DNA of 24,000 bases from Erysipelotrichaceae bacterium (GTDB lineage Bacteria > Bacillota_I > Bacilli_A > Erysipelotrichales > Coprobacillaceae): the NCBI GenBank assembly GCA_017633115.1, contig JAGBPZ010000134.1:4852-28851 (forward strand), written 5' to 3'. The translations under genes and the position numbers were made by a program. Positions within the stretch are counted from its first letter, which is position 1. Every line of letters starts with the position of its first letter. Positions 1 to 24,000 of the stretch are shown here, in pieces. The notes under the pieces were generated by a model. It was not told where the DNA came from and did no database searches. It saw nothing but the letters and a program-made list of their open reading frames with translations.

Positions 1-660
1 ATTGATATGTATGTAGGTGAATCACTTAAAACTACGATAAAATCAGCGAGTGGTCAAAACTACAACAATTCTGATATAAAATACACCATTGACGATGAAT
101 CAATTGTTACAGTCGATAAGAATGGCGTAATTAAGGCTTTAAAATCTGGTATAACAAAGATAACTGCAGAAAGATTAGATGGCTATAGCGAATGCAAGAC
201 AAAAACTATTATTGTATCTTATAAAGAAATACCATTTAAGAGTGGAGATATCGTTGATAAACCAAAGGGGAATCGAAATGCGAAAATATCCTTTAATACT
301 AAAAGTATGAAGAAGAAAGGCAAAGTTGTTTATGTCTATTTGAAGAACAAGAATAAAAAAAGTAATTCTGTTGGATTTGTTCTTTCAAAAAATAAAACGA
401 CTCAAGTTAAAGTACCAACTGGTACATATGACTTATATCTAGCTCAGGGTAAATACTGGTATGGCAAGTTATACAAACTAGGTGATGATATTGAACTAAA
501 AAAGAAGAAAACAATCAAAGTTAGAAAAAAACATCAAAACCATCCACTTAAAATCAACCTCGGTAAAGCAAAAACAAAATCAAAAGATTATGATGAAGAA
601 GACGATGATGATGGTCGTCATGCAAGTGGAAGTGGATCAAAAGTAGGTATTCGCCATTAA
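1..660 (+). CDS. C-terminal part of a secreted or surface protein with a bacterial Ig-like (Big_2) domain and a lysine-rich tail; 5' end lies outside the window
   Basis: Frame 1 is open from base 1 (I-D-M-Y-V...). The segment SDIKYTIDDESIVTVDKNGVIKALKSGITKITAE is typical of a Big_2 repeat. The C-terminal 140 aa are K/N-rich and end in an acidic DYDEEDDDD patch. Stop TAA at 658-660. Confidence 0.6.
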   Translation: MDMYVGESLKTTIKSASGQNYNNSDIKYTIDDESIVTVDKNGVIKALKSGITKITAERLDGYSECKTKTIIVSYKEIPFKSGDIVDKPKGNRNAKISFNTKSMKKKGKVVYVYLKNKNKKSNSVGFVLSKNKTTQVKVPTGTYDLYLAQGKYWYGKLYKLGDDIELKKKKTIKVRKKHQNHPLKINLGKAKTKSKDYDEEDDDDGRHASGSGSKVGIRH

Positions 661-745
661 GTAATTGTTGAATGTAATCTACTTAAAAAAGCAAAGGTTG
701 AAGTTTCTAAAAGAGACATGTAAGATTATTCTTTGAGGTGGGATG

Positions 746-1588
746 ATGAAATATTTTAAATCTATTGATACAGTATTGAGTATCCTCGTTGGTAATCTAT
801 TGATGGCTTTTGCAGTAGAAGCATTTATTGCTCCATATGGAGTGATTTTAGGCGGAGCTACAGGTATCGGCCTTGTCATAGCCCATTATTCGACATTAAG
901 TCTATCTATGATTGTATTAATCGTTAATGTTGCGTTATTTATTTTAGGTTTCTTGATATTAGGTAAAACATTTGCTTTATCGACTTTAGCAGGAACGATT
1001 CTCTATCCACTGATGCTTTCTTTATTTGAACATCTTCATACTGGACCTTATACAGATAATACGTTATTGGCAGCTATCTATGGTGGTATTATTATGGGTG
1101 CGGGTGTTGGTCTGGTCTTGAGAGTAGGTAGTTCAACTGGCGGTACAGATATTATTGCTCTCATACTCAACAAATACACCCATCTTAATTTATCCATCAT
1201 ATTAGGGATACTAGATGTTGTCATCATAGCTGCTCAAATCCCATTCTCTAATTCAGAACAATTGTTATATGGAATTATCATTGTCGTATTAATGACGTTG
1301 CTTACAGATCGAATGATGTTGTTAGGAAGTTCTAAAATACAAATATTTATCATTTCCAGTGAATATGAACAAATTAGAAATTGGATTTTAACAGAGGGAG
1401 ATGCTGGCGCAACTTTATTTATGATTGAGAAAGGCTATACACGAAAAGAAGAAAAAAGTATTATGTGTATCATTCCTAGACGTAAGCTTTATGCAGTCAA
1501 ACAAAAGGTATTTGAGATTGATCCCAAGGCCTTCATGACTATAGGAGAAGTCAATGAAGTTGTTTCTAACTCAAGAGAAATTATATAA
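746..1588 (+). CDS. YitT-family integral membrane protein (YitT N-terminal membrane domain plus C-terminal DUF2179)
   Basis: Multiple TM helices, glycine-rich motifs GGATGIGLV and GSSTGGTDIIALIL, and a soluble C-terminal domain (TLFMIEKGYTRKEEKSIMCIIPRRKLYAVKQKV) typical of DUF2179. SD GAGGTG at 735-740. Tandem ATGs at 743 and 746; 746 has the better spacing. Confidence 0.8.
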   Translation: MKYFKSIDTVLSILVGNLLMAFAVEAFIAPYGVILGGATGIGLVIAHYSTLSLSMIVLIVNVALFILGFLILGKTFALSTLAGTILYPLMLSLFEHLHTGPYTDNTLLAAIYGGIIMGAGVGLVLRVGSSTGGTDIIALILNKYTHLNLSIILGILDVVIIAAQIPFSNSEQLLYGIIIVVLMTLLTDRMMLLGSSKIQIFIISSEYEQIRNWILTEGDAGATLFMIEKGYTRKEEKSIMCIIPRRKLYAVKQKVFEIDPKAFMTIGEVNEVVSNSREII

Positions 1589-1613
1589 CTATATTGAATT
1601 AAACATACAATAA

Positions 1614-1656
1614 AGAGACACCTACTCAAACAAGTGAGTTGTGTCTCTATTTTTTA
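1614..1656 (+). terminator. Rho-independent terminator of the YitT-family gene
   Basis: Stem AGAGACAC (1614-1621) pairs with GTGTCTCT (1641-1648). Inner pairs ACTCA/TGAGT extend it. Followed by ATTTTTT. Confidence 0.8.
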
Positions 1657-1890
1657 TATTAACCTTTTTGAGGGGAGGTAAGTACAATGATATAAGATTA
1701 CGTTTAAATAATACTGACTTACAATTAGTTAAAATTGTCTTTGGTTAAAAAAGTCAGAATTCATACAAATAATATAAACATTCAATGAATTTTAAATTTA
1801 AATGTTTAATAACATTGATTGTCGAATTAGAATATTTAACTCCAGAAAACATAGGGGCTTACCTATTTTGGGAATTAAATTATATTATTT

Positions 1891-1918
1891 ACTTCGCATA
1901 ATGTATATTATGTAATTT
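1891..1918. other. dif: dif, the XerC/XerD chromosome dimer resolution site: ACTTCGCATAA-TGTATA-TTATGTAATTT
   Basis: The layout is 11-bp arm, 6-bp spacer, 11-bp arm. It has 22/28 identity to E. coli dif GGTGCGCATAATGTATATTATGTTAAAT, with the central TGTATA and inner arm bases GCATAA / TTATGT identical. It also has 22/28 identity to B. subtilis dif ACTTCCTAGAATATATATTATGTAAACT. Both reference sequences are recalled from memory. 26/28 positions match one or the other. It is intergenic, at a convergent gene-orientation switch. Confidence 0.8.
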
Positions 1919-2304
1919 ATATAGAATGCAAAATCACGTTTTATATGATTGGTTCATTATTAACCTATGTATAACAAATCGTACGTTTGTTAGTTTTTAA
2001 GTTAATTCTATTTATATGGTTATCTGTCGCCTGATTTTTCTTGTACCTAATGTGTTTTCTAATTTATAATTTCTTTTATTATAGTTCATTGTATTCATCA
2101 CTAATCGTTATTCTACATATTTTTGTTTGGTCGAATATAATTACCTGACTATAAATTTTCTTATATTCAATACGTATGACTAATTATTTACTTGATTGTA
2201 ATCAGGTTGATCTAAGAATGTAAATATGATCAATTTCTTTTTAATAATAATGTTTAACGAATTTAGGACACAAAATCCGTATTCTGAAAATCCTAAATTT
2301 ATTT

Positions 2305-2335
2305 ATAATAAAAAGAATGTTGATCAACATTCTTT
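2305..2335 (-). terminator. Rho-independent terminator closing the dinB-xerD-deoB-small ORF transcription unit
   Basis: Perfect 24-nt palindrome AAAGAATGTTGATCAACATTCTTT (2312-2335): 10-bp stem with GATC loop. On the minus strand it runs into TTTTTATTAT. It overlaps the TAA stop of the 90-aa ORF. Confidence 0.75.
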
Positions 2336-2606
2336 AAATATGAGTACTTATAAGATAAAACGTAATAAATGCTTCAAAAAGAATAATCAAACCCATAAGG
2401 TAAAGATTAATGTTTTGCTTGCTTTTTTTATTGCTGGCTCTTAAGGCTAAAAATGCTGCAACAAATAACAAAGTTGCTATTAGATAATACATCAAATCAA
2501 CAATGAAAGCGTGATTAGAAATGGTAATACCAAATAGGAATAACATCCATCCAAGCAGTACTCCTGCTAAGGATACCAAAACAACACGTCTAATTTCGTT
2601 TTCCAT
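2334..2606 (-). CDS. Small hypothetical membrane protein (90 aa, about 3 TM helices)
   Basis: Three hydrophobic stretches (VVLVSLAGVLLGWMLFLFGI, LMYYLIATLLFVAAFLAL, LYLMGLIILFEAFITFYLI). Its start ATG overlaps the deoB stop as TAATG, suggesting translational coupling. No recognisable family. Confidence 0.55.
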   Translation of the reverse strand: MENEIRRVVLVSLAGVLLGWMLFLFGITISNHAFIVDLMYYLIATLLFVAAFLALRASNKKSKQNINLYLMGLIILFEAFITFYLISTHI

Positions 2607-3805
2607 TAATCAACCCTGCCTAACTGATTAAGAATGGATTCACCAATACCTGGATTATTGACGTTAAAGTTTTCAGCAACTGTTGCACCTATCACACCAT
2701 AGCTTTCTAATAATCCCAGGTACTTAGGATGTGCAAGAGATTTGCTATAGATTAGTAATGGAACATGTTCTCTTGTATGATCTGTACCTGTCCATGTTGG
2801 ATCATTGCCATGATCTGCCGTAATCATTAATAAGTCATCTTCGTTCATACCAGCCATAAATGCATCTAGTTGAGAATCAAATGCTTCAATTGCATCACCA
2901 TAACCAATTGGATTGCGACGATGACCATATACTGCATCAAAATCAACTAAGTTGACAAAACATAGACCTGTGAAATCTTTTTTCAAGAGTTCGATAGTTT
3001 TATTCATGCCATCTTCATTAGATTTTGTTAATGTCGAATTTGTAATCCCCTTGTTTACAAATATGTCAGAGATCTTACCAACCGCTTCTACCTCTAAACC
3101 ATTTTCTTTAAGAACATCCATAACAGTTGTACCAAAAGGTTCTAAAGCATAGTCGTGTCGGTTTGCTGTTCTTTGGAAATGACCTTTACTTGTTCCGATA
3201 TATGGACGAGCGATAACGCGCCCTACTTTCCATTCGTCTCTCATCAAAAGTTCTCTGGCAATATGGCATGCTTCATAGAGTTCTTCTAAAGGAATCACAT
3301 CTTCATGGGCAGCAATCTGAAATACAGAGTCAGCTGATGTATAAACGATCCAGTCACCAGTTTGCATCTGATGTTCACCCCAGTCGTCAAGTATTTTGGT
3401 CCCACTTTCTGCATAATTGGCAACACATTTTCTGCCTGTTTTTTCTTCGAACAATTTGATGAATTCTTCTGGGAAACCTGTATCAGTAAATGTTTTAAAA
3501 GGTTTTGTAATTTTTAAGCCCATCATTTCCCAATGACCTGTCATCGTGTCTTTACCGCTTGAGACTTCTCTTAAAGCAGCTACACTTCCTAATGGATATT
3601 TAACAGGAGGAATGCCTTTAAAATCACCTAAAAGACCAAGTCCGATGCCTTCCATGTTTTCAACGTTCAGCCCGTTTTTAGCTTCACAAATATGGGCTAT
3701 TGTATTAGAACCTTCATCACCAAATTCTTTTGCATCTTCAGCGTTACCGATACCCATAGAATCACATACGATCACAAATATTCTTTTATATAAATAATCA
3801 GACAT
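2606..3805 (-). CDS. deoB: Phosphopentomutase
   Basis: 399 aa. N-terminus KRIFVIVCDSMGIG, GKDTMTGHWEMMG and ITADHGNDPT motifs are typical of alkaline-phosphatase-superfamily DeoB. SD AAGGAG lies 8 nt upstream, inside the xerD 3' end. Confidence 0.95.
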   Translation of the reverse strand: MSDYLYKRIFVIVCDSMGIGNAEDAKEFGDEGSNTIAHICEAKNGLNVENMEGIGLGLLGDFKGIPPVKYPLGSVAALREVSSGKDTMTGHWEMMGLKITKPFKTFTDTGFPEEFIKLFEEKTGRKCVANYAESGTKILDDWGEHQMQTGDWIVYTSADSVFQIAAHEDVIPLEELYEACHIARELLMRDEWKVGRVIARPYIGTSKGHFQRTANRHDYALEPFGTTVMDVLKENGLEVEAVGKISDIFVNKGITNSTLTKSNEDGMNKTIELLKKDFTGLCFVNLVDFDAVYGHRRNPIGYGDAIEAFDSQLDAFMAGMNEDDLLMITADHGNDPTWTGTDHTREHVPLLIYSKSLAHPKYLGLLESYGVIGATVAENFNVNNPGIGESILNQLGRVD

Positions 3806-3810
3806 AAGTA

Positions 3811-4692
3811 CTACTCCTTTTTTCTATTACCTGGATGAAACTGTTGATAGTCATTAAAAATCTTTTGGTTTGATACATGTGTATAAATCGTTGTTGTTGA
3901 GATATCACTATGACCAAGCAATTCCTGTATGGAACGTAAGTCTGCGTCATTGTTCAACATAGTTGTGGCAAACGTATGACGCAGCATATGTGGTGTCACT
4001 TTTTTGACACCTGCCACTTGACCAATATGACGTAAAATACCATAAAAGTTTTCCCTTGATATAGGTTGACCTTTCTTTGTCATAAAGAGCCATTGACTTG
4101 ATTGAACATTAAGTTCTTTACGTTCGTTATACATATAACCCTTCAAGATATCACATGTCGTATCGTCTATTGGAATCAATCTTTCTTTGTTTCCTTTACC
4201 AATGACATGTAGCATTTTTGCTCTTAAATTGACGTCATTTGTAGTTAAATTAACGAGTTCACTTACACGTATACCTGTTGCCATTAATAAGAGAATCATT
4301 GCATAATTACGGACATCGACTGGTTCATCGCCAAGTGTTTTCAGCATTTTTGCGATATCATTCATTGTGAGAACATCTGGTAAATGCTGAGGCAACTTTG
4401 GTAAGTCAAAGTTTTCCATGATGTTTTGGTCAACAATATCATCTTTACGCAAATAAAGAAAAAGCTGTCTTAACGCAACAATTTTGCGTTGTCTCGATCT
4501 TGGTGCATAATCTCTAATCGCAAGTAAATAAGATTGAATATGATCCTTTGTTAAATCATTCACATCATTAACTTGAACAATATTTGCAAAATCAATCAAA
4601 TCACGTAAATAGCCTTCTACGGTATGATCGGATAAGCCTTTTTCAAGTTTTAAGTAGATTTTAAATTCTTTTAATGCTTCAACCATCTTCAT
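3811..4692 (-). CDS. xerD: Tyrosine site-specific recombinase XerD (XerC/XerD family)
   Basis: 293 aa. N-terminal SAM-like domain (YLKLEKGLSDHTVEGYLRDL). Catalytic region GIRVSELVNL ... HMLRHTFATTML ... LLGHSDISTTTIYTHV with the terminal Tyr. xerD-deoB adjacency matches B. subtilis ripX-drm. XerD versus XerC cannot be proven from sequence alone. Confidence 0.85.
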   Translation of the reverse strand: MKMVEALKEFKIYLKLEKGLSDHTVEGYLRDLIDFANIVQVNDVNDLTKDHIQSYLLAIRDYAPRSRQRKIVALRQLFLYLRKDDIVDQNIMENFDLPKLPQHLPDVLTMNDIAKMLKTLGDEPVDVRNYAMILLLMATGIRVSELVNLTTNDVNLRAKMLHVIGKGNKERLIPIDDTTCDILKGYMYNERKELNVQSSQWLFMTKKGQPISRENFYGILRHIGQVAGVKKVTPHMLRHTFATTMLNNDADLRSIQELLGHSDISTTTIYTHVSNQKIFNDYQQFHPGNRKKE

Positions 4693-4712
4693 CGTTTTTA
4701 CCTGCCATGATT

Positions 4713-4721
4713 ATTATAGCA
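4713..4721 (-). promoter_or_regulatory. Candidate extended -10 promoter (TGCTATAAT) upstream of xerD
   Basis: The minus strand reads ATGCTATAATAATCATGGCAGGTAAAAACG-ATG. This is a TGnTATAAT element 20 nt before the xerD ATG. No good -35 is present. Confidence 0.4.
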
Positions 4722-4738
4722 TTTTGTCATTTTGACAT

Positions 4739-5914
4739 CTATGATTTTACTTGGTCTTTGTTTTTCAACAAATCACTTGCGTGTTTAAGTACATCTTTAT
4801 GTTCATCAACTATTTTTTCGATTTCATTATTGGGATCTTGGACATGTTTATCAAAGATTGTTGTTTGAATATAAACCTGATTTCTAGGCATCACTTTATT
4901 CATTGTTAAACCTATTAGTCTGATTGGTTCATTATTATAAGATTCTCTCAGCAGCATTAAAGCATAAGCATATAAGATTTCTTCCTGATCTGTATAATTG
5001 TTCATAATCATCGATCTTTGAATTGTGTGAAAAGTGTTGTCACGTAAAGTAATCGATATATTTTTTGAAATCAGATTACGAGCTTTAGCGCGTTTAGAGA
5101 CGCTATGAGCAAGTTTTTTGAACTCTTGAGATAAAAGCTCCTCCCCTACTATATCGCGCTCAAATGTATGCGAATTACCAACAGATTTAGGATCATACGG
5201 TTGATAATCGACATCACGCATATCACGTCCATTTGCACGATTATAATAAATAAGTGCTGAACTGCCTAATATAGTTTTAAGTGTTTGATAGTTATTGCCA
5301 TTAGCGATATCACCAATGGTCAATATACCTGCTTCCTTGAGTTTTGGCGCTGTCTTTTTACCAATACCATGCATGTCATCAACTGGCATTGGCCATAAGA
5401 CATCTTTAATATTATTTTTTGTAATAATCGTAATACCCATTGGCTTTTTAAGATCAGAAGCCATTTTACTAAGAAATTTATTTGGTGATATACCGATTGA
5501 ACAGCTAATACCTATTTCACTGAAGACGGACTTTTGTATTTCATCAGCTATGACATAAGGCTGAATTTGTCTTTCCTCAATATAGTTACTCATATCCACA
5601 TAACATTCATCAATACTAGCTTTTTCTACATAAGGACTATAGCGTTTGACAATATTGAAGAATTTTTGGGAAAGACTACGATAATACTCAAAATCCGGTC
5701 GTACGATAATCAAATGGCGGCATAACTTTTTAGCCTGCATGATTGGCATGGCAGAATGAATCCCATATTGACGTGCTTCATAAGATGCAGTTGCACACAC
5801 ACTACGAGGCGCATCATGACCAACGACTACTGGTTTACCTTTATATTCGGGATGTCGTAATAACTCAGCGCTTACAAAGAAAGCGTTCAAGTCAATATGG
5901 AATATAACCTTCAT
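4739..5914 (-). CDS. dinB: DNA polymerase IV (Y-family translesion polymerase)
   Basis: 391 aa. N-terminus MKVIFHIDLNAFFVSAE, SIDECYVDM, and GIGKKTAPKL helix-hairpin-helix are characteristic of DinB. SD GAGGT lies 7 nt upstream. Confidence 0.9.
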   Translation of the reverse strand: MKVIFHIDLNAFFVSAELLRHPEYKGKPVVVGHDAPRSVCATASYEARQYGIHSAMPIMQAKKLCRHLIIVRPDFEYYRSLSQKFFNIVKRYSPYVEKASIDECYVDMSNYIEERQIQPYVIADEIQKSVFSEIGISCSIGISPNKFLSKMASDLKKPMGITIITKNNIKDVLWPMPVDDMHGIGKKTAPKLKEAGILTIGDIANGNNYQTLKTILGSSALIYYNRANGRDMRDVDYQPYDPKSVGNSHTFERDIVGEELLSQEFKKLAHSVSKRAKARNLISKNISITLRDNTFHTIQRSMIMNNYTDQEEILYAYALMLLRESYNNEPIRLIGLTMNKVMPRNQVYIQTTIFDKHVQDPNNEIEKIVDEHKDVLKHASDLLKNKDQVKS

Positions 5915-5924
5915 TCTCTTACCT

Positions 5925-5952
5925 CTACAAAGAAAGCCCCCAATGGGAGCTG
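5925..5952 (-). terminator. Probable terminator or attenuating hairpin after recN
   Basis: The minus strand reads AGCTCCC-ATT-GGGGGCT (7 bp including one G-U pair) followed by TTCTTTG. It lies directly after the recN TAA and directly before the dinB SD. Confidence 0.55.
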
Positions 5953-5953
5953 A

Positions 5954-7591
5954 TTATTTTAATAATGATTTCGCATTGGCAATGGCATCATCACTGATTT
6001 CATCACCTGACAGCATTTTCGCAATTTCAATAATGCGTTCATCTTCGTTAAGCAATGCCATACTTGTATAAGTGGCATCATCATCAGTCGCTTTCATAAT
6101 AGCATAATGATGCTGTCCATAAACTGCTACCTGAGGTAGATGTGTGATACAAATAACTTGTTTGCTTTGACCAAGAATGGCCATCTTACTACCAATCGCA
6201 TCAGCAACTTTACCTGAAACACCAGTATCGACTTCATCAAATATAATTGTATCAATAGCACTGTCAACTAAAGTGATAATCTTGATAGCAAGCATTAAAC
6301 GCGAAATTTCACCACCACTTGCAGATTCATTAAGTGGTGTATATGATTGACCTTTATTCATGGCTACTGTTAATGTCACATTATCTGAACCATCTGCATG
6401 AAGTGGCACTTGTTTGAAGTCAACTTTCAAATTCGCATTTGTCAGATAGAGATCATTCAATTGTTGTTTGATCTCTTTTTCAAATGCATGAGCACCCTTT
6501 AAGCGGATATCATGAAGAACCTTAGCCTGATTATGAGCCTGGTTATAAACTTGATCACGTTTATGATAGAGTTCATTTAAGATTTCTTCACGATGAGTTG
6601 CACGCTGAATCTTCATCTCTAAATCATCACGGGCTTGATAGATATCATCCATCGAATAGCCATATCTGCGTTTTAAACGTTGAATTTGATAAAGTTGTTC
6701 CTGGATTTCATTATAGCGATATTCATCAAACTCATAGCTGTTGAAGCGATTCATGATAGCGTCATAAATATCACTTAAACCATAATAAGTATCATAAAGA
6801 CGATCATATTCATCACTGAATCCATCCACACCGCCAAGTATGTGCAGTGCTTCATTCAGTTTATCAAGGACCTGATTGTCGCCATCAATCAATTGGCTGA
6901 TTGAGCGAATAGACTCATGAATCGTTTCATAGTTTTTCATGATGTCTGCTGTGTCTTCAAGCTCCTGAACATCGTCATCAGACAAATCTAAATCTTTTAA
7001 CTCATCAAATTGGGCCTGATAGAACTCAATCTGTTCATCAGAAAAATCCTCTTCTTCAAGCTTTTTGATTTCTTTCTCTAACTCGCGATAACGTCCATAA
7101 TACTGTTTATAAGCTTGTAAGGCTTCATCAATTTCATTACCAATATAATGATCAAGTATTTGAATATGACGCTTAATATTGAATAATGACTGTGTTTCAA
7201 ATTGTGAATGAATATGAATCAGATGAGGTGCGAGAAGCTTTAACGCCTGATTGGTGACAGGTCGATAGTTAATACGAATTGTTGACTTTCCTTTAGCATC
7301 GATGGTCTTTGTAATAATTGTTTCATCTTCAAAACTTAATCCTAATTCCTCAAAGATGTCGACAAGTTCTTGTGTTTCTGACAAGGCGAAAATACCTTGT
7401 ATAATGGCTTTTGAGCAACCTTTTCTTACAAATGAAGCGGAAGCTCTGTTACCACATAATTGGCCTATAGCGTCAATTATAATTGATTTACCAGCACCTG
7501 TTTCACCTGTTAAGACAGACATTGAATCCTCAAAATCAACATTTAATTCATCAATAATCACAAAGGAAGAAATATATAAACTTTTAAGCAT
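5954..7591 (-). CDS. recN: DNA repair protein RecN (SMC-like ATPase)
   Basis: 545 aa. Walker A GETGAGKSIIIDA at the N-terminus, long coiled-coil middle, signature ASGGEISRLMLA, and Walker B IIFDEVDTG. SD AAGGAGGA lies 8 nt upstream. Confidence 0.95.
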   Translation of the reverse strand: MLKSLYISSFVIIDELNVDFEDSMSVLTGETGAGKSIIIDAIGQLCGNRASASFVRKGCSKAIIQGIFALSETQELVDIFEELGLSFEDETIITKTIDAKGKSTIRINYRPVTNQALKLLAPHLIHIHSQFETQSLFNIKRHIQILDHYIGNEIDEALQAYKQYYGRYRELEKEIKKLEEEDFSDEQIEFYQAQFDELKDLDLSDDDVQELEDTADIMKNYETIHESIRSISQLIDGDNQVLDKLNEALHILGGVDGFSDEYDRLYDTYYGLSDIYDAIMNRFNSYEFDEYRYNEIQEQLYQIQRLKRRYGYSMDDIYQARDDLEMKIQRATHREEILNELYHKRDQVYNQAHNQAKVLHDIRLKGAHAFEKEIKQQLNDLYLTNANLKVDFKQVPLHADGSDNVTLTVAMNKGQSYTPLNESASGGEISRLMLAIKIITLVDSAIDTIIFDEVDTGVSGKVADAIGSKMAILGQSKQVICITHLPQVAVYGQHHYAIMKATDDDATYTSMALLNEDERIIEIAKMLSGDEISDDAIANAKSLLK

Positions 7592-7593
7592 AT

Positions 7594-8394
7594 CTAATGT
7601 CCTCCTTTAAGTCGCTGTGATTGTTTGATCACATCATCAATATCTATGGCCTTACTTTCGCTCCCCACAACAAAATACCCGAGAAATTCAATATTACCCT
7701 TACCACCAGTAATTGGTGAATAAGTTAAACCTTGAATGCCAAAACCGCAAGCCTGAGCGTATTGAATCACTTGTTCAATAACACGTTTATGGACTTTGAT
7801 ATCACGAACGATTCCGTTTTTACCAACATCTTCGCGTCCAGCTTCGAATTGTGGTTTAATAAGTGCGGCGATTTGGCAACCCTCACTGACAATATGTTCA
7901 AGAGCTGTAAACATATGTTTAAGGGAAATAAAGGAAACATCAATTGAGACAAAATCAATTGTATCATTATTGAAGTCTTCCTTAGTTGCATAACGGAAAT
8001 TCATTTTTTCCATTGAAATAACACGTTCATCATTTCTCAATTTCCATGCCAATTGATTTGTTCCAACATCTACTGCATACACTTTAGCTGCTCCATTTTG
8101 CAGAGCACAATCTGTAAATCCTCCTGTAGATGCACCAATATCAAGCATCGTTAAGCCACTAAGTGAAATGTGGAATGTTTCAATAGCTTTCTCAAGTTTT
8201 AGACCACCTCTTGAAACATATCTAAGCGTTTCACCTTTAATAAACAGTTCTGTTTCTGCATCGATTTTCATTCCTGGCTTATCGAGACGTTCATGATCAC
8301 TATGAATAAGTCCTGCCATAATAGCTCGCTTTGCTTTTTCACGCGATTCAAACAGACCCTGTTGAACACATAATACATCAACTCGTTCTTTCAC
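7594..8394 (-). CDS. tlyA: TlyA / YqxC-family 16S/23S rRNA (cytidine-2'-O)-methyltransferase (S4 domain plus FtsJ fold)
   Basis: 266 aa. S4-like N-terminus (RVDVLCVQQGLFESREKAKRAIMAG) and SAM-binding motif LDIGASTGGFTD. GTG start at 8392-8394 with SD GAGGAG 7 nt upstream. Overlaps the dxs 3' end by 17 nt. Confidence 0.85.
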   Translation of the reverse strand: MKERVDVLCVQQGLFESREKAKRAIMAGLIHSDHERLDKPGMKIDAETELFIKGETLRYVSRGGLKLEKAIETFHISLSGLTMLDIGASTGGFTDCALQNGAAKVYAVDVGTNQLAWKLRNDERVISMEKMNFRYATKEDFNNDTIDFVSIDVSFISLKHMFTALEHIVSEGCQIAALIKPQFEAGREDVGKNGIVRDIKVHKRVIEQVIQYAQACGFGIQGLTYSPITGGKGNIEFLGYFVVGSESKAIDIDDVIKQSQRLKGGH

Positions 8395-10246
8395 TTTCTA
8401 TCTCCTCAATTAAGGCCATTAAATCATCCATGCTGACATGTTCTTCAACAATTTGCTCAGGTACTGTACCTTGGGCAATATAATGATTTTCAATGGCTAG
8501 ATTTTTTATGTTAACAACTTGTTGATGTTTGATATAGAAATCATTGATATAAGTACCTAGTGAACCATCAATGAGACTGCGTTCATAGACAATAATTGGC
8601 ATATGAGTAATACTCATTAACATGTCTTCATCTAATGGCTTTAAGAAACGGGCGTTAATTAAGTTAACTTTTAGATCATTGTCTTTAATTGTTTTAATGA
8701 TATCGTTTATCGCATCACCATAAGAAATAATCACTGATGTTGCTTCGTCAGTCTTATAAGCATAAACCCATTGACCAACTTCTAATGTTTCTTCTGTATG
8801 ATTAAGCGTTCGGCTAGTTATCTGATTAGAATAACGCATCACATATGGATGATCTTTAAGAGCGTAAGCGGTATTAATCATCATTTGCGCTTCGGTTTCA
8901 TTAGAAGGTTCCATGATGACAAGATTTGGAATCGGCATCATAAAACCGATATCAAAGACACCCTGATGTGTAGGGCCATCTTTACCAACAAGATCAGCAC
9001 GGTCGATTCCGATCAAACAAGGACAATCCATACGCGCAATATCATGGTTCAATTGGTCATAAGCGCGTTGTAGGAATGACGAATAGATTGAAAGGAATGG
9101 AAAAGCACCATTTAATGCTATTCCTGATGTCATAGTCATCGCATGTTCTTCAGCAATACCGACATCAAAGCAGCGCTTAGGATAAGCTAAAAAGATATCA
9201 TTCAGACAGCTCCCTGTTTTCATGGCTGGTGTGACAACACAAATATCTTTGTGATCTTGCATCATATATTTAATATGAGATGAAACAATCTGACTCCATG
9301 AAGCGTTATCTGGATCATACTTAGGTTGAATACCTTTTGTGATATCAAACGCATTAACTCCATGATAAAGACCTAAACGGTCATTTTCTGCCTGATCATA
9401 ACCTTTTCCTTTAGTTGTCATGACATGGATGACAGAACTATGTTCATGTCTCTGAGCGACCTTTAAAGCTCGTATGATTTCACTTATGTTATGTCCATCA
9501 ACAGGACCAATGTAGTCAAAGCCAAGCTGGCTGAACATTGTATCATTGTTCATGGCATTACGAATAGAATCTTTCATTCGCTTAGTTGCACGATAAACCT
9601 TCTTACCACGAGCTGTACGTATAAGCAAATCACGGTAAGTTGAACGTACATTTTCATAACCCTGAGAGACACGAATGTCATTAAGAAGATTATGCATTCC
9701 CCCAACATTATTGCCAATTGACATATTATTATCGTTTAAGATAATAATGACTTTAGTATTGAGTCCACCTAAATGGTTAAGTGCTTCAAATGACTCACCA
9801 GAAGCCATAGCAGCATCACCTACGACAGCAATGATTTCATAATGATCATTGTTCATATCTCTGGCAATGGCCATTCCTGTTGCTGCTGAAATAGCTGTTG
9901 ATGAATGTCCTGCTTCAAAACAGTCATATTCGCTTTCACAACGTTTCTGGAAGCCACTTAAACCATCTTTCTGACGTAATGTAGTAAAACGATCCGCTCT
10001 GCCGGTTAAAATCTTATGAACATAAGTTTGATGACCTACATCAAAGAGAAACTTATCCGCAGGGGCACCAAAAACATAATGCAATCCAATCGTTAATTCA
10101 ACAATGCCAAGATTTGAAGAAAAATGGCCACCTGTTTTTGAAACATTATCGATAATGAACTTGCGAATGTCAGCTGCGAGACTAGTGAGTTCTTTTTTAT
10201 TCAATTGTTTTAGAAAATCAGGATTTTTAATATCCATTAAATTCAT
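8378..10246 (-). CDS. dxs: 1-deoxy-D-xylulose-5-phosphate synthase (MEP pathway)
   Basis: 622 aa. ThDP-binding GDAAMASGESFEALN...NDN, GHSSTAISAATGMA, and transketolase-like pyrimidine and C-terminal domains. Confidence 0.95.
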   Translation of the reverse strand: MNLMDIKNPDFLKQLNKKELTSLAADIRKFIIDNVSKTGGHFSSNLGIVELTIGLHYVFGAPADKFLFDVGHQTYVHKILTGRADRFTTLRQKDGLSGFQKRCESEYDCFEAGHSSTAISAATGMAIARDMNNDHYEIIAVVGDAAMASGESFEALNHLGGLNTKVIIILNDNNMSIGNNVGGMHNLLNDIRVSQGYENVRSTYRDLLIRTARGKKVYRATKRMKDSIRNAMNNDTMFSQLGFDYIGPVDGHNISEIIRALKVAQRHEHSSVIHVMTTKGKGYDQAENDRLGLYHGVNAFDITKGIQPKYDPDNASWSQIVSSHIKYMMQDHKDICVVTPAMKTGSCLNDIFLAYPKRCFDVGIAEEHAMTMTSGIALNGAFPFLSIYSSFLQRAYDQLNHDIARMDCPCLIGIDRADLVGKDGPTHQGVFDIGFMMPIPNLVIMEPSNETEAQMMINTAYALKDHPYVMRYSNQITSRTLNHTEETLEVGQWVYAYKTDEATSVIISYGDAINDIIKTIKDNDLKVNLINARFLKPLDEDMLMSITHMPIIVYERSLIDGSLGTYINDFYIKHQQVVNIKNLAIENHYIAQGTVPEQIVEEHVSMDDLMALIEEIESERTS

Positions 10247-11095
10247 TTAACTCACCCTTTTAATAATTTTATTGAGCATGTCGATCAATAAGCCGTGATT
10301 GATCGATAATGCATAAATGTCCTGAAGACATTCTTCATATAAGTCTTTTAGATAATCTTGTGCCTTTTCCAAACCCAAAAGGCTGACATAGGTTGTCTTA
10401 TTGTTGTCAATATCACTGCCAACAGGTTTACCCAAGACTTCTGTTGAACTGGTCACATCAAGGATATCGTCTTGAATCTGGAACGCAAGCCCCATATCAA
10501 AACCGAGTTTAGACAATTTGTCAATGTCTGTTGGACAGGCAATCATGCCTGCACACTCCAGACAAACGGCAATCATACATCCAGTTTTATGATGGTGTAT
10601 GTCTTTTAATTCATTAATAGAAGCATTATGGTTTTCATAATACATATCCTGCTGTTGACCATAGATCATACCAGAAGCACCTGATGCTTTAAATAATAAC
10701 TGACAAATTTTAACTTTTAATGAATCATCAAGATCCATTGTTAAAATAATATTCATTGCTTCATTTAGTAATGCATCTCCAGCTAATACAGCTGTGGCTT
10801 CATCAAATTGTTTATGACAAGTAGGTATACCACGACGTAAATCATCGTCATCCATGGCTGGTAAATCATCATGAATCAGAGAATAAGTATGGACCATTTC
10901 AATAGCACAGGCAATTTTTAAGTATGGTCGATAGTCGACACTATAACTGCGTAATCCTTGAATGAACAATAATGGACGTAATCTTTTACCTCCGGCAGAG
11001 ACACTATAAATCATGGCTTCTCTCACTTTGCCAGGTTTAAGTGTGTGTAGATAATCCATTAGGCATTCGTTGACTTCATTAATGTATTGATTCAT
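10247..11095 (-). CDS. ispA: Farnesyl/geranyl diphosphate synthase (short-chain polyprenyl synthetase)
   Basis: First Asp-rich motif LIHDDLPAMDDDDLRRG and second motif FQIQDDILD. I prefer the ATG at 11095 (SD GAGGG 5 nt upstream, MNQYINEV...) over the ORF-track ATG at 11107. The start is uncertain by 12 nt. Confidence 0.85.
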   Translation of the reverse strand: MNQYINEVNECLMDYLHTLKPGKVREAMIYSVSAGGKRLRPLLFIQGLRSYSVDYRPYLKIACAIEMVHTYSLIHDDLPAMDDDDLRRGIPTCHKQFDEATAVLAGDALLNEAMNIILTMDLDDSLKVKICQLLFKASGASGMIYGQQQDMYYENHNASINELKDIHHHKTGCMIAVCLECAGMIACPTDIDKLSKLGFDMGLAFQIQDDILDVTSSTEVLGKPVGSDIDNNKTTYVSLLGLEKAQDYLKDLYEECLQDIYALSINHGLLIDMLNKIIKRVS

Positions 11096-11096
11096 A

Positions 11097-11309
11097 TTAA
11101 CCCTCATAATCTTTCATTTGATTATCTTCATAAATCTTGACAACTTTTTCTTCGATTGACTTCAGTTTAGTGTCACAGTATTTCACGAGTTCTAAGCCTT
11201 CCTGGTAAAGATTTATCGAATCATCTAAAGAAGCATCATTGTTTTCTAAAATTTTTATGATCTCATCAAGACGTTTCATAGCCTGTTCGTATGTTAATTT
11301 TTGTTCCAT
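11097..11309 (-). CDS. xseB: Exodeoxyribonuclease VII small subunit
   Basis: 70 aa helical protein. YEQAMKRLDEIIKILENNDASLDDSINLYQEGLELVKYC is typical of XseB. SD AGGTGA. Located immediately downstream of xseA. Confidence 0.9.
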   Translation of the reverse strand: MEQKLTYEQAMKRLDEIIKILENNDASLDDSINLYQEGLELVKYCDTKLKSIEEKVVKIYEDNQMKDYEG

Positions 11310-11317
11310 ATTCTCAC

Positions 11318-12634
11318 CTACTTTATTGTTGCTTCATGCTGTCCATCACTAAACATGATTGTGATATCATCACCTTGTTTAAGTTCAGCTGACTGTTTGA
11401 CAACATGATCTTGATATTTGACAATACTATAGCCCTTAGTCAAAAGTTTAAGCGGATTGACTAAATCCAATTTTTCGACTGAGTGATTAAAGCTCTGTCG
11501 CTTTTGTTTAACGATCACTGATAGTGAACGATTAAGATTTTCGTTATATGTATTCAAATCTTTACTATTATTATCAACTATTTGTTTGATTGAGCGATTC
11601 AATTTGGCCTTAGCATCTAACAAATCATGTTGATGGATAGTTAAAAGATGAGTTCCGATAGCCGAAAATTTATCTTTTAATGCCGTTATACGAATGATTT
11701 CAGAACTGTATAACTGTTCTGGATTGGTAAGTATATAATGCTTTGCATATTGATTTAAGCGACTTCGTTCAAGCGAAATTTTCTGTTTCATGATACGGTT
11801 CAGTTGTAAAGACGCCTGATCAGTACGAGTTTGTAACTCTTTGATATTAGGAGTGGCTGCAACAGCGGCTCCTGTAGGCGTATTGGCACGATAATCACTG
11901 ACAAAGTCAACTAATGTCATATCCAGTTCATGTCCAACACCAGTGATGACTGGTGTATTCATCTCATAAATACATTTAACAAGTTCTTCTTCATTAAAGT
12001 TCCATAATTCCTCAATGGAACCTCCCCCACGTACCAAGAGGATCGTTGAAAAACCAATATGATCGATACCTTGAAGGGTTCGAATAATCACTTTATAAGC
12101 ATCTTTCCCTTGAACTGGAATTGGATAGATATAAACACGTGCCACAGGATATCGTTCTTTAAGTGTCCTTAATACGTCCTGTAATGCATCTCCCTGTCTT
12201 GCCGATAATACTGCTATATGTCTTGGGAATGCAGGAATCGGCTTTTTGTGTGCTTCATCAAAATAACCTTGTTCTGTCAGTTTCTTTTTAAGCATTTCAA
12301 ATTGATAGTAAAGATTCCCAATACCATCCTGTTGCATTTCACGCACTGTAATCTGATAGGAACCAGTCTTTTCATAAAGTGTGACATAACAGCGAATCAA
12401 CACTTTCATACCATCTTCTAATTTGAAATTCAGATTTTTGGCCGCATTGTTGAACATGATTGCGCGGATACTTGCTTTATCGTCTTTTAAAGTAAAGTAC
12501 ATATGACCACTTGGATGAGGTCTATAGTTTGAAACTTCACCTTTGAGATAAACATCCTGAAGTTCAATATCAGAAGAAATAATCTGTTTCACATAACGAT
12601 TCAGAGCGTAAACCGACATGTATTCTTGATTCAT
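11318..12634 (-). CDS. xseA: Exodeoxyribonuclease VII large subunit
   Basis: 438 aa. N-terminal OB fold (VYLKGEVSNYRPHPSGHMYFTLKD), catalytic core (IAVLSARQGDALQDV...LVRGGGSIEELWNFNEE) and coiled-coil C-terminus. Confidence 0.9.
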   Translation of the reverse strand: MNQEYMSVYALNRYVKQIISSDIELQDVYLKGEVSNYRPHPSGHMYFTLKDDKASIRAIMFNNAAKNLNFKLEDGMKVLIRCYVTLYEKTGSYQITVREMQQDGIGNLYYQFEMLKKKLTEQGYFDEAHKKPIPAFPRHIAVLSARQGDALQDVLRTLKERYPVARVYIYPIPVQGKDAYKVIIRTLQGIDHIGFSTILLVRGGGSIEELWNFNEEELVKCIYEMNTPVITGVGHELDMTLVDFVSDYRANTPTGAAVAATPNIKELQTRTDQASLQLNRIMKQKISLERSRLNQYAKHYILTNPEQLYSSEIIRITALKDKFSAIGTHLLTIHQHDLLDAKAKLNRSIKQIVDNNSKDLNTYNENLNRSLSVIVKQKRQSFNHSVEKLDLVNPLKLLTKGYSIVKYQDHVVKQSAELKQGDDITIMFSDGQHEATIK

Positions 12635-13051
12635 TTATTCTCCACGTGTGACCAGGTGTGAAAGAACACCATTGATATATCGATAATGATTTTCATCACA
12701 ATATTTTTTTGCGTTTTCAACTGCTTCGTTGATGATGACAGCAGGACTTAGTTCAGTTTCTAATAATTCTGCAGTAGCAATTAAGAGAATCGCCTGATCC
12801 ATTTGTCCTAAACGTTCAAAACGCCATCCAGTCTTTAAATATTTGCTGATAAGAGCAATATATGATTCTTCATTCGTTAATACGAAATCGACTAAACGGC
12901 GGGCAAATTTAAAACCAGATTGACCTTCGACAAGAATGCCATCATAACCAATATAAGTTAAGATATCATCGCGGTCAGAGCCGACTGTTAAATGTTGGTA
13001 AATACCAAAAGTGGCTTTTTCTCTGGCAATTGATCTAATTGATTGACTCAT
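12635..13051 (-). CDS. nusB: Transcription antitermination factor NusB
   Basis: MSQSIRSIAREKATFGIYQ... is a NusB fold with conserved FERLGQMDQAILLIATAEL and YINGVL. The ATG at 13049-13051 has SD GGAGG 9 nt upstream. The ORF-track extension to 13099 lacks an SD. Confidence 0.9.
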   Translation of the reverse strand: MSQSIRSIAREKATFGIYQHLTVGSDRDDILTYIGYDGILVEGQSGFKFARRLVDFVLTNEESYIALISKYLKTGWRFERLGQMDQAILLIATAELLETELSPAVIINEAVENAKKYCDENHYRYINGVLSHLVTRGE

Positions 13052-13122
13052 TTTTAAAGGACCTCCACTAACTAAAAAGTTATCTACATAATAGCACAAT
13101 AAGCTATAAAAAGAAATGACGA

Positions 13123-13153
13123 CAAGAAAAAAAGCAGACGTAATGTCTGCTTA
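13123..13153 (-). terminator. Rho-independent terminator after the Asp23-family gene
   Basis: The minus strand reads TAAGCAGAC-ATTAC-GTCTGCTTTTTTTCTT. This is an 8-bp stem, 5-nt loop and 7-U tract. The stop codon is part of the stem. Confidence 0.85.
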
Positions 13154-13498
13154 AAATACGATTCCTTCAACATTGATATCGATAGATTTGACATCAACAT
13201 TAGTAATCTCTTTGATCTGATCAGCAAGCTTCTTTTGTAAGAACTTTGTTTCTGCTGAAATATTCGTGCCATATTTCATTTTCAAGTGAAGGGTAATATA
13301 AACTTCATTGTCTCTAATTGTACAGTTAACAAGATTTTTTGATCCTGACATAGAGAAGCCTTTAGATGTATCTAAAGAAACATTCTCTGCTTCTGTGACA
13401 ACACGCTTGATGATAATATCAAATACCTGGACGTTCATCATCAAATTACCATTAATTGGTGTACCTTCATAAGTATAATATTCAGTATTATGTGCCAT
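13151..13498 (-). CDS. Asp23/Gls24-family alkaline shock protein (YqhY-like)
   Basis: MAHNTEYYTYEGTPINGNLMMNVQVFDIIIKRVVTEAENV... and the C-terminal VKSIDINVEGIVF are typical of DUF322/Asp23. ATG at 13498 with SD GTGAGGA. The ORF-track GTG at 13510 would overlap the SD. Confidence 0.85.
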   Translation of the reverse strand: MAHNTEYYTYEGTPINGNLMMNVQVFDIIIKRVVTEAENVSLDTSKGFSMSGSKNLVNCTIRDNEVYITLHLKMKYGTNISAETKFLQKKLADQIKEITNVDVKSIDINVEGIVF

Positions 13499-13526
13499 TT
13501 TAATCCTCACTCACTTTCTTATCTAT

Positions 13527-13555
13527 ATTGTATATAAATTTTGAGCTAATGACAA
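13527..13555 (-). promoter_or_regulatory. Sigma-A-type promoter for the Asp23-family gene (and possibly the downstream nusB-recN block)
   Basis: Minus strand: -35 TTGTCA (13550-13555), exactly 17-nt spacer, -10 TACAAT (13527-13532). About 28 nt upstream of the start codon. Confidence 0.55.
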
Positions 13556-13569
13556 GAATATGCTTCAAG

Positions 13570-13593
13570 TTAAAAAAAGAGCGTTATGCTCTT
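13570..13593 (-). terminator. Rho-independent terminator after efp
   Basis: The minus strand reads AAGAGC-ATAAC-GCTCTT followed by TTTTTAA. The efp stop codon (13584-13586) lies in the loop. Confidence 0.65.
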
Positions 13594-14144
13594 CCCTGAT
13601 ATTTACCATCAGTCGTATTAACAACGACGATTTCACCTTCAGCGATGAATAGTGGAACTCTGATCTGATAACCAGTTTCGATTGTAGCAAACTTAGTTGC
13701 ACCAGTAGCTGTATCACCTTTAACTGCAGGTTCAGTTTCGATAATCTGGAATGAAACGTTTACTGGTAACTGTACGCCTAATACTTCACCTTCAAAGCTT
13801 GTGATTTCTACATTATCAGATGGTTTCATGAAGTTAATTTCCCACTGAAGACGATCACTTGGGATTTCGATTTGATCATAAGTATCATTGTCCATGAATA
13901 CTAACATACCAGCACCATCATCATAAAGATACTGCATCTTTTTCTTTTCGATATGAGCTCTCTGAACTTTTGCGTTACCACCAAAAGTGATTTCAGTAGT
14001 AGCACCAGTTCTTAAGTTTTTCATCTTAACTCTGATGTTAGCTGCAGCTCTTGCAGTTTTGTTATGAGAATAATCTAAACATACATAAAGGTTGCCATCA
14101 TACTGGAATGTCATACCTGGTCTTAAATCGCTAGCATTAATCAT
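13584..14144 (-). CDS. efp: Translation elongation factor P
   Basis: 186 aa. MINASDLRPGMTF..DGNLY......HNKTARAAANIRVKMKNLRTG and the three-domain length are typical of EF-P. SD AGAGGAG. Confidence 0.95.
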   Translation of the reverse strand: MINASDLRPGMTFQYDGNLYVCLDYSHNKTARAAANIRVKMKNLRTGATTEITFGGNAKVQRAHIEKKKMQYLYDDGAGMLVFMDNDTYDQIEIPSDRLQWEINFMKPSDNVEITSFEGEVLGVQLPVNVSFQIIETEPAVKGDTATGATKFATIETGYQIRVPLFIAEGEIVVVNTTDGKYQGRA

Positions 14145-14176
14145 TGTTACATTCTCCTCTCTTAAATACCTATATG

Positions 14177-14205
14177 ATTATACATTTTTTTTGCTATGAT
14201 GTAAA
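14177..14205 (-). promoter_or_regulatory. Sigma-A-type promoter of efp with extended -10
   Basis: Minus strand: -35 TTTACA (14200-14205), 17-nt spacer ending in TG, -10 TATAAT (14177-14182). An A/T tract lies immediately upstream as a possible UP element. Confidence 0.6.
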
Positions 14206-14333
14206 ACATTTTTTAAAACACGTCGATTGAATCAATAGAATTTGAATTTCGAAAATCATATAATTAAAACTTTTTTAAAAAAAGTAGAACAAAATGATGA
14301 AAAATCAGTCATATAAACTTAGGAGGTAAAATT

Positions 14334-15317
14334 ATGGACGATTTATTTGAATCACTGATTGATTATGCCATCAATCATGATGCCACAGATATCCATATGA
14401 CTCTTAAGCAACAACTTATTATCAATATGCGTATCTTTGGACAAGTCAAACATTATTTAGATTTTGATTATACGACAGGTTCAAGACTTCTTAATTATCT
14501 CAAATTCAAAAGCGCTATCAATATCAATTATAAGCTTATGCCGCAAACTGGTGCCTTTCATTTTCAACATAATGAACATACATACTTTTTACGCCTTTCC
14601 TTTCTCCCTGGTCAGGATTTTGAAAGTATTGTCATCCGTATTCTTAACAATCATCAATCTTTATCCATAGATGACCTATCCCCTATTAAGACATTTACCC
14701 GTTTTATTCGCCAAATTGCTTCATTGTCTTCTGGTTTGTTCCTGGTTTCAGGAGCAACTGGCTCAGGTAAATCAACAACACTTTATGCCATGATCGATTA
14801 TATTATTGCTCAAGGCGGGCGTCATATTGTCACACTAGAAGATCCTATTGAAATGGTCAAAGATGGATGCCTGCAAATAGAAATGAATGATGCGATGGGT
14901 ATCAGTTATGAAACAACCCTAAGACAAATTTTACGTCATGATCCAGACGTTATTATGATTGGTGAAATTCGTGATGAAAGAACCGCAGCACTTGCCATTA
15001 CCTGTGCTTTAACTGGACATTTGGTTTTATCAACAATTCACGCATCCAATACTCATCTTGTTATCAAACGTTTACTTAATTTAGGTGTTAAATCAACTGA
15101 CTTACAGGATGTATTAGTCGGCATCGCATCGCAAAAAATCATTTATGATCATAAGCAGCACAAAATCATTATTTTGCCTGAAATGATGATTAAAGAAACA
15201 ATCAATGCCATCTTATGTGAGGAAAAACCTAAAGTTGTCAATACATTTAGTATCAATGCCCGTTATCTGGTTGCTAAAGGTTATATCAGTCAGGCATTAG
15301 TTAAGGGGTTATTATGA
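14334..15317 (+). CDS. comGA: Competence pseudopilus assembly ATPase ComGA (GspE/PilB family)
   Basis: 327 aa. Walker A SGATGSGKSTT, Asp box/Walker B DPDVIMIGEIRD, His box GHLVLSTIHA. SD AGGAGG 7 nt upstream. Confidence 0.9.
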   Translation: MDDLFESLIDYAINHDATDIHMTLKQQLIINMRIFGQVKHYLDFDYTTGSRLLNYLKFKSAININYKLMPQTGAFHFQHNEHTYFLRLSFLPGQDFESIVIRILNNHQSLSIDDLSPIKTFTRFIRQIASLSSGLFLVSGATGSGKSTTLYAMIDYIIAQGGRHIVTLEDPIEMVKDGCLQIEMNDAMGISYETTLRQILRHDPDVIMIGEIRDERTAALAITCALTGHLVLSTIHASNTHLVIKRLLNLGVKSTDLQDVLVGIASQKIIYDHKQHKIIILPEMMIKETINAILCEEKPKVVNTFSINARYLVAKGYISQALVKGLL

Positions 15318-16309
15318 AAGATACTCTGTTTTTAGAAAACTGTTATATTCTTCTTTCTCAAGGATATAGTGTTGAGGACACTCTACTGCTATGTGAAGAA
15401 ATCACCCATCATAAAGCATGTAGAGAGATTCTTAATAAAGTCTCTAATGGTCAGGATTTCTCACAAGCCTTACTAGAAGCGGATATTTCTCACTTATTTA
15501 AAGAATTTTATGGTTTCTTTGCACTTAAACTCAACCTATCAGAAGCTATTAAGAATGCCTTGTCAATCACCAAACTATTAGATGGTCATCGGCAAAGATT
15601 GATTAAAGAATTATCGTACCCTTTAATTCTTTTACTATTCATGTTGATTTTTTCTTTATTTTCAACCATCGTACTTTTCCCTCGAGTCAATCAATTGTTT
15701 TCATCTTTTGGAATTGAACTGTCGTTAGTGGTCAAGATTGCCTTCTTTTTTATCCGTATTATCCCTATTATCGTTATATTGATTAGTTTCATTATTATAG
15801 CCATATGTTTTTCAATCATGCGTGCACTGCATTATCACCAGTTTCAGTTGTTTGAACGTTATCTTCATATACCTGCAGCTAAATGGTGTATTCAAAAATA
15901 TTTCACCCTTAAGTTTTCGATTTATTTTAATGAACTGATCAAAGATGATCTTGATGCCAACGCCATTATTACTTTGCTTAATGAGAAAATGATGGATAGC
16001 GATTTAAAGATGATTGTTTATGAAATTTATCGCCTGATCATTGAAGGACATGCATTCATCGATATCTTGAAAGATTTTCCTTATATAGATCCAATGTTTA
16101 CTTCAATGTATATGATGTATATTAATCACCCTGACGAAATCAATGCTCTCGATAGCTATATCGATATTTGTTACAGTCAGATCAATCACTTGATAAATCG
16201 TATCATCAAGATCATTACTCCTTCTGTTTACGCTTTTGTTTCCGTGTCAGTTATTACAGTTTATTTAGGTATTATTTTACCGCTCATGAATATTATTAAT
16301 GATCTTTAG
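15314..16309 (+). CDS. comGB: Competence pseudopilus platform protein ComGB (GspF/PilC family)
   Basis: 331 aa polytopic membrane protein with two GspF-like repeats. Start overlaps the comGA stop (ATGA). Gene order comGA-comGB-pilins. Confidence 0.85.
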   Translation: MKDTLFLENCYILLSQGYSVEDTLLLCEEITHHKACREILNKVSNGQDFSQALLEADISHLFKEFYGFFALKLNLSEAIKNALSITKLLDGHRQRLIKELSYPLILLLFMLIFSLFSTIVLFPRVNQLFSSFGIELSLVVKIAFFFIRIIPIIVILISFIIIAICFSIMRALHYHQFQLFERYLHIPAAKWCIQKYFTLKFSIYFNELIKDDLDANAIITLLNEKMMDSDLKMIVYEIYRLIIEGHAFIDILKDFPYIDPMFTSMYMMYINHPDEINALDSYIDICYSQINHLINRIIKIITPSVYAFVSVSVITVYLGIILPLMNIINDL

Positions 16310-16320
16310 GAGGATTTTTT

Positions 16321-16629
16321 ATGAAACAAACACGCAATGGTTTTACTTTAGTAGAAATGGTTTTTTGTGTATCAGTCATACTCGTTATTTTGCTACTAGT
16401 TATTCCAAATGTCACATCTAAAAACAATATGATTAAAGATAAATCTTGTGATGCACAGATTGAAGTTGTCAACTCACAGATTATACTTTATCAAATTGAA
16501 ACTGGTGAACTGCCAACAAGTATTTCACAGCTGACATCTGGATCTAAACCTTATTTGACCAAGAAACAAAGCACGTGTCCAAACGGCAAAAAAATTGAGA
16601 TTAGTGATGGACAAGCCTATGCATCGTAA
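16321..16629 (+). CDS. comGC: Major competence pseudopilin ComGC
   Basis: Class III signal peptide MKQTRNG|FTLVEMVF (G-1, F+1, E+5) plus hydrophobic helix. 102 aa. Two Cys residues (CDAQ..., STCPNG) available for a disulfide. SD AGGAGG. Confidence 0.85.
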   Translation: MKQTRNGFTLVEMVFCVSVILVILLLVIPNVTSKNNMIKDKSCDAQIEVVNSQIILYQIETGELPTSISQLTSGSKPYLTKKQSTCPNGKKIEISDGQAYAS

Positions 16630-17014
16630 TGGTTTTACTCTTATTGAAATGGTCTTTGTCCTATCAATTACACTCATTATGTCTGGTTTTTCTTTTTTGT
16701 TTCACCCCATTCATATCAAGACGAAAAATGAAATAATGCTTGTTTGTCACTGCTTTGATTTAGCACATGCTCACGCGCTCACACAAAAGGAAAAAGTGAT
16801 AATCAAAGTTAATTCGCAATCGATTGATGTTACGAGTAGCCATTATCAAGATCACTTATCACTTGATCGCTCTTACAAGTTTTTAACGCCACATACTTTT
16901 ACTTACAATAAGAATGGTCATATTAAAGGTGCGAAAACGATTCAGTTAAAAACAAACGAAGGCAGTAAACGTTTTGTTTTTCAGGTTGGTTCAGGTATCT
17001 ATTATGTCACATAA
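16607..17014 (+). CDS. comGD: Minor pseudopilin ComGD
   Basis: Prepilin motif HRNG|FTLIEMVF. Possible starts are ATG 16607, ATG 16619, or the ORF-track TTG 16595; all overlap the comGC 3' end. Confidence 0.7.
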   Translation: MDKPMHRNGFTLIEMVFVLSITLIMSGFSFLFHPIHIKTKNEIMLVCHCFDLAHAHALTQKEKVIIKVNSQSIDVTSSHYQDHLSLDRSYKFLTPHTFTYNKNGHIKGAKTIQLKTNEGSKRFVFQVGSGIYYVT

Positions 17015-17204
17015 AGGCGATACGTTAATAGAAGCACTATTTTCATTTAACCTTTATTTGACTGTCATCATCATTTTTATCATGTGCTTTTCAACTTTAA
17101 ACCGTGCTTCTTTACGTTTAGAAAACACAATTACAAAGTCGTACAGTTCGCAATACATCTATTCAGGAGATGAAATCAAATGGATCGAAAAGCTTTTACA
17201 TTAA
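17004..17204 (+). CDS. comGE: Minor pseudopilin ComGE (66 aa)
   Basis: MSHKG|DTLIEALFSF... is a prepilin-like N-terminus with E+5 followed by a TM helix. The ATG at 17004 overlaps the comGD stop by 11 nt. Position in the operon supports the call; the sequence family is poorly conserved. Confidence 0.55.
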   Translation: MSHKGDTLIEALFSFNLYLTVIIIFIMCFSTLNRASLRLENTITKSYSSQYIYSGDEIKWIEKLLH

Positions 17205-17626
17205 TAGAAACACTGTTAGCTTTAAGCATTACGCTCATGATTCTTCTTAATGCTTCTGCTATCATTCATGTATCGAATGTTAGTTATATGCAATACGATG
17301 AAGATATCAGTATTGGTGTTAAGCAATTATCGACTTACTTGATGACATCGCAAAATATCACTTTTGATGATCAGCTTGAATATGACTATAGTGATCATAA
17401 GCACTATACAATTTCAATTAATAATCATCGTTTAGTGAAAGAACCGGGATTTGAAATTTTGATGATGAATATTGACTCGATCAAGTATATTTCTAGGAAT
17501 GATTATCTTTATGCTGTAATCAAAAGAGATAATCACTCTTACCAGTTTCTCTTAACAGACTTATATCGTCTTGATACCAAATCAAGTGATGAAAGTGAGA
17601 AGCCCGAGAATGAAGAAACATCATAG
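17180..17626 (+). CDS. comGF: Minor pseudopilin ComGF
   Basis: MDRKA|FTLIETLLALSITL is a prepilin-like N-terminus with Ala at -1. 148 aa. Overlaps comGE by 25 nt. Confidence 0.65.
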   Translation: MDRKAFTLIETLLALSITLMILLNASAIIHVSNVSYMQYDEDISIGVKQLSTYLMTSQNITFDDQLEYDYSDHKHYTISINNHRLVKEPGFEILMMNIDSIKYISRNDYLYAVIKRDNHSYQFLLTDLYRLDTKSSDESEKPENEETS

Positions 17627-17975
17627 AGGCAGTATTTTACAAATCACGCTGGTCATTATTACAATCATGATGCAAGTATTACTGTCATATTCACTTTATA
17701 TTCAGCAAACAGCGAAATATGATCAAAGCATTATCCTCCTTAATGAGCAGCGTGAGATGGAAATCTATTTTCATCGACATTTATTAAAGACATACGAGGA
17801 TGATATATTACTAAGTGATGCGATTATTGGGGAAAATGGCAGATTGAAATACACTGTGGATGATATGGGTGATTATTATCTTCTCAACATTGAAATAGAT
17901 ACTCAGTTCTATAAATATTCAATAGAAGCAAAGCTTGATTTAGAGGATGGGCATTACAAGAGTTATGAGTATTAA
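17610..17975 (+). CDS. comGG: Minor pseudopilin ComGG
   Basis: MKKHHRGSILQITLVIITIMMQVLL: basic N-terminus plus TM helix without E+5, as in ComGG proteins. It is the last gene of the operon. The ATG at 17610 overlaps comGF by 17 nt. Confidence 0.55.
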   Translation: MKKHHRGSILQITLVIITIMMQVLLSYSLYIQQTAKYDQSIILLNEQREMEIYFHRHLLKTYEDDILLSDAIIGENGRLKYTVDDMGDYYLLNIEIDTQFYKYSIEAKLDLEDGHYKSYEY

Positions 17976-18000
17976 AAAAAGACGTTGTTAACGCCTTTCT
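17976..18000. terminator. Shared hairpin between convergent comGG and the MBL-hydrolase gene (probable bidirectional terminator)
   Basis: AAAGACGTT-GTT-AACGCCTTT: 4+4 bp with one mismatch. Flanked by A7 on the left and CTTTCTT on the right. On the minus strand it is followed by TTTTTTT. The MBL gene stop sits in the loop. Confidence 0.5.
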
Positions 18001-18596
18001 TGAATTTGCCTTAAATAAGGATTATACATTTGTTCAGTTGATAAAGTTGACTGTGGACCATGACCTGGATAGACAACTGCATCAAAGTTTAAGAACGCAA
18101 TTTTTCTTAATGACTGAATCAATTCTTCAACATTGGCCGTTGGTAAATCATAACGGCCAATTGAATTTTTGAATAATGTATCACCAGTAAACAAAGCATT
18201 TTCTTCTTTGTAGTAATATAAACCACTATCATGAGTGTGGCCTGGTGTATAAATAAAATCAAAATGCATATCACAAATCGTGATACCTTTGCCTATATCT
18301 AATACAGGTGTATTGACAACTTTTCCCAGAGTGAGATTGTCATCTTTAACAAAAGAGGCAGTTAATTGATGCGCATAAACTGGACAATGATATTTTTCAG
18401 ATAATTCATCTACAGCAACGATATGGTCAAAATGTCCATGAGTCAAAAGAATCGCTTGCAGATTTAAAGAATGTTTTTCTAAAAAATGAACAATTTCATT
18501 ATATCTACAACCAGGATCGATAATAACGCAATCATGATTTTTCCAGATTAAATAAGTGTTTTCCTGCATGTCCCAGCTTACTAATTTTTCAATCAT
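17988..18596 (-). CDS. MBL-fold metallo-hydrolase (YqgX / glyoxalase II-like)
   Basis: 202 aa. Metal-binding motif LLTHGHFDH, later TPGHTHDS and GDTLF. SD AAGGAGGA. Confidence 0.85.
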   Translation of the reverse strand: MIEKLVSWDMQENTYLIWKNHDCVIIDPGCRYNEIVHFLEKHSLNLQAILLTHGHFDHIVAVDELSEKYHCPVYAHQLTASFVKDDNLTLGKVVNTPVLDIGKGITICDMHFDFIYTPGHTHDSGLYYYKEENALFTGDTLFKNSIGRYDLPTANVEELIQSLRKIAFLNFDAVVYPGHGPQSTLSTEQMYNPYLRQIQERR

Positions 18597-18619
18597 AAAT
18601 GTTCCTCCTTTATTAAGAA

Positions 18620-18654
18620 AGTAAAATAAAACTAGAAGTCATAAAACTCCTAGT
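18620..18654 (-). terminator. Rho-independent terminator after rpmG
   Basis: The minus strand reads ACTAGGAGT-TTTATG-ACTTCTAGT (9 bp including one G-U pair) followed by TTTTATTTT. Confidence 0.75.
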
Positions 18655-18664
18655 ATATTTTAGA

Positions 18665-18814
18665 TTATTTCTTTTCTCTGTGTTCAGTCTTCTTATTACA
18701 TCTTGGGCAATACTTTTTGATTGTCTGTCTACCAGGATGAGTTCTTTTGTTTTTAGTACCGATGTAGTTTTCTTCACCACATTCTGTACATTTGAAGATA
18801 ATGTTATCTCGCAT
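18665..18814 (-). CDS. rpmG: 50S ribosomal protein L33 (zinc-ribbon C+ form); not in the supplied ORF track because it is 49 aa
   Basis: My own translation of the minus strand gives [49 protein letters not shown]. It has CxxC...CxxC zinc ligands and SD AGGAGG 7 nt upstream. Confidence 0.9.
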
Positions 18815-18878
18815 TTTTTTACCTCCTATAGCTTACTCGCCACAATATAATAACACAACCATTATCAAAATGCTAGTA

Positions 18879-20942
18879 TTATTTTTTATAACCATATTTC
18901 TTAAAATAATAGCTGAATGCGGACTTTGCAATACGCATATGACTCGCATTATTTAACTGTCTTTCAGCCAAGACAGCTACGCAAACTTTTGGTTTTGATC
19001 CATAAGGTCCAAACCCTATAAAGATATGATTTGGATGGTCGGTATTACCAGTACCTGTATAGTCTTCTGCAGTACCAGTTTTACCTGCAACATCATACTC
19101 AAATCCACTAAACGCTGATGCTCCTGTACCATATGTTACAACAGCTCTCATACCCTTCTTGATTTGCTTGAAGGCATCTTTTTCATAACTGACATCATCG
19201 ACAATTTCTTTATTGTATTGATTAAGAGTGATGATTTCACCAGATTTATCATAAGCAAAAGAACTCTTGTAAAGATGAGGTTTGATTCTGACACCATCAT
19301 TAGCAATTGTCATGGTATAGGTAATAAGTTGCATCATAGAATATGTATCGTATTGTCCAATTGAAAAGTCAAGCAGATTACCAGGTAGAGTTGAGTTGCC
19401 ACGATAGCCAAGTGTTTCACTAGGCAAGTCAATACCTGATTTAACACCCAACCCGAGTTCACCAGCACCATTACGTAAAAGAGTAAAAGCATTAGGATTA
19501 ACATCCAAAGGCTGATTGTAACGATAAGTTCCATTACCTAGTTTGATAACCAGTTTCATCATATAGATGTTTGAAGAATAAGCAAGCGCTGTGACTTCAT
19601 TAAGGTTACCTAAACCTTTGAGATTCCATGAATGTTTAGCTTTTGTACCAGCGATTTTGATACCTTCCGCCGTATCTGTTTCATAATGATTCTTGTTGAT
19701 GATTCGATTTTTAAAGCATGTGTAAATGACAGAGGCCTTCATAGTTGAGCCAATACGATAAGCATATTGATATGTGCCATAATCACATTCTGAAATCTTG
19801 CCAGTCTTTTTATTGATTTCTCGACCGACCATAGCAAGAATATCGCCAGTTTCCGGATCTGCAACCATTGCGTAAATATGTTTAGCGTATTTTGCTTCGC
19901 CGCGATGGGCTCGCAGCTCTTTGTCAATCAATTTTGTCAGATGCTTTTGCATCTTCATATCAATTGTCAATTGAATGTTTTGTCCATTTGAGCCTGGATT
20001 TTTTTCTTTGACAATTGGATTGCCATTACTATCATACGTTAATTCATAAAGTGATTTTTCTCCACTTAGAATATCTTCGTATTGTGATTCAATACCTGAA
20101 GTGCCATAACGTGCATCATTACTATAATCCAAAGCAAGAAGCTGATCTTTCAAATTGGCAGGAATGCCCTGCTTCTTTGTAGTAATACGACCAAGTGTCT
20201 GACGTAATAATTTACCATTTGTGTAAGCTCGCTGCCAGTCACTTGTAACAACAATGCCACGTAACAGATAACTGTTTTCGCCGATTATACCTGCTTCCTT
20301 AATGGAAATATTCTCAATCAGATTGGCATAACCACTGCGACAATTTTTAATAGCATAATAGAGTTTGTAATAGCGTACATCATCATTAGATAGATGTTTC
20401 TTTAAAATTTTCTTAGTGATACGTTTTAACTGAAGATTGTAATATTGAGTATCGAAATCTTCCTCTTCTCTTAACTGTTTATATTCTTCTTCGGTAATCA
20501 GAGATTTGACAAATTCTGGTTCCTTCATAATAAGATAATCCTTCTTCTCTCTTGTCGTTACTGAAGAAATATCAATTTTACAGTTTTTAACCAGGAAATT
20601 AACGATAGCTACACGTTCTTCCTCTTTAATGCCACTGACTGCATAATAAGTTGCATTGATGACATTTTTATTGTAGACAAGCTTTTTGTAGTTACGATCA
20701 GTTATTTCACCACGAAGAGCATCAACCTGAAATGTATTGGCATTGTATTCATCAAGCTTCGCATTGTAGTAAGTATTTTGCCCTACTTGAATAATCAATA
20801 AACGACCTGCAAACAGGACACCTACTGCAAGCACGAAGACAATGATCAACTTGATACGATTGTTGATGACGTTTTGCGTCAAACGTTTTTCTTCGTTGAT
20901 TTCTTTCGTACCTTTAAAATGTATTCTCGGTGTTTTCTTCAT
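18879..20942 (-). CDS. Class B penicillin-binding protein (PBP2/PbpA-like peptidoglycan transpeptidase)
   Basis: 687 aa. N-terminal TM anchor (IKLIIVFVLAVGVLFAG), PBP dimerisation domain, and transpeptidase motifs STMK, SSN and KTGT. Adjacent to rpmG, as pbpA is in B. subtilis. The ATG at 20942 has no SD within 15 nt; AGGAAGGA lies 20 nt upstream. Confidence 0.9.
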   Translation of the reverse strand: MKKTPRIHFKGTKEINEEKRLTQNVINNRIKLIIVFVLAVGVLFAGRLLIIQVGQNTYYNAKLDEYNANTFQVDALRGEITDRNYKKLVYNKNVINATYYAVSGIKEEERVAIVNFLVKNCKIDISSVTTREKKDYLIMKEPEFVKSLITEEEYKQLREEEDFDTQYYNLQLKRITKKILKKHLSNDDVRYYKLYYAIKNCRSGYANLIENISIKEAGIIGENSYLLRGIVVTSDWQRAYTNGKLLRQTLGRITTKKQGIPANLKDQLLALDYSNDARYGTSGIESQYEDILSGEKSLYELTYDSNGNPIVKEKNPGSNGQNIQLTIDMKMQKHLTKLIDKELRAHRGEAKYAKHIYAMVADPETGDILAMVGREINKKTGKISECDYGTYQYAYRIGSTMKASVIYTCFKNRIINKNHYETDTAEGIKIAGTKAKHSWNLKGLGNLNEVTALAYSSNIYMMKLVIKLGNGTYRYNQPLDVNPNAFTLLRNGAGELGLGVKSGIDLPSETLGYRGNSTLPGNLLDFSIGQYDTYSMMQLITYTMTIANDGVRIKPHLYKSSFAYDKSGEIITLNQYNKEIVDDVSYEKDAFKQIKKGMRAVVTYGTGASAFSGFEYDVAGKTGTAEDYTGTGNTDHPNHIFIGFGPYGSKPKVCVAVLAERQLNNASHMRIAKSAFSYYFKKYGYKK

Positions 20943-20983
20943 AATCTATATATAGTTAATAATCCTTCCTGATGTCTAAAATC

Positions 20984-21011
20984 ATTATAACCTTATGCCC
21001 TTTAAAATCAA
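20984..21011 (-). promoter_or_regulatory. Candidate sigma-A promoter of the PBP gene
   Basis: Minus strand: -35 TTGATT (21006-21011), 16-nt spacer, -10 TATAAT (20984-20989). Confidence 0.45.
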
Positions 21012-21032
21012 TATCGGTTTTATAAATCACAC

Positions 21033-21059
21033 AATTAAAAAGATGGCATAATACCATCT
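21033..21059 (-). terminator. Rho-independent terminator after lepA
   Basis: The minus strand reads AGATGG-TATTATG-CCATCT followed by TTTTTAATT. The stem overlaps the lepA TAG stop. Confidence 0.65.
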
Positions 21060-22866
21060 ATTTATCATCATCAACGGAAAGAATTGCCATAAAGGCTTCC
21101 TGAGGCACTTCAACACTGCCAACTGCCTTCATTCGCTTTTTACCTTCTTTTTGCTTTTCTAAGAGCTTTTTCTTACGACTAATATCTCCGCCATAACATT
21201 TAGCTAATACATTCTTACGGACAGCTTTAATATTTGTTCTGGCAATGACACGTCCCTGCAATGAAGCCTGAACCGGTACTTCAAACTGTTGACGTGGAAT
21301 TAAACGTTTAAGTTTTTGACAAATCAACAATCCTCTGGCATGGGCAAAATCACGATGGACGATTGTTGACAAGGCATCGACCACTTCACCATTTAATAAA
21401 ATATCCATCTTTGTCAACTGGGATTGACGATATTCGTTCAGCTCATAGTCAAACGATGCATAGCCTTTTGTAACAGACTTTAACTTGTCAAAGAAATCAT
21501 AGATGATTTCAGAAAGCGGTAAATCATAAATGATATTACGTCTTGCATCATCAAGAAATTCAATATCAACATATTCCCCACGCTTGCTTTGACACAATTC
21601 CATAATTGGGCCAATATATGTATCTGGTGTCATTATTGTAGCTCTGACATAAGGTTCTTCAATATGATGGAGAATACCAGGGTCTGGGAATTTTGCCGGG
21701 TTATCAATCGCAACCATTGTTCCATCAGTTAGATAACAATGATAGACGACTGAAGGTGCAGTAGCAATTAGATCCAAATCGAATTCTCGTTCAAGACGTT
21801 CTTCTATAACGTCCATATGCAAGAGTCCTAAGAAACCACATCTAAAGCCAAATCCAAGTGCCTGTGATGTCTCAGCTTCAAAAACTAGCGAAGAATCACT
21901 TAATTGAATCTTTTCCAAGGCTTCACGTAAATCTTTATATTTTGCGTTATCAACAGGATAAAGACCACAATAAACCATTGGATTCATACGGCGATAACCA
22001 GGTAAAACTTCAGTTGCAAGATTTTCTGTTGTTGTGACTGTATCACCTACATGAACATCCTGAATAGATTTGATGCTTGCTGCCACCCATCCTACTTCGC
22101 CTGCTACAAGTTCATCTTTCTTGATTTCATTAGGCGTTCTAATACCTAATTCAGTGACTTCGTATGTTGCATCTGTAGCCATAAATTTAATATGATCACC
22201 AACATGAATAGAACCTTCTTTAATACAGACTAAGATGATGACACCACGATAGGAATCATAATAAGAGTCGAAGATCAACGCCTGTGTAGGATTGTCAACT
22301 TTTCCCTGAGGTGCGGGAAAGTTCGTGACAATTGCTTCTAAAACATCTTCGACATTTTGCCCTGTTTTGGCAGAAATTAGAGGTGCATTTTCAGCTGGCA
22401 ATCCAATGACGTCTTCAATTTCCTTCATGACTCTTTCTGGATCAGCACTTGGCAAATCAATTTTATTAATGACAGGTAAGATTTCTAAGTCATTATCCAA
22501 TGCCAGGTAGACGTTTGCGAGTGTTTGTGCTTCAATACCCTGCGCAGCATCAACGACTAATACAGCACCATCACATGCTGCCAATGATCTTGAAACTTCA
22601 TAGGAAAAGTCGACATGGCCCGGAGTATCAATAAGATGTAAGATATAAGTCTTACCGTCTTTTGCTTTGTATTGCAACTGGACCGCATTTAATTTAATTG
22701 TAATTCCACGCTCACGTTCAAGTTCCATGCTGTCGAGTAATTGATCACGCATTTCACGATCACTGATAGTTCCTGTCAACTGTAAAATACGGTCAGCAAG
22801 GGTACTTTTACCATGGTCGATATGAGCAATGATTGAGAAATTTCTAATTAAAGATTGATCGATCAT
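21058..22866 (-). CDS. lepA: Translation elongation factor 4 (LepA)
   Basis: 602 aa. G-domain motifs [18 protein letters not shown], and the LepA-specific C-terminal domain ([10 protein letters not shown]...[28 protein letters not shown]). Confidence 0.95.
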
Positions 22867-22884
22867 AATGATTTCCTTTTCTAG

Positions 22885-23178
22885 TTAGTGAAGTTTGAAT
22901 TTCTCCATGAAAATGCAATAATTGATATCACTGTCAGTTTTCATGAAAGCATCAAGATGTCCCCAAACAGTGATTTCAGTTCCAACTTCACTATTTTCTT
23001 TTATATAATTCGCATCACCAATCCATAAACGGACTGGAATGGTAATAGAGTTCTTTTTCAGATAATCCAGATAGACACAGATATACATCAACTGATCACC
23101 GTGATAATTGTTCGCCAAATTTTGTTTGCGTTCTGGCATTTGCACAATTGTACCAAAAATAGAAACATTTGAAAACAT
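22885..23178 (-). CDS. Hypothetical 97-aa protein; possible divergent SSB-like OB-fold protein lacking an acidic tail
   Basis: Good SD (AAGGAGG, 8-nt spacing) and an 18-nt gap to lepA. By eye the pattern resembles SSB/SsbB: MFSNVSIFGTIVQMPERK versus MFNQVMLVGRLTKDPDLR; IPVRLWIGDANYIKENSEVGTEITVWGHL versus VNCTLWRKTAENTALYCQKGSLVGVSGRI. Coding confidence is fair. The functional call is weak. Confidence 0.5.
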   Translation of the reverse strand: MFSNVSIFGTIVQMPERKQNLANNYHGDQLMYICVYLDYLKKNSITIPVRLWIGDANYIKENSEVGTEITVWGHLDAFMKTDSDINYCIFMEKFKLH

Positions 23179-23213
23179 CCATTTGACCTCCTTGATTATA
23201 AAACTTTGTACGA

Positions 23214-23222
23214 ATTATAACA
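23214..23222 (-). promoter_or_regulatory. Candidate extended -10 promoter (TGTTATAAT) for the 97-aa ORF-lepA unit
   Basis: The minus strand reads CTTGTTATAATTCG, about 35 nt upstream of the ATG at 23178. No convincing -35 is present. Confidence 0.4.
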
Positions 23223-23281
23223 AGTAGGCTTTAATAAAGAGTCCGATGGTACAAAATCGACATAAATTGATATTTATAATC

Positions 23282-23605
23282 CTATTTTAAGTGTACCATT
23301 GCGATAACATAGTGGTTTTCATGACTGATAGAAATGAGTGCATCTGGATCATTAAGGTAAGGCTGACCACTTTCATAATTGAGAATTTCAATATCCTGAA
23401 AGCTGATGTCACCAAGTCCTTTTCCATACGCCTTCATATAAGCTTCTTTTCCTGCAAAACGTCCACCTACATATTCACGTTGACGTTTAGGTCCCATTTC
23501 AAGAAAACAGGCATATTCTTTTTCTGTAAGAATACGCCTGATTAATTTGTCATTGTGAATATCGATACGGTTTAAATCCAGGAGATCTATTCCAATACCG
23601 CGCAT
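23282..23605 (-). CDS. acpS: Holo-[acyl-carrier-protein] synthase (4'-phosphopantetheinyl transferase)
   Basis: 107 aa. MRGIGIDLLDLNRI..., FAGKEAYMKAYG and ISISHENHYVIAMV are typical of AcpS. Confidence 0.9.
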   Translation of the reverse strand: MRGIGIDLLDLNRIDIHNDKLIRRILTEKEYACFLEMGPKRQREYVGGRFAGKEAYMKAYGKGLGDISFQDIEILNYESGQPYLNDPDALISISHENHYVIAMVHLK

Positions 23606-24000
23606 TAGTCTTTAAACTTCTTTTCGTATAATGTCATTAATTCATCAAGACTCATATTATCATCGATTTCATCAATCAAAGATTCATCTTTCTTACGAAT
23701 CAATCTGAATTTACCAGTACGTTCTTCGATGATTTTTAAATCGTCCTGAGTCTGTTCACTGATTGTTGCAATATTACGTAAACGATCTTCTACAGAGCCG
23801 ATGACTTTGGCACTGTCAACAGGTTTATCGTTATCATCTGGAGCTTCTAAAACAACTTTTTCACGTTTCTTTCTTGGAGCTCTTTTCTTCTTTTCTTTTG
23901 GTTTTTCTTCTTTGACTTCTTCGATTGTTTCAACATTTTCGATTGTTTCTACTGTTTCTTCGACAACGTCTTCGTTTTTATCATTTTCTTCATCTTCAAC
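23605..24000 (-). CDS. 3'-terminal fragment of an unidentified protein with a highly charged E/K/D-rich region; 5' end lies outside the window
   Basis: My own translation of the minus strand is open to the window edge: ...VEDEENDKNEDVVEETVETIENVETIEEVKEEKPKEKKKRAPRKKREKVVLEAPDDNDKPVDSAKVIGSVEDRLRNIATISEQTQDDLKIIEERTGKFRLIRKKDESLIDEIDDNMSLDELMTLYEKKFKD*. The stop overlaps the acpS start as TAATG. It is absent from the ORF track because no start codon is in the window. Confidence 0.6.
   Translation of the reverse strand, partial: VEDEENDKNEDVVEETVETIENVETIEEVKEEKPKEKKKRAPRKKREKVVLEAPDDNDKPVDSAKVIGSVEDRLRNIATISEQTQDDLKIIEERTGKFRLIRKKDESLIDEIDDNMSLDELMTLYEKKFKD

Follow-up and report, generated by a model that had tools for sequence, protein, structure and literature searches.

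A Probable Chromosomal dif Site Downstream of xerD and deoB in an Uncultured Erysipelotrichaceae Bacterium

Introduction

Chromosomal dif sites are served either by two Xer recombinases, as in E. coli (XerC and XerD) and B. subtilis (CodV and RipX), or by a single one. The known single-recombinase systems are XerS/difSL of Streptococcus and Lactococcus and XerH/difH of Helicobacter and Campylobacter. The same sites are used by Xer-exploiting elements (IMEX), which include the CTX, VGJ and TLC phages, the gonococcal island, and the dif-integrating gokushoviruses. To our knowledge, annotation pipelines leave dif sites unmarked, and locating one in an uncultured metagenome-assembled genome (MAG) is therefore of practical value. 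[quoted passage not shown] 2011 (PMC3025954).

Here we analyze a stretch of 24,000 nucleotides (the window) from a contig of about 31 kb in an Erysipelotrichaceae MAG, in which an earlier note, made from the letters alone, had proposed an unannotated XerCD dif site. Our analysis supports this proposal by the layout of the site, its sharply bounded conservation at orthologous positions, the wide occurrence of its core and the adjacent gene for a XerD orthologue. We conclude that the 28-mer is very probably the chromosomal dif site of this uncultured gut-type bacterium, at which XerD would act with a partner of the XerC/CodV type.

Results

Re-reading positions 1891–1918 of the plus strand confirmed the sequence, the position and the 11-6-11 layout described in the earlier note. 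The complete 28-bp site, ACTTCGCATAATGTATATTATGTAATTT, is composed of ACTTCGCATAA-TGTATA-TTATGTAATTT. By homology with the E. coli and B. subtilis sites the left arm ACTTCGCATAA (1891–1901, plus strand) would be the XerC (CodV) arm. The central hexamer TGTATA (1902–1907, plus strand) is the presumed strand-exchange region, and the right arm TTATGTAATTT (1908–1918, plus strand) is predicted to bind XerD. Next to the center, the arms form an inverted repeat of five bases (CATAA/TTATG), and their outer halves are asymmetric (ACTTC vs AAATT). When we recomputed the match counts, we obtained exactly the values of the earlier note: 22 of 28 positions agree with E. coli dif (8/11 in each arm, 6/6 in the center), 22 of 28 agree with B. 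subtilis dif (8/11, 5/6 in the center, 9/11), and at 26 of 28 positions at least one of the two references is matched.

To estimate the chance level for such matches, we simulated 300 sequences of 24 kb under a first-order Markov model and recorded the best match to a reference dif. The simulated sequences reached 21 of 28 against either reference, and those with spacer-like composition reached 22 of 28 against B. subtilis dif. Since the spacer around the site has a GC content of 25%, similarity alone is inconclusive, and the raw similarity of the 28-mer to the reference sites exceeds chance only marginally. The same numbers could be taken to mean that the 28-mer is an imperfect palindrome that arose by chance in AT-rich DNA and has no function. 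This reading is refuted by the conservation data described below, and we assign it a negligible probability.

The site is located in an ORF-free spacer of about 1 kb (745 bp, 1589–2333). The absence of genes stated in the earlier note was borne out, as this interval contains no ORF of 60 or more amino acids and gave no protein or Rfam match. Repeats in the spacer were limited to AT-rich ones at chance level. We also considered a gene relic and rejected it, because the sole tblastx match of the spacer (E = 0.008) begins at dif itself. To the left of dif, two plus-strand genes encode a Big_2-domain protein (7–660) and a YitT-family membrane protein (743–1588). To the right, the minus strand carries a small membrane ORF of 90 amino acids (2334–2606), deoB (phosphopentomutase, 2606–3805; NCBIfam PRK05362, E = 7.6e-166) and the gene for a XerD orthologue, a tyrosine recombinase of 293 amino acids (3811–4692), 1.9 kb from dif. 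The minus-strand block continues beyond xerD with dinB, recN, tlyA, dxs, ispA, xseB/xseA, nusB, an Asp23-family gene and efp, and farther right the window contains the comG operon and the genes PBP, lepA and acpS. Hence dif sits where plus-strand genes converge with a minus-strand housekeeping block. Throughout its length, the window carries DNA of the chromosomal housekeeping type.

A partly palindromic sequence between converging transcription units could also terminate transcription, encode a small RNA or act as a regulatory operator of the neighboring genes. Folding of the sequence was no better than that of shuffled controls (z = −1.68 and −0.58), no terminator-like site was detected at dif, and no Rfam match was found there at the gathering threshold or at E values up to 1. 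The flanking genes end in genuine hairpins of their own, which lie away from dif at 1611–1655 and 2312–2335. In addition, dif stays constant while the flanking genes change between genomes, and the same sequence is common to Proteobacteria. We therefore consider all three of these readings exceedingly improbable.

To examine conservation we compared six loci of 17–21 kb each (L001–L006), which encode the nearest homologues of the XerD in the window (46–63% identical). L001 (XerD 63% identical) and L002 (58%) represent two lineages; L003 is a near-duplicate of L002, and L004, L005 and L006 derive from Thomasclavelia, Sharpea and Longibaculum, so that the six loci represent five independent relatives. 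In all of them the recN-dinB-xerD-deoB block ends at a convergent junction, and each contains exactly one dif-like 28-mer with 0–3 mismatches at this orthologous position. In an alignment with flanks of 25 nucleotides, 23 of the 28 columns inside dif are invariant vs 3 of the 50 columns outside, and conservation begins precisely at the first base of dif. Across the six sites found by synteny, the left arm is invariant in all 11 columns, the center in four of six (variants TGCATA and TGTATC) and the right arm in eight of 11. The inner TTATGT is invariant save for one T-to-C variant at the boundary between center and arm. The outer four to five bases of the right arm vary across Erysipelotrichales and stay A/T-rich (AATTT, AAATA, AAATT, CATTT, GAATT, AATAT, and others).

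This conservation is specific to the 28-mer. In a blastn comparison of the 745-bp spacer with 125 loci, nothing except dif gave a match. A metagenome scan detected the exact 28-mer in nine more contigs, and in contigs L228 and L231 it stands beside deoB-xerD even though the XerD and DeoB encoded there share just 36% and about 55% identity, respectively, with those of the window. Near-identity at an orthologous position with unalignable flanks, and an exact copy next to so distant a XerD, are not expected of a chance palindrome. The earlier note had asked for a 28-mer conserved in otherwise unconserved spacer; this is what all syntenic loci show. Its claim that the match is very unlikely by chance was too strong on similarity alone, given the simulated scores of 21–22 of 28, and does hold once the comparative data are used. 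It is these data, not the match count, that put dif beyond chance. Invariance amid unalignable DNA fits a protein-recognition site under strong constraint.

The small ORF and deoB are useful markers of this junction. The 90-residue product gave no Pfam or NCBIfam match. By tblastn it has homologues in L001 (53% identity) and in L002/L003 (42%), and genes of 88–90 amino acids occupy the same position in L004 and L006, which makes it a conserved landmark. Likewise, deoB is a syntenic landmark between xerD and dif and no functional part of the system.

To learn how far the site extends beyond this family, we scanned its 25-nt core ACTTCGCATAATGNATNTTATGTNA against 185,579 species-representative genomes. 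The core matched once per stretch in at least 119 stretches, all from different assemblies and with GC contents of 26–69%; the matches listed include neither the source MAG nor the Thomasclavelia genome. Occurrence of single copies in genomes of up to 69% GC, among the matches listed, again speaks against a chance product of AT-rich DNA. Most of the matches listed are from Gamma- and Betaproteobacteria. The commonest 28-mer among them, ACTTCGCATAATGTATATTATGTTAAAT, occurs in at least 61 genomes and agrees with the window dif at 25 of 28 positions, with all three differences in the outer right arm. Among the matches listed, about 18 come from low-GC genomes, which belong for the most part to Erysipelotrichales or Bacilli; Erysipelothrix, Faecalicoccus and Bulleidia are examples. 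At least 100 proteobacterial and Erysipelotrichales genomes have the left arm unchanged, a count in which this arm was fixed by the search pattern. In two complete chromosomes the core lies near the midpoint (Zobellella, 2.07 of 4.20 Mb; Halomonas, 2.05 of 4.39 Mb).

These matches correct one point of the earlier note, which had described the site as a mosaic of Bacillus-like and E. coli-like parts. Since ACTTCGCATAATGTATATTATGT is itself a common proteobacterial dif core, the window dif is no Bacillus/E. coli chimera. It consists of a widespread, near-universal dif core and a lineage-specific outer right arm. As regards copy number, searches of the 24 kb that allowed up to 3 and up to 8 mismatches gave dif itself and no other site, and there is one copy per related locus and one per stretch in at least 119 genomes.

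The recombinase encoded at 3811–4692 (minus strand) is, as judged from its sequence, a XerD orthologue with intact catalytic motifs. Its best NCBIfam model is XerD (TIGR02225, 295.8 bits), below the cutoff of 329.6; it also falls below the XerC equivalog cutoff and is above the cutoff of the tyrosine recombinase subfamily PRK00283. The XerS model PRK05084 gave 122 bits vs a cutoff of 267. The protein matches the structure of E. coli XerD (1A0P) over the full length (E = 8e-54), and its R, K, HxxR, H and Y motifs align with those of 1A0P, whereas XerH is a distant match in the PDB (E = 2e-17). In BLASTP, E. coli XerD scored 199 bits (40% identity) vs 153 bits (33%) for E. coli XerC. This enzyme is probably the catalytic partner that acts on the right arm of dif.

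The distance between xerD and dif is 1.2–2.9 kb in 13 loci from Erysipelotrichales and related Bacilli, and metagenome contigs provide further examples of this linkage. The pairing of xerD with deoB resembles the ripX-drm region of B. subtilis and is presumably ancestral in Bacilli, so that the linkage of xerD and dif may be a historical accident. The order-wide linkage of xerD, deoB and dif is a mildly novel, modest additional observation.

Linkage of this kind raises the question as to whether the XerD-like enzyme could bind both arms of a real dif as a homotetramer, in the manner of XerS at difSL or XerH at difH, where the recombinase gene is likewise close to the site. Proximity of xerD to dif also contrasts with the general trend described by Kono et al. 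(PMC3025954), in which xerD genes are found on the origin side. The protein reaches neither the XerD nor the XerC equivalog cutoff, and in this lineage the constraint on the outer right arm is loose. We found no second recombinase, and thus no XerC, within the 24-kb window, a result that carries no information on XerC elsewhere in the genome. On the other hand, the site is a canonical 28-bp 11-6-11 dif and not of the atypical difSL or difH layout, its arms are asymmetric in their outer halves, and many XerC-bearing Proteobacteria among the matches listed have exactly its left-arm sequence as their XerC arm. The protein is nearer to XerD than to XerC (199 vs 153 bits) and far from XerS (122 bits vs the cutoff of 267), and both XerC and XerD are reported to be widespread and ancient in Firmicutes (PMC8136486). 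We therefore regard a single-recombinase system as unlikely. The related idea that xerD, deoB, the small ORF and dif form a distinct module, either a XerD-only system built from canonical parts or an arrangement under selection for making XerD beside dif at the terminus, appears similarly doubtful to us. As a separate observation, in the proposed module (xerD to dif, 1.2–2.9 kb) an invariant left arm is combined with a relaxed outer XerD arm. We retain the reading of a two-recombinase dif site.

A convergent gene arrangement is typical of the replichore boundary in Firmicutes. In the window and in the five independent relatives (six independent loci), the sign of the GC skew changes at dif, from positive on the left to negative on the right, and gene orientation switches at dif in all six as well. 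Genes in the minority orientation allow the two signals to be compared: their skew follows their own strand (pooled value +0.06), whereas a model based on replication only predicts a negative value. For this reason the local skew flip is inseparable from convergent transcription, and we rejected local GC skew as independent evidence for the terminus. The earlier note had suggested skew as a check; on the scale of the compared loci its sign changes at dif in all six independent ones, and this change is confounded by gene orientation.

The note had also stated that the site marks the replication terminus. Termination has been argued to occur near dif and not strictly at dif (Kono et al., PMC3025954), so that "terminus region" is the defensible wording and "exact terminus" is not. 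We infer the position of this dif on the chromosome scale from the meeting of opposed gene blocks, which fits a terminus region. Among possible guiding motifs, the heptamer GAAGAAG, which is the KOPS of L. lactis (PMC3384302), points toward dif in 56 cases and away from it in 5 (compared loci). This polarity is not decisive, because the heptamer encodes Glu-Glu in co-oriented genes. The motifs GAGAAGGG and GGGCAGGG have zero occurrences in the compared loci, and GGGNAGGG occurs three times in these loci, each time oriented toward dif.

Synteny with all relatives ends exactly at dif, which is also what one would see if a real dif had become the junction of acquired DNA, with the spacer and the genes to its left brought in by a Xer-exploiting element, an insertion or a rearrangement. 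The Big_2 and YitT genes have no counterpart in any related locus; the relatives have purF-like, LPG-synthase, DUF815 and DUF711 genes to the left of dif instead. The stop codon of the small ORF is a few to about 90 bp from dif in most relatives and 415 bp in the window, where this interval consists of unmatched DNA, and in Sharpea (L005) a DUF3800 gene is inserted between deoB and dif. Because synteny breaks at dif and about 415 bp of extra DNA are present, the DNA to the left may have undergone insertion or rearrangement. Against a mobile element, the window contains no second full or degenerate dif at up to 8 mismatches (1.9 kb are visible on the left), the genes on the left are atypical of mobile elements, no viral or element genes occur in the 24 kb, and rearrangement of the terminus is common without any mobile element. 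We consider acquisition of this DNA improbable, and continue with dif as a resident site in host DNA.

A Xer-exploiting virus that carries the dif variant of this lineage does exist, a point in favor of acquisition at dif. Scanning viral contigs with the left arm and center identified 99 contigs, most of which are high in GC and contain ACTTCGCATAATGTATA with divergent right arms. Some have two direct copies 6.2–7.1 kb apart, and these look like proteobacterial filamentous prophages at dif. By contrast in GC content, L212, one of these 99 contigs, is a low-GC microvirus of 5.2 kb that encodes an F capsid, a Chp2-type scaffold, a pilot and a Rep protein. Its non-coding region contains ACTTCGCATAATGTATATTATGTAAATA, identical to the host dif of L001, and an inverted degenerate copy of dif about 240 bp away. 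Gokushoviruses with dif motifs integrate by means of host XerC/XerD (PMC7062461), and by analogy L212 is independent but indirect evidence that the Xer enzymes of this lineage can use the dif sequence as a substrate. The occurrence of dif in this microvirus is a mildly novel point in itself. The first 2.6 kb of the window showed no similarity to the ten viral contigs of lowest GC, and in a comparison of the whole window with all 99 contigs nothing matched except the dif 28-mer.

Discussion

By analogy with the E. coli and B. subtilis systems, from which we infer the arm assignments, the XerC-type partner and the translocase, the site may function as follows. Homologous recombination would join sister chromosomes as a dimer, the two dif copies of which would meet at the division septum, probably positioned there by a septal translocase of the FtsK/SpoIIIE family. 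A tetramer of Xer tyrosine recombinases would bind both 11-bp arms of each dif: XerD, encoded 1.9 kb away, would occupy the right arm TTATGTAATTT, and a XerC/CodV-type partner, presumably encoded elsewhere, the left arm ACTTCGCATAA. Exchange of strands across the central TGTATA would then restore two monomers.

No observation in the analysis speaks against a dif site. Although unannotated, this dif belongs to a thoroughly known type of site, and its identification is correct but ordinary; established Xer/dif biology is left unchanged. In a genome that is available in fragments, the site fixes the terminus region and can be used to orient contigs and replichores. In addition, it locates a hotspot at which Xer-exploiting elements such as microvirus L212 can integrate. 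For gut Erysipelotrichales the data provide a simple rule, one invariant dif downstream of xerD-deoB across the order, and pose a small evolutionary question as to why the recombinase gene remains beside dif.

Compared with the attachment sites of IMEX, the window dif has the same core sequence. Unlike them, it is a single, fully canonical host copy in housekeeping DNA, accompanied in the 24 kb (1.9 kb visible on the left) by neither a partner site nor element genes. With XerS/difSL and XerH/difH it shares a recombinase gene near the site and a linkage that is kept across the lineage, whereas both site and enzyme are of the canonical XerCD/dif types. In XerS/difSL systems, difSL is longer and lies directly beside xerS; here xerD is 1.9 kb away, with deoB and the small ORF in between. 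As at difSL of L. lactis, the KOPS GAAGAAG is polarized toward dif (56 to 5), a likeness confounded by coding-strand bias.

The E. coli site shares the identical segment GCATAATGTATATTATGT with the window dif, and the XerD in the window is 40% identical to E. coli XerD with conserved catalytic motifs. In contrast to the E. coli/FtsK system, the compared loci contain practically no G-rich KOPS or SRS octamers. Proteobacterial dif sites, which belong to another phylum, have TAAAT in the outer XerD arm where the window has AATTT. Among them, conservation is higher in the XerD arm, whereas sites in the lineage of the window have an invariant left arm and a drifting outer right arm.

The dif site of B. 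subtilis is, like that of the window, a Firmicute chromosomal site of 28 bp with the 11-6-11 layout. The outer left ACTTC and the right-arm segment TTATGTAA are identical in both, and the recombinase in the window is an orthologue of XerD/RipX. The two sites differ where B. subtilis has CTAGAA-TATATA and the window has GCATAA-TGTATA, which is the E. coli or proteobacterial type, and in the last three bases of the right arm, which vary within the lineage of the window. Unlike in B. subtilis, xerD of the window lies within about 2 kb of its dif.

xerD Lies Close to dif

The dif site of the window (1891–1918, forward strand) belongs to a neighborhood that recurs across Erysipelotrichales and related Bacilli. 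We found xerD within 1.2–2.9 kb of dif in 13 loci, namely the window itself, L001, L002 with its near-duplicate L003 (counted once), the Thomasclavelia (L004), Sharpea (L005), and Longibaculum (L006) loci, and L045, L061, L084, L087, L099, L109, and L115. The same linkage occurs in three metagenome contigs (L226, L228, and L231), and XerD identity among the linked loci drops to 33–41%. The linkage is missing in L049, L067, L120, L033, and L009. As background, xerD genes have been described as generally nearer the origin (Kono et al. 2011, PMC3025954).

Conserved and Variable DNA Beside dif

A further conserved feature of this neighborhood is a hydrophobic ORF of 90 residues between deoB and dif (window 2334–2606, reverse strand), for which Pfam and NCBIfam returned no match. 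It is 53% identical in L001 and 42% identical in L002, and L004 and L006 have predicted genes of 88–90 residues in the corresponding place. This ORF shares one base with the stop codon of deoB, an overlap like that of translationally coupled genes.

Comparison of window positions 1–1890 and 1919–2333 with all relatives revealed that synteny ends exactly at dif. The genes to the left of the site encode a Big_2-domain protein (7–660) and a YitT-family protein (743–1588), neither of which has a counterpart in the related loci; the corresponding position there is occupied by purF-like, LPG-synthase, DUF815, DUF711, ACT, or PTS-IIB genes. On the other side, the window has about 415 bp of AT-rich DNA with no match between dif and the small ORF; in most relatives this gap is as short as a few bp and no longer than about 90 bp. 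The Sharpea locus contains a DUF3800 gene inserted between deoB and dif (L005 12593–13327), which is another case of variable DNA right beside the site.

Motif Polarity and GC Skew

The motif GAAGAAG has been experimentally defined as the FtsK-orienting motif of L. lactis (PMC3384302). Counted on both sides of dif in the window, L001, L002, and L004–L006, it points toward the site 56 times and away from it 5 times. In the same set, the G-rich motifs GAGAAGGG and GGGCAGGG do not occur on either side, and GGGNAGGG occurs only three times. The polarity toward dif is confounded by coding-strand bias. In genes of minority orientation (window 14334–17975, forward strand; L001 17671–18237; L006 8863–9768; and similar genes), GC skew tracks the strand of the gene and not the side of dif. 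Therefore, transcription or coding bias dominates the skew in loci of such length, and calling a terminus from local GC skew requires caution.

dif Sequences in Other Contigs and in Viruses

The exact 28-mer is also present in a contig of 66% GC (L227 3476–3503). Among the matches listed for the 25-nt core, one lies in a contig binned as Methanosarcina with a GC content of 0.37 (L065 2431–2455) and another in a contig binned as Spirochaetia (L074 197–221). Binning errors may account for these three occurrences, or the sequences may have converged independently on the dif consensus.

An IMG/VR contig (L212, 1–5200) represents a 5.2-kb, low-GC (0.35) microvirus that encodes F capsid, Chp2-type scaffold, pilot, and Rep proteins. 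One of its non-coding regions contains ACTTCGCATAATGTATATTATGTAAATA (4811–4838, reverse strand), the same sequence as the host dif of the relative L001. About 240 bp away is an inverted, degenerate copy, GTGTTCGCATATGTATATTATGTAATGT (about 5073–5100, forward strand), whose left arm has lost 1 nt, and a 66-residue ORF lies between the two sites. L212 is probably a temperate gokushovirus that exploits the Xer system of Erysipelotrichaceae.

Another low-GC (0.355) viral contig carries ACTTCGCATAATGTATATTGTGCGAAGT (L126 2734–2761, reverse strand), a near-perfect palindrome in which the TGTATA center is flanked on both sides by left-arm-type sequence. Finally, ten high-GC viral contigs (L141, L146, L147, L148, L150, L156, L160, L173, L180, and L193) each contain two direct copies of ACTTCGCATAATGTATA spaced 6.2–7.1 kb apart. 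In many others the left arm and center are conserved and the right arm has diverged (...TGTATAGAAGGTGGGTG is one example). These contigs resemble filamentous prophages of Proteobacteria inserted at dif, a kind of element that is already known.
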